A stretch of DNA of 32,000 nucleotides, taken from assembly GCA_030149205.1 (NCBI GenBank), contig JASBSB010000001.1:30001-62000 (forward strand), written 5' to 3'. This document shows positions 1 through 32,000 of the stretch, piece by piece (the first letter of the stretch is position 1; every line of letters starts with the position of its first letter). The DNA comes from Candidatus Heimdallarchaeota archaeon. GTDB taxonomy: Archaea; Asgardarchaeota; Heimdallarchaeia; Heimdallarchaeales; Kariarchaeaceae. Position numbers and translations under genes: made by a program. A model generated the notes under the pieces. It was not told where the DNA came from. It was given only the letters and a program-made list of their open reading frames with translations, and did not search any database.

Positions 1-97
1 AAATAATTTTGAGTTATGTGTTGAAAAATCTAATTGAATACTTTATACTGGTTTATATTATAGAATCCACTGTTTCATCAGAGATTTAATTGAAAAT

Positions 98-604
98 TTA
101 AGATAGAGTAACCTTGATTACATCTTTGTTTTTCAGCAACCTTTCGACGATCTTCCCTGGTATCTTCTTGTCTGTAACAATTGTCATTGTAGCTTCAACA
201 CTTAACTCAGGATCCTTACAAAGCATATATCGAATGACCAAGTCTTGATCAGCAACTAATTGAGCAGCTAATGCTGCAATACCCACCCCTGATGAAAATG
301 CATGGATTTCCATTACACCCTCAAAGGAATGTTTATCATAACGTGCGACGTCACTAATATCCGCAACTGTACTAAGATGTGAAAAGACATCAAATAGTGC
401 AGGATTATTTCTGATGTTTTTCGTAGTTTCTTCTACAACTTTACGATCCACTCGACAGGCTTTGGCAACCTTGGTTACTGATAATTGAACTGGCCCCGCA
501 AAAATTCCTTCTTCTGTGACTCTAAAACCATACTCAAGAAATAATTCCGCAACTTTTAATCGAGAAGGTTTGTTCTCAAATTCTTTTAAAATATCAGGTC
601 TCAT
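98..604 (-). CDS. Archaeal ACT-domain regulator of amino acid metabolism (COG2150-like, N-terminal HTH-like region plus ACT)
   Basis: KVAELFLEYGFRV...SVTKVAKACRVDRKVVEET and a C-terminal ACT-like region (DPELSVEATMTIVTDKKIPGK) match this archaeal family. The ORF is open from 628, but ATG 604 follows an AGGT SD-like motif. Confidence 0.8.
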   Translation of the reverse strand: MRPDILKEFENKPSRLKVAELFLEYGFRVTEEGIFAGPVQLSVTKVAKACRVDRKVVEETTKNIRNNPALFDVFSHLSTVADISDVARYDKHSFEGVMEIHAFSSGVGIAALAAQLVADQDLVIRYMLCKDPELSVEATMTIVTDKKIPGKIVERLLKNKDVIKVTLS

Positions 605-888
605 CAACCTTTTTAGAATTAGGATCATAAAAATATATGTTAATGCCCCAAAATTGTAGTCTAAACATTATATAAAGGTAACTTGCCACATTATTAGTTA
701 GTAACTTAAAAGTGTTCCAAAAAGAATAGATATCTAAATTTCGAGGTTGGTATAATTTACAATTGAATCTGGACCATTATTAGGAAATCGAAGCTGCGTA
801 TAGGTTATCGGAATTGAATCACCAAAAATGTGGTGAAATGGTTATTTTATTCCATAACTTTTACAAATTAGGAAACGTACCAATTTTC

Positions 889-1989
889 ATGAGTTATGAA
901 AGTAAGTTGAATCAATTACGTACTAATATACGTGAATTAGATTCAAAAATTGTGAATCTACTTAAGGAACGATTGGAGCTTGCTGTGGAAATTGGAAAGA
1001 TTAAATCAGAGTTGAAATTGCCTGTGAAGAATTTTCAAGTTGAAAAAGAAGTTATTCAACGAGCAAGGTTATTAAGTGAGCAATCTGGATTAGATCCAGA
1101 TTTCATGGAAAATATTATGAGCCTAACAATCAATGCCTCTGTTAATAAGCAGTTACAGGAGGTTAAATCTACCCCAGTTTTGCTTGAGGATTCACAGAGA
1201 GTTTTGGTGGTTGGTGGTTTGGGTAAGATGGGTGATTGGTTGTTGGGCTTCTTCCAATCTTCTGGATACATTGTGCATGTGGCAGATATTAAAGTAAGGG
1301 AGGAGGATGATACACATTTCAAAACATTACCCAATGATCAAAACTATGATTATATATTCATAGCAACCCCACTTGACAGACTTGGTGAAGACCTAAAAAA
1401 TGCTGCTAGGTCTTTTCCTGATTCCATTATAATAGAAATTGGTTCTTTAAAGTCCCACTTAATAGATGCGATAGCAGAAGTGATCAAAAGTGGTGGAAAG
1501 GTTGTCTCAATACATCCTATGTTCGGAGCAGATGTTGTGAATTTATCCGGGAGAAAACTAATTATCTGTACAAATGGGTTACCAGAGGAGGAACGAATGA
1601 CTGAAGCACTCTTTTCAGACACAACAGTAGAAATATCACATTTAAGGTTGAATGAACATGATAAGTATATTCTATACACTCTGGGTCTCTCCCATCTCAT
1701 CAATCTTTTGATGGGTGATGTTCTCCAATCCTCTGAATATGACTTTCCTTCACTTCGAAGAGTGGCTGGTACAACCTTTGATAAACAGATGCTAACCACC
1801 TTAGAAGTCTTTTCTGAGAATCCTTATCTCTACTATTCTATTCAACATTTAAACAAATTTCGAAGAAACTTATTTTTTGAGATGCAGGATTCGTTAAACA
1901 GGCTTATGTTCGCAATAGAAGGAGACGAACCCTCTGAATTTATTGAACTAATGGAACAGGGGAGAATGTTTTTGCTGGGAGAAAATTAA
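889..1989 (+). CDS. tyrA: Bifunctional chorismate mutase (AroQ type) / prephenate dehydrogenase
   Basis: N-terminal LRTNIRELDSKIVNLLKERLELAVEIGKIK (CM_2 fold), Rossmann motif GGLGKMG, SIHPMFG, HD...GLSH. ATG 889 is preferred over the track's TTG 814. Confidence 0.9.
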   Translation: MSYESKLNQLRTNIRELDSKIVNLLKERLELAVEIGKIKSELKLPVKNFQVEKEVIQRARLLSEQSGLDPDFMENIMSLTINASVNKQLQEVKSTPVLLEDSQRVLVVGGLGKMGDWLLGFFQSSGYIVHVADIKVREEDDTHFKTLPNDQNYDYIFIATPLDRLGEDLKNAARSFPDSIIIEIGSLKSHLIDAIAEVIKSGGKVVSIHPMFGADVVNLSGRKLIICTNGLPEEERMTEALFSDTTVEISHLRLNEHDKYILYTLGLSHLINLLMGDVLQSSEYDFPSLRRVAGTTFDKQMLTTLEVFSENPYLYYSIQHLNKFRRNLFFEMQDSLNRLMFAIEGDEPSEFIELMEQGRMFLLGEN

Positions 1990-2010
1990 CAATAACATTG
2001 AGGTATTATC

Positions 2011-3432
2011 GTGGAAGAAAAAATAGTTGTTTTCAAGTTTGGAGGTCGATGTATAGACTCAGTTTCAAACATCAGAAGAGTGACAAATCATATTTTAACA
2101 GCACTTTCAGAACAAAAGAAGGTGGTCATCACTGTATCAGCAGTAGCAGGAGTTACCAAGGAACTTAGAACCTTTTTAACTTCAAAATTTACTGAGGATG
2201 AGATAGAACCTTTCATGAATAAATTAAAAAGTTTACATCTACCATTAATTCTCAATGATTCCAGATTACATTCCAAATCAGTTCAGACAAAGGTAAACAA
2301 AGAATTCAAAAAAATAAAAACGCTCCTTACTGGTGTTGTATATACAGAGGAACTAACACCCAAGATTTATGATATTATTTTAAGTTACGGAGAAAGAATT
2401 TGTTCTTTAATTATCCAGGGACATTTGGTTACGGATCAGATTAAATGTAGACTGATACCCGCAGAAGAGGTTTTGATCACTGATGGAAGATATATGGATG
2501 CAAACATCTTGCTTTATGAAAGCAAAGCTTCCTCACAATCTAAGTTAAAACAACTCCTTGAATCAAATGATGCTCTAATTATCCCGGGATATTATGGATA
2601 TTCCAGAGAAACTGGAATTAACCTCTTGGGACCCTCAGGTACTGATTATACTGCGACTTCTCTTGGTTATATCTTAGAAGCAGAAGATATAATAATTTGG
2701 AAGACTGTAGATGGGTTTATGACAGCTGATCCAAAAATTATAGAATCTGCAAAAACTGTTACTGAGTTAACTTATGATGAGGCTGGTGAGTTAGCACATT
2801 TTGGGGCAAAGGTATTGCATCCCAAGGCCGTCATACCTGCGAGATTAAGTGGAAGCAAAATAGTGATTAAAAACTTATTTGATCCAAGTGTAACAACAGT
2901 TGTTAGTAAACGACGAAATGAGATTAAACAGGTTGTCAAGAGTGTTTCATACAAAGATTCATTGAACATTCTTCGAGTGTTCGTAATAAACGGAGGAACA
3001 ACTCATGGCATACTCTCCAGTATTGCATCTACATTGGAAAATAAAAATGTCAATATTTATTCAATTGCTACTTCTCAGACCTGTATCGCCTTTTTGATTG
3101 ATAATAAACAAAGTTCGTTGGCAGAGAGGATTTTACTTAAATTAAGCATAGTGGAACGGGTTGAAATTTCTGAGCATGCAGCACTTATTTGTATTGTTGG
3201 AGAGGGATTAGGAAAAACACCAGGCGTTGCAGCAAATGTCTTCAAAACTACAGCATACAACGATATCAATGTTGAGTTTATTTCTGCGGGTGCATCTCAA
3301 GTAGCCTATCATTTTAGTGTGAATGAAAAAGAATTGGAAAACGCATTACGTACAATTCATCAGTACTTCTTCTCAGTAAACTCAACGAATGAATTGAACC
3401 CTTCTAAGAGCCTAAATAAGGGGGAAATCTAA
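2011..3432 (+). CDS. lysC: Aspartate kinase family protein with two C-terminal ACT domains (atypical active-site motifs)
   Basis: KFGG, SYGER, TADP, ELAHFGAKVLHP and ACT repeats (IATSQTCIAF; ISAGASQVAY). GTG start after a GAGGT SD-like motif. Confidence 0.8.
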   Translation: MEEKIVVFKFGGRCIDSVSNIRRVTNHILTALSEQKKVVITVSAVAGVTKELRTFLTSKFTEDEIEPFMNKLKSLHLPLILNDSRLHSKSVQTKVNKEFKKIKTLLTGVVYTEELTPKIYDIILSYGERICSLIIQGHLVTDQIKCRLIPAEEVLITDGRYMDANILLYESKASSQSKLKQLLESNDALIIPGYYGYSRETGINLLGPSGTDYTATSLGYILEAEDIIIWKTVDGFMTADPKIIESAKTVTELTYDEAGELAHFGAKVLHPKAVIPARLSGSKIVIKNLFDPSVTTVVSKRRNEIKQVVKSVSYKDSLNILRVFVINGGTTHGILSSIASTLENKNVNIYSIATSQTCIAFLIDNKQSSLAERILLKLSIVERVEISEHAALICIVGEGLGKTPGVAANVFKTTAYNDINVEFISAGASQVAYHFSVNEKELENALRTIHQYFFSVNSTNELNPSKSLNKGEI

Positions 3433-4803
3433 ATGAGTGACACTCTGCTTAAAATTAACTACATAGATTTTCCCCAGATAGACCCAGTTAGCTTATACTC
3501 ACTAATTAGGCAAAAATATTCTAATTCAGTGCTGCTGGAGTCAATGGAAGGTCCTGAAAAATTAGCCACTCAATCAGTAATTTGTTTTTCACCTAAAAAC
3601 CTCTACAAGGTTGAGAAGGGAAAGTTATATGAGGGTAACAGACAGTTAAGCTCAGATTTTAATCAGACAGTAAAGTATCTTAAGAGGATTATTCGAGATA
3701 ATCAAGTTGGGGGAATCCATTCTTCGAACCAGTTTAGGGGTGGTCTTGTTGGATTTACAAGTTATGATTTTGTAAAAAACATTGAACCAAAATTAAAGAT
3801 TCAGTGGGACAAGGATTTTCCCGAGGCAGTCTATGCATTGTATCTGGATGGGATTGTCTTTGATCACAAAGAAAGCACCATCAGGTATTTTTATGTGGAT
3901 GGTGTAAGTGAAAGATTTTCTGAGATTATTCAGGTTCTTGGTGAACCAGTTGATTCTGATGAGCTTCAGGTACTGTCATCGAAGGAAAGTATGACAAAAC
4001 TCGAGTTTGAAAAGGCAGTTCGTCTTATTAAGCAATCCATAAAGGCAGGTGAAACCTTTCAAACTGTTCTTTCTCATTCTATCAGGTTTGAGATAAAAGG
4101 AGACCCCTTCTTAATATATAAGAGACTGAGGACAATCAATCCTAGCCCTTACATGTATTGTCTAGAGTTAGATTCGTTCACGATAATTGGAAGTAGTCCT
4201 GAATTATTGGTAGAAGTCAAAGGTAATGAAATTTCAACCTATCCCATCGCAGGTACAAGACCGAAGGGAAAGTCTATAGACGATTTGAATTTTTTTAAGT
4301 CAGACCTTATGCAAGATGAAAAGGAATTGGCAGAACATAATATGTTAGTTGACCTTGGTCGAAACGATATAGGTAAAGTATCTAAATTTGGATCTGTTAA
4401 GGTTCCACTTTATTTAAGTGTGGAAGAATTTTCACATGTTATTCATATTGTTAGCAAAGTTACAGGTGAATTAAGAGAAGATTTTGACCAATTTGATGCT
4501 TTCTTTGCGTTATTTCCGGCAGGGACTGTATCTGGTGCTCCAAAGATACGGTCAATGGAATTAATTAGCAAGCTAGAAGGGGTTCCCAGGGGGCCGTATG
4601 CAGGTTCAGTTGGTTTTTTTGGCTTAAACGGAAATTGTGTTCAGGCCATAAGTATCAGAACAATATTTGGAAAGGAAAACAATTTTAGAGCACAGGCAGG
4701 AGCTGGCGTAGTTTTAGATTCAGATCCGATCAAAGAGTATTATGAGACAAAAAACAAGATGGCTGCAATTCTTGAGGCTACGGGTAAGGTGATTTCTACT
4801 TGA
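3433..4803 (+). CDS. trpE: Anthranilate synthase component I (chorismate-binding MST enzyme)
   Basis: LLES, NPSPYM, SSPE, PIAGT (Ala rather than the PabB Lys), EHNMLVDLGRND, FPAGTVSGAPK, AGAGVV. Confidence 0.88.
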   Translation: MSDTLLKINYIDFPQIDPVSLYSLIRQKYSNSVLLESMEGPEKLATQSVICFSPKNLYKVEKGKLYEGNRQLSSDFNQTVKYLKRIIRDNQVGGIHSSNQFRGGLVGFTSYDFVKNIEPKLKIQWDKDFPEAVYALYLDGIVFDHKESTIRYFYVDGVSERFSEIIQVLGEPVDSDELQVLSSKESMTKLEFEKAVRLIKQSIKAGETFQTVLSHSIRFEIKGDPFLIYKRLRTINPSPYMYCLELDSFTIIGSSPELLVEVKGNEISTYPIAGTRPKGKSIDDLNFFKSDLMQDEKELAEHNMLVDLGRNDIGKVSKFGSVKVPLYLSVEEFSHVIHIVSKVTGELREDFDQFDAFFALFPAGTVSGAPKIRSMELISKLEGVPRGPYAGSVGFFGLNGNCVQAISIRTIFGKENNFRAQAGAGVVLDSDPIKEYYETKNKMAAILEATGKVIST

Positions 4804-5420
4804 GGGTATTATTGATTGATAATTATGACAGCTTTACTTACAATTTGGTTCAATTGATTGGAGGAATAGACAAAAATATCTCCATAGACGTTTATAGAAA
4901 TGATGAATTGGATTTAGCTACACTAACGCTTCCAGATGCAATTGTTATTTCCCCTGGCCCTGGTAACCCACTTAATCATGAGGATTTTGGGGTTTGTACA
5001 AGTATACTCTCCACTCTTTCTAAAACAATTTCTACATTAGGGGTATGCCTAGGTCATCAAGGGATTGGTGCAGAATTTGGGTTTAAAATTGTCCCTGCAA
5101 AAGAAATCAGACATGGTAAGTGTTCAGAAATAATTCATACCAGCTCACGATTGTTTTTGGACATCCCTCAAAAATTTAGGGGTGCCAGATATCACTCTCT
5201 TGTCATAAAACCTGTAGACCCACAACTTACCATCACGGCTCAGAGTACTGATGACAACGCGATTATGGCAGTGGAACACAAAAAATTTCCGATTTATGGA
5301 GTTCAATTCCACCCAGAATCTATTTTAACGGAACATGGAGAGCAACTTATGAAAAATTTTCTTCAGATTGCTTTGGAGAATATACAGATGCAAACTTACA
5401 AAATTAGAAACGAGAATTAG
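4800..5420 (+). CDS. trpG: Anthranilate synthase component II (class I glutamine amidotransferase)
   Basis: IDNYDSFTYNL, ISPGPG, GVCLGHQ, RYHSL, GVQFHPES. The TTG start overlaps the trpE TGA (TTGA) and has GGTGA upstream. Confidence 0.92.
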   Translation: MRVLLIDNYDSFTYNLVQLIGGIDKNISIDVYRNDELDLATLTLPDAIVISPGPGNPLNHEDFGVCTSILSTLSKTISTLGVCLGHQGIGAEFGFKIVPAKEIRHGKCSEIIHTSSRLFLDIPQKFRGARYHSLVIKPVDPQLTITAQSTDDNAIMAVEHKKFPIYGVQFHPESILTEHGEQLMKNFLQIALENIQMQTYKIRNEN

Positions 5421-5547
5421 ATTTAATATTGAGTAAAAAGTAAGAAAAAATCTTAAGTTACCAATCCAAATATAAGTTTGCTTGAGAATGAAGTGTATAC
5501 TTAAATTTATAAGAAAGGGAACTATACCATTTGTTGTCCATCACCAA

Positions 5548-5565
5548 TTAAGGTCTAGACCTTAA
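5548..5565. repeat. Perfect 18-bp palindrome TTAAGGTCTAGACCTTAA
   Basis: Read directly from the sequence; it equals its own reverse complement. Lies between convergent trpG and the nuclease gene. Confidence 0.9.
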
Positions 5566-5605
5566 AGGAGGGAGTTAGATATAAAAAAAATCTAACTCCT
5601 GCCTT
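5565..5605. repeat. Long inverted repeat/hairpin (10-bp perfect core GGAGTTAGAT/ATCTAACTCC, extendable to 16 bp) with an A-rich loop; possible bidirectional terminator or small structured element
   Basis: AAGGAGGGAGTTAGAT-ATAAAAAAA-ATCTAACTCCTGCCTT: 15 of 16 positions pair on the + strand, counting one G.U. Confidence 0.8.
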
Positions 5606-5702
5606 GCGTGAAAGGACATTGTCATAGTATACCTCGGTTATTTTATCTTAAGTAAATTGAAATTATAAATGAACTTTATATTTTAAATTAATATTAAATA
5701 GA

Positions 5703-6236
5703 TCAAATCTTTGTGAAGTATTCATCCAACGAGTCTTGAGGTGGATCTATTAATTTATGGCTTCTAAGAACTTCTAAGAAATTTTCAGGACGAACATAAA
5801 AAATATCAAAATCATAGGATGAAAATTTAGCAGAGCATTTAGAGAGTAGTTTTGTGGTATCTAAATTAGTGACGGGAAAATCTTTTGTAAATACAGCAAC
5901 ACCAAAAATTTTGGTGGATTTGTTGGTATTCCTGTTAGATTGGCTTACAAGCCTTGCAATATTAATCATGTATTTTTGGGTCTGTCTTAGCGTTTTCTTA
6001 AGCATTGATAATGGTGTGGTATTGTAGTGTTTGACTTCAACCACCCCGTATATGTTTTCACTTAGAGTGCTTTTCATAACAAATCCATCCAACCTCTTCC
6101 CATATTGATTTTTCTCATGAAATCTCATATACCCATATGGTCGCAACATATCAACTGACTTCATCTGGGCTTCTTGCCAGGAGAGATATGCCCATTCATC
6201 ACGTTGCATAGGAAATCTGTTCTCGGAAGGATACAT
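5703..6236 (-). CDS. PD-(D/E)XK superfamily nuclease-like protein (Mrr/RecB/NucS-like)
   Basis: WQEAQ helix, RLDG, VVEVKHY and a QxxxY motif (QTQKY) occur in canonical order. Confidence 0.6.
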   Translation of the reverse strand: MYPSENRFPMQRDEWAYLSWQEAQMKSVDMLRPYGYMRFHEKNQYGKRLDGFVMKSTLSENIYGVVEVKHYNTTPLSMLKKTLRQTQKYMINIARLVSQSNRNTNKSTKIFGVAVFTKDFPVTNLDTTKLLSKCSAKFSSYDFDIFYVRPENFLEVLRSHKLIDPPQDSLDEYFTKI

Positions 6237-6403
6237 TAAGATTTATTTTCATTGGGTTGATTTTACAAAATCTTGTATGAATTTTTCTCAGAAAAGGATG
6301 AGTAATTTAGACTTAATAAGAAGATCAAGTTTTTTGATGACATTTTAAACAGCGAATTAATTTGAAACGTATTTACTGAAACGAAATATGAGTCACTATT
6401 GGA

Positions 6404-7933
6404 TTAGATATCCACCTTAAATTCTCTTGGCGCCTTGATATGTTCAAGAATCATCCTTTCCATTGTGTAGGGGGGTGCAGTCTCCATAATCTGTATAGCC
6501 TCATCAATTTTGTGTTCAGAGTTTGCCCATATAGTGATCAACGCATCTCCTTCATGAACAATATCCCCTCTTTGCTTATGTATTATTAACCCTGAATATT
6601 TGTCTTTAGGAGCTCCTGCTGCTCTGGCGATCAGTCCAACATTATAAGAATCAAGAGAATATATGGTATCTTCTGTGGTCGCCTTTATTACATGAGTGTA
6701 CCTTGCCTCCTGTACATCCTCACTTTTAATTTTAGGGTCACCACCTTGAGCCTCACAAATTTCCTTAAATTTATCTAATGCCTTTCCTGATGTCAGGATT
6801 TCTCTTGCAAGATTGTACCCCTCCCCAGGATTTGCCTTTCCCACCATCTCAAAAATAATACCTGACAGAGACACAGCCTTCTTTTCCAGAGAAAGAGAGG
6901 AGGTTTGACCTTCAAGAATCTGAATCCCCTCTTTTATTTCCAAGGCTGGACCTATCATTGTTCCTATTGGAGTATCTCCAGGAGAGACAATAGATTCTAT
7001 CTGTAACCCTAAATTAGATCCTAATGCAGCGAACTGAGAAGCCAGCTGTCTGGCATCTTCCCTTTGTGGAAGTTTCGAACCTTTTCCTGTTGGAAGGTCA
7101 ATCAACACATATTTTGAACCTGCGGCTTTTTTCTTTGACAAAATAGACGCTAACATCATCTCTTTGGGGTCAATCTTTACTTGCTTTACGACTCTTAGAA
7201 ATTTATCAGCTACCGCCCCTAACCCAATTTTTAAGCCATCAACCATACACCCATTGGTTTTTTCTACGATCTGAGCAGTCTCTTCAAGCGTAAACTCAAC
7301 CCCCATAACAACTTCAAGAGCATCTGAAGTTCCTGCTGGAGAAGTAATTGCTCTAGTTGAGACTTTAGGAATAGTCAACCCTGCCGCAGCGATTATGGGT
7401 ATCATAATTGGAGTAATTCTATTCCCAGCTATCCCCCCTATAGAGTGTTTATCAACTATGGGAGACCTTTTGTGAGTTAACTTTTTTGAGTGCTCTAGAA
7501 TTCCTGCTGCTACATCTGTGACTTCCGTTAGGTTCATACTATTGATTTCGATTGCTGTTCCAAATGTTGCTATATGTGAGTCAGCCACGTAACCGTACTC
7601 TATGGCATCAAGAAAATCTGTTATTTCCTGTTTGTTTAGAGCCTTACGTGCCATTTTTCTTCTAACCACCCGTGTATATTTCTCCAAACCTATCTCTTCA
7701 CATTCTACAACATCACCTTCCTTTAACCTAAGGTGTTTTGCAATCTCAGGAGAAATTGCTGCAAATGTAGGTGGTACAATGCTTGAACTCATTAGTCTAA
7801 ATCCCTGATTTCGATCGATAATCTTAATGAGGAGTCCTGGTTCAACATCTAAGGTTTTTAAGTAGTCTGGATGAACAATAAAATAATTTGGAGAGCCTCC
7901 AACGAGGTCTCTCAGTAAAACTTTGAATTCCAT
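6404..7933 (-). CDS. deoA: AMP phosphorylase (archaeal long-form thymidine phosphorylase family)
   Basis: 509 aa with the extra N-terminal domain typical of AMPpase; DKHSIGGIAGN, KVSTRAITSPAGTSD, SILSKKKAAG, RAAGAPKDK. Confidence 0.9.
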   Translation of the reverse strand: MEFKVLLRDLVGGSPNYFIVHPDYLKTLDVEPGLLIKIIDRNQGFRLMSSSIVPPTFAAISPEIAKHLRLKEGDVVECEEIGLEKYTRVVRRKMARKALNKQEITDFLDAIEYGYVADSHIATFGTAIEINSMNLTEVTDVAAGILEHSKKLTHKRSPIVDKHSIGGIAGNRITPIMIPIIAAAGLTIPKVSTRAITSPAGTSDALEVVMGVEFTLEETAQIVEKTNGCMVDGLKIGLGAVADKFLRVVKQVKIDPKEMMLASILSKKKAAGSKYVLIDLPTGKGSKLPQREDARQLASQFAALGSNLGLQIESIVSPGDTPIGTMIGPALEIKEGIQILEGQTSSLSLEKKAVSLSGIIFEMVGKANPGEGYNLAREILTSGKALDKFKEICEAQGGDPKIKSEDVQEARYTHVIKATTEDTIYSLDSYNVGLIARAAGAPKDKYSGLIIHKQRGDIVHEGDALITIWANSEHKIDEAIQIMETAPPYTMERMILEHIKAPREFKVDI

Positions 7934-8206
7934 ATGAACACCAATTATAATTTAAAGAATTAAGTAAAGTGTCTATTTATCTTTTCGGTTGTCTACGATT
8001 TGTATTGTGTCAGAAAAATTATGAAATTCAATTTAATAGTTCATTAGATCTAAGTTTGTTGTATAACGAAATTTTAATTGTTATTTACAAGTTTTTAATG
8101 ATTAATCTCTACTTTCAAGTTCTGAGACCTACTATGAATTAAGGAATACAATTGAAACGAAATACAAGTTTTAGAGGTTAAATTAAATTTTACAATGATG
8201 TTTGAA

Positions 8207-11200
8207 TTAATTTTTGATTAATTTTCTCTTTTTCATTAAGCTAACCACAGGTATCAGAACCACGGCAAGGATAGGTGTCCATCCAAAGCTCACAAAACTG
8301 ACTCCAGGTTTAGAGGTGACAGTTGACGAGGTTAACTCACCACCTTTTGATGTTGATGCAAAAACTGCACCACCAGATGAATATGCAGAGCTTGAACCCT
8401 GTCCAGTTGCTGAGGACTGACTTTGTTCTTGTGCTGCTGCTTCAGTGTTAAGTGACAGTAATGAACCTATTGTGGCACTAAATGTTGCACTAAACCCGAA
8501 CTTTGCGACAGTTCCGAAGGATGATTGTCCTTCTATCATGAACTCTATTAATGCGGGTGGAATATATCCTGAGCTCGTCTTAAGGGTCAGTGAAAGCGTT
8601 ATAGTAACACTTTCTCCAACTGCAAATGAAGTGTTTAGTAGGACCTGTGTATCTGTTCCAACAGTAGAAATACTAAGTGTACCCTTTGATGCTGAACTTG
8701 CAGTTACTGTAAAGTCAGCAAGAGGTAAGAACTGTGTAATTATTGCATGATCAGTTGCAGCATTTCCTATATTCTTTGCAGTTATGGTGAAAGTGAATTT
8801 TCCACTTGTGTCAGGTGTTGATGAGGATGTACTCAACTTAATTCTGGCCTCTGGGACTGCTGGGTTAAGACTAATGGTGGGCGGCAAAAGTAATGCCCCT
8901 ATAAGAGTTGAGACAGTAAATTCTTTTGTTTGTCCACCATATGGAAATGAGGTTACTCCACGATCGAAGAAATCAGTAGTCGTAGGTGCAACTTGACCCT
9001 TTTCAGATGTGAACTCAACAACTGCAAAGACTGGATGGTAGCCCACAAAGGTATTTGCACTTGGAACAGTATATGAAAATGAGGTGTTGGAATTTGCATT
9101 TAGGGTTCCAAGAGATTTTGTGTAAAACCTGTCAAATTCGGTTAGTTTCCAGTTTCTTCCTAGCTTGGCATGTACGAGATGAACCTTAACATCTGATGCA
9201 GCTGCATTTCCTGTATTGAAAACACTGACATCGAACGTGATGGGGTCTCCAACATTATAAACCTGTTTGTTATCTTTGAATCTTACAGTTGCGCCAATTA
9301 CTGCCTCATCATCAGCGATCTGAATATTCTGACCATTTGATAATCCGAAGAATTTGAAACCTTGTGCATCTTGCCAGGTAAACATTACTCCCATGGTAAT
9401 AAATGCGTCAACTGAAGCACCTAATGGGTTATGAATTGCATCAGTATAGAATGAGAGTGGGCGTCCAGAGAAGTTCTCTAATGCAAAAATGTATTGCATT
9501 AGCTCATTGTAATTTCTGGGGCTTGATTGTAAGGTCAATTTATTAAAGGAAATGCCTCCTGCAGAGGTTGTCCCCTTAACTAATTTCATATATGCGAGGT
9601 TATCACTAGCAGATGGAATGTTTGTTATCTGGAGCTGTAAATTTACAGATGCTCCAGCAGCAATGCTTGGAACGGTTGCCTCTAAAAATGTCATATTGAT
9701 TGGATTCACAGACCCAACAGTTCTTTGTACTGCTGTAAAGTTGACGGGTAACAATTTGAAAATTGGGATTTTATCATAGTAGGCCGCCAATGATGAGTTA
9801 AACGTTGCACTTAATGTAGAAGGTAACGAATCTCTTAGAGCTGTCCTCAATTTAGGAAAATCTGTGGCAGTTGTGATAGAGACTGCGTTTAATGCGGGTA
9901 CAATATAATTATACACCGCACTTATAGCTCCTTGAGGAGCACCATCAGGTGTGAGTAATGAGACACTAAAGTCAGCTCCTGTTATCGATTTAGAGTAAAT
10001 AGAGTAGGAAGTTGTTGTATTCCAATCTGCTAATTTTCCAGACGAGTTGTAATACCATCCATCCAGTGAAAGGAAATTAAAGTTGAAACTGTTTGATATT
10101 CCAGCGATTGTACTACTCACAGAAATATTAAAATTGGTAGTGAAAGTACTATTTAGAGTTATTCCAGATCTGATCCTGTACATACTCATATTAGCATTTA
10201 CAATTCTGTTGAAATCCTTCCCAAGTGGAAAGCTTAACTTGACGTTATTGGCAACTTCTGACCCAATATTTGTCAGATTAAAATTAGCTTCTAATGTACC
10301 CTGTGTGTTAAGCTTGGTTTGATTTATGCTTAAATGATTTTCCACCATTGGAAATGTCTTGGACATCCCCACTTTGAATGTGTATGTGTAATCAGGCGCA
10401 GTTGGTAGAGTATAATCACTTCTGAAGCTTCTTACATCCCAAAATGCCTCGCTAGTTACCTGAGGTAATGGGTTAGATGTTTGAGCTGGTGAAATTGCTA
10501 CGGTGGTAATTGGATAAGGAATATTTATTCTTACTCTGCTCAAACCTCTGATTGTGTCAGGGGTTGGTGCAGAACCAAAAATAGACTTAACACTGATTTT
10601 GTACTCTCCACTTGTTCCTGTGTTTACAATACCGTTAGGTGAAACAAAATATCCCCACGTACTTGCATAACTGTCTCCTCCGTAGTTTAACACACTATAG
10701 GCAAAACCAAACGGTTTGTTAGTGACTGAAATTGCGTTAAAAAGATCGCTGAAACCACCTGTCCTTATACCTTTGACGTCAGATAGGACTGAGGACGCAA
10801 TAGTATCATTTCCACCTGCGAACATGAAAACATATCCTTTTGCAGTTAGACCTACCGAGTAGGTGAGGTGCATTTTAACACTATATTTTGCCTCAAGAGC
10901 AGTTGCGGCTATGTTTGCCTGATCTACTGCCTGACTTAAAGTCATAGTTATTGGATAAAGTAAAGCCAATGACAATCCATCGGGAAAACTACTTGGGATT
11001 CTTTGAAGGTAGGTGTCGTATCCAGAGTTATTCACATAGGCAACCTGCCAGCTGACAGCAGTTTTAAATCCGTTGCTGCTTGGGCTGATTGCTGCTGGAA
11101 ATGAAGCTGAACCACCATGAACCACGATTCTGTTCAAGGTTGCAGTTCCCTTTCCTGCGATGACTGTTGCATATTCAAGTCCATAACTGGTTACAAGAGA

Positions 11201-11320
11201 ATTCTTTGACAGATCATTTTGTATAATCTGCTGATTCGCTGTTACCGAGCTAGAGAGCATTAATAACATCATCATCGCCGATAATATTACAGTAAGTTTT
11301 GATATTTTATTATTCATCAT
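8207..11320 (-). CDS. Large secreted, C-terminally anchored cell-surface (S-layer-like) glycoprotein with CARDB/Ig-like domains
   Basis: Signal peptide (MMNNKISKLTVILSAMMMLLML...VTA); NxG-type Ig/CARDB strands (NLTNIG, VFNTGNAAA, AKNIGNAA); many N-x-S/T sequons; Ser/Thr linker; PGVSF-TM-KKRK tail; AGGTGA SD. Confidence 0.8.
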   Translation of the reverse strand: MMNNKISKLTVILSAMMMLLMLSSSVTANQQIIQNDLSKNSLVTSYGLEYATVIAGKGTATLNRIVVHGGSASFPAAISPSSNGFKTAVSWQVAYVNNSGYDTYLQRIPSSFPDGLSLALLYPITMTLSQAVDQANIAATALEAKYSVKMHLTYSVGLTAKGYVFMFAGGNDTIASSVLSDVKGIRTGGFSDLFNAISVTNKPFGFAYSVLNYGGDSYASTWGYFVSPNGIVNTGTSGEYKISVKSIFGSAPTPDTIRGLSRVRINIPYPITTVAISPAQTSNPLPQVTSEAFWDVRSFRSDYTLPTAPDYTYTFKVGMSKTFPMVENHLSINQTKLNTQGTLEANFNLTNIGSEVANNVKLSFPLGKDFNRIVNANMSMYRIRSGITLNSTFTTNFNISVSSTIAGISNSFNFNFLSLDGWYYNSSGKLADWNTTTSYSIYSKSITGADFSVSLLTPDGAPQGAISAVYNYIVPALNAVSITTATDFPKLRTALRDSLPSTLSATFNSSLAAYYDKIPIFKLLPVNFTAVQRTVGSVNPINMTFLEATVPSIAAGASVNLQLQITNIPSASDNLAYMKLVKGTTSAGGISFNKLTLQSSPRNYNELMQYIFALENFSGRPLSFYTDAIHNPLGASVDAFITMGVMFTWQDAQGFKFFGLSNGQNIQIADDEAVIGATVRFKDNKQVYNVGDPITFDVSVFNTGNAAASDVKVHLVHAKLGRNWKLTEFDRFYTKSLGTLNANSNTSFSYTVPSANTFVGYHPVFAVVEFTSEKGQVAPTTTDFFDRGVTSFPYGGQTKEFTVSTLIGALLLPPTISLNPAVPEARIKLSTSSSTPDTSGKFTFTITAKNIGNAATDHAIITQFLPLADFTVTASSASKGTLSISTVGTDTQVLLNTSFAVGESVTITLSLTLKTSSGYIPPALIEFMIEGQSSFGTVAKFGFSATFSATIGSLLSLNTEAAAQEQSQSSATGQGSSSAYSSGGAVFASTSKGGELTSSTVTSKPGVSFVSFGWTPILAVVLIPVVSLMKKRKLIKN

Positions 11321-11478
11321 ATCACCTAGAGTGGAATAATTTGTTAATTACAATTACAACTTTCTTCTATAAATACTTAATTGAACATTGTATTATTAAA
11401 GCTTAATCAAATAATTTGGGAGTTATATGAGTGTAGTAATTGAACAACGTTCTTTTCCAACAGATTTTTTTACATACA

Positions 11479-12417
11479 TCATATACCTAAGATATGATTT
11501 TGAGCAGCTTCGATTCCCTTAACAATAGAGTATTTGGTCAATTGAGGGCTATTATCTTTTAGTTTCGAGGAGATGATACCTGCAAGAAATGAATCTCCTG
11601 CTCCTGTAAAATTAATACCAGGTTGTTTTAGCTTAGGCACCTCAACGGTAATTGATTCTGAAGGTGTATCAATTTGGACGTCTTTTGCTGTATGAAGCAA
11701 TTTATTGTAGCTTAAACCTTTAAGGTTCTCATTAAAATACGATTCCTCAAATTCATTGTAGAGAAGATAACTATTGGTGTCCTTCAATAGTTTTCTCAAG
11801 AGATTGAAAAGAGCTTGTTCATCTCGATGAAAATCAAAGTTAGATGGTTCTATCAACACAAGACCAGAATTTGTAGATTCTGCATTCAATGCTAATTTGA
11901 TCACATCAAGCTCGTCAAAAATTTCTTGATATTTATATCCATTTGAAGCCAGATATAGTGATGCAATCCACTCAGGCGACTTGGGATTTAATCCCCAATT
12001 TAGGTACATTTTAATGGGACTCCCCACCCATAAGTCATACACATCTTTTGAGAACTCAGGTTTGCCCAGAGAGGATACCACAGAATTGTATTGGTTATCC
12101 CCCTCAAGCCAGTTTATGGCAACGGTTTGATTCTGATCCTTAGTGAGAATAGGCGATAGTTCTGTGTATTTAAGCTTCAATTTATTGAGCATCAGTACAA
12201 AATAGTTCGACATAGAGCTTACCAAAGTATTAGGAATTTTGAGTTTCTCTAACTCTATAGAAACATTGACACCATTTCCCCCGGGTCGTTGAAGAATTGA
12301 AGCAGTTCTGTTATGGTTTCCTGGAACTGGAAGCTTATCTAGAAATTCTCCCTCTTTATTTTTAGCCTCGACAATTATATCAATGAAGCTAGGATCGAAT
12401 CCAACAGCTAGGGTCAC
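11479..12417 (-). CDS. PfkB/ribokinase-family carbohydrate or nucleoside kinase
   Basis: PGGNGVNVS (PfkB signature 1), YNEFE, and FTGAGDSFLAG (anion hole). Confidence 0.85.
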   Translation of the reverse strand: MTLAVGFDPSFIDIIVEAKNKEGEFLDKLPVPGNHNRTASILQRPGGNGVNVSIELEKLKIPNTLVSSMSNYFVLMLNKLKLKYTELSPILTKDQNQTVAINWLEGDNQYNSVVSSLGKPEFSKDVYDLWVGSPIKMYLNWGLNPKSPEWIASLYLASNGYKYQEIFDELDVIKLALNAESTNSGLVLIEPSNFDFHRDEQALFNLLRKLLKDTNSYLLYNEFEESYFNENLKGLSYNKLLHTAKDVQIDTPSESITVEVPKLKQPGINFTGAGDSFLAGIISSKLKDNSPQLTKYSIVKGIEAAQNHILGI

Positions 12418-12466
12418 AAGATGGTATGATAAGGATTTTATTTAATTTAGACTGTTCTAAATAGTT

Positions 12467-13963
12467 TCAATTGAGATGTTGTTTAAGATAATTAATCAAG
12501 TCAGATTCTTTAACTTCAATGGTCTCTTTATTTCTCATATCCCTAATGCTCACTTGATTATTCTCAACATCTTTAGGTCCAATCAGAATTGCATAGTGGG
12601 AACCTGATTGATCTGCGACCTCAAGGTGCTTCTTAACTTTCCATTTAAAGGGATTGTTAAGGACTGTATAACCCACATTTCTTAATAAATGACTAATTTC
12701 AATAGATTTGGCAATCTGATCCTTCTTAATTGGTGCAACATAGATATTAGATGATTCAGTCTGAGTTGTTAATGTAATCCTTCGGGACTTGAGGACCTCA
12801 AGTATGGCTGCTTCACCCATTCCAAATCCAACCCCAGACAAGGGTAAGCCTCCAACCGCTTCTACCAGATTCTCATATCTTCCACCTCCACATAATGCTC
12901 TAACTATTCTTCCAGTTCTGTCAAACGCTTCATATACAATTCCAGTGTAATAATCAAGTCCTCGAGCAAGTCCGAGGTCGAATTCAATGACATCGTTAAT
13001 TCCCCAGCTTTCAAAGGTTTCTGAAATTAATCGTAATTCCTCAAAGGGTTTTATACAGCTTTCTGGGAGGTCTATCTTACTTAATTCATTTATAACTTGT
13101 TTGGGGTCACCTTTTATGTTTGTAATCGATATTATTGTCTCAATCAAGTTAACGTCTGTTATACCAATTTCATTCATTGATTTTGAGAGAACAGCAATTT
13201 CAATTGTTTCTCTTTCTTCAACAAGGACAAGTAGATTTGATTCCGCGTTGTTAGAAAGTTCAATATAATACTCACCTTTTGCTGATATTAACTGTCTGTA
13301 TTGTTTAGCTTTTTCGGGTGCCTCCTTAGGTTTACCCATCTCAACATATCTTCTTTCTACTTCCTCTTGAATAAGTTTGAGTTTTTTATCTACAATTTCC
13401 AATATCTTGCGAATTTTGTCTTTAAGACCCAAGGAGACTAAAAATTCTGTTATTAACTTTCTATGATTTACAAGAATAGCAAAATCATCAGATTTCAATC
13501 CTGTGGCAAACAAAATTTTTGCAACAATTGCAATGGTTTCAATGTCTGCCATAACTGAATCCTCTCCCAGAATATCGACATTGAGTTGCCAGAATTCACG
13601 ACTTCTACCTCTTTGAGGTGTTTCATCCCTGAACAATCTTGGAATAGAAAACCAACGAATAGGCTTGGTGTAACGAACTTGTTCTTTAGCAAGCATGCGA
13701 GCCAATGTTGGTGTTTGTTCTGGCCTTAATACCAAAGTCTTCCCGAATCTATCTTTCAACTGGAACACCTCACCCATTAGATTTTCACCAGATTTTGCCT
13801 CATATAATGAGCGGTATTCTAAGGATGGACCTTCATATTCCTGATAAGAAAAACTTAGACATATATTTTTCATTATCTTAAGAAGTTGATTCAACTCTTC
13901 CCAATTTTCTGGATAATAATCATAAAATCCATTTGCAGGTTGGAGTAGGTTATTAGACTCCAC
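12467..13963 (-). CDS. hisS: Histidyl-tRNA synthetase with an enlarged insertion domain
   Basis: LRPEQT, FRDETPQRGRSREFWQ (motif 2), LARGLDYYTG, GGGRY, GVGFGMG (motif 3) and a C-terminal anticodon-binding domain. ORF is open from GTG 13984; GTG 13963 is a plausible start. Confidence 0.95.
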   Translation of the reverse strand: MESNNLLQPANGFYDYYPENWEELNQLLKIMKNICLSFSYQEYEGPSLEYRSLYEAKSGENLMGEVFQLKDRFGKTLVLRPEQTPTLARMLAKEQVRYTKPIRWFSIPRLFRDETPQRGRSREFWQLNVDILGEDSVMADIETIAIVAKILFATGLKSDDFAILVNHRKLITEFLVSLGLKDKIRKILEIVDKKLKLIQEEVERRYVEMGKPKEAPEKAKQYRQLISAKGEYYIELSNNAESNLLVLVEERETIEIAVLSKSMNEIGITDVNLIETIISITNIKGDPKQVINELSKIDLPESCIKPFEELRLISETFESWGINDVIEFDLGLARGLDYYTGIVYEAFDRTGRIVRALCGGGRYENLVEAVGGLPLSGVGFGMGEAAILEVLKSRRITLTTQTESSNIYVAPIKKDQIAKSIEISHLLRNVGYTVLNNPFKWKVKKHLEVADQSGSHYAILIGPKDVENNQVSIRDMRNKETIEVKESDLINYLKQHLN

Positions 13964-14169
13964 AATTATTCTTGAATAGAGCACATTAAAGCTTCATCGG
14001 TTGAAACCTGCCACGAAAAAGTTTAGTAAAAATATTGATCTGGTGTTTGGTTTGCATAATCCAATGCAAGAAATAAATTGAATAATTCTCAGTTACAATT
14101 TCATAATTTGGTACCTGGTGATTATTAGATTTCAATAGGTTATTATGTACTAAAAACCAATATTATATT

Positions 14170-14841
14170 ATGGGGATTTTCCGCAAAAAGGAAACAACAC
14201 AAGATATCAACAATTTCGAGCACTGGGTTATTGCAGTAATAGAACAATTAGATTTGGATGTAAAGAACATTGGTATTTTGGCGGTACTTGGTGGGATATT
14301 GATTCTCATCAAAAACCAAGGGATTTTATGGGTTCCATATAAACATATCAAAGAAATTACACATAAGGTAGAAACTAAGGACCTCGGTGAACCCGGCGTT
14401 GTGATATCTAGCTTGGTCATTGGTACAGTTTTAAATTTTTCACTCCCTGCTGTTCTAATGTCAACATTTGGGGTTAAGCGACTCTTCGAAATCTATGCCA
14501 AGTCTCCGCCTGAGAGGATGCTATCTGTTATTAATGGCCTGATTGCGGATATTGAGATCAAGAACATACAAGTAAATCGTTTACAAAAGGGATTTAAAGC
14601 TTTTCCAGTCTTTTCTGAGGAAGATTATCCCCTTGCTCTTCTGGAGATTAACTTAAAACTTTCTGATCAATCTAAACGTTCGATTATTCAGAGGGGAAAT
14701 GATTTTATTAAGAAATTACTGTTCCAAGAGGATCATCTGAGATTTCTAGTAACATCTGACGATAATCTGTTGCGCTTCGTGAATTTAGCAAAGAAATCAG
14801 GGTTAGAAGTTCGGGATTATAGAACTTTATTAACTGAATAG
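14170..14841 (+). CDS. Hypothetical protein
   Basis: 223-aa ATG ORF filling the space between hisS and the next gene; no confident family match. Confidence 0.7.
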   Translation: MGIFRKKETTQDINNFEHWVIAVIEQLDLDVKNIGILAVLGGILILIKNQGILWVPYKHIKEITHKVETKDLGEPGVVISSLVIGTVLNFSLPAVLMSTFGVKRLFEIYAKSPPERMLSVINGLIADIEIKNIQVNRLQKGFKAFPVFSEEDYPLALLEINLKLSDQSKRSIIQRGNDFIKKLLFQEDHLRFLVTSDDNLLRFVNLAKKSGLEVRDYRTLLTE

Positions 14842-14854
14842 AACAGATGCGAAA

Positions 14855-15325
14855 TTAAACATACCCTATAACCAAATCTACCTGTTCCCAGAATTCCACA
14901 TCGTTAGAATATTTTTCAATAACTGAATCCAGTAACAAAGAGTCACTTCTTAATCTTTCAACAAATATTCTTGGCCAAACTGCAATCACATGTAACCTGT
15001 TATCAGGAAGAATACCAAACAATATCCCGATTCGTTGGTTATTCTGTTTAACCACCCCAAGAAGGGCAAAAATAGCCAATTCGGATAAGTCATCTCCTGT
15101 GTTAGAGACAACCTGTTTCAAATTCCTGTACACTGAATAATGCTCATAAAGGTTTGAGTAATTAATCAGTGTGTCCAAAAAGCTTCTATCAACAGTAGGT
15201 TCTCCAAGAAAAGAAGAAATGTCAACAAACTCTATGAGAACGTCATCAAACTCTGATGAGGAGTCTACGCCCTCGAGTCTCACGATCCATTTATCACTTT
15301 GTTTGTCTTGATTAACAGTCAACAA
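14855..15325 (-). CDS. Hypothetical protein (acidic)
   Basis: 156-aa ORF convergent with the previous gene, no overlap; no family recognised. Confidence 0.65.
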   Translation of the reverse strand: MLTVNQDKQSDKWIVRLEGVDSSSEFDDVLIEFVDISSFLGEPTVDRSFLDTLINYSNLYEHYSVYRNLKQVVSNTGDDLSELAIFALLGVVKQNNQRIGILFGILPDNRLHVIAVWPRIFVERLRSDSLLLDSVIEKYSNDVEFWEQVDLVIGYV

Positions 15326-15429
15326 AAGTATTCAGAATACTCTCAATTAATTCTTTTCTATGAACTAACATATTAATGAGACTGAAACACTAAAATAGAA
15401 TTTATTTATGAGGGATAATTTCTTCAGTT

Positions 15430-15759
15430 ATGGCAATGCAAACACCCGGAAGCATCATGAAATTCAACACTTTTTCCCCCGAGGATAAAGCGTATACCAT
15501 CAAGCTTCTGGCTGCTTCTGTTATAGGGATATTATGGGGAGTCTTTTCAGGTGTCTTTTATCTATCATCCAGCTTCGTAAGCGGATGGTTAGGTCTCGGT
15601 GTTTTCCTTTTGCAAGCGTTCCTTTTGGGAGTCTATGTCAAGAGCAAATATAAACTTAACAAAATGTCTCTTATGAAGGCTTTCAGACACTCAATCTTGA
15701 TGTCATTTTTTAGTTTTGTTTTCCTTTGGGTAACTGTGTTTAACTTTTATGTGAATTAA
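15430..15759 (+). CDS. Three-TM EMC6/Rab5ip-like membrane protein (putative partner of an Oxa1-superfamily insertase)
   Basis: About 109 aa with three hydrophobic helices. C-terminal SFFSFVFLWVTVFN resembles the EMC6 terminal helix (GLFTYVLFWTFLYG). Confidence 0.6.
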   Translation: MAMQTPGSIMKFNTFSPEDKAYTIKLLAASVIGILWGVFSGVFYLSSSFVSGWLGLGVFLLQAFLLGVYVKSKYKLNKMSLMKAFRHSILMSFFSFVFLWVTVFNFYVN

Positions 15760-15894
15760 TAAATTATAGATCAAACCTATCAATGTTCTCGGAACCAAAA
15801 CTAATCCAATGGTACAACTAAACAAAAAAACTCAATAAAATATTATCTTTTTCACATTAGAATTTCATAATAATATCTATACAGTTATCGAATT

Positions 15895-16524
15895 CTATAC
15901 AGTGATACGAATTCCATTCAATGTGGTTATTTGAAATGAGTCGCCTGCGTTGGTTACTGAATATGTACCATCTCTATTGTTAGTTACAGTAGAGGTTCCA
16001 GGTGAGACGACTGTGACTGTGGCATCTCCAATTGGCATGGTTACACCGTTTATGACTCTGTAGATTGTGATAGTAGTCCCTACTTTGTTAAAGTTGTATT
16101 CCATAGTAAGATGATAAGTTTGCTTTAATGTATTCTTACTATTGCTCAGTTCCAGAGAAAATACTGAAACAACCAAGTATCCGTTAGCTCTAATTGTCAA
16201 CTGCGTGGGTTGAGCCACCTGAAAGTTTGAGGTAAATCCACGTGTCAAGAAACTGTTACTTAACCTGTTTAGTTGGGCCTGTACTTCAACGTCAAAATTT
16301 GAGGTATTTAATCCCTGAGAGAATCTTGCGAGTTCTATTTTAGATATCTGTTGAACGTTATCGCCCACATTGGACCAAGTTAGTATAAACTCACTGCTTC
16401 CTGCAGTAGGATCAGTGTATTGTGCTCTGTTTAGGTCTAATAGGACTGAGGTTATACCAAGGAGAAATGTTATTGTCAATATAGTTAACAACAAAAATAT
16501 TTGGCTTCTGTTCCGTAGTTTCAT
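15895..16524 (-). CDS. Type IV pilin-like protein (class III signal peptide)
   Basis: MKLRNRS|QIFLLLTILTITFLLG followed by a polar beta-rich domain; TGATG coupling with the upstream pilin. Confidence 0.75.
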   Translation of the reverse strand: MKLRNRSQIFLLLTILTITFLLGITSVLLDLNRAQYTDPTAGSSEFILTWSNVGDNVQQISKIELARFSQGLNTSNFDVEVQAQLNRLSNSFLTRGFTSNFQVAQPTQLTIRANGYLVVSVFSLELSNSKNTLKQTYHLTMEYNFNKVGTTITIYRVINGVTMPIGDATVTVVSPGTSTVTNNRDGTYSVTNAGDSFQITTLNGIRITV

Positions 16525-17018
16525 CAGACCACCCAGCTTGTAATAACGAATTTAAAGGCATCGAAACTTGGGCCATAGACACTTGAATAATACCCCGGTG
16601 AGTAATATTCAAATGATGTTGTTTGCTGGACTGCTATTTGAGGAACGTCTTGATTAGCGATATCTATTAATTGAAAATTTCCCTGACCGTTTGTATCATA
16701 AAATAGCTTTACAGAAAATTCTGTGTTTGGCAGTAGCCCTGCATAAATAGCTGTTACTAGCTGCTGTTCTGTGGCATTGGTGTCCTTAAGAAATGAACCA
16801 TTCAAGTACTGTTGTTTTGCTGCTTCTTCATATTTCGCAAGTAAACCTGATGATTGAAGCTCTTGAGTTACACTTTTTAAAACATCCAAACTTTTGGAGT
16901 TATCAACCTTGGAAGGAGCTGGAAAATTTTGTGCAGCGAACAAGCTGCTTATAAGAATTATCAGAACAGATAATGCAACGATAACTTCTATCAAAAAAAG
17001 TTGGCTTCTTTTATTCAT
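16524..17018 (-). CDS. Type IV pilin-like protein (class III signal peptide)
   Basis: MNKRS|QLFLIEVIVALSVLIILI. ORF is open from 17042; Met at 17018 is the likely start. Confidence 0.78.
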   Translation of the reverse strand: MNKRSQLFLIEVIVALSVLIILISSLFAAQNFPAPSKVDNSKSLDVLKSVTQELQSSGLLAKYEEAAKQQYLNGSFLKDTNATEQQLVTAIYAGLLPNTEFSVKLFYDTNGQGNFQLIDIANQDVPQIAVQQTTSFEYYSPGYYSSVYGPSFDAFKFVITSWVV

Positions 17019-17048
17019 CTTTTTCGCTCTTATTTTTATCATTTTATT

Positions 17049-18191
17049 TCACTCCCATACGGTGACAATTACCACAAATGCAACCTCTCTAATAAGAATG
17101 ATCTTGGTAATAGAGGAACTTGGTACTGGTGGTAATTTCGTTGGTTGAACAACAGGCGCTATTTTACCGTCAAGTGTGGTCGGAAATACATTAACTGCAA
17201 CATATCCCGTATTTGTGCCAGTACTTGAAATTGCCACAAACACAACAATCCCTGCTGGTGGAACTCTAACATTAGAAGCATTATGGAAGTTTGTGGTTGT
17301 AACAATTGAGGCTGAAGAAACGCTAGTGGTGTTAACAGCACCTGGTTGACCAGTATAAAGTACCTCAATAGAATTCAACGTTTCACCTGTGTGTGTTTCC
17401 ATTACAAAGTTTACAGAGCTGGTGGAGGAGTTGAAGTTTTCAAATACATTTGATTTAGCAGGGAGAAAATTTACATTTGTGTTTGCCTTATACTGGTATA
17501 AGTCTACATCCTGTCCAATTCCTTTCACGTTAGCAATGGAGACTACCTGGACAAATCCACTCTGAATTGCTCCTGTCAGTGTAAGAGAATATCCCCCTGT
17601 TGAATTGGTGAGCCCAACACTTGAAACTGTAACTGGAGTTGCCCCTGAGAGTGAAACTCCATACAGTGAAATTGCTGCTTTTGAAATCCCTTGGATTGAA
17701 TTTCTTGTTACCTTGCCTGTAACAATCAGATTGGTCCCAGACACTGTCACTGAGTATATTGTGTTGTTAATCGTTGAAGATATCGAAATTGAGAAAGACT
17801 TATTTGAAGACTCCACATGACCAAGAAGAGAGTTATAATCCATGTAATACTGAGTTAGACTGGAGTTAGATAATCGCCCCACTTTGGTTGGACTTATGGT
17901 ATTTCCATGTAACATTCCAAATTTCCAACTTGTTCCAAGCAAATTGGTTGTTTGGGTTCTTTCCCAATTGGAAGGTGTTCCAGCCTGATTGAAGACAGAG
18001 TTATACACAAGATTGGTTTGCGTGTCACGTTTAATTATGTTAAAACTCACCTGAGTATTTGATATTAAATTACTGGTCAACACCAATATCTGTGTCATAA
18101 CCAAAACAAATACAATCATTGCTAAAGCGAAATCAATTCCCCGAATCTGGGATCTATTTCCTCTGATTATTCTGATCTTCCGTAAATTCAT
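17049..18191 (-). CDS. Large minor pilin/adhesin-like protein (class III signal peptide)
   Basis: ...RGNRS|QIRGIDFALAMIVFVLVM, GTPSNW motif, S/T/N/G-rich Ig-like body with N-glycosylation sequons. Confidence 0.75.
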   Translation of the reverse strand: MNLRKIRIIRGNRSQIRGIDFALAMIVFVLVMTQILVLTSNLISNTQVSFNIIKRDTQTNLVYNSVFNQAGTPSNWERTQTTNLLGTSWKFGMLHGNTISPTKVGRLSNSSLTQYYMDYNSLLGHVESSNKSFSISISSTINNTIYSVTVSGTNLIVTGKVTRNSIQGISKAAISLYGVSLSGATPVTVSSVGLTNSTGGYSLTLTGAIQSGFVQVVSIANVKGIGQDVDLYQYKANTNVNFLPAKSNVFENFNSSTSSVNFVMETHTGETLNSIEVLYTGQPGAVNTTSVSSASIVTTTNFHNASNVRVPPAGIVVFVAISSTGTNTGYVAVNVFPTTLDGKIAPVVQPTKLPPVPSSSITKIILIREVAFVVIVTVWE

Positions 18192-18192
18192 T

Positions 18193-18606
18193 TTAATCTT
18201 TAAGCACTGTTTCCTCTAGTAGAGACTTGATGTCAGATAGAGAAGACTCTAACTTCACCATCTCTAAGCCATTTTGAAATAGGGTTGTCAATCTTGCAAT
18301 TGTTTCCTGGGCTTCTTTCATTCTTTCAGAAGCAAGGGTATCTAATCTTGCGTTGATTTCATCAATTGTATCTTTGGTGACCAATTTGCTTGAGAGTTCA
18401 TCAAGACGTTCTTGAATTGGTCCAAGATCAACAGTGGATGTACCACCACCTCCACTGCTTCCACCATCCTCACTTACTACTCCTGGTTGGATTTTTCCAA
18501 TCTCAGAAATAAGTCTAAGTATTTGGAAACTAATTTGACTGTGCTCTTTTTTCAATGCTTGAATTTCATTTTTGAGAGTGGAGATTTCATCTTCCAGCTT
18601 TGCCAT
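18193..18606 (-). CDS. Soluble coiled-coil protein with a central Gly/Ser linker
   Basis: Heptad pattern LEDEISTLKNEIQALKKE, linker DGGSSGGGGTS, then a second helical region; stop codon is 1 nt from the pilin start. Confidence 0.75.
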   Translation of the reverse strand: MAKLEDEISTLKNEIQALKKEHSQISFQILRLISEIGKIQPGVVSEDGGSSGGGGTSTVDLGPIQERLDELSSKLVTKDTIDEINARLDTLASERMKEAQETIARLTTLFQNGLEMVKLESSLSDIKSLLEETVLKD

Positions 18607-18679
18607 TCTTAATTAAAATTGTTTTAATTAATTAAAATCCTTTCGGAATTATGTCACGTTCTTTGATACCTTTGAATCT

Positions 18680-19684
18680 TTATTTAGCTATTAAGAATTT
18701 ATGAGCTAAGAAAGCAATTAACATTAACACGGATGAATGGATCAATCCTATTTTAAGTTTACCTGATCCCATTTTTCCTGCTGTCAGACCAGAGAAGAAC
18801 CCCTGTGTTAACAAGACATATAGAAATATGGTTCTAAAGGCATGAATTGGAATTGGGATCACTTCTACATTATTGACGGGAATTGCTGTTGCACCGAAGG
18901 TTTCAAAGAATGTGGCAAACAGAATATAGATTACAAAAACAAAAATAAGATAACTCGCATAAACTACCACTATGTAAGGTTGGATTTGGGTTTCTCTTTC
19001 TCTTTTAATATCTAGAATTTCTTGAATGTGCTGTTGTGCTGCGTCAAATATTTGCTCCAAATCTCCACCTGATCGTTCGGCTTCGAGAATCAGGATACTC
19101 GCTTGTTTTGCCAGTGGAGTCCCAATACTCTCCCTGAAAGATACCATAGCATCTCTGAAGGGGACACCCCAAGATACCTTAGCTGCCAATTTCTTTAGTT
19201 CTGGAGTAAGAGGGCCATAATTACGTTTGGCAGCCTCTGCGATTGCTCTGGGCAGATGCATTCCTATCCTTTGACTGTCAGCAATTTCTCTAAGAAGAAA
19301 AGGTAAGTTATCGTCAATAGCTTTTAATCTCCTCTCATTTCTAAAGTAAATAGCAAATGATGGGATGCCTATTAGAATGATAAGTGACATGGCTATCCAG
19401 TCATGGACAGACAGATTTAACGCGTTTGGAATTATACCTTGAGCACCGGTAGGAACGGATACTAAACCAAATATTGGTGATACGGTTTGAGATTTACCTG
19501 TTGAAGGGTTAACATATGTAACTGAAGAGGAAGCGGGAATAATTTTGTAATCATTAAAATACTCCAGAAATCCCACTGCGAGGAATAGAACTGCTAAGAA
19601 TATAGTAACTATCCAGATCAAAGTATCAGAACTGACATCTGTTTTCTTTCTTGAGAGTTTTGGCATGTTTTTATCCTTGTACAT
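18680..19684 (-). CDS. Type II secretion system F family / TadC-like pilus platform protein
   Basis: IDDNLPFLLREIADSQRIG, YGPLTPELKK, EAERSGGDL, FFSGLTAGKM; multiple TMs. ATG 19684 follows GGAGG (ORF open from 19708). Confidence 0.9.
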   Translation of the reverse strand: MYKDKNMPKLSRKKTDVSSDTLIWIVTIFLAVLFLAVGFLEYFNDYKIIPASSSVTYVNPSTGKSQTVSPIFGLVSVPTGAQGIIPNALNLSVHDWIAMSLIILIGIPSFAIYFRNERRLKAIDDNLPFLLREIADSQRIGMHLPRAIAEAAKRNYGPLTPELKKLAAKVSWGVPFRDAMVSFRESIGTPLAKQASILILEAERSGGDLEQIFDAAQQHIQEILDIKRERETQIQPYIVVVYASYLIFVFVIYILFATFFETFGATAIPVNNVEVIPIPIHAFRTIFLYVLLTQGFFSGLTAGKMGSGKLKIGLIHSSVLMLIAFLAHKFLIAK

Positions 19685-19685
19685 T

Positions 19686-20612
19686 TTATTCCTCCGGTTG
19701 TAGTCCATCTACTAGTATAATTATTATCCCTTGTAGCATTGGAATGACTATGAATGCAAGTGCTAATACTATTCCAGAAAGTGCATCATGATTTATAGTC
19801 CCCTGCATTGCTACCATTGCAATCATCACAACAATAAACGTTGGGGTTACAATACACATTACCAAAAACAACTCTGCCATTAACCCAAGACTTTCGATAA
19901 AACCTTTTTCAATTTGTAATTTATCATTCATTAAGGTTTTAGAAGTGTTTTGTAAATATGATTGAAGATCTCCACCACTTGTAAAAGTACTTACTATCCC
20001 TTCAAGAAATGCTGAATATTTGGGTGAGGGAGACCTCTTAGACGCATTTTCTATTGCCCGTATAATATCTTGATTGAAGATTTCAACATCTCTTGCAATA
20101 ATTTTTGCATCTTCCTTTAGATACAGATCCATTTCATCTTGGGCAAGTGAAAGAAAAATTTTGTCAGGTGTCACACCTGCAGAGGCCATTGCAGTCATAT
20201 AACTCGCTGCTGTTGGTAAACTTGCCTCAATTTTTCTCTTACGGGTGTTTACCTTAAGAGAGACATTGAAGATAATAACGGAATATGTCACAAAGGCAGA
20301 TATAATCCCGAAAAGAATCGGAAACACAATAGGAAAGGAGATTTGAGGTGCAGATACGTTGACAAAGAACCATGCAAGTACACCAAATCCAGTGACAAAA
20401 AGCATGGTCAAGATAGATTCAAATATTGTGACTGAGAGGAACATACGCAGGCTCTTTTCAACACCTGCCCTCCTTAATTGTCGTTTTAGGTCTTCAAACC
20501 TATCAATTCTTTTTTCTACAACCCATCCAAAGTATCGATATGCAAATGTGTCAAAAAATCTTGATTTTTTCTCGAAACTCGACAAGGTACTCTTATCTAA
20601 ATTATTTACCAA
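19686..20612 (-). CDS. Type II secretion system F family / TadB/TadC-like pilus platform protein
   Basis: IEASLPTAASYMTAMASAG, RSPSPKYSAFLEGIV...SGGDL; five predicted TMs. Confidence 0.9.
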   Translation of the reverse strand: MVNNLDKSTLSSFEKKSRFFDTFAYRYFGWVVEKRIDRFEDLKRQLRRAGVEKSLRMFLSVTIFESILTMLFVTGFGVLAWFFVNVSAPQISFPIVFPILFGIISAFVTYSVIIFNVSLKVNTRKRKIEASLPTAASYMTAMASAGVTPDKIFLSLAQDEMDLYLKEDAKIIARDVEIFNQDIIRAIENASKRSPSPKYSAFLEGIVSTFTSGGDLQSYLQNTSKTLMNDKLQIEKGFIESLGLMAELFLVMCIVTPTFIVVMIAMVAMQGTINHDALSGIVLALAFIVIPMLQGIIIILVDGLQPEE

Positions 20613-20655
20613 GTATATAATTTTTTATGAAGTTGGGATAGATAAATGACTGTTC

Positions 20656-21600
20656 TTAATAAATCTCTTCAGAGTCATCCCAAATGGTGTTAATTACCTG
20701 TTGAAGGGCTCTCTCGTCATCTTGAACATCTATTATCGGAATATTATGTTCTTTGCATTGATTCACAAGATACTTTTGAATTTCTCTGATATTTTCGAAT
20801 AGTTCAGAGTATTTGGTACCTCTTTTCAAATTTGCCTCACGTTTTCTAAGTCTTGCCATGTGTTCGTCTTCATCATTTAGTGTCAGTGCAATTTGAATTA
20901 TATTTGGGAAGTTGAGTACTTTTTTACTTAATATTCCCGGGAGAATATGGACACCCTCTATAATTAAAACTTGATTATCTTGAATACACCTCAAGATTGC
21001 AGCTTCTATTCCAGTCATTACCAATCTGGATTGCTCTTCAAATGCCAAAATGTTTTTTGTGGTGTTTGGGAGAGGGGGATCAATGATTGTTGGTGCTCCT
21101 GCGTAGGAGGAGGTGTGTAAAGAAGGCATTAAAGTTTCAGAAAAAACAGACCTCATTACCTCTCGAATTGAGTCAGTTCCAATAAGAAGCCTAATTCCCA
21201 AGCGATTTGAAAGGTGTTCAGCCAAAGTTGATTTTCCAATACCTGTGACTCCCCCAATTAGGATTACTAGGGGAGAAATGGGTTCTAATTTTTCTCTTAA
21301 TATACGAATTCTCTGGGCTTGTTTTTTTGAACGTTCATCATACCACAACTGGGTTAAAGTCATTAACTCATTTGTTGTAATGGAACTGATATTTAGTTTT
21401 AATAGCTGACCTGCAATTCCAAGTGAATCTTCATATGCCTGATCATAGGTTAAACCTATTGCAAGCAGTATATTAGCAAGATAACCAACTGAGAACGGTG
21501 ACTTTTTGTTAGATCTACTTATAACCTCAATCTTGTTTATGTCATTAAAGTCAACTGGTTCGGTTCCTTCCTTCTCGTTTGAGGAGATATCACTAGTCAA
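20656..21600 (-). CDS. pgk2: 2-phosphoglycerate kinase family protein (ATP-cone-like N-terminus plus P-loop)
   Basis: PFSVGYLANIL, GGVTGIGKST, TDSIREVMR, LHTSSY, IEGVHILPG. Confidence 0.8.
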   Translation of the reverse strand: MTSDISSNEKEGTEPVDFNDINKIEVISRSNKKSPFSVGYLANILLAIGLTYDQAYEDSLGIAGQLLKLNISSITTNELMTLTQLWYDERSKKQAQRIRILREKLEPISPLVILIGGVTGIGKSTLAEHLSNRLGIRLLIGTDSIREVMRSVFSETLMPSLHTSSYAGAPTIIDPPLPNTTKNILAFEEQSRLVMTGIEAAILRCIQDNQVLIIEGVHILPGILSKKVLNFPNIIQIALTLNDEDEHMARLRKREANLKRGTKYSELFENIREIQKYLVNQCKEHNIPIIDVQDDERALQQVINTIWDDSEEIY

Positions 21601-21648
21601 TTTATAAAATATTTCTCGACAACTTTATAATGTTTCTTCTATACAAAT

Positions 21649-21664
21649 ATTATTACGTAATAAT
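21649..21664. promoter_or_regulatory. Perfect 16-bp palindrome ATTATTACGTAATAAT in the divergent intergenic region; candidate operator
   Basis: Sequence read directly; the operator role is inferred from position only. Confidence 0.4.
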
Positions 21665-21681
21665 CCTAGAGTTGCTTTAAG

Positions 21682-22599
21682 TTGAGTTCGAAAATAATGG
21701 TTCTTGGAAATGGATTTGAATATGCTTTCAGTCGTGGTCTAATTGCCAAGGAATTGAACTCTAAGGGACTGGATTATAATTTAGGATATGAGATAGCAAA
21801 ACAGACCCAAAAGATTCTTCTCAATAGAAAGAACCGTCAAATAACAGAAAAAGAGCTCGATAAACTGATTGAAGACCAAGCTCTTTCCCATCTGAATGAA
21901 GGTATCTCAATTAAAAATTATATGATCATTCGAAGGTGGTTACGAAGTGGGACACCAATTATCATTTTGCTTTCTGGGTCACCTGGTGCAGGAAAACAAC
22001 CATTAGGTAAAAAAATTGCGACTCGCTTGGGAATTTCTCAGGTCATTCCATCAGATATGATTGTCGCTTTACTCAGAAATCTCATATCAGCAAGATTGGC
22101 ACCAGAGCTCCATGCTGAGAGTTACAAGGCTTCAGAACATTTAAAACCTAAATTTGCGGTTAATTACGACCGAGTAATCATAGGGTATGAAGAACATACA
22201 AAGTATGTTGTTGAAGCAATTGAATCCATGATACTTAGAGCATTGAAAGAAGATAATAGCATTGTAATACATGGAGAGCACTTGGCTCCCAATTTGTTTA
22301 AGAAAGAGATATTAAGCCATCCCTTTGTCTTTCATATAACTATTCATCAAAGTGACCCTAAAATTCATCTTAAACAGTTGCTTGAGTCCTTAGATCAAGA
22401 ACAACAGTATGAAACAACAAAAGAGTTTCCACAGATTCGGAAGATCCAGGAGTTTTTGAAAAAGCAAGCTGAAACTCTTGAACTTCCAATATTTTCAACC
22501 CAAAAGGATTCCAATGACCTATTTGACCCTGTTATTGAGTATATAATAGAAACACTTGAGAAGAGATTAAATTCATCGGTCAGTCCAAACTCATCTTAA
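21682..22599 (+). CDS. 2-phosphoglycerate kinase-like paralogue with a degenerate Walker A
   Basis: AFSRGLIAKEL, SGSPGAGKQP, LHAESY, IGYEEH, HGEHLAP; collinear with the neighbouring paralogue. Confidence 0.75.
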   Translation: MSSKIMVLGNGFEYAFSRGLIAKELNSKGLDYNLGYEIAKQTQKILLNRKNRQITEKELDKLIEDQALSHLNEGISIKNYMIIRRWLRSGTPIIILLSGSPGAGKQPLGKKIATRLGISQVIPSDMIVALLRNLISARLAPELHAESYKASEHLKPKFAVNYDRVIIGYEEHTKYVVEAIESMILRALKEDNSIVIHGEHLAPNLFKKEILSHPFVFHITIHQSDPKIHLKQLLESLDQEQQYETTKEFPQIRKIQEFLKKQAETLELPIFSTQKDSNDLFDPVIEYIIETLEKRLNSSVSPNSS

Positions 22600-22605
22600 A
22601 TAATT

Positions 22606-23478
22606 CTAAAGATATCTAAATATTATCGCCAGTGTTATCCCTCCAACTCCTGCAATAAAGGTTGCAAACAGAAATGTTAGAAGATCTTGTTTATCATACT
22701 TTTTGGAGCTAAGTTTATTCAAATGGTTTTCGATTCGACGAATTGACCTATCCAGGTCCCTAAAAAGACCACTTGTGTCAACACTGCTTGGTTTTGGGTT
22801 TGCTCCATCTACTTCCTCAACGAGATCCAACCACCTATTTAAAGCCCCAAAATCTTCAGTAGAGAGGTTTGCCTTATGTGCATTAAGATCATTCCTTATC
22901 AATTCTACTTTTTCTCGAGTTATCTTTGGTGCATAGAATAATGGTTTAGATAGTTCTTGAATCTCTAGTTCAGGAAATTTAGATTTTAGATATACCGCTA
23001 ACCCAAATTCCAATCCATCAATAACCTCATAGTGAATCTTAAGTGCTGAATTGTTTCTAACAACGTAGACACCAAAATCTAAATTATTTAGAGTTAAAGT
23101 TTCCTGATACTTTAATGGATCGATGACAATAGCAATCGCTTCTGGAAACAAATTTTGATAGTTTGATTGGGTGTTAATATCTGTTCCTGACATAAAGGAG
23201 GTTAATCCTGGGTGAGTGTGCCACCACCCAACGATTGTTTTGTTATCAGTTCTGTTGCTCACCTTCATAACTGCATTTACTAGCGCCTGATCTGACATTG
23301 TAACGTGAACAGATGTTCCCTCTTGTTCTCCCACCTCAATTTCATCCACATATAACACGCCTTCATCTAAATGTCCTATTAGAAGACCCGCAGTCTCTTT
23401 CCCAGGGTGAGTCTTATCAAAATGAATCATTTGTGCAACAGCTTTTGCCTTAATTTTAACGAGAGGTGGTGTACTCAT
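22606..23478 (-). CDS. MPN+/JAMM metalloisopeptidase (Rpn11/CSN5-like) with a helical C-terminal region and a C-terminal TM anchor
   Basis: KETAGLLIG, GWWHTHPGLTSFMSGTDINTQ (H-x-H-x7-S-x2-D), AIVIDP; C-terminal LLTFLFATFIAGVGGITLAIIF-RYL. Confidence 0.88.
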   Translation of the reverse strand: MSTPPLVKIKAKAVAQMIHFDKTHPGKETAGLLIGHLDEGVLYVDEIEVGEQEGTSVHVTMSDQALVNAVMKVSNRTDNKTIVGWWHTHPGLTSFMSGTDINTQSNYQNLFPEAIAIVIDPLKYQETLTLNNLDFGVYVVRNNSALKIHYEVIDGLEFGLAVYLKSKFPELEIQELSKPLFYAPKITREKVELIRNDLNAHKANLSTEDFGALNRWLDLVEEVDGANPKPSSVDTSGLFRDLDRSIRRIENHLNKLSSKKYDKQDLLTFLFATFIAGVGGITLAIIFRYL

Positions 23479-23557
23479 CTAACTATTATTTTTCTATAAA
23501 GTAAATAAAAGTCTCTAATATATTTTGCCTAATTTATTAATATTTCATAAAACAGTA

Positions 23558-25105
23558 TCATGATGTTAACCCACGCTTCGCCTTTTCATAAACCTTGTCT
23601 GGGTTTGAGTAATATTCAGCAATCTGGGCAGAGACGTCTCTGAAATGTCTGATTTGTTTTTTGGCAAGCCATCTTAGCACAACCTCCCTTCTTTCAATTT
23701 CATCCCAGCACTCTTGATCACTCATACCTGTGGTGTTTTTGATTTTTTCAATAAGATATGATCTTCCAAAGAAGGAGAAGTTATCCTTGGTTGCGTTCCA
23801 TGAGTACAGCTTATTTGTAAGTAGTTGTTTAGTTACGGGGTCGAGGTCTATTATTTCAGTCACCTCTATAGACCTTCTCGCAAATTTACCTTGGGTTCTT
23901 ACTTTCTTCTGTATGTGAATTAAATCCAGAGATTTGATCATTGCCCTCGGTACGTTCATTGGTGCAGACTCTAGTCTTCCAATAACACCTTGAACACTGT
24001 CACCGTGTATGGTTCCCATCCCTGCATGTCCTGTTGACATTGCCTGGAAAAGAGTATATGCCTCGGCACCACGAATTTCACCCACTATGATGAAGTCAGG
24101 CCTTTGTCTCATTGCAGCTCTAAGTAGATCGAACATTGAGATCTCTCCTCTTTGAGTTCCATCACTGCTTTTGTTTCCGAAACCACCTCTGGAAACTGAT
24201 GGAATCCAGTTTTCCAGCCCAATGTTTAATTCCGCGGTATCTTCAATAGAAACAACTTTCAGATCAGGTTTCAACAGCATAGACAGAGCATTTAGAAATG
24301 ATGTTTTTCCTGCTGCTGTTCCTCCAGCAATTAGCAGACTCATTTGATATTGTATAATGAACCAATAATATGCAGCGATTTTACTGTCAACTGTGTTTGT
24401 TATAATTAGATCTGTTATTGTCCAAGGGTCTGCCCTGAATCTTCTGATTGTGAAGGTCGAGCCTTTTTGGGTCACTTCCCTTCCAAAAGAGAGTTGGAGA
24501 CGAGAACCATCAGGAAGGGACGCATCTAGTAATGGTTGAGCGATAGATACATGTCTCCCAGATCGCTGGGCTAATTTAATTATAAAAGAATCTAATTCTG
24601 TTTCATCAGTAAACATTATGTTAGAGGCAATTGACTCAAAATCACGGTGCCAGATATAAATTGGGACATTTAAACCATCACATGAGATATCTTCTATTAG
24701 ATGATCATGTAGGAGGGGGTCTATGATACCATATCCTATTAAATCTCTTTCAATGTAATACATTAATTTAGCCTGTTGCTCAGCTGTAAGTTTAATCCCA
24801 TACGTTTTGATTGTGTCGGTAACCATTTTTTTCAAATAGTCTTGAGCCTTTCCCTCGTTTGAAAGAACAGTGAAATCCACAGCCAATTCTTCAATTAAAA
24901 CATCTTTAATGAAGTTAAAATATTTTTCCTCAGTTGTATCAAGTTGATCCTCCATAACTTGATAGGTGGTTCTTTTGCTTACAGGGTCAGTCTGTATTAG
25001 TGCATAAGAATATGGTGGTTTCAGGGGATAATTCCCCTGTAAAATTGGCATAGTGCTTTCAACACTTGCCAGATCATCTAGTTTGGGCATCTCAAATTCC
25101 GACAT
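23558..25105 (-). CDS. Type IV pilus/secretion ATPase (VirB11/TadA/ArlI family)
   Basis: Walker A GGTAAGKTS, Asp box IEDTAEL, Walker B IIVGEIRG, His box GHAGMGTIH, IEDISCDG. Confidence 0.95.
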   Translation of the reverse strand: MSEFEMPKLDDLASVESTMPILQGNYPLKPPYSYALIQTDPVSKRTTYQVMEDQLDTTEEKYFNFIKDVLIEELAVDFTVLSNEGKAQDYLKKMVTDTIKTYGIKLTAEQQAKLMYYIERDLIGYGIIDPLLHDHLIEDISCDGLNVPIYIWHRDFESIASNIMFTDETELDSFIIKLAQRSGRHVSIAQPLLDASLPDGSRLQLSFGREVTQKGSTFTIRRFRADPWTITDLIITNTVDSKIAAYYWFIIQYQMSLLIAGGTAAGKTSFLNALSMLLKPDLKVVSIEDTAELNIGLENWIPSVSRGGFGNKSSDGTQRGEISMFDLLRAAMRQRPDFIIVGEIRGAEAYTLFQAMSTGHAGMGTIHGDSVQGVIGRLESAPMNVPRAMIKSLDLIHIQKKVRTQGKFARRSIEVTEIIDLDPVTKQLLTNKLYSWNATKDNFSFFGRSYLIEKIKNTTGMSDQECWDEIERREVVLRWLAKKQIRHFRDVSAQIAEYYSNPDKVYEKAKRGLTS

Positions 25106-25144
25106 TGTTAGGTCACTTATTCTTAATACATATTAGATTTAATC

Positions 25145-25157
25145 ATATAAAACAATT
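25145..25157 (-). promoter_or_regulatory. Putative BRE/TATA promoter (AATTGTTTTATAT) of the pilus ATPase gene
   Basis: TTTTATA box about 40 nt upstream of the ATG; a near-identical motif lies at 29555-29567. Confidence 0.45.
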
Positions 25158-25182
25158 TCTTGAGTTTATACCTTCAAATATA

Positions 25183-26238
25183 CTAGAAAATTTCATCTAA
25201 AGGTTTATTTGATGGCTTAATCATTGCCAGATTTTCAATGGTTTGTTCTTCAAGCAAAAACAGGGCAAATTGAATTTTTTGGTCCCATTCTTCTGTTAAT
25301 CCCTGAGAGGCTTTATCTAGAGCATCCATTAACGCCCATTGTGATATAAAAAATGCTAATGGATAACCACTGGGATAAAGATGTTCGAACTTAGTTTCTG
25401 AGAGTTGAAAGAATTTTTGACTGTAACCAGTTAAAAATTCAGCAATGTTTTTTGCAGTAATTTGAATATCAGAGGTAGATGCAAATTCAATAAAGAGTTC
25501 TTGCCCAAAAAATGTGCCAATATCCTCCATTCTATCAAAATTTCCTGCACTCATGAATTCAGGGTCAATAATCCACATTTTCTCTATTTGTTCATGTTTA
25601 CTAAGATTCACCATGACATTACTTTGATGAAAATCAGAAAATGCGTCACATCCCTCATTTTTCTTGCCTATGTAACGTAGGGCTTTTCCCAAACCTGTTG
25701 ATATTGCAGGTTCGTGACCTGAAGCAGCAAAATTCTTTCCAATTATCCTTGAAAAATTTTTGTAAAGGTCTCTATCCACTGTTTTTAAGGAACCACCGTG
25801 GATTATAGCCAGCAACATTCCAGCCAACATATATTTCTTTGGGACGGGTGGACTTTCATCAAAGTTAACCCCATTGATCCCCTGATAGACCATTATGGGA
25901 GGGTTGTAAGTAGTTGAATAAATGACCTTTGGAATACCAAATTCTGGGTGGGTTAAAAATCTATTCTCTAAAAGCACTGCGTTTTTTAATTCCTTTAATA
26001 CCGATACTTTATCTTCTGCAATTTTAATTGCTATAAACACTGGAAACTGATTCTTTTTTGTCTCTACAGTAACATTTGTTAAATAAACAGTTCCACTGGC
26101 ACCGGTTTTTTCTTTGACTTGTGAAATTTTAATGTTTACAATTTTCGAATTGTCATCGAAGTGAAGGAGAGCTTGCTCCCTGTAATAGAATTTGAATGTG
26201 TCTACCAGTTCAATCAGGAAGTTGTCCTCTATTTGCAT
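25183..26238 (-). CDS. Protein-kinase-like fold phosphotransferase (APH/choline kinase/Bud32-like)
   Basis: Gly loop TGASGTVY, IAIK, KELKN, LLAIIHG, catalytic loop SDFHQSNVM, IIDPE. Confidence 0.75.
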   Translation of the reverse strand: MQIEDNFLIELVDTFKFYYREQALLHFDDNSKIVNIKISQVKEKTGASGTVYLTNVTVETKKNQFPVFIAIKIAEDKVSVLKELKNAVLLENRFLTHPEFGIPKVIYSTTYNPPIMVYQGINGVNFDESPPVPKKYMLAGMLLAIIHGGSLKTVDRDLYKNFSRIIGKNFAASGHEPAISTGLGKALRYIGKKNEGCDAFSDFHQSNVMVNLSKHEQIEKMWIIDPEFMSAGNFDRMEDIGTFFGQELFIEFASTSDIQITAKNIAEFLTGYSQKFFQLSETKFEHLYPSGYPLAFFISQWALMDALDKASQGLTEEWDQKIQFALFLLEEQTIENLAMIKPSNKPLDEIF

Positions 26239-26480
26239 TCCTTAAGTTCTAAATACCTATGATGTTTTAAAGTAATCTCCAAGTATTTGATTTATCTTGA
26301 ATTATTTTGAATTTATTATTTACACAAATAAAGTTTGATTAGGACGTACATTTTCAATTAAGCAGATGAGATAGAAATCCGATTAAACTTAAATTTTTGA
26401 GATTAGAGTTTAACATCCCTTCGTTTCAAATAACATAAATTTTAATTTAGCCTTGGATTGACCTTAATAGGTCAAGATTT

Positions 26481-26750
26481 ATGAAAGCTGTCAGAGTAAT
26501 CGTAACTGGAAGAGTTCAAGGGGTATTTTTCCGTGGAAGTTGTAAGAGAGAAGCGAATAAATTGCATATAGTAGGTTGGGTGACAAACAAGCCCGATGGA
26601 ACCGTAGAGGCTATGTTTCAAGGTGATGACAAAGACGTTGACAAAATGGTTGAATGGTCAAAACATGGCCCTTCTATGGCAAAGGTAAACCATATCCTCA
26701 TTGAACCAGTATCCCCAGATTCTAAAGTAGATAAATTTAATATTGTCTGA
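26481..26750 (+). CDS. acyP: Acylphosphatase
   Basis: VTGRVQGVFFR, GWVTNKPDGTVEA, GPSMAKV; 89 aa. Confidence 0.95.
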   Translation: MKAVRVIVTGRVQGVFFRGSCKREANKLHIVGWVTNKPDGTVEAMFQGDDKDVDKMVEWSKHGPSMAKVNHILIEPVSPDSKVDKFNIV

Positions 26751-26806
26751 ATAAGATACAGGTAAATTAAACAAATTATTAATACTAGAAGCCACCTCGG
26801 GTAATC

Positions 26807-28171
26807 ATGAGTATAGAACATATTTTTAGAGCTTACGACATCAGAGGGATCTATCCAACTGATTTAAATTCTGGAATTATGCAAAAAATTGGTTCAGCTT
26901 TTGCCACCTTTTTAAAAAGGAAGGGAATAAAAGCTGTTGCTGTTGGTGGAGATATCCGAGGGACAACAGTTGAACTCAAGAATGCACTGATATTTGGAAT
27001 CCAAAAAGTTGGCTTAAAGGTTCATAGAGTTCAAACCAGTCCACTAGGCCTGGCTTTATTTGAGGCGTTTGATCATAAGTTAGGTGCGTCAGCCTTTGTT
27101 ACCGCATCTCATCTTCCACCAGAGTGGAATGGTGTAAAATTTTACTGGGGAGAAGGGGTTGGGTTTTCACCTGAAGAAAATGATGAGGTTCACACGTTAT
27201 TCTCAGACGAAAAATTTGATTTCTCAGAAAATCTTGGTGAGATAGAAGATGTTGACACTTATGAAAAGTATTTACTCTATTTGAAGTCAAAATTTCATTT
27301 TTCTAAGAGGTTCAACATAGCGGTGGACTGTGGAAACGGAGCAACTGCAGTTGTAATGCCTAATCTCTTTCAAGACCTTGATCTCAAGGTAAATTCGATC
27401 TTTGATGTACCTGATCCAACTTTCCCTAACAGACCCTCAGAGCCAAATGAAAAAACCTTACACTCACTTTCTGAATTTGTGTCAAAGGGAGAATACGACT
27501 TTGGAGCTGGATTTGATGGTGACGGTGATAGGTGTGTTTTTACCGATCAAAATGGAAAAGTCATCCCCTCAGAAAATGCAGGGCTAATAATTGGAAAATA
27601 TCTATTGAATAAATCAACAGGCAATTCAGTCATAATTAATGAAGAATGTTCGAAAATGATTGAAGATGAATTTTTAAAATTAGGTGCTCAAACAAAAAGA
27701 ATTAGGGTAGGACACTCATTTCTTTCTTTAGAAGCCAAAGATACAAAAGCAATTTGGGGGATAGAAGCAAGTGGACACGCTATTGCTCCTGAGATTTTTC
27801 TTTTTGATGATGCTTTGATTTTACCCTTACTGATGGCTAAAGCATTAGAATTTTTTGGGAAAGATTTAGCTACTTTAAACGAATCTATTCCATTTGTCTA
27901 TAAAAAACGTTATGACTTGAAATGTCCAGACGATGTAAAATTCAGGGTTGTCGACGAGGTGAAATCTACCTTTGAAAGAATGGATGGTGAAATTTCTGTT
28001 CTAGACGGAGTTGCACTTAATTTCCCCAAGGGAAGAGTCTTAGTTCGAGTATCTAACACTAGTCCAAAGGTGAGAGTAACTATTGAATCTTCTGAAGAGA
28101 GTGAATATCTACACCTTGAGAGTACTTATCTACCTATTGTAGAACAAATAATTTATACTGTTGGTGAATAG
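26807..28171 (+). CDS. Phosphomannomutase/phosphoglucomutase (alpha-D-phosphohexomutase)
   Basis: IFRAYDIRG, TASHLPPEWNG (phosphoserine loop), FDGDGDR (metal loop), GIEASGH, VRVSNT. Confidence 0.92.
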   Translation: MSIEHIFRAYDIRGIYPTDLNSGIMQKIGSAFATFLKRKGIKAVAVGGDIRGTTVELKNALIFGIQKVGLKVHRVQTSPLGLALFEAFDHKLGASAFVTASHLPPEWNGVKFYWGEGVGFSPEENDEVHTLFSDEKFDFSENLGEIEDVDTYEKYLLYLKSKFHFSKRFNIAVDCGNGATAVVMPNLFQDLDLKVNSIFDVPDPTFPNRPSEPNEKTLHSLSEFVSKGEYDFGAGFDGDGDRCVFTDQNGKVIPSENAGLIIGKYLLNKSTGNSVIINEECSKMIEDEFLKLGAQTKRIRVGHSFLSLEAKDTKAIWGIEASGHAIAPEIFLFDDALILPLLMAKALEFFGKDLATLNESIPFVYKKRYDLKCPDDVKFRVVDEVKSTFERMDGEISVLDGVALNFPKGRVLVRVSNTSPKVRVTIESSEESEYLHLESTYLPIVEQIIYTVGE

Positions 28172-28230
28172 CTGATTTAAATTTTAGAAAACTCGATAGT
28201 AACTCTAAGTATCCCATTTAGTTTTTAGCT

Positions 28231-29532
28231 TCAAAATATTTGGACAGAATAAGGTAATCCCCATTTACTTTGAAAGATTAACCAGAATGATAGCAATTGG
28301 AATATCAAACTTGTCAATATAGAAATTCCAAAAGCTATCGGATATCTCTGTTGGTTCTTTGATGTTATTTTTGACTGACCAACACCGAGCGTAAATACAA
28401 AAAAGAAGAAACTAAGAAACATCGGAATTGAGACTAGGAATAGAAAGTTTAGAGAAGAGATCTGTCTGGCTGCAAATTCACTGCTATCTGGTGTAAATCC
28501 AACAAAGACTTGATATTGATACCCAGCGATGACTTGGGCAGGTATAAGAACCAACATTGAGACACTACTTATAATCATAGTTGATTTCAAGAATTCTTTG
28601 CTTAAATTACCAGTCACAAGTCCGACGACTAATGGTTGAATCAAAAGCCAACTTAACAGTACACTTAGGTACATCAGACTAACCCCAGTCCAAATTTGAC
28701 CATGACCTACTGAAGCATCAACTGCTTGCTCCGATGAGACACTGATAACCTGAAAGTTCAAAAAATAAAAGAACCCTCTTCCATAACGAATTACTGAGTA
28801 CAGCAGAGTTGCAATTAGTGGAACACTCAATAGAAACCAACCGGGAAGAATCTCTGCATAACCCCCTCTAGTTGGCCTAAAAATAAAATCTTCAATAAAC
28901 CTTAGGAGTTTGTCAACTGTCCCAATTTTCTGTATCAAATAATAAGTAATTAAAGCAGGAACTATTAGCATTGCTGCAATGATGAGTCCAGTAATAACCA
29001 GTGTGACAGGGTTTGCAAGATTAAGCAATAATGGAGACAAAATAAATTGATCTGAGTTTATGAGGATCAAGGGGTAATAAAATGATGAGAATAACATAGC
29101 TAAGAATGGTATGCTAAGTTTAACTAGGTTAGGCTTCTTTTCAACTGTGTTATACCATATCCTTTCATTGACAATATCATCGAGAACTGGTTCAAAATCA
29201 GAGAGGATTTGCCCATCTATGGGTTTGTTTTCATATTTTGTCTGGAAGCTATTAATAATATCATTTAATAGCTCTTGAGCATCATCCTCATCCATTCGTT
29301 TATCAATTGTCAAAACAAAGAGAAGACTCTCTTGTCTTTCCTTAAATATGGTTCGAACTTCCTGCAAATCTAAGTTCTCTATTTTCTCACCTTCTGTCTC
29401 AGTGGTCATAGAATAAATTGCACTGATCAAACCTGCAGTTAAGGATACATCAGTCTCGACATTTTTTTTCCCATATTCTTTTGAAAAGTAAATGGTACCA
29501 TAAGTGGTCATGACAATGAGAGTCTTAATCAT
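28231..29532 (-). CDS. Longin-domain protein fused to an approximately 7-TM membrane domain (possibly Yip1-like)
   Basis: The N-terminal ~125 aa (TLIVMTTYGTIYFSKEY...LTAGLISAIYSM...LLFVLTID...LLNDIINSFQTKY...DFEPVLDDI) follows the longin beta-beta-alpha-beta-beta-beta-alpha-alpha pattern; seven hydrophobic segments follow. Confidence 0.75.
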   Translation of the reverse strand: MIKTLIVMTTYGTIYFSKEYGKKNVETDVSLTAGLISAIYSMTTETEGEKIENLDLQEVRTIFKERQESLLFVLTIDKRMDEDDAQELLNDIINSFQTKYENKPIDGQILSDFEPVLDDIVNERIWYNTVEKKPNLVKLSIPFLAMLFSSFYYPLILINSDQFILSPLLLNLANPVTLVITGLIIAAMLIVPALITYYLIQKIGTVDKLLRFIEDFIFRPTRGGYAEILPGWFLLSVPLIATLLYSVIRYGRGFFYFLNFQVISVSSEQAVDASVGHGQIWTGVSLMYLSVLLSWLLIQPLVVGLVTGNLSKEFLKSTMIISSVSMLVLIPAQVIAGYQYQVFVGFTPDSSEFAARQISSLNFLFLVSIPMFLSFFFFVFTLGVGQSKITSKNQQRYPIAFGISILTSLIFQLLSFWLIFQSKWGLPYSVQIF

Positions 29533-29554
29533 AGATTTTATTTTGATGAAACCT

Positions 29555-29567
29555 ATTTAAAACAATT
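29555..29567 (-). promoter_or_regulatory. Putative TATA promoter (AATTGTTTTAAAT) of the longin gene, probably giving a leaderless mRNA
   Basis: TTTTAAAT box about 25 nt upstream of ATG 29532; no SD visible. Confidence 0.45.
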
Positions 29568-29647
29568 GCCAGACATTAGAATTAAATCTTAGAAATAGTC
29601 GAATTTGAGATGAATATTAGTTTTTTTATTTAAACATGATTCAAAAA

Positions 29648-29735
29648 TGAGCTAGAAGGGATTCGAACCCTTGACCTTCGGGTATCTTTAAATGTTTAAA
29701 AGCCCGCTGCTCTAGCCAAGCTGAGCTACTAGCCC
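29648..29735 (-). tRNA. tRNA-Lys(UUU) with a 13-nt intron at 37/38 (intron 29684-29696); CCA not encoded
   Basis: Acceptor GGGCTAG/CTAGCTC, D stem GCTC/GAGC, anticodon loop CT-TTT-A, T arm AAGGG-TTCGAAT-CCCTT. BHB central helix CTTT/AAAG with 3-nt bulges; T-tract downstream. Confidence 0.95.
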
Positions 29736-29901
29736 TTGAATTCACATTATAGTGAAATGGACAAATTTTCTTTAGTAAGTTGTCTCTTAAACATTTTTAT
29801 GTTTACGTCTGTAATTCAGGTTCTTTTTGAGAAGAGTTGTATGTAGATTGACCTTTATTATAACATAAACATTTAATGTAATTTTGAATAGAGAATCTTA
29901 G

Positions 29902-31086
29902 ATGTTTGATAATCGGGTTAATCCTTCAAATTTAGAGAGTATATTTAGAGGGGCGATTAGACCAATTAAAGACATAGATTACATACCTAGTTCTGAAGCT
30001 TGTAAAAGAATCAGTGTAGACACCCTTCGTACCAAATATCCACTCCCTGAATTTGATTTTTCTCAGGTAGATGGTTATGCTTTGGGGTCTCATAGAAAGG
30101 AGTTCAATCTTATTGGTGAGGTAAAAATCGGAGAGCAAAATACCAGAACCTTAAAGGATAACGAATGTCAATGGGTACCAACTGGAGCTATGATTCCAAA
30201 AAACACATACGCAATGGTTAAAGTTGAAAATACAGAAGTTAAAGGACATACAGTTAGGTTAATTAAAGAGGTAATTGAGGGCCAGGAGATTGTCCGAGCA
30301 GGATCTGATTTCAAAGATGGTGAAATTATTGTTGAAGAAGGAAGTTTAATTTCAGAAACAAAAGTTGCGCTGCTTTCAGCGTTCGGTTTTTCATCAATCC
30401 GTGTTTTCAAAAAACCTCGTATAACTATCTTTGTAACTGGTCATGAAATTAAAAAAGTAGGTCAAAAAAAAGAAATCACAGAAGTTTATGATTCGATTTC
30501 CCCCTTGCTTAGTGTTTATGTTCAATTACTGGGTGGACAGGTAATAGACATTACATATGTTGATGAAACTGTAGAAGACCTTAGAGCTAAGTTTGCAACA
30601 TCTCTCCATTCAAGTGATTTAATTATAACAATTGGCGGCACATCAATGGGAAAGCAAGATAATGTAAAAAAGACAGTTGAATTGATTGGAGAAACAATAT
30701 TTCATGGAATTTCTCTACGACCGGGGAAACCGCTTTATTTTGGTAAAATAGAATTAACACCAGTTATTGGATTTCCAGGATTTTTTGGTTCGAGTATCAT
30801 TATGGCTAATTTTGTTCTTCCAACCCTCTTTAAAGTATTAACAGGAGTTTCAACTACGATTCCAAAAATTCAGTCTGTAGAATTAAGTAATGAAATCAAG
30901 AGCTACCAAGGTTTCGAAAGATTAATTCCAGGAACAATCAGAAGTGGAGTATTTGTCCCAACCTTTAGTACTTCATCATCGATTCGATCCATATCAGAAG
31001 CCACAGGGTTTGTTCATGTGAAACAGATAGATGGTTCACGAATACCTAAGGGTGGTTACCTAAAATTTACAGAATTCCTGTCTTAA
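29902..31086 (+). CDS. moeA: Molybdopterin molybdenumtransferase
   Basis: SQVDGYA, VPTGAMIP, IFVTGHE, TIGGTSMG, LRPGKP, GFPG. Confidence 0.9.
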   Translation: MFDNRVNPSNLESIFRGAIRPIKDIDYIPSSEACKRISVDTLRTKYPLPEFDFSQVDGYALGSHRKEFNLIGEVKIGEQNTRTLKDNECQWVPTGAMIPKNTYAMVKVENTEVKGHTVRLIKEVIEGQEIVRAGSDFKDGEIIVEEGSLISETKVALLSAFGFSSIRVFKKPRITIFVTGHEIKKVGQKKEITEVYDSISPLLSVYVQLLGGQVIDITYVDETVEDLRAKFATSLHSSDLIITIGGTSMGKQDNVKKTVELIGETIFHGISLRPGKPLYFGKIELTPVIGFPGFFGSSIIMANFVLPTLFKVLTGVSTTIPKIQSVELSNEIKSYQGFERLIPGTIRSGVFVPTFSTSSSIRSISEATGFVHVKQIDGSRIPKGGYLKFTEFLS

Positions 31087-31114
31087 CGGTTAACCAGTGT
31101 TTGATTCAAAGAAT

Positions 31115-31462
31115 CTAAAGCTCAGAAGTTCTGGTCATATCACCTATTCTGTTAGAAGGGTATAACCTTTCTGTGGTGTTCATCTCACGAAATCCAAGAT
31201 ATTTACATTTTTCGCGTACCTTTAACATGAATCTAACCATAGTATGCAAATCACCTAATTCATACACACCAGATTTTAAATCTGCGTAGGTATCGAAGCT
31301 GACACCATTTTTATCTAATATTAGAGTAAAGACAACCTGATATCTTTTCATGACAACTCTTCGATATTCCTCAGTCGATTGATCTGACACAAATTTCACA
31401 TTTAGCTCATGGAATTCGTCAATCACTTTCTCAAATTTCTCTCTCAGGGTTTTTTCAATCAC
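31115..31462 (-). CDS. Hypothetical protein
   Basis: 115-aa GTG ORF with a GAGGTG SD-like motif upstream; no family recognised. Confidence 0.6.
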   Translation of the reverse strand: MIEKTLREKFEKVIDEFHELNVKFVSDQSTEEYRRVVMKRYQVVFTLILDKNGVSFDTYADLKSGVYELGDLHTMVRFMLKVREKCKYLGFREMNTTERLYPSNRIGDMTRTSEL

Positions 31463-31583
31463 TCATTTCAACACCTCACTCAAATTTAAAAAGTCTTCAG
31501 AAGATGTTATTCATTCTGTAAACTAAGTTGTTGAGTATCGTTCTTCATTACAAAATATTTAAGCTTACAAAAGATTGATATTC

Positions 31584-32000
31584 GTGGAACTTCATTCTTC
31601 TGTCACTATCATCATCCCGACACTAAATGAGGAAGAAAATATTGAAATTTTGTTAGACAGACTTGTAAAATTATATCCCAAAATTAATATCCTTGTTGTC
31701 GATGATGGTTCTTCTGATAACACACAACAAGTTGTCAAAGAAAAATCAAAAGTAAATGATAGCATCAGGTTGATTGACAGAAGTAACAAGGAGGAGAAGG
31801 GATTAACAATTTCAATCCGGGATGGAATTTTAAATGTTGATACTAAATGGTTTATGAATATGGATGGTGATTTACAACATCCCCCAGAATCAATAAAAAT
31901 CGCCTTAGGGTGTATTTCTAATGATCCCGAGGTTATAATTGGCAGAAGAGACCATGTTGAGAATTGGCCTTTCACAAGGAAACTAATTTCATGGGGCGCT
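31584..32000 (+). CDS. GT2 glycosyltransferase, dolichol/polyprenol-phosphate mannose synthase (DPM1-like); partial, runs off the window end
   Basis: Manual translation from GTG 31584: ...VTIIIPTLNEEENI...ILVVDDGSSDNT...KGL...MNMDGDLQHPPE. Absent from the ORF track because no stop codon falls in the window. Confidence 0.9.
   Translation, partial: MELHSSVTIIIPTLNEEENIEILLDRLVKLYPKINILVVDDGSSDNTQQVVKEKSKVNDSIRLIDRSNKEEKGLTISIRDGILNVDTKWFMNMDGDLQHPPESIKIALGCISNDPEVIIGRRDHVENWPFTRKLISWGA

Follow-up and report, generated by a model that had tools for sequence, protein, structure and literature searches.

The locus lies within a window of 32,000 nucleotides, namely the whole stretch of DNA that was analysed, from a Heimdallarchaeote, i.e. 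an Asgard archaeon, whose metagenome-assembled genome (MAG) comprises 12 contigs and is 93.5% complete. Between positions 15895 and 26238, 11 ORFs are found, ten on the minus strand and one on the plus strand, and an earlier note on this DNA proved right about the coordinates and order of all of them. Along the minus strand come first the genes for kinfold351, an APH/choline-kinase-like phosphotransferase (25183..26238), for a 515-aa type IV pilus assembly ATPase of the PilB/GspE2/ArlI superfamily (23558..25105) and for JAMM290, a tail-anchored Rpn11-like MPN+ isopeptidase (22606..23478). They are followed by the plus-strand gene 2PGKb (21682..22599), a divergent paralogue of 2PGKa (20656..21600, minus strand), which encodes a 2-phosphoglycerate-kinase-like P-loop kinase. 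Further along the minus strand, TadC1 (308 aa, 19686..20612) and TadC2 (342 aa, 18680..19708) correspond to the N-terminal and C-terminal halves of a split platform protein, ahead of cc137, a soluble coiled-coil protein (18193..18606), and of three pilin-like proteins, namely the large pil380 (17049..18191), the short pil172 (16524..17042) and pil209 (15895..16524). A phosphoglucomutase/phosphomannomutase (PGM/PMM) gene (26807-28171) neighbours the locus.

The pilus core genes overlap or lie 1-6 nt apart, with overlaps of 23 nt between TadC1 and TadC2 and of 1 nt between pil172 and pil209, while AT-rich spacers of 43-81 nt set off the accessory genes, i.e. kinfold351, JAMM290, 2PGKa and 2PGKb, considered below as an inserted module. 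Gaps of 77-79 nt separate the kinase, ATPase and JAMM genes, which share one direction, and 2PGKa lies 43 nt upstream of TadC1; given these short gaps and the shared direction, the genes may be co-transcribed here.

The type IV pilus core

The pilus core is genuine and consists of a secretion ATPase, a split TadC platform encoded by two T2SSF genes, the coiled-coil protein and three proteins bearing class III signal peptides, in agreement with the Asgard type IV pilus locus initially proposed. The ATPase matches PF00437 (E 1e-37, 129.9 bits for a cut-off of 24.9) as well as PF23989 (PilB3_C), and its best solved relative is GspE2 from A. fulgidus (2OAP; 420 bits, E 1e-124), ahead of FlaI from S. 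acidocaldarius (282 bits). Orthologues sharing 60-84% identity are present in 40 of the 41 genomes of the order. Each TadC gene contributes one PF00482 domain above cut-off (E 6e-11 for TadC1 and 1.5e-17 for TadC2), the former aligning with the first half of the ArlJ/UpsF models and the latter with the second half, and the two are the sole T2SSF genes of the genome.

Downstream, cc137 is a conserved operon component with an invariant VDLGP motif, for which no Pfam family was matched. In every family examined, its gene separates TadC2 from the pilin genes, and it occurs in 78 of 301 genomes of the phylum, covering all Heimdallarchaeia families together with families f9, f15 and f20; it is absent from f11, f14 and f17 (0 of 163 genomes).

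All three pilin-like proteins start with a short basic stretch, [KN]RSQ and then about 20 hydrophobic residues, and this motif is kept in their orthologues; by this class III signal peptide motif, they qualify as putative filament subunits. In the window, they are too divergent for assignment to Pfam families. In pil380, the signal peptide precedes a Ser/Thr-rich and beta-rich C-terminal part, and the orthologues conserve the N-terminus [KR][GAS]Q-[IV]RG[IV]DF followed by the hydrophobic helix; similarity to DUF7287 is a weak hint only, the orthologue from Candidatus (Ca.) Sifarchaeum reaching E 2e-4. As for pil172, the N-terminus [KR][GAS]Q-LF[VIL]IE and hydrophobic helix are invariant among orthologues, of which the one from Sifarchaeum matches DUF7288 above cut-off. 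The AF2 model of pil172 (pLDDT 82) shows an alpha/beta head behind a long N-terminal helix; Foldseek returned no match for this model at E<=0.001 and no significant PDB match, and the best VIA-align score, Z 6.8, was obtained with PAS/Cache-like sensor domains. This protein is the best candidate for the major pilin. The third one, pil209, exhibits an N-terminal RSQ-IFLLL... hydrophobic helix and has orthologues in the genus and in genome G004.

The earlier statement that no prepilin peptidase occurs in the window also stands, as the single Peptidase_A24 (PF01478) gene of the genome is located about 330 kb away on the same contig (G000:C4:386034-386396). In the operon of family f20, the peptidase gene is found directly upstream of the ATPase gene; in that of Sifarchaeum, it is also upstream, with one small pilin gene between. 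By analogy with characterised families, the three prepilins would be cut at their [KR][GAS]-Q class III signal peptide by the distant A24 peptidase, and the PilB/GspE2-type ATPase would lift them from the membrane into the filament, acting on the two half-size TadC proteins; cc137 is an additional conserved component.

Relationship to known filament systems

Regarding the archaellum, the resemblance lies in the ATPase, for which ArlI provides the top-scoring NCBIfam model (405 bits), and in the TadC halves, which align to the halves of ArlJ. The ATPase was nonetheless rejected as an ArlI equivalog, its score against NF058587 (404.8 bits) being under the cut-off of 550. In addition, archaellin (PF01917) was searched for without success in the 93.5%-complete genome, the control search being positive in four archaeal control genomes; no KaiC/ArlH occurs in the window, the four PF06745 matches of the genome all being outside (the nearest at C4:85059), and no ArlF/G genes were identified. 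The exclusion of an archaellum, as argued from the start, is thereby supported.

The locus also shares features with euryarchaeal non-archaellar pili, namely the system of A. fulgidus GspE2 and the PilB3/PilC3 adhesion pili of Haloferax volcanii: a PilB-type ATPase with PF23989, a T2SSF platform, class III signal peptide pilin-like genes following in the operon and a peptidase encoded elsewhere. Besides, the orthologous pilins of Sifarchaeum match DUF7266, DUF7287, DUF7288 and DUF7261. Unlike these pili, the predicted heimdallarchaeal system distributes its platform over two genes with one T2SSF domain each, carries cc137 between platform and pilins, and has pilins beyond the reach of Pfam. 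The locus is probably the only type IV pilus machine of this genome, with a probable role in adhesion. Ordered type IV filament loci have been reported as rare in Asgard archaea (PMC13705601); Heimdallarchaeia do carry a compact and conserved operon, with ATPase, split platform, an undescribed coiled-coil component and three pilin-like proteins, which makes it a concrete candidate for surface filaments and adhesion in this lineage.

The kinase, isopeptidase and P-loop genes

In the alignment of kinfold351 orthologues, the motifs GxxG, AxK, E, DxHQSN and IDP are invariant. The window protein does not match the Pfam APH family (PF01636), for which sub-threshold similarity is seen in 5 of 14 orthologues (best E 2.5e-4). 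The top Foldseek matches of its AF2 model (pLDDT 85) are PsiK, macrolide and aminoglycoside phosphotransferases, MTR kinase and choline kinase (E 1e-9 to 1e-7), at a probability of 1.0 and TM of 0.45-0.56, with N-acetylhexosamine 1-kinase also among the matches. As in the APH/choline kinase/MTR kinase family, the bilobal kinase fold and the Lys, Glu, DxHxxN and D(P)E motifs are kept, even though the similarity stays under Pfam thresholds. The fold thus points to small-molecule kinases and not to protein kinases. The family is confined to Heimdallarchaeales, apart from one Sifarchaeum homologue encoded in a sugar-nucleotide/glycosyltransferase cluster with four epimerase/dehydratase genes, PMT_2 and two GT2 genes.

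The 2PGK family, too, is made up of small-molecule kinases. Both copies align over their full length with the Methanothermus-type 2-phosphoglycerate kinase (PRK04220), including the N-terminal region ahead of the P-loop domain, but with 251 bits for 2PGKa and 184 bits for 2PGKb they fall under the cut-off of 343 and were not retained as equivalogs. The Walker A motif is intact in 2PGKa (GGVTGIGKST, invariant in orthologues) and degenerate in 2PGKb (GSPGAGKQ in the window copy), most orthologues of which lack the Walker A Lys, e.g. GAPGSYTT or GAEGTGTS; judging from this motif, 2PGKb is a probable pseudokinase. With a kinase fold close to small-molecule kinases and a 2PGK family of the same kind, protein phosphorylation is not indicated, and the control of the pilus through phosphorylation put forward in the earlier note finds no support.

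JAMM290 matches PF01398 (E 2e-13, 50.7 bits for a cut-off of 22.5) with an intact E...HxHx7Sx2D motif, the residues E28, H87, H89, S97 and D100 being invariant in 15 orthologues. Its best solved relatives are the Caldiarchaeum Rpn11-like protein (6FJV, E 3e-25) and then eukaryotic Rpn11 (5e-15). Orthologues are present in all 41 genomes of the order, with the C-terminal transmembrane segment conserved across it. The Caldiarchaeum protein, CsRpn11, is an Rpn11-like deubiquitinase of archaeal ubiquitin operons (PMC6043591). JAMM290 shares the MPN+ domain and JAMM motif with CsRpn11 and with eukaryotic Rpn11/AMSH/CSN5, and the genome likewise encodes ubiquitin and E2-like proteins; it differs in that a helical extension of some 150 aa and a transmembrane anchor at the C-terminus are conserved throughout the order, and in that its gene is paired with that of an APH-like kinase, not with genes for Ub/E1/E2/E3. 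As the sole PF01398 match and sole Rpn11-like isopeptidase of the genome, it was rejected as a pilus-specific paralogue. Each of the four accessory genes is in fact single-copy in this genome, which argues for relocated housekeeping orthologues instead of pilus-specific paralogues.

Linkage between the module and the pilus genes

Synteny across Asgard genomes, which the earlier note had itself named as the comparison able to overturn its proposal, separates the two sets of genes. The order ATPase-TadC1-TadC2-cc137-pilins is kept in all four families of the order and, more widely, across Heimdallarchaeia and in a few other Asgard lineages; TadC1 directly adjoins the ATPase gene in most Heimdallarchaeia, including the other families of this class, as well as in three further Asgard families. 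The kinase gene, for its part, immediately precedes the JAMM gene on the same strand in 32 of 42 species loci, often beside the 2PGK-like pair and with no pilus genes within about 10 kb. In most genomes of the order, the JAMM orthologue is on another contig than the pilus ATPase; in the two closed Heimdallarchaeum genomes, some 1.4 Mb separate the module from the pilus operon (JAMM vs. ATPase at 1,409,495 vs. 2,805,803 in G015 and at 1,516,838 vs. 3,038,357 in G020). The module is unlinked to pilus genes in families f2, f3, f4, f5, f6, f9 and f20 and in genera g2, g3 and g4 of family f1, to which the genus of the window (g1) belongs; in g2 and g3, ATPase and TadC1 are neighbours without it. 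Only in g1 (four genomes including that of the window) and in g5 (one genome) is it inside the pilus locus, the linkage failing elsewhere. These genera are sisters in the ATPase tree (support 93/93), so that one rearrangement suffices.

Taken this way, the locus is probably an ordinary pilus operon joined by genome rearrangement, and not by regulatory design, to a separate kinase-JAMM module. The APH-like kinase, the membrane-anchored JAMM and the active and degenerate 2PGK-like kinases would form an order-wide unit with a job of its own, our best guess being that it combines a membrane-anchored deubiquitinase for the ubiquitin system of the cell with small-molecule kinases. This unit would have been shuffled once into the ATPase-TadC1 gap in the common ancestor of g1 and g5 and would then have undergone local rearrangement. 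Since the kinase, JAMM and P-loop genes make up a separately conserved module that moved in within one small clade, a built-in control of the pilus is probably lacking; the post-translational control advanced in the earlier note does not withstand the order-wide occurrence of the module, unlinked to pilus genes in most genomes. What resembles a pilus controlled by phosphorylation and deubiquitination is, for the most part, a lineage-specific rearrangement, calling for caution when function is deduced from one genome.

A narrowed form of the earlier hypothesis, in which the JAMM is functionally coupled to the pilus, is possible, if unlikely. The isopeptidase would act on the motor or platform, for instance by stripping a ubiquitin-like modifier from the ATPase or TadC, and selection for co-expression would be reflected both in the g1/g5 arrangement and in Sifarchaeum, where the orthologous ATPase is encoded by a single 695-aa ORF with an N-terminal JAMM domain in frame, intact in its catalytic residues. 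This fusion, though a singleton, is a second association of JAMM and ATPase that arose independently and can hardly be put down to chance; it hints that a JAMM and this ATPase may cooperate, and a link between JAMM and pilus therefore keeps a small but real probability. No second fusion was found in protein libraries of 5.8 billion sequences and of 1.84 billion cluster representatives, the latter representing about 15 billion sequences, and the loss of a stop codon could have produced the one at hand. Moreover, the fused JAMM shares 38-43% identity with small stand-alone JAMMs but 33% with the JAMM290 family, and different paralogues are therefore involved in the two associations. In line with coupling, the JAMM gene immediately follows the ATPase gene in the four g1 genomes and also belongs to the locus in g5, but is there four genes away from it; ubiquitin and E2-like genes are present in the genome as well, but JAMM290, as its only Rpn11-like protein, must also serve general functions and is unlinked to pilus genes in most genomes having both. 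Besides the Sifarchaeum fusion and the possible co-transcription, two further points count against a mere rearrangement: in the five g1/g5 genomes, the module was retained in the locus despite at least two inversions, and the conserved tail anchor brings the JAMM to the membrane, which also houses the pilus machine.

More broadly, it is rather improbable that the type IV pilus motor of some Asgard archaea works together with an Rpn11-like JAMM, which would be fused to the ATPase in Sifarchaeum but membrane-anchored and encoded next to it in one heimdallarchaeal clade; if it did, pilus assembly would be switched by removal of a ubiquitin-like modifier, bringing a prokaryotic surface machine under eukaryote-type ubiquitin control. 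Two leads emerge, both bearing on the use of the Asgard ubiquitin system at membranes: throughout the order, a membrane-anchored Rpn11-like deubiquitinase is paired with an APH-like kinase, and Sifarchaeum provides the one JAMM-ATPase fusion.

There is little likelihood of a metabolic link, whereby the module would make a phosphorylated small molecule, such as a sugar phosphate, feeding surface glycan synthesis or pilin glycosylation together with PGM/PMM. The kinase fold, with N-acetylhexosamine 1-kinase and MTR kinase among its nearest relatives, the nature of the 2PGK family, the glycosyltransferase setting of the Sifarchaeum homologue and the presence of PGM/PMM near the ATPase in families f1 and f4 are consistent with it. 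Conversely, it is hard to see where a JAMM isopeptidase would fit into such a pathway, the module adjoins neither PGM nor pilus genes in most genomes, and the PGM-ATPase neighbourhood occurs without the module in f4 and in G004.

Finally, an assembly or binning artefact, i.e. a chimeric contig as could be feared from a 12-contig MAG, is hardly conceivable, since contigs from two other metagenome studies (~98-99% identity) bridge the 2PGKa/2PGKb, 2PGKb/JAMM, JAMM/ATPase and ATPase/kinase junctions, the same gene order recurs in three other g1 MAGs from different projects, with the kinase gene in the opposite orientation, and the G+C content is even over the region.

The pilus operon and its conserved core

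The eleven open reading frames listed for the locus in the earlier note were all recovered at their coordinates. The gene order is common to three other MAGs of the window's genus (g1), where the kinase gene is reversed, and four gene junctions are bridged by contigs of about 98-99% identity from two other metagenome studies; the gene arrangement at this locus is real. The label on related contigs is Candidatus Heimdallarchaeota, and closed genomes of two Heimdallarchaeum species, namely Ca. Heimdallarchaeum aukensis and Ca. H. endolithica, belong to the same order, the Heimdallarchaeales; the assignment to the Asgard archaea is therefore right. The AT-rich spacers contain TATA-like strings, a weak signal at 36% G+C.

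The core of the locus, entirely on the minus strand, comprises a type II/IV secretion ATPase (23558-25105; PF00437, E 1e-37, with a PilB3-like C-terminal domain), two half-size platform proteins with one T2SSF domain each, TadC1 (19686-20612) and TadC2 (18680-19708), of which TadC1 matches the first half of the ArlJ/UpsF models and TadC2 the second, a 137-aa soluble coiled-coil protein, cc137 (18193-18606), and three pilin-like proteins, pil380 (17049-18191), pil172 (16524-17042) and pil209 (15895-16524). The ATPase is the sole strong PF00437 ATPase of the genome, and TadC1 and TadC2 are its sole T2SSF genes. Neither cc137 nor the pilins match a Pfam or NCBIfam family, Pfam searches giving noise only, plus a hint of DUF7287 (E 0.5). 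The N-termini of the three pilins, with a short basic stretch, [KN]RSQ and then about 20 hydrophobic residues, correspond, as judged from sequence, to the class III signal peptide pattern, and the motif is kept among orthologues as [KR][GAS]Q; a genome-wide regular-expression scan for further prepilins of the [KR][GAS]Q type gave no convincing additional short pilin. No pilin fold was recognised in the pil172 model: Foldseek gave no significant match, and the VIA-align matches, to PAS/Cache-like domains, had no more than middling Z values of up to 6.8. As pointed out before, the window holds no prepilin peptidase, the one Peptidase_A24 gene of the genome being found elsewhere on this contig, at a distance of about 330 kb.

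This core recurs in each of the order's four families, where tblastn searches of 20-kb neighbourhoods recovered the ATPase, TadC1, TadC2, cc137, pil380 and usually pil172 and pil209, with ATPase orthologues of 60-84% identity in 40 of the 41 genomes. The usual order in the fetched loci is ATPase-TadC1-TadC2-cc137-pilins, with the ATPase directly beside TadC1, and cc137 follows TadC2 in every fetched locus with enough flanking sequence. In the f20 lineage, an A24 peptidase gene lies immediately upstream of the ATPase. The window ATPase is closer to the non-archaellar GspE2 of A. fulgidus (420 bits) than to FlaI of S. acidocaldarius (282 bits) and falls short of the equivalog cut-off for the archaellum ATPase ArlI. 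The core is therefore a type IV pilus operon that is conserved in Heimdallarchaeia, and the type IV pilus system of the earlier note is genuine. No archaellin was found in the genome (3.3 Mb in 12 contigs, 93.5% complete), and the window is free of KaiC/ArlH genes.

What is particular to the Heimdallarchaeial operon is the split platform and the previously undescribed soluble coiled-coil component cc137. Of 301 genomes sampled across the phylum, 78 yielded homologues to a cc137 profile; they span every sampled Heimdallarchaeia family and three other families, and the three largest of the remaining families, with 163 genomes, yielded none. One halobacterial subclade is known to have cytoplasmic coiled-coil accessories (PMC4858521). 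According to a recent survey, ordered type IV filament loci are rare in Asgard archaea, and a few Heimdallarchaea have a simple core type IV filament system (PMC13705601). Besides, an insert of some 1.6 kb splits the ATPase orthologues of some relatives while leaving a single open frame of 1067-1079 aa, and an intein splicing domain (PF14890) is present in a related 1022-aa protein (G022:C17:40989-44081; G093:C66:6438-9557; P0003).

Placement of the accessory genes in relatives

Four accessory genes, all single-copy in the window genome, are interleaved with the core, namely a kinase-fold protein of 351 aa (kinfold351; 25183-26238, minus strand) without Pfam or NCBIfam family, the tail-anchored JAB/MPN+ protein JAMM290 (22606-23478, minus strand; Pfam/NCBIfam), and two 2-phosphoglycerate-kinase-like P-loop proteins, 2PGKa (20656-21600, minus strand) and 2PGKb (21682-22599, plus strand), both below the equivalog cut-off. 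Full-length orthologues of the JAMM occur in each of the order's 41 genomes; some 1.4 Mb separate the gene from the pilus ATPase in both closed genomes, and in most of the remaining ones the two are on different contigs. In the fetched neighbourhoods of these orthologues, the gene immediately upstream and co-directional is that of the 351-aa kinase family. When one genome per species was scanned, 42 loci encoding this family were obtained; the JAMM gene comes directly after the kinase gene in 32 of them, the divergent 2PGK-like pair is a neighbour in several, and pilus genes are present in only four, three from g1 and one from genus g5.

In the ATPase tree, g1 and g5 are sister genera (support 93/93). 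Within the same family, the ATPase stands beside TadC1 without the module in between in genera g2 and g3, and in g4 the module is carried by a 15.6-kb contig without pilus genes. The block of g1 and g5 is inverted in differing ways, the kinase being co-directional with the ATPase in the window and divergent in the other four genomes. The simplest history would be that a pre-existing module was relocated once into the gap between ATPase and TadC1, local inversions occurring afterwards. The earlier note had proposed an Asgard pilus with built-in control by phosphorylation and ubiquitin-like deconjugation; the conserved pilus operon stands, and the module is mostly apart from pilus genes in relatives and together with them only in g1 and g5, an outcome that the note itself had given as speaking against its reading. 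The supposed control most likely reflects an independent module that came to lie beside the pilus genes in this lineage.

The kinase-JAMM pair (L054-L115) is found order-wide and is separate from ubiquitin operon genes. In Heimdallarchaeaceae, its neighbours are Bud32-like, AIR-synthase-like, radical SAM and F420 ligase genes and three paralogues, none of them pilus-related. These paralogous genes (192-366 aa; L085/L090/L111), of no assigned family, share a common C-terminal domain and precede the kinase gene by about 5-9 kb; together with a Glu-rich low-complexity protein, they are always upstream of the pair, beside the Bud32-like and AIR-synthase-like genes.

Predicted nature of the module

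The kinase family keeps invariant motifs (GxxG, AxK, Glu, DxHQSN and IDP), and weak APH matches were obtained for 5 of 14 members. The family profile found nothing meaningful among PDB sequences. The top structural matches of the AF2 model of kinfold351 (pLDDT 85) were all small-molecule kinases (Foldseek, E 1e-9 to 1e-7, TM 0.45-0.56), namely PsiK, macrolide and aminoglycoside phosphotransferases, MTR kinase and choline kinase. The family's one homologue outside Heimdallarchaeales, in Ca. Sifarchaeum (L114:5046-6173), is clustered with four NAD-epimerase/dehydratase genes, one PMT_2 glycosyltransferase gene and two GT2 genes, which hints at a sugar-related substrate.

Regarding JAMM290, the sole PF01398 protein of the genome, its domain is nearest to the Rpn11-like deubiquitinase of Caldiarchaeum (E 3e-25) and also to eukaryotic Rpn11; its metal site is complete, and the membrane anchor at the C-terminus is conserved. 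Ubiquitin and E2-like proteins are encoded in the same genome. 2PGKa, for which no solved relative was found by sequence, keeps its Walker A motif (GGVTGIGKST), and the Walker A lysine is lost in most 2PGKb orthologues, 2PGKb being a probable pseudokinase partner in the divergent pair. A complex prediction for the kinase with JAMM residues 1-265 (score 0.01, mark 0.32) speaks neither for nor against binding. These features do not point to protein phosphorylation of the pilus; what they point to is a pairing of small-molecule kinases with a putative general deubiquitinase anchored in the membrane.

The Sifarchaeum fusion and neighbouring genes

A real link between JAMM and pilus is unlikely, though a point in its favour comes from Ca. 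Sifarchaeum subterraneum, whose orthologous operon (contig JAECRX010000013.1) encodes, in this order, a peptidase, a small pilin, the ATPase, TadC1, TadC2, a long coiled-coil protein and three pilins. The ATPase, orthologous to that of the window, is a single 695-aa open reading frame (L133:3780-5867, i.e. G048:C292), the first ~165 residues of which form an in-frame JAB domain (PF01398, E 1e-16) with intact HxHx7Sx2D; a linker of some 40 residues, rich in Pro, Ser and Thr, connects it to the ATPase. Chance would not readily yield another, independent association of JAMM and ATPase in about a dozen family-level lineages. No other fusion was found in a library of 5.8 billion sequences or among 1.84 billion cluster representatives, the nearest ATPase relatives are without JAMM domain, and the fused JAMM resembles small stand-alone JAMMs more than it does the tail-anchored family; the fusion is therefore a singleton involving a different paralogue, and it may have originated by stop codon loss. 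In ten N-terminally extended or two-stretch relatives of the ATPase, the extra sequence is an intein, a duplicated ATPase domain, DnaA or an unassigned extension, never a JAMM.

Beside the pilin genes of the window lies an EMC6-like gene with three TM segments (15430-15759, plus strand; PF07019 at only E 0.26), and a clear EMC6 gene is located about 2 kb from the Sifarchaeum pilus operon (L148:13045-13323), which could reflect shared ancestral synteny or a connection with the way pilins or tail-anchored proteins enter the membrane. In families f1 and f4, a phosphoglucomutase/phosphomannomutase gene (26807-28171, plus strand) stays close to the pilus ATPase whether or not the module is there. 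Further on, the protein encoded at 28231-29532 (minus strand) has a longin domain (PF19036, E 3.5e-4) at its N-terminus and, after it, a hydrophobic region that probably crosses the membrane several times.

Follow-up and report, generated by a model that had tools for sequence, protein, structure and literature searches.

A predicted tail-anchored Rpn11-like JAMM peptidase in Heimdallarchaeia and its kinase-fold gene neighbour

Archaeal Rpn11-like deubiquitinases (DUBs) have so far been treated as soluble enzymes of ubiquitin operons, in the biochemistry of Caldiarchaeum as well as in studies of the Asgard ubiquitin-ESCRT system. The window analysed here (the whole stretch of 32,000 nucleotides) encodes a JAMM protein of this kind that ends in a hydrophobic helix and is surrounded by kinase-like and pilus-like genes. 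This raises the question of where in the cell such an enzyme would work, and on what. The reading that we prefer, with a probability of about 60%, is that of a membrane-tethered ubiquitin peptidase/isopeptidase predicted from its sequence to face the cytosol. Domain, motif, fold, anchor, conservation and the gene content of the genome were computed, and the features of the locus are collected in Table 1.

Table 1. Features of the JAMM gene and its neighbours, in window coordinates.
Feature	Position	Strand	Basis or remark
2-Phosphoglycerate-kinase (2PGK)-like paralogue b, 314 aa, conserved neighbour	20656..21600	-	NF003259 E=1.4e-74, below cut-off
2PGK-like paralogue a, 305 aa, Walker A GSPGAGKQ	21682..22599	+	NF003259 E=3.1e-54, below curated cut-off
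Whole ORF, predicted tail-anchored MPN+ (JAMM) metalloprotease	22606..23478	-	ATG start, 290 aa + stop
Three-residue tail R-Y-L after anchor	22609-22617	-	ORF end
Hydrophobic tail-anchor segment, L266-F287	22618..22683	-	Kyte-Doolittle scan
One long helix, residues 235-289, stalk into membrane segment	22612..22776	-	AlphaFold2 model
Two conserved helices, residues 188-223	22810..22917	-	pLDDT about 90
Variable linker, predicted disordered, residues 168-183	22930..22977	-	pLDDT below 50; gappy, unconserved columns in alignment A1
MPN/JAB catalytic domain, residues 5-165	22984..23466	-	PF01398; pLDDT above 90; Foldseek to 6fnn
Zinc-binding core H87-T-H89-x7-S97-x2-D100	23179..23220	-	All invariant
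Ins-1-like segment E51-V59 (EQEGTSVHV)	23302..23328	-	Aligned to CsRpn11 and human PSMD14
Catalytic Glu28 of JAMM motif	23395..23397	-	Invariant column in alignment A1
AT-rich spacer, 79 nt, upstream of ATG	23479..23557	-	TATA-like strings
FlaI/PilB3-type secretion ATPase	23558..25105	-	PF00437 E=1.2e-37; NF058587 E=5.7e-121, below cut-off
APH/choline-kinase-fold protein, 351 aa, conserved partner	25183..26238	-	Catalytic core intact

The N-terminus of the JAMM protein lined up with those of 27 homologues (alignment A1). The protein matched the Pfam families JAB (PF01398, E=1.8e-13, 50.7 bits against a cut-off of 22.5) and Prok-JAB (PF14464, E=3.8e-9). The complete MPN+ site that the first-pass annotation had read from the letters was borne out, as every position of the motif (E28 ... 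H87-T-H89-x7-S97-x2-D100) was present and invariant in 28/28 homologues. The two local likenesses to eukaryotic Rpn11 that it had pointed out (EQEGTSVHV/PQSGTGVSV and SGTDINTQ/SGVDINTQ) fell in aligned columns against human Rpn11/PSMD14 (phmmer, PDB chain 5vfp_c). In phmmer the Ins-1-like segment also paired with GEQYGTPAYV of CsRpn11, and G50, Q52 and V59 were conserved in this region of alignment A1. Judged from sequence, these results support an MPN+ enzyme of the Rpn11/CSN5/AMSH kind with a complete site. Overall, the protein was nearer to the archaeal CsRpn11 than to eukaryotic Rpn11; CsRpn11 was its closest characterised match, with a phmmer E of 2.9e-25, a Foldseek TM of 0.88-0.90 by target and 32-33% identity. 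Moreover, in the MPN tree, whose deep support is weak, the eukaryotic Rpn11/CSN5 rows joined the soluble, operon-type Asgard DUBs, apart from the anchored clade. This gives weak support to the view that some other Asgard protein, rather than the anchored one, is closest to eukaryotic Rpn11.

In the AlphaFold2 model (mean pLDDT 84.5), residues 1-165 form the MPN domain (pLDDT above 90) and residues 168-183 a disordered linker; two shorter helices (188-200 and 207-223) and a long one (235-289) follow. The MPN fold matched CsRpn11, Rpn11, CSN5 and BRCC36 with a Foldseek probability of 1.00. Both shorter helices had a pLDDT of about 90, and the putative coiled coil LDRSIRRIENHLNKL turned out to be part of the long helix. 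Relatives of the helical region were sought with residues 180-290 in the Protein Atlas, which gave no usable match, and by Foldseek against AFDB clusters, which returned generic MPN proteins and nothing specific.

Hydrophobic segments were called on the simple Kyte-Doolittle (KD) scale in 19-residue windows, rather than with a trained topology predictor. The best 19-mer was 269-287 (mean 2.31), and elsewhere no window exceeded 0.85, so a signal peptide and a second transmembrane (TM) segment are absent on this scale. The same arrangement was present in 28/28 homologues: one hydrophobic segment only, placed right at the C-terminus (19-mer mean 2.06-3.16) followed by a tail of 0-5 residues. This agrees with the single C-terminal TM segment, three-residue tail and lack of a signal peptide described before. 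The genome encodes a homologue of the tail-anchor factor Get3/ArsA (E=3.9e-80) and two insertase homologues of the EMC3/TMCO1 (Oxa1) type. From the family-wide C-terminal anchor without a signal peptide we infer membrane insertion and orientation: the protein would be made in the cytosol as a zinc metalloprotease, its C-terminal helix would drive post-translational insertion, and a helical stalk of some 30 residues would carry the catalytic domain on the cytosolic side. The membrane-tethered, cytosol-facing topology proposed earlier is therefore also the predicted one here. The segment might instead be a buried helix of a soluble helical-bundle complex, with no membrane span, as eukaryotic MPN+ subunits (cf. 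Rpn11, CSN5, BRCC36) assemble into complexes through C-terminal helices. A Glu in mid-segment in 16/28 homologues (Gln in two more), which is unusual for a simple anchor, would suit such a helix. However, the strong hydropathy at the very end of all 28 proteins, the mostly polar or basic residues ahead of the segment, the lack of a charged residue in the window's own anchor, and a genome without an MPN- partner make this very improbable.

Next, we analysed the ubiquitin system of the assembled genome, which is 93.5% complete. Ubiquitin, E1, E2-like, RING-like and ESCRT genes were all present, as the first-pass annotation had proposed to check. The ubiquitin gene adjoins an E1 on contig 2, while the anchored JAMM lies on contig 4; an ESCRT cluster (UEV/E2-like, Vps22 and two Snf7) is on contig 8. 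Heimdall ubiquitin binds the UEV domain of ESCRT-I (PMC9192718). The genome's ubiquitin is a precursor ending in GG-LEY, and six orthologues from family f1 carry variable extensions after an invariant TRTEGG, so a Gly-Gly peptidase is required. The anchored JAMM was the sole PF01398 match in the assembled genome: all JAB queries from relatives matched only this protein, and searches of the assembly for an MPN- (Rpn8) partner or second PF01398 gene, and for an operon-type soluble JAB, found none. With 93.5% completeness, a further gene of the Rpn11 type could lie in the part that is not assembled. In the same-genus genome G046, a canonical Ub-Ub-E1-E2-JAB-RING operon includes a separate soluble JAB of 228 aa. 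Since the congener's operon holds this different, soluble paralogue, the anchored JAMM was rejected as the ubiquitin-operon deubiquitinase, and it could serve another substrate.

On the preferred reading, the anchored JAMM would mature the ubiquitin precursor (…GG-LEY), strip conjugates close to the membrane, or both, with ubiquitin the likely substrate. It may instead act on another ubiquitin-like modifier (SAMP/MoaD/ThiS/Urm1 type) as a membrane-tethered desampylase. A second ThiF-type E1 on contig 7 would fit such a modifier, and archaeal JAMM1 enzymes may be promiscuous (PMC6043591). We consider this quite improbable, as the genome already encodes a JAMM1/desampylase-type protein of 143 aa, its other JAB (contig 2; NF041370 E=1.4e-17; PfJAMM1 5ld9 E=1e-8), and the anchored JAMM is far nearer to the ubiquitin-specific CsRpn11 than to JAMM1, with no JAMM1 chain among its PDB matches at E<=0.001.

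The genes around the JAMM bear on its role as well. The JAMM has the FlaI/PilB3-type ATPase on one side and two T2SSF genes on the other in the window, in loci L004/L005 and in genomes of the same genus, and a link to this pilus machinery had been suggested. Pilus genes next to the JAMM are confined to the genus of the window and a small number of relatives (window, L004/L005, G043-G046). Only in the window's subclade does the ATPase separate the kinase-like gene from the JAMM, as an insertion outside the conserved module, and a kinase-JAMM gap of roughly 1.9 kb in G043-G046 fits the same insertion. The ATPase was absent from L001, L003, L015 and L016, and no pilus genes were found near these loci, near L017 or near the adjacent kinase-JAMM pairs of families f3 and f1; in most genomes the JAMM follows directly behind the kinase-fold gene without pilus genes nearby. 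Because the flanking is confined to one subclade, the pilus link is unsupported as a general feature. Between the window and L004, identity was 83% for the ATPase vs. 45% for the JAMM, so the two have not evolved in step. It is class III signal peptidases, and not JAMM enzymes, that mature pilins. We therefore give hardly any credence to a role of the JAMM in regulating or processing the type IV pilus-like machinery.

A promoter of its own, also suggested before, is possible for the JAMM gene. The TATA-like strings do exist in the spacer ('ttttattta' 24-32 nt and 'tttata' 17-22 nt before the ATG), but they carry little weight because the spacer is so AT-rich. A scan of the 79 nt for sigma-70-type promoters and terminators gave no signal and is uninformative for an archaeon.

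The APH/choline-kinase (ChoK)-fold gene was the conserved partner. It lies immediately upstream of the JAMM and in the same direction in 27/31 genomes of family f3 and 6/11 of f1, and one gene away in four further f1 genomes and in the window; three f3 genomes gave weak, paralogue-level matches only, to both the kinase and the JAMM queries. The fold was predicted confidently, G46, G49, K72, D202, H204, N207 and D225 were invariant and E83 nearly so, and one fold match was the peptide kinase LxmK. A complex predicted for JAMM residues 1-262 (A1) and the kinase-fold neighbour (A2) scored 0.00 in a run without controls, and weighs neither way. The two 2PGK-like genes neighbour the JAMM in only part of the class (several families). 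Orthologues of paralogue a adjoin it in L003, L004, L015 and L016, and L003 has the 2PGK-like pair upstream of the JAMM. The genes downstream of the JAMM in L001 and L003 were tested as 2PGK-like homologues and rejected in both cases.

That the conserved neighbours are kinases, with an unexplained link to ubiquitin, counts against the preferred reading, and so does the position of the JAMM away from ubiquitin-system genes. The JAMM and the kinase-fold protein (with the 2PGK-like proteins in some lineages) might act together in a membrane-associated pathway without ubiquitin, for example one in which the trimming of a peptide or another beta-grasp carrier is tied to phosphorylation. The frequent co-directional pairing, the intact catalytic core, the LxmK match and the lack of ubiquitin, E1 or E2 beside the JAMM in any locus examined argue for such a pathway. 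Against it, the characterised JAMMs that are this close (CsRpn11, Rpn11, AMSH and CSN5) all cut after a ubiquitin-like Gly-Gly (PMC6043591). Moreover, family f7 keeps the anchored JAMM without a kinase match at E<=1e-5, the two genes are not adjacent in f2 and f4, and no conserved gene for an alternative substrate lies nearby. We regard this pathway as unlikely, and any role of the kinase-fold protein would be conjectural.

The anchored JAMM was present in five families of the class (f1-f4 and f7), and anchored forms were also found among Odin/Loki-type (Odin/Promethearchaeota) Asgard proteins. In the MPN tree, 41 of the 49 anchored rows fell in one group of 48 (SH-aLRT 92). We know of no studied relative with a membrane anchor. 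A literature search found no account of a membrane-anchored archaeal JAMM; most subscription journals lay outside its coverage and absence is unproven. An MPN+ domain with a tail anchor is a new architecture in a heavily studied enzyme class. Tentatively, and well short of even odds, these proteins may form a distinct, mostly monophyletic clade of Asgard tail-anchored Rpn11-like DUBs (Heimdall, Odin and Loki-type) with operonic coupling to the APH/ChoK kinase in Heimdallarchaeia. Such a DUB might be the membrane-resident enzyme for editing and recycling in the archaeal ubiquitin-ESCRT sorting pathway, comparable to AMSH/Doa4 as a functional forerunner or analogue, and in genomes like the present one it might in addition be the sole ubiquitin maturase. 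If the sole maturase did sit at the membrane, ubiquitin activation would be gated there.

Some Heimdallarchaeia apparently have the anchored JAMM as their sole enzyme of the Rpn11 type. A conserved membrane-fixed paralogue would place the removal or maturation of ubiquitin at the site where ESCRT-I recognises ubiquitin, in close archaeal relatives of eukaryotes, and it offers a testable handle on whether ubiquitin-dependent membrane sorting predates eukaryotes. The strongly conserved pairing with a kinase-fold protein is also brought to notice.

Among known systems, the JAMM1 desampylases (PfJAMM1 5ld9, HvJAMM1, AfJAMM) share the JAMM chemistry, but at about 130-145 aa they are soluble proteins of minimal size. 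AMSH/STAMBP and Sst2 (E about 1e-13) resemble the anchored JAMM as JAMM enzymes that would act at the membrane on ubiquitylated cargo, in a setting where the ubiquitin-ESCRT gene set is present. However, AMSH reaches the membrane by MIT/ESCRT-III and STAM binding and not through a TM helix, and the Pfam scan of the anchored JAMM showed no MIT or other AMSH-specific domain; the analogy would be functional only. Eukaryotic Rpn11/PSMD14 and CSN5 share the MPN+ core, the Ins-1 region, identities around the zinc site and the order of MPN domain then C-terminal helices. They are soluble and depend on both an MPN- partner and a PCI/MPN lid, whereas here the assembled genome holds a single PF01398 gene and the protein's C-terminal helix is predicted to be an anchor (KD 2.31). 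The operon-type soluble Asgard JAB belongs to the same superfamily and resembles eukaryotic Rpn11 to the same degree (E about 1e-14). It is nonetheless a different paralogue, which is soluble, has an N-terminal extension, sits in the ubiquitin operon and falls on the opposite side of the MPN tree.

CsRpn11 of Candidatus Caldiarchaeum subterraneum (PDB 6fjv, 6fju, 6fnn and 6fno) has the same MPN+ motif and Ins-1-like segment. It acts alone, cuts the ubiquitin precursor precisely behind the Gly-Gly and removes ubiquitin from conjugates; a separate small JAMM of Caldiarchaeum is restricted to SAMPs (Fuchs et al. 2018, PMC6043591). Both systems have a cognate ubiquitin with residues after Gly-Gly (here GG-LEY), and, like the host of CsRpn11, this genome has a separate small JAMM (143 aa). 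By contrast, CsRpn11 is soluble and about 200 aa long, and the anchored JAMM adds a helical region, a stalk and a predicted tail anchor. The CsRpn11 gene lies inside a Ub/E1/E2/RING operon, whereas the anchored JAMM is on a different contig from Ub-E1 and is paired with the kinase-fold gene.

Every sequence and fold criterion places the 290-aa protein in the JAMM/MPN+ family. Pfam JAB (PF01398) gave an above-threshold match (E=1.8e-13), and Prok-JAB matched as well. The complete catalytic site described in the first-pass annotation (E28, H87-T-H89, S97 and D100) showed no substitution across 28 aligned homologues; when phmmer aligned the protein with PSMD14, both short resemblances to human Rpn11 fell in matched columns. 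An AlphaFold2 model built from the 28-sequence alignment (mean pLDDT 84.5) consisted of a confident MPN domain (residues 1-165), a variable disordered linker (168-183), two short conserved helices (188-223), a loop and one long helix (235-289). The best solved sequence relative was CsRpn11, a soluble Rpn11 homologue from Caldiarchaeum subterraneum (E=2.9e-25), followed by eukaryotic Rpn11 (~5e-15), AMSH/Sst2 (~1e-13), CSN5 (~2e-10) and BRCC36 (2e-5); Foldseek concurred (TM 0.88-0.90 by target against the CsRpn11 structures 6fnn and 6fno). The G+C content of the window is approximately 36%, and homologues of its proteins place it in Heimdallarchaeia, those with names including Heimdallarchaeota LC_2, Kariarchaeaceae and Heimdallarchaeum.

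Coordinates of the features in the window, its genome and compared loci
Feature	Location	Strand	Remark
JAMM ORF	window 22606..23478	-	ATG start, 290 aa
APH/choline-kinase-type protein, 351 aa	window 25183-26238	-	assigned from predicted fold
Two 2-phosphoglycerate-kinase (2PGK)-like paralogues	window 20656-22599		divergent, ~30% identical to each other
FlaI/PilB3-type ATPase	window 23558-25105		83% identical to L004:8366-9913
109-aa ORF	window 15430-15759	+	no Pfam match
433-aa protein	window 28231-29532	-	weak N-terminal match, first longin domain of FUZ/MON1/HPS1 (E=0.00035, below cut-off)
Ubiquitin, 81 aa	contig 2		directly 5' of 325-aa E1
Ubiquitin (GG-LEY)-E1 pair	G000 (window's assembly) contig 2, L011:1237-3461		followed by convergent gene for 314-aa protein
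Second E1, ThiF-type	window's genome
E2/UEV-like genes, three	window's genome
RING-like matches	window's genome		weak, tblastn
UEV/E2-like gene, Vps22 and two Snf7 genes	contig 8		cluster
Ubl-Ubl-E1-E2-JAB-RING operon	L036 (contig 22 of G046, same genus) 6928-11273

In a Kyte-Doolittle scan, hydropathy peaked in the 19-mer 269-287 (mean 2.31), within a run from L266 to F287 that is followed by three residues (RYL), in agreement with the C-terminal span and short tail proposed earlier. Every other segment scored 0.85 or less; therefore there is no signal peptide, as had been claimed, and no second span. In all 28 aligned homologues the C-terminal 19-mer scored 2.06-3.16, the tail measured 0-5 residues and a second hydrophobic segment above 1.3 was absent, so the anchor is characteristic of the family rather than an accident of one hydrophobic terminus. 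We also considered that the C-terminal helix might form a bundle outside the membrane. At one aligned position of the helix, 16 of the 28 members carry a mid-segment Glu and two a Gln; the window protein lacks both and has a small insertion (AGVGG) there. These features may point to helix-helix contacts inside the membrane. An insertion route for tail-anchored proteins exists, since a Get3/ArsA homologue (E=3.9e-80) and two insertase homologues of the EMC3/TMCO1 type are encoded in the window's genome.

A homologue was found in 83/83 species of the class (protein search, one genome per species). Among the 18 matches sampled for their form, the best matches of families f2, f3, f4 and f7 carried the C-terminal anchor, those of f5 and f6 were soluble (~300 aa), and second matches in f1, f3, f5 and f7 were soluble; the window's own family, f1, is anchored as well (hydropathy scan of aligned homologues). 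When 1.84 billion cluster representatives were searched exhaustively with a profile, approximately 16 full-length clusters of this family were listed, and the anchor was present in 41 of the best 150 clusters. Shorter anchored forms (219-245 aa) occur in Odinarchaeum yellowstonii and in Odinarchaeota/Promethearchaeota MAGs; one such cluster is also labelled with a bacterial MAG, which may reflect a binning error. Another membrane-bound MPN+ arrangement was observed among the closest relatives (P0058, P0113, P0116, P0117, P0132, P0137, P0139, P0140, P0167 and P0181): the MPN domain is N-terminal, a single TM follows near residue 170-200, and a long C-terminal domain (up to 761 aa), presumably extracellular, completes the protein.

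The phylogeny proposed in the first-pass annotation was approached with a quick tree inferred by maximum likelihood from 151 MPN domains (LG+G4, with SH-aLRT as the only support measure), after exclusion of rows with fewer than 110 matched profile positions or without the H-x-H…S-x-x-D motif. Most anchored proteins grouped together (41/49 within one 48-row group, support 92), and the window protein sits in a 15-row clade in which all members are anchored. Short CsRpn11-like archaeal proteins fell on the side of the anchored clade. Rows with human-Rpn11 peptides fell in the opposite half, as did CSN5-like rows, the operon-type Asgard JABs, which are soluble, and the soluble f5 proteins. This placement is provisional because support for the deepest branches is only 78.

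Read along the minus strand, the window encodes the 351-aa protein, the FlaI/PilB3-type ATPase, the JAMM protein, the two 2PGK-like genes (the first on the plus strand), two T2SSF genes and putative pilin genes. A link to the pilus machinery had been put forward as a possibility from this setting, and a pilus-specific role was considered here; the same order, pilus genes included, recurs at locus L004/L005. The link did not hold elsewhere: pilus genes are absent from L015 (Heimdall LC_2) and L016, where a 346-aa gene, the JAMM gene and 2PGK-like genes a and b follow each other, from L003, where the same four genes are adjacent in a different order, and from L001 (Heimdallarchaeum aukensis), where only a 345-aa gene precedes the JAMM gene. 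Coordinates of whole-genome matches to both proteins were compared (the genomes are related and the counts not independent). A homologue of the 351-aa protein lay directly upstream of the JAMM gene on the same strand in 27/31 f3 genomes, three more giving weak, paralogue-level matches only, to both queries. In f1 it was directly upstream in 6/11 genomes and ~1.9 kb away, a gap large enough for the ATPase, in four more and the window. It was not adjacent in f2 and f4, and in f7, where the anchored protein is present, it was not found at E<=1e-5. Gene order across families therefore suggests the kinase-fold protein, not the pilus machinery, as the conserved functional partner. The ATPase is 83% identical between the window and L004 genomes and the JAMM, kinase-fold and 2PGK-like proteins only 40-46%; the ATPase and its neighbours evolve at very different rates.

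No Pfam or NCBIfam match was obtained for the 351-aa protein. Its fold, predicted with high confidence (pLDDT 89, pTM 0.88), aligns at probability 1.00 with structures of APH, choline-kinase, MTR-kinase, PsiK and LxmK. The residues G46, G49, K72, D202, H204, N207 and D225 are invariant in its family and E83 nearly so; they correspond to the catalytic core of the APH/choline-kinase superfamily, which is intact. The family is so far restricted to Heimdallarchaeia records, and further matches of paralogue level (21-32% identity) are present in the majority of class genomes outside f7. Both 2PGK-like proteins score far under the NCBIfam 2PGK cut-off and also resemble mevalonate-3-phosphate 5-kinase; in the 305-aa copy, Gln replaces the Walker-A Ser/Thr (GSPGAGKQ). 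The most serious of the four alternatives considered is that the substrate of the anchored protein is not ubiquitin and is tied to the kinase-fold protein, because this pairing is the strongest contextual signal and action on ubiquitin leaves it unexplained.

Ubiquitin as the substrate draws on the rest of the genome (3.31 Mb, 12 contigs, 93.5% complete), in which the ubiquitin, E1, E2/UEV-like and ESCRT genes that the first-pass annotation proposed looking for were present, the RING-like matches being weak. Its ubiquitin is single-copy, conserved in 77/83 genomes (51-86% identity) and ends in …TRTEGG-LEY; TRTEGG is kept in the six f1 orthologues read, with variable extensions (YGLNF, YGQFI, YGNF, SL, VI and 16 residues). 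These residues beyond Gly-Gly indicate a precursor that needs to be cut after Gly-Gly. In Caldiarchaeum, CsRpn11 makes this cut and strips ubiquitin from conjugates, and the small CsJAMM acts on SAMPs only (PMC6043591); a SAMP-type substrate was considered for the anchored protein too. In the window's genome PF01398 matches the anchored protein alone, which is also the sole target there of 18 JAB queries from relatives; one other JAB protein (143 aa) is of the JAMM1/desampylase type. The same-genus genome G046 also has a canonical operon in which two Ubl genes are accompanied by E1, E2 and RING genes and by one for a soluble 228-aa JAB, and thus the anchored enzyme is a paralogue separate from the operon deubiquitinase. 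Neither this operon nor its JAB was found in the 93.5% complete window assembly, so the anchored enzyme is the only Rpn11-type candidate there for ubiquitin maturation, and ubiquitin-system content appears to vary within one genus. The 314-aa protein beside the ubiquitin-E1 pair gave weak zinc-ribbon and Yip1-domain matches (the latter E=0.0013, below cut-off); the locus recalls the Ub/Yip1/Rab-like clusters reported for Hodarchaeia (bioRxiv 10.1101/2023.07.25.550441).

From the anatomy of the protein and the CsRpn11 precedent, we infer that the enzyme would be translated in the cytosol, and that its C-terminal helix would be captured and then inserted, leaving a very short tail outside. The zinc site, carried on the flexible linker and a ~30-residue stalk, could sample the cytosolic face of the membrane and would cut after Gly78 of ubiquitin; its substrates would be the precursor, conjugates on proteins that lie in or are recruited to the membrane, or both of these. 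An AMSH-like role in cargo deubiquitination is conceivable, since Heimdallarchaeia have a Ub-binding ESCRT-I (PMC9192718).

On this entirely computational assessment, the protein is of moderate to high interest for how ubiquitin signalling and membrane trafficking evolved. In public records the family carries no names beyond 'Mov34/MPN/PAD-1 family protein', 'proteasome lid subunit RPN8/RPN11' or 'hypothetical', and no description of a membrane-anchored archaeal JAMM was found in the searchable literature. Lacking an MPN- partner and ending in a membrane anchor, the anchored protein is no orthologue of Rpn11 as a lid subunit; from CsRpn11 it differs in both architecture and gene context.

Follow-up and report, generated by a model that had tools for sequence, protein, structure and literature searches.

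A longin domain joined to a seven-helix membrane domain with a candidate Yip1-like core in a protein family of Heimdallarchaeia

We describe a protein of 433 amino acids, P0001, in which an N-terminal longin fold, as judged from structure prediction, is followed almost at once by seven predicted transmembrane helices. Taken as a whole, the explanation that accounts best for the observations, and in which our confidence falls just short of even, is that of a longin-membrane protein whose last five helices would form a diverged Yip1 core and which would serve as a docking platform at the cytoplasmic face of the membrane. The parts of this explanation differ in strength, from the gene and its architecture to the ancestry of the membrane core and the identity of a possible partner, and they are treated below in that order.

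The window (the whole stretch of 32,000 nucleotides that was analysed) carries the complete coding sequence on the minus strand at 28231..29532, stop codon included; all features given below lie on the same strand. The ends of the open reading frame, taken from the ORF list and the translation, coincide exactly with these positions, and the start codon is right because homologues align with the N-terminus (MIKTLI...) from its first residues. A search of 5.8 billion proteins returned at least 34 full-length relatives with 33-54% identity, which argues that the ORF did not arise by chance but is a real gene maintained by selection. The named full-length relatives are all proteins of Heimdallarchaeota or Kariarchaeaceae MAGs annotated as 'hypothetical', and an exhaustive search of representative sequences gave 30 proteins at E ≤0.001, comprising the full-length family, its fragments and distant proteins that share the N-terminal domain only. 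P0001 is thus a real and conserved gene, present as a single copy in its own genome. By eye, a TATA-like box, TTTTAAATA, can be made out at 29554..29562 on the minus strand, 22-30 nt upstream of the ATG, and this element may be an archaeal promoter, for an mRNA with a short leader or with none.

The surroundings of the gene offer little by way of context. On one side it is flanked by genes for a phosphoglucomutase/phosphomannomutase and an acylphosphatase on the plus strand, and on the other by MoeA, an ORF of 115 amino acids and a family-2 glycosyltransferase, all of which are unrelated housekeeping genes. Neighborhoods compared in five genomes vary and contain no conserved partner gene, nor any GTPase, roadblock or longin gene near members of the P0001 family. 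MoeA lies near the gene in three close relatives, in differing orientations. The sequence-only reading, made from the letters of the window, had proposed that the distribution among Asgard archaea be determined. Among 201 sampled Asgard species genomes, the membrane part is found as one copy per genome in 28 of the 31 genomes of the window's own order (4/6, 21/22, 1/1 and 2/2 in families f1, f2, f22 and f23, respectively) and in 0/13 genomes of the other families of the class. Beyond the class, the same 201 genomes yielded no match to the membrane part except for a single weak one, which is a member of the sister family described below.

The N-terminal domain (aa 1-128, 29149..29532, minus strand) had been called longin-type by the sequence-only reading, and the call is borne out by prediction and fold comparison. 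The alignment-based AlphaFold2 model of the full-length protein (pLDDT 88.5, pTM 0.86) places strands at residues 2-9 and 14-19, a helix at 29-47, strands at 53-55, 59-66 and 70-77, and helices at 82-100 and 111-124, so that the order of elements over aa 2-124 is bb-a-bbb-a-a (b1 b2 a1 b3 b4 b5 a2 a3), i.e. the longin topology. In a Foldseek search of the PDB all of the matches listed were longin or roadblock proteins, with a probability of 1.00; they include the sigma subunits of AP-2, AP-1 and AP-3, Mon1-Ccz1, TRAPP Bet5/Trs23, VAMP7, Sec22b, LAMTOR and MglB, with E values from 8.5e-4 (AP-2 sigma) to 1e-2 for AP-2 sigma, Mon1/Ccz1, Bet5/Trs23, VAMP7 and Sec22b, and with a TM-score by target of 0.71 for Sec22b. 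No longin-type Pfam model exceeds its gathering threshold, and four of them match the same residues below it: Fuz_longin_1, the best of the four, with 24.2 bits (cut-off 26.1), Clat_adaptor_s with 17.8 (22.5), Intu_longin_1 with 17.1 (23.7) and Longin with 12.3 (26.2). Since these matches are consistent but sub-threshold, it is on the predicted fold that the longin membership of aa 1-128 rests.

The helix LTAGLISAIYSM, which the same reading had singled out as typical of Asgard longins, is alpha1 of this domain (aa 29-47) and the most conserved stretch of the entire protein, with a majority-residue frequency of 0.89 as compared with 0.72 for the longin domain. Its motif, L-T/S-x-G-L/F-I-S-A, recurs in paralogues of the same genome. 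At least eight further ORFs of this genome carry related longin domains in other architectures, in agreement with published counts of Asgard longin domains (PMC10933270; bioRxiv 10.1101/2020.10.19.343400).

The position of the longin domain relative to the membrane is tightly constrained. In the AlphaFold2 model alpha3 extends to aa 124 and TM1 begins with aa 136; with a linker of only about 10 residues, the longin domain must therefore lie against the membrane surface. The same geometry bears on the proposal that P0001 is a prototypic longin SNARE, or an anchor for a coat or tether, in which the longin domain would regulate fusion or a coat-binding segment as it does in Sec22b, VAMP7 and Ykt6. 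The longin domains of VAMP7 and Sec22b are indeed among the Foldseek matches, and eukaryotic longin SNAREs are membrane-anchored; however, the stretch between alpha3 and TM1 leaves no space for a SNARE motif, the corresponding linker of the sister family is an RPSR juxtamembrane helix, and SNAREs are tail-anchored by one helix and not by seven. In place of the roughly 60-residue SNARE motif and single C-terminal anchor of a longin SNARE, P0001 has its 10-residue linker and seven helices, and we regard this proposal as highly improbable.

That the remainder of the protein contains seven hydrophobic segments was already evident to the sequence-only reading, and hydropathy together with AlphaFold2 supports seven transmembrane helices, the long helices of the model being 136-158, 175-203, 231-251, 279-307, 312-336, 361-389 and 394-421. 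Accordingly, the membrane domain can be divided into a TM1-TM2 hairpin (aa 136-203, 28924..29127), a predicted cytoplasmic juxtamembrane helix with the motif RPTRGGYAExLP (aa 205-230, 28843..28920), delimited by conservation and by the RPSR of the sister family, and a five-helix core, TM3-TM7 (aa 231-421, 28270..28842), which is the candidate for a divergent Yip1-like domain. Lysine and arginine are concentrated in the TM2-TM3, TM4-TM5 and TM6-TM7 loops (0.20 per residue; the remaining loops and the C-terminus have 0.06), from which the positive-inside rule predicts a cytoplasmic location for these three loops and for the longin domain, with the C-terminus outside. The TM2-TM3 juxtamembrane loop is particularly basic, with 4.7 K+R per sequence, and its motif, at aa 219-230 just before TM3, contains the invariant residues P220, R222 and Y225 and a nearly invariant R219. 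Two more loops are conserved, the TM4-TM5 loop with TGNLxxxFxKS and the TM6-TM7 loop with KNxxRYP. Outside the longin domain, all of the strongly conserved residues fall on the predicted cytoplasmic face; conservation reaches 0.66 in the juxtamembrane motif and 0.43-0.49 in the helices, the TM1-TM2 hairpin being lowest at 0.43. A peak of conservation in alpha1 and in the juxtamembrane motif fits a cytoplasmic protein-binding surface. A homodimer prediction for full-length P0001 gave a score of 0.02 against a mark of 0.42, which is evidence neither way.

These features also have to be weighed against a different view of the membrane domain, namely that it is active itself, as a transporter, channel, scramblase or lipid-handling protein, with the longin domain acting as its cytoplasmic regulator or sensor and with no GTPase involved. 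The seven-helix bundle is confidently packed (the TM-only AlphaFold2 model has a pLDDT of 94.9 and a pTM of 0.91); conserved polar residues and prolines do occur in or beside helices (a W and a P in core TM2, a Q in the last helix, and N, R and P in a loop); and NPRL2-type longins fused to signaling domains are on record in Asgard archaea (bioRxiv 10.1101/2020.10.19.343400). In addition, clusters bearing HisKA_7TM were the top weak matches of the P0001 core in a language-model search (0.82), but this value lies within the chance range stated for the method, and nothing of use came from searching the Atlas by language model with either aa 130-433 or aa 204-433. Against an activity of its own speaks the location of conservation on cytoplasmic surfaces and not in the membrane interior. 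It is also at odds with such an activity that no similarity to a transporter or channel family or fold emerged from Pfam, NCBIfam, PDB sequence or fold searches: Pfam and NCBIfam returned nothing for the membrane part, neither the protein nor profiles retrieved anything relevant from the PDB by sequence, and the TM-only model found no convincing match in the PDB by Foldseek (best E 0.4) or in the ESM Atlas (TM-score ≤0.37), and only partial helical matches in a wide VIA-align comparison (Z ≤6.3). A regulated transporter or enzyme is a serious rival to the docking platform, and we consider it unlikely.

A clearer view of what is essential in this architecture comes from more distant relatives. 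In P0043, P0048, P0040 and P0057 the same longin domain leads directly into an RP[ST]R motif, followed by about five helices. A second search extended this group to 19 sister proteins of about 365 amino acids, whose sources name Ranarchaeia, Hermodarchaeia and Promethearchaeota; in the genome sample they are confined to one family, f13, where they occur in 6/19 genomes. The sister proteins carry RPSR at the place of RPTR and have exactly five helices; TM1 and TM2 are missing from them and from P0040 and P0057, such that the longin domain runs straight into RP[ST]R. Between the two families the longin domains show 27-35% identity and have eight invariant positions, and the segments from RP[ST]R to the C-terminus match in hhalign at 97.8% (E 1e-12, 204 columns). 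Because the longin domains and the five-helix cores are each homologous between the families, the ancestral unit can be taken as longin + RP[ST]R + 5 TM. The sequence comparisons thereby show the last five helices and the RPTR motif to be an ancient module common to P0001 and to a longin + 5-TM family of other Asgard classes, to which TM1 and TM2 look like an addition made in the Heimdall group. A profile of the merged core retrieved from the collection of 5.8 billion proteins family members only.

Is this ancient module related to Yip1? The sequence-only reading had described the last five helices as Yip1-like, and the strings that it quoted are the ends of TM4, TM5 and TM6, where hhalign aligns the family with Yip1 as well. 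The predicted topology agrees with this idea: the core, aa 231-421, has five helices, with its N-terminus and N-terminal domain cytoplasmic, as in Yip1. For a controlled comparison, the Heimdall-group and sister families were merged into one profile (A6) and compared with a profile of 16 Asgard Yip1 proteins of the zinc-ribbon type, from which the zinc ribbon had been removed. In local mode hhalign gave a score of 31.6 (30.8%, P 5e-4), and in global mode 60.8% (P 1e-5) over 193 colinear columns, with 0 of 100 block shuffles matching the real score in either mode; decoy Asgard families of similar size (Rhomboid, CPBP/Rce1-like and VTT/DedA) reached only 11.7-17.4 locally and 1.7-2.5 globally against A6. 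Likewise, the best non-self match of A6 among 416 membrane proteins was a Yip1, with 25.3 as compared with a decoy maximum of 21.2. In the reciprocal test with the Yip1 profile, family members took 9 of the top 24 places (Mann-Whitney p 1.5e-5 and 0.009, values that are overstated because the sequences are related).

Yip1 proteins are known for a DLYGP-type motif before TM1 and a GY at TM3, and in the Asgard Yip1 alignment these appear as PDxxGP and VGYS. In the global alignment RPTR coincides with the motif that Yip1 conserves ahead of TM1, and the TM6-TM7 loop with the 'GIREAH' loop of Yip1; the two families, taken separately, align to the same and topologically equivalent Yip1 segment, consisting of a short basic loop and the start of TM3 (GGxG....T..VGYS..P). 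The sister family has an invariant GY (G104, Y105) where core TM3 begins, and GYS occurs in three members of the Heimdall group (P0015, P0021 and P0027), P0001 itself having SVS. Finally, when the sister core was used in a language-model search, three Yip1 clusters were its top named matches (0.81-0.84, 177-183 shared features).

There is, however, a substantial body of results that would be expected if the architecture were the same and the membrane domain were a lineage-specific Asgard fold unrelated to Yip1, its profile similarity stemming from shared five-helix topology, composition and chance motifs. The Pfam model of Yip1, PF04893, matches none of 39 proteins (35 family members, P0001 included, and 4 sister proteins) at E up to 10; in the same genome it does find a different gene, which is a canonical Yip1 by hhalign (99.3%). 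Each family alone scores a mere 1.4-3.4% against the 16-protein profile, and for the sister family alone the block-shuffle null is not significant, with 17.5% of shuffles reaching the real score. The signal of A6 falls to 6.3% (local) and 14.5% (global) with a wider Yip1 profile of 29 sequences. For a Heimdall-only profile and single-sequence templates Yip1 does not stand out: against 401 membrane ORFs of the same genome the best Yip1 ranked 25/417, which is not significant. A language-model search with the core of P0001 itself returned no Yip1, no DLYGP-type motif is recognizable in the family, where RPTRGGY stands at the aligned position, and the searches of the PDB and the Atlas gave no fold match. 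The last of these points is to be read with care: no Yip1 structure is detectable by sequence in the copy of the PDB that was searched, so that a fold comparison with Yip1 was impossible there, and no Yip1 cluster was listed in the Atlas fold search of the TM model, where absence does not exclude one.

Several of the observations above speak against an unrelated fold. The merged profile beats 100 of 100 shuffles as well as three unrelated membrane families of similar size, the alignment is colinear across the whole domain and sets conserved loops on conserved loops, and an independent language-model method points to Yip1 for the sister family. Measured against the narrow Yip1 profile, true but divergent members of PF04893 reach 28-99%, and divergent bona fide members with 28-60% lie in the range of A6. 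We put the likelihood of an unrelated, lineage-specific fold at slightly under an even chance. Kinship with Yip1 we consider probable at roughly even strength, such that the five-helix module would be related to the Yip1 domain but far removed from it, with the zinc-ribbon Yip1 proteins of Asgard archaea as its nearest kin; at the level of sequence this is a borderline remote-homology lead and not membership in the family. The original Yip1 call is neither established nor overturned: the predicted N-in five-helix topology, the margin of A6 over shuffles and decoys and the language-model matches of the sister core speak for it, whereas PF04893 does not recognize the family and the hhalign values of 31-61% drop to 6-15% with the wider profile.

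Comparison with known systems places P0001 between several of them. With the Yip1 family (PF04893, comprising eukaryotic Yip1/YIPF, archaeal and bacterial members) its core shares five helices, an N-in orientation and a cytoplasmic N-terminal domain, a motif just before TM1, a short basic loop followed by G-Y at TM3 (in the sister family) and, ahead of the final helix, a conserved loop that is likewise short. It differs from that family in failing the PF04893 model, in having RP[ST]R in place of the DLYGP-type motif and, in its Heimdall form, in the two extra helices; the N-terminal domain is a zinc ribbon in Asgard Yip1, disordered in eukaryotic Yip1 and a longin domain in the P0001 family. 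With Mon1-Ccz1, TRAPP Bet5/Trs23, Ragulator LAMTOR, SR-alpha SRX/SR-beta and bacterial MglB it has in common a longin/roadblock fold held at the membrane surface. The proteins of those platforms form soluble dimers, which lipids, lipidated partners or separate membrane proteins bring to the membrane, whereas the longin domain of P0001 is covalently joined to its membrane domain. By analogy, P0001 would most plausibly work like these longin/roadblock GTPase platforms. To our knowledge, no eukaryotic protein is known in which a longin domain is fused to seven membrane helices. Asgard archaea are known to shuffle longin modules, and with the described longin-GTPase, longin-TRAPPC3 and NPRL2-like fusions to signaling domains P0001 shares both fold and lineage (bioRxiv 10.1101/2020.10.19.343400; PMC10933270), its partner domain, unlike theirs, being a polytopic membrane domain. 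In the literature searched we found no description of a fusion of longin to a 5/7-TM, polytopic or Yip1-like membrane domain; the present analysis adds the sister family, delimits the conserved core with its motif, sets out the phyletic range and puts the Yip1 idea to a controlled test.

How might such a protein operate? As a polytopic membrane protein it would hold its longin domain on the cytoplasmic side of the membrane at all times, with the three basic conserved loops predicted to sit beside it on the same side. Longin alpha1 and these conserved loops would together make up the partner-binding surface, and a soluble partner would be recruited to the membrane, or switched there, by binding to it. 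We tentatively regard P0001, with rather less than even confidence, as a platform resident in the membrane on which a soluble partner would dock or be regulated, most likely one of the many Arf/Rag/Rab-like small GTPases of Asgard archaea. This reading draws on the fact that longin and roadblock folds are known as GTPase platforms, on the concentration of conservation in alpha1 and the adjacent cytoplasmic loops, on the occurrence among the sequence-found relatives of this longin domain of a fusion of longin with a small GTPase (P0052), and on the large number of soluble small GTPases known from Asgard archaea. Fusions of longin with GTPases have been documented in Asgard archaea (PMC10933270; bioRxiv 10.1101/2020.10.19.343400); the link to GTPases that P0052 and these fusions provide is a weak one. 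Some longin domains, on the other hand, work without GTPases, for example those of SNAREs and coat subunits. A more specific version, in which the union of a Yip1-type core and a longin domain in one polypeptide would make P0001 a self-anchored GTPase receptor or exchange factor, appears to us doubtful. Eukaryotes use Yip1 and longin modules separately to receive and activate Rab/Ypt-type GTPases on membranes. Were this more specific version true, it would reveal how GTPases come to sit on the membranes of Asgard archaea, and a partnership of Yip1 and longin that is ancestral and predates eukaryotes would be suggested.

In Asgard archaea, eukaryote-like small GTPases and longin/roadblock domains are encoded by the dozen, and the small GTPases mostly lack lipid anchors. 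P0001 may bear on how such GTPases and longin/roadblock proteins are tethered to membranes; Asgard proteins expressed in human cells did not reach membranes (PMC10933270). With its built-in longin domain, its near-universal presence as a single copy in one order of the Heimdall group and a sister family in other Asgard classes, P0001 is a clonable candidate for the membrane end of a GTPase switch. Should its core prove to be related to Yip1, a single archaeal polypeptide would unite two trafficking modules that eukaryotes keep apart; should it not, P0001 still defines a confidently modeled membrane fold that has no name and is confined to Asgard archaea.

In many Asgard genomes (loci L003-L022), canonical Yip1 (PF04893) proteins carry an N-terminal CxxC...CxxC zinc ribbon, as in the example at L003:1483-2295 (minus strand), and a conserved linker of the PLLKRPE type lies between this ribbon and the Yip1 domain. 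Two Yip1 genes stand side by side in some of the genomes (contigs G002:C13 and G014:C109). An ORF of ~315 aa at locus L001 (G000:C2:578383-578880, minus strand) is a canonical Yip1 gene of the window's own genome: the Pfam Yip1 model gives it only 18 bits, below the cut-off, but hhalign matches it at 99.3% to the Asgard Yip1 profile.

Directly upstream of the longin gene, and on the same strand, lies a tRNA gene (window 29648-29735, minus strand) that Rfam scores at 55.9 bits. Its anticodon loop is followed by an insertion of 14 nt, an intron. Because the loop reads CUUUUA, the sequence suggests tRNA-Lys(UUU); the ARAGORN call of tRNA-Arg(GCG) is probably an error caused by the intron. MoeA is also encoded near the longin gene, in the window (29902-31086, plus strand) and at two further loci (L002:7588-8781, plus strand; L025:9048-10253, minus strand), and since its orientation and distance differ each time among these three related genomes, its placement suggests local rearrangement around the longin gene rather than an operon. 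Elsewhere in the window (22606-25105, minus strand), a 515-aa secretion ATPase of the PilB/FlaI type (T2SSE and PilB3_C) adjoins a 290-aa JAB/MPN-domain protein; the ORF upstream of the ATPase (351 aa) has no Pfam match.

A related longin domain occurs outside the window in a family of ~250-aa proteins (P0047, P0049, P0050, P0054 and P0055), which also have a helical region and, at the C-terminus, a cysteine-rich motif (C..C..C); the longin domain is their only part with a Pfam match. Finally, a 413-aa ORF in the window's genome (L041:1300-2538, around G000:C2:332986-333183, minus strand) begins with hydrophobic helices and, further along, weakly matches the longin domain of P0001, the protein encoded by the longin gene. 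This ORF may encode another membrane-anchored longin protein of the same genome, distinct from P0001.
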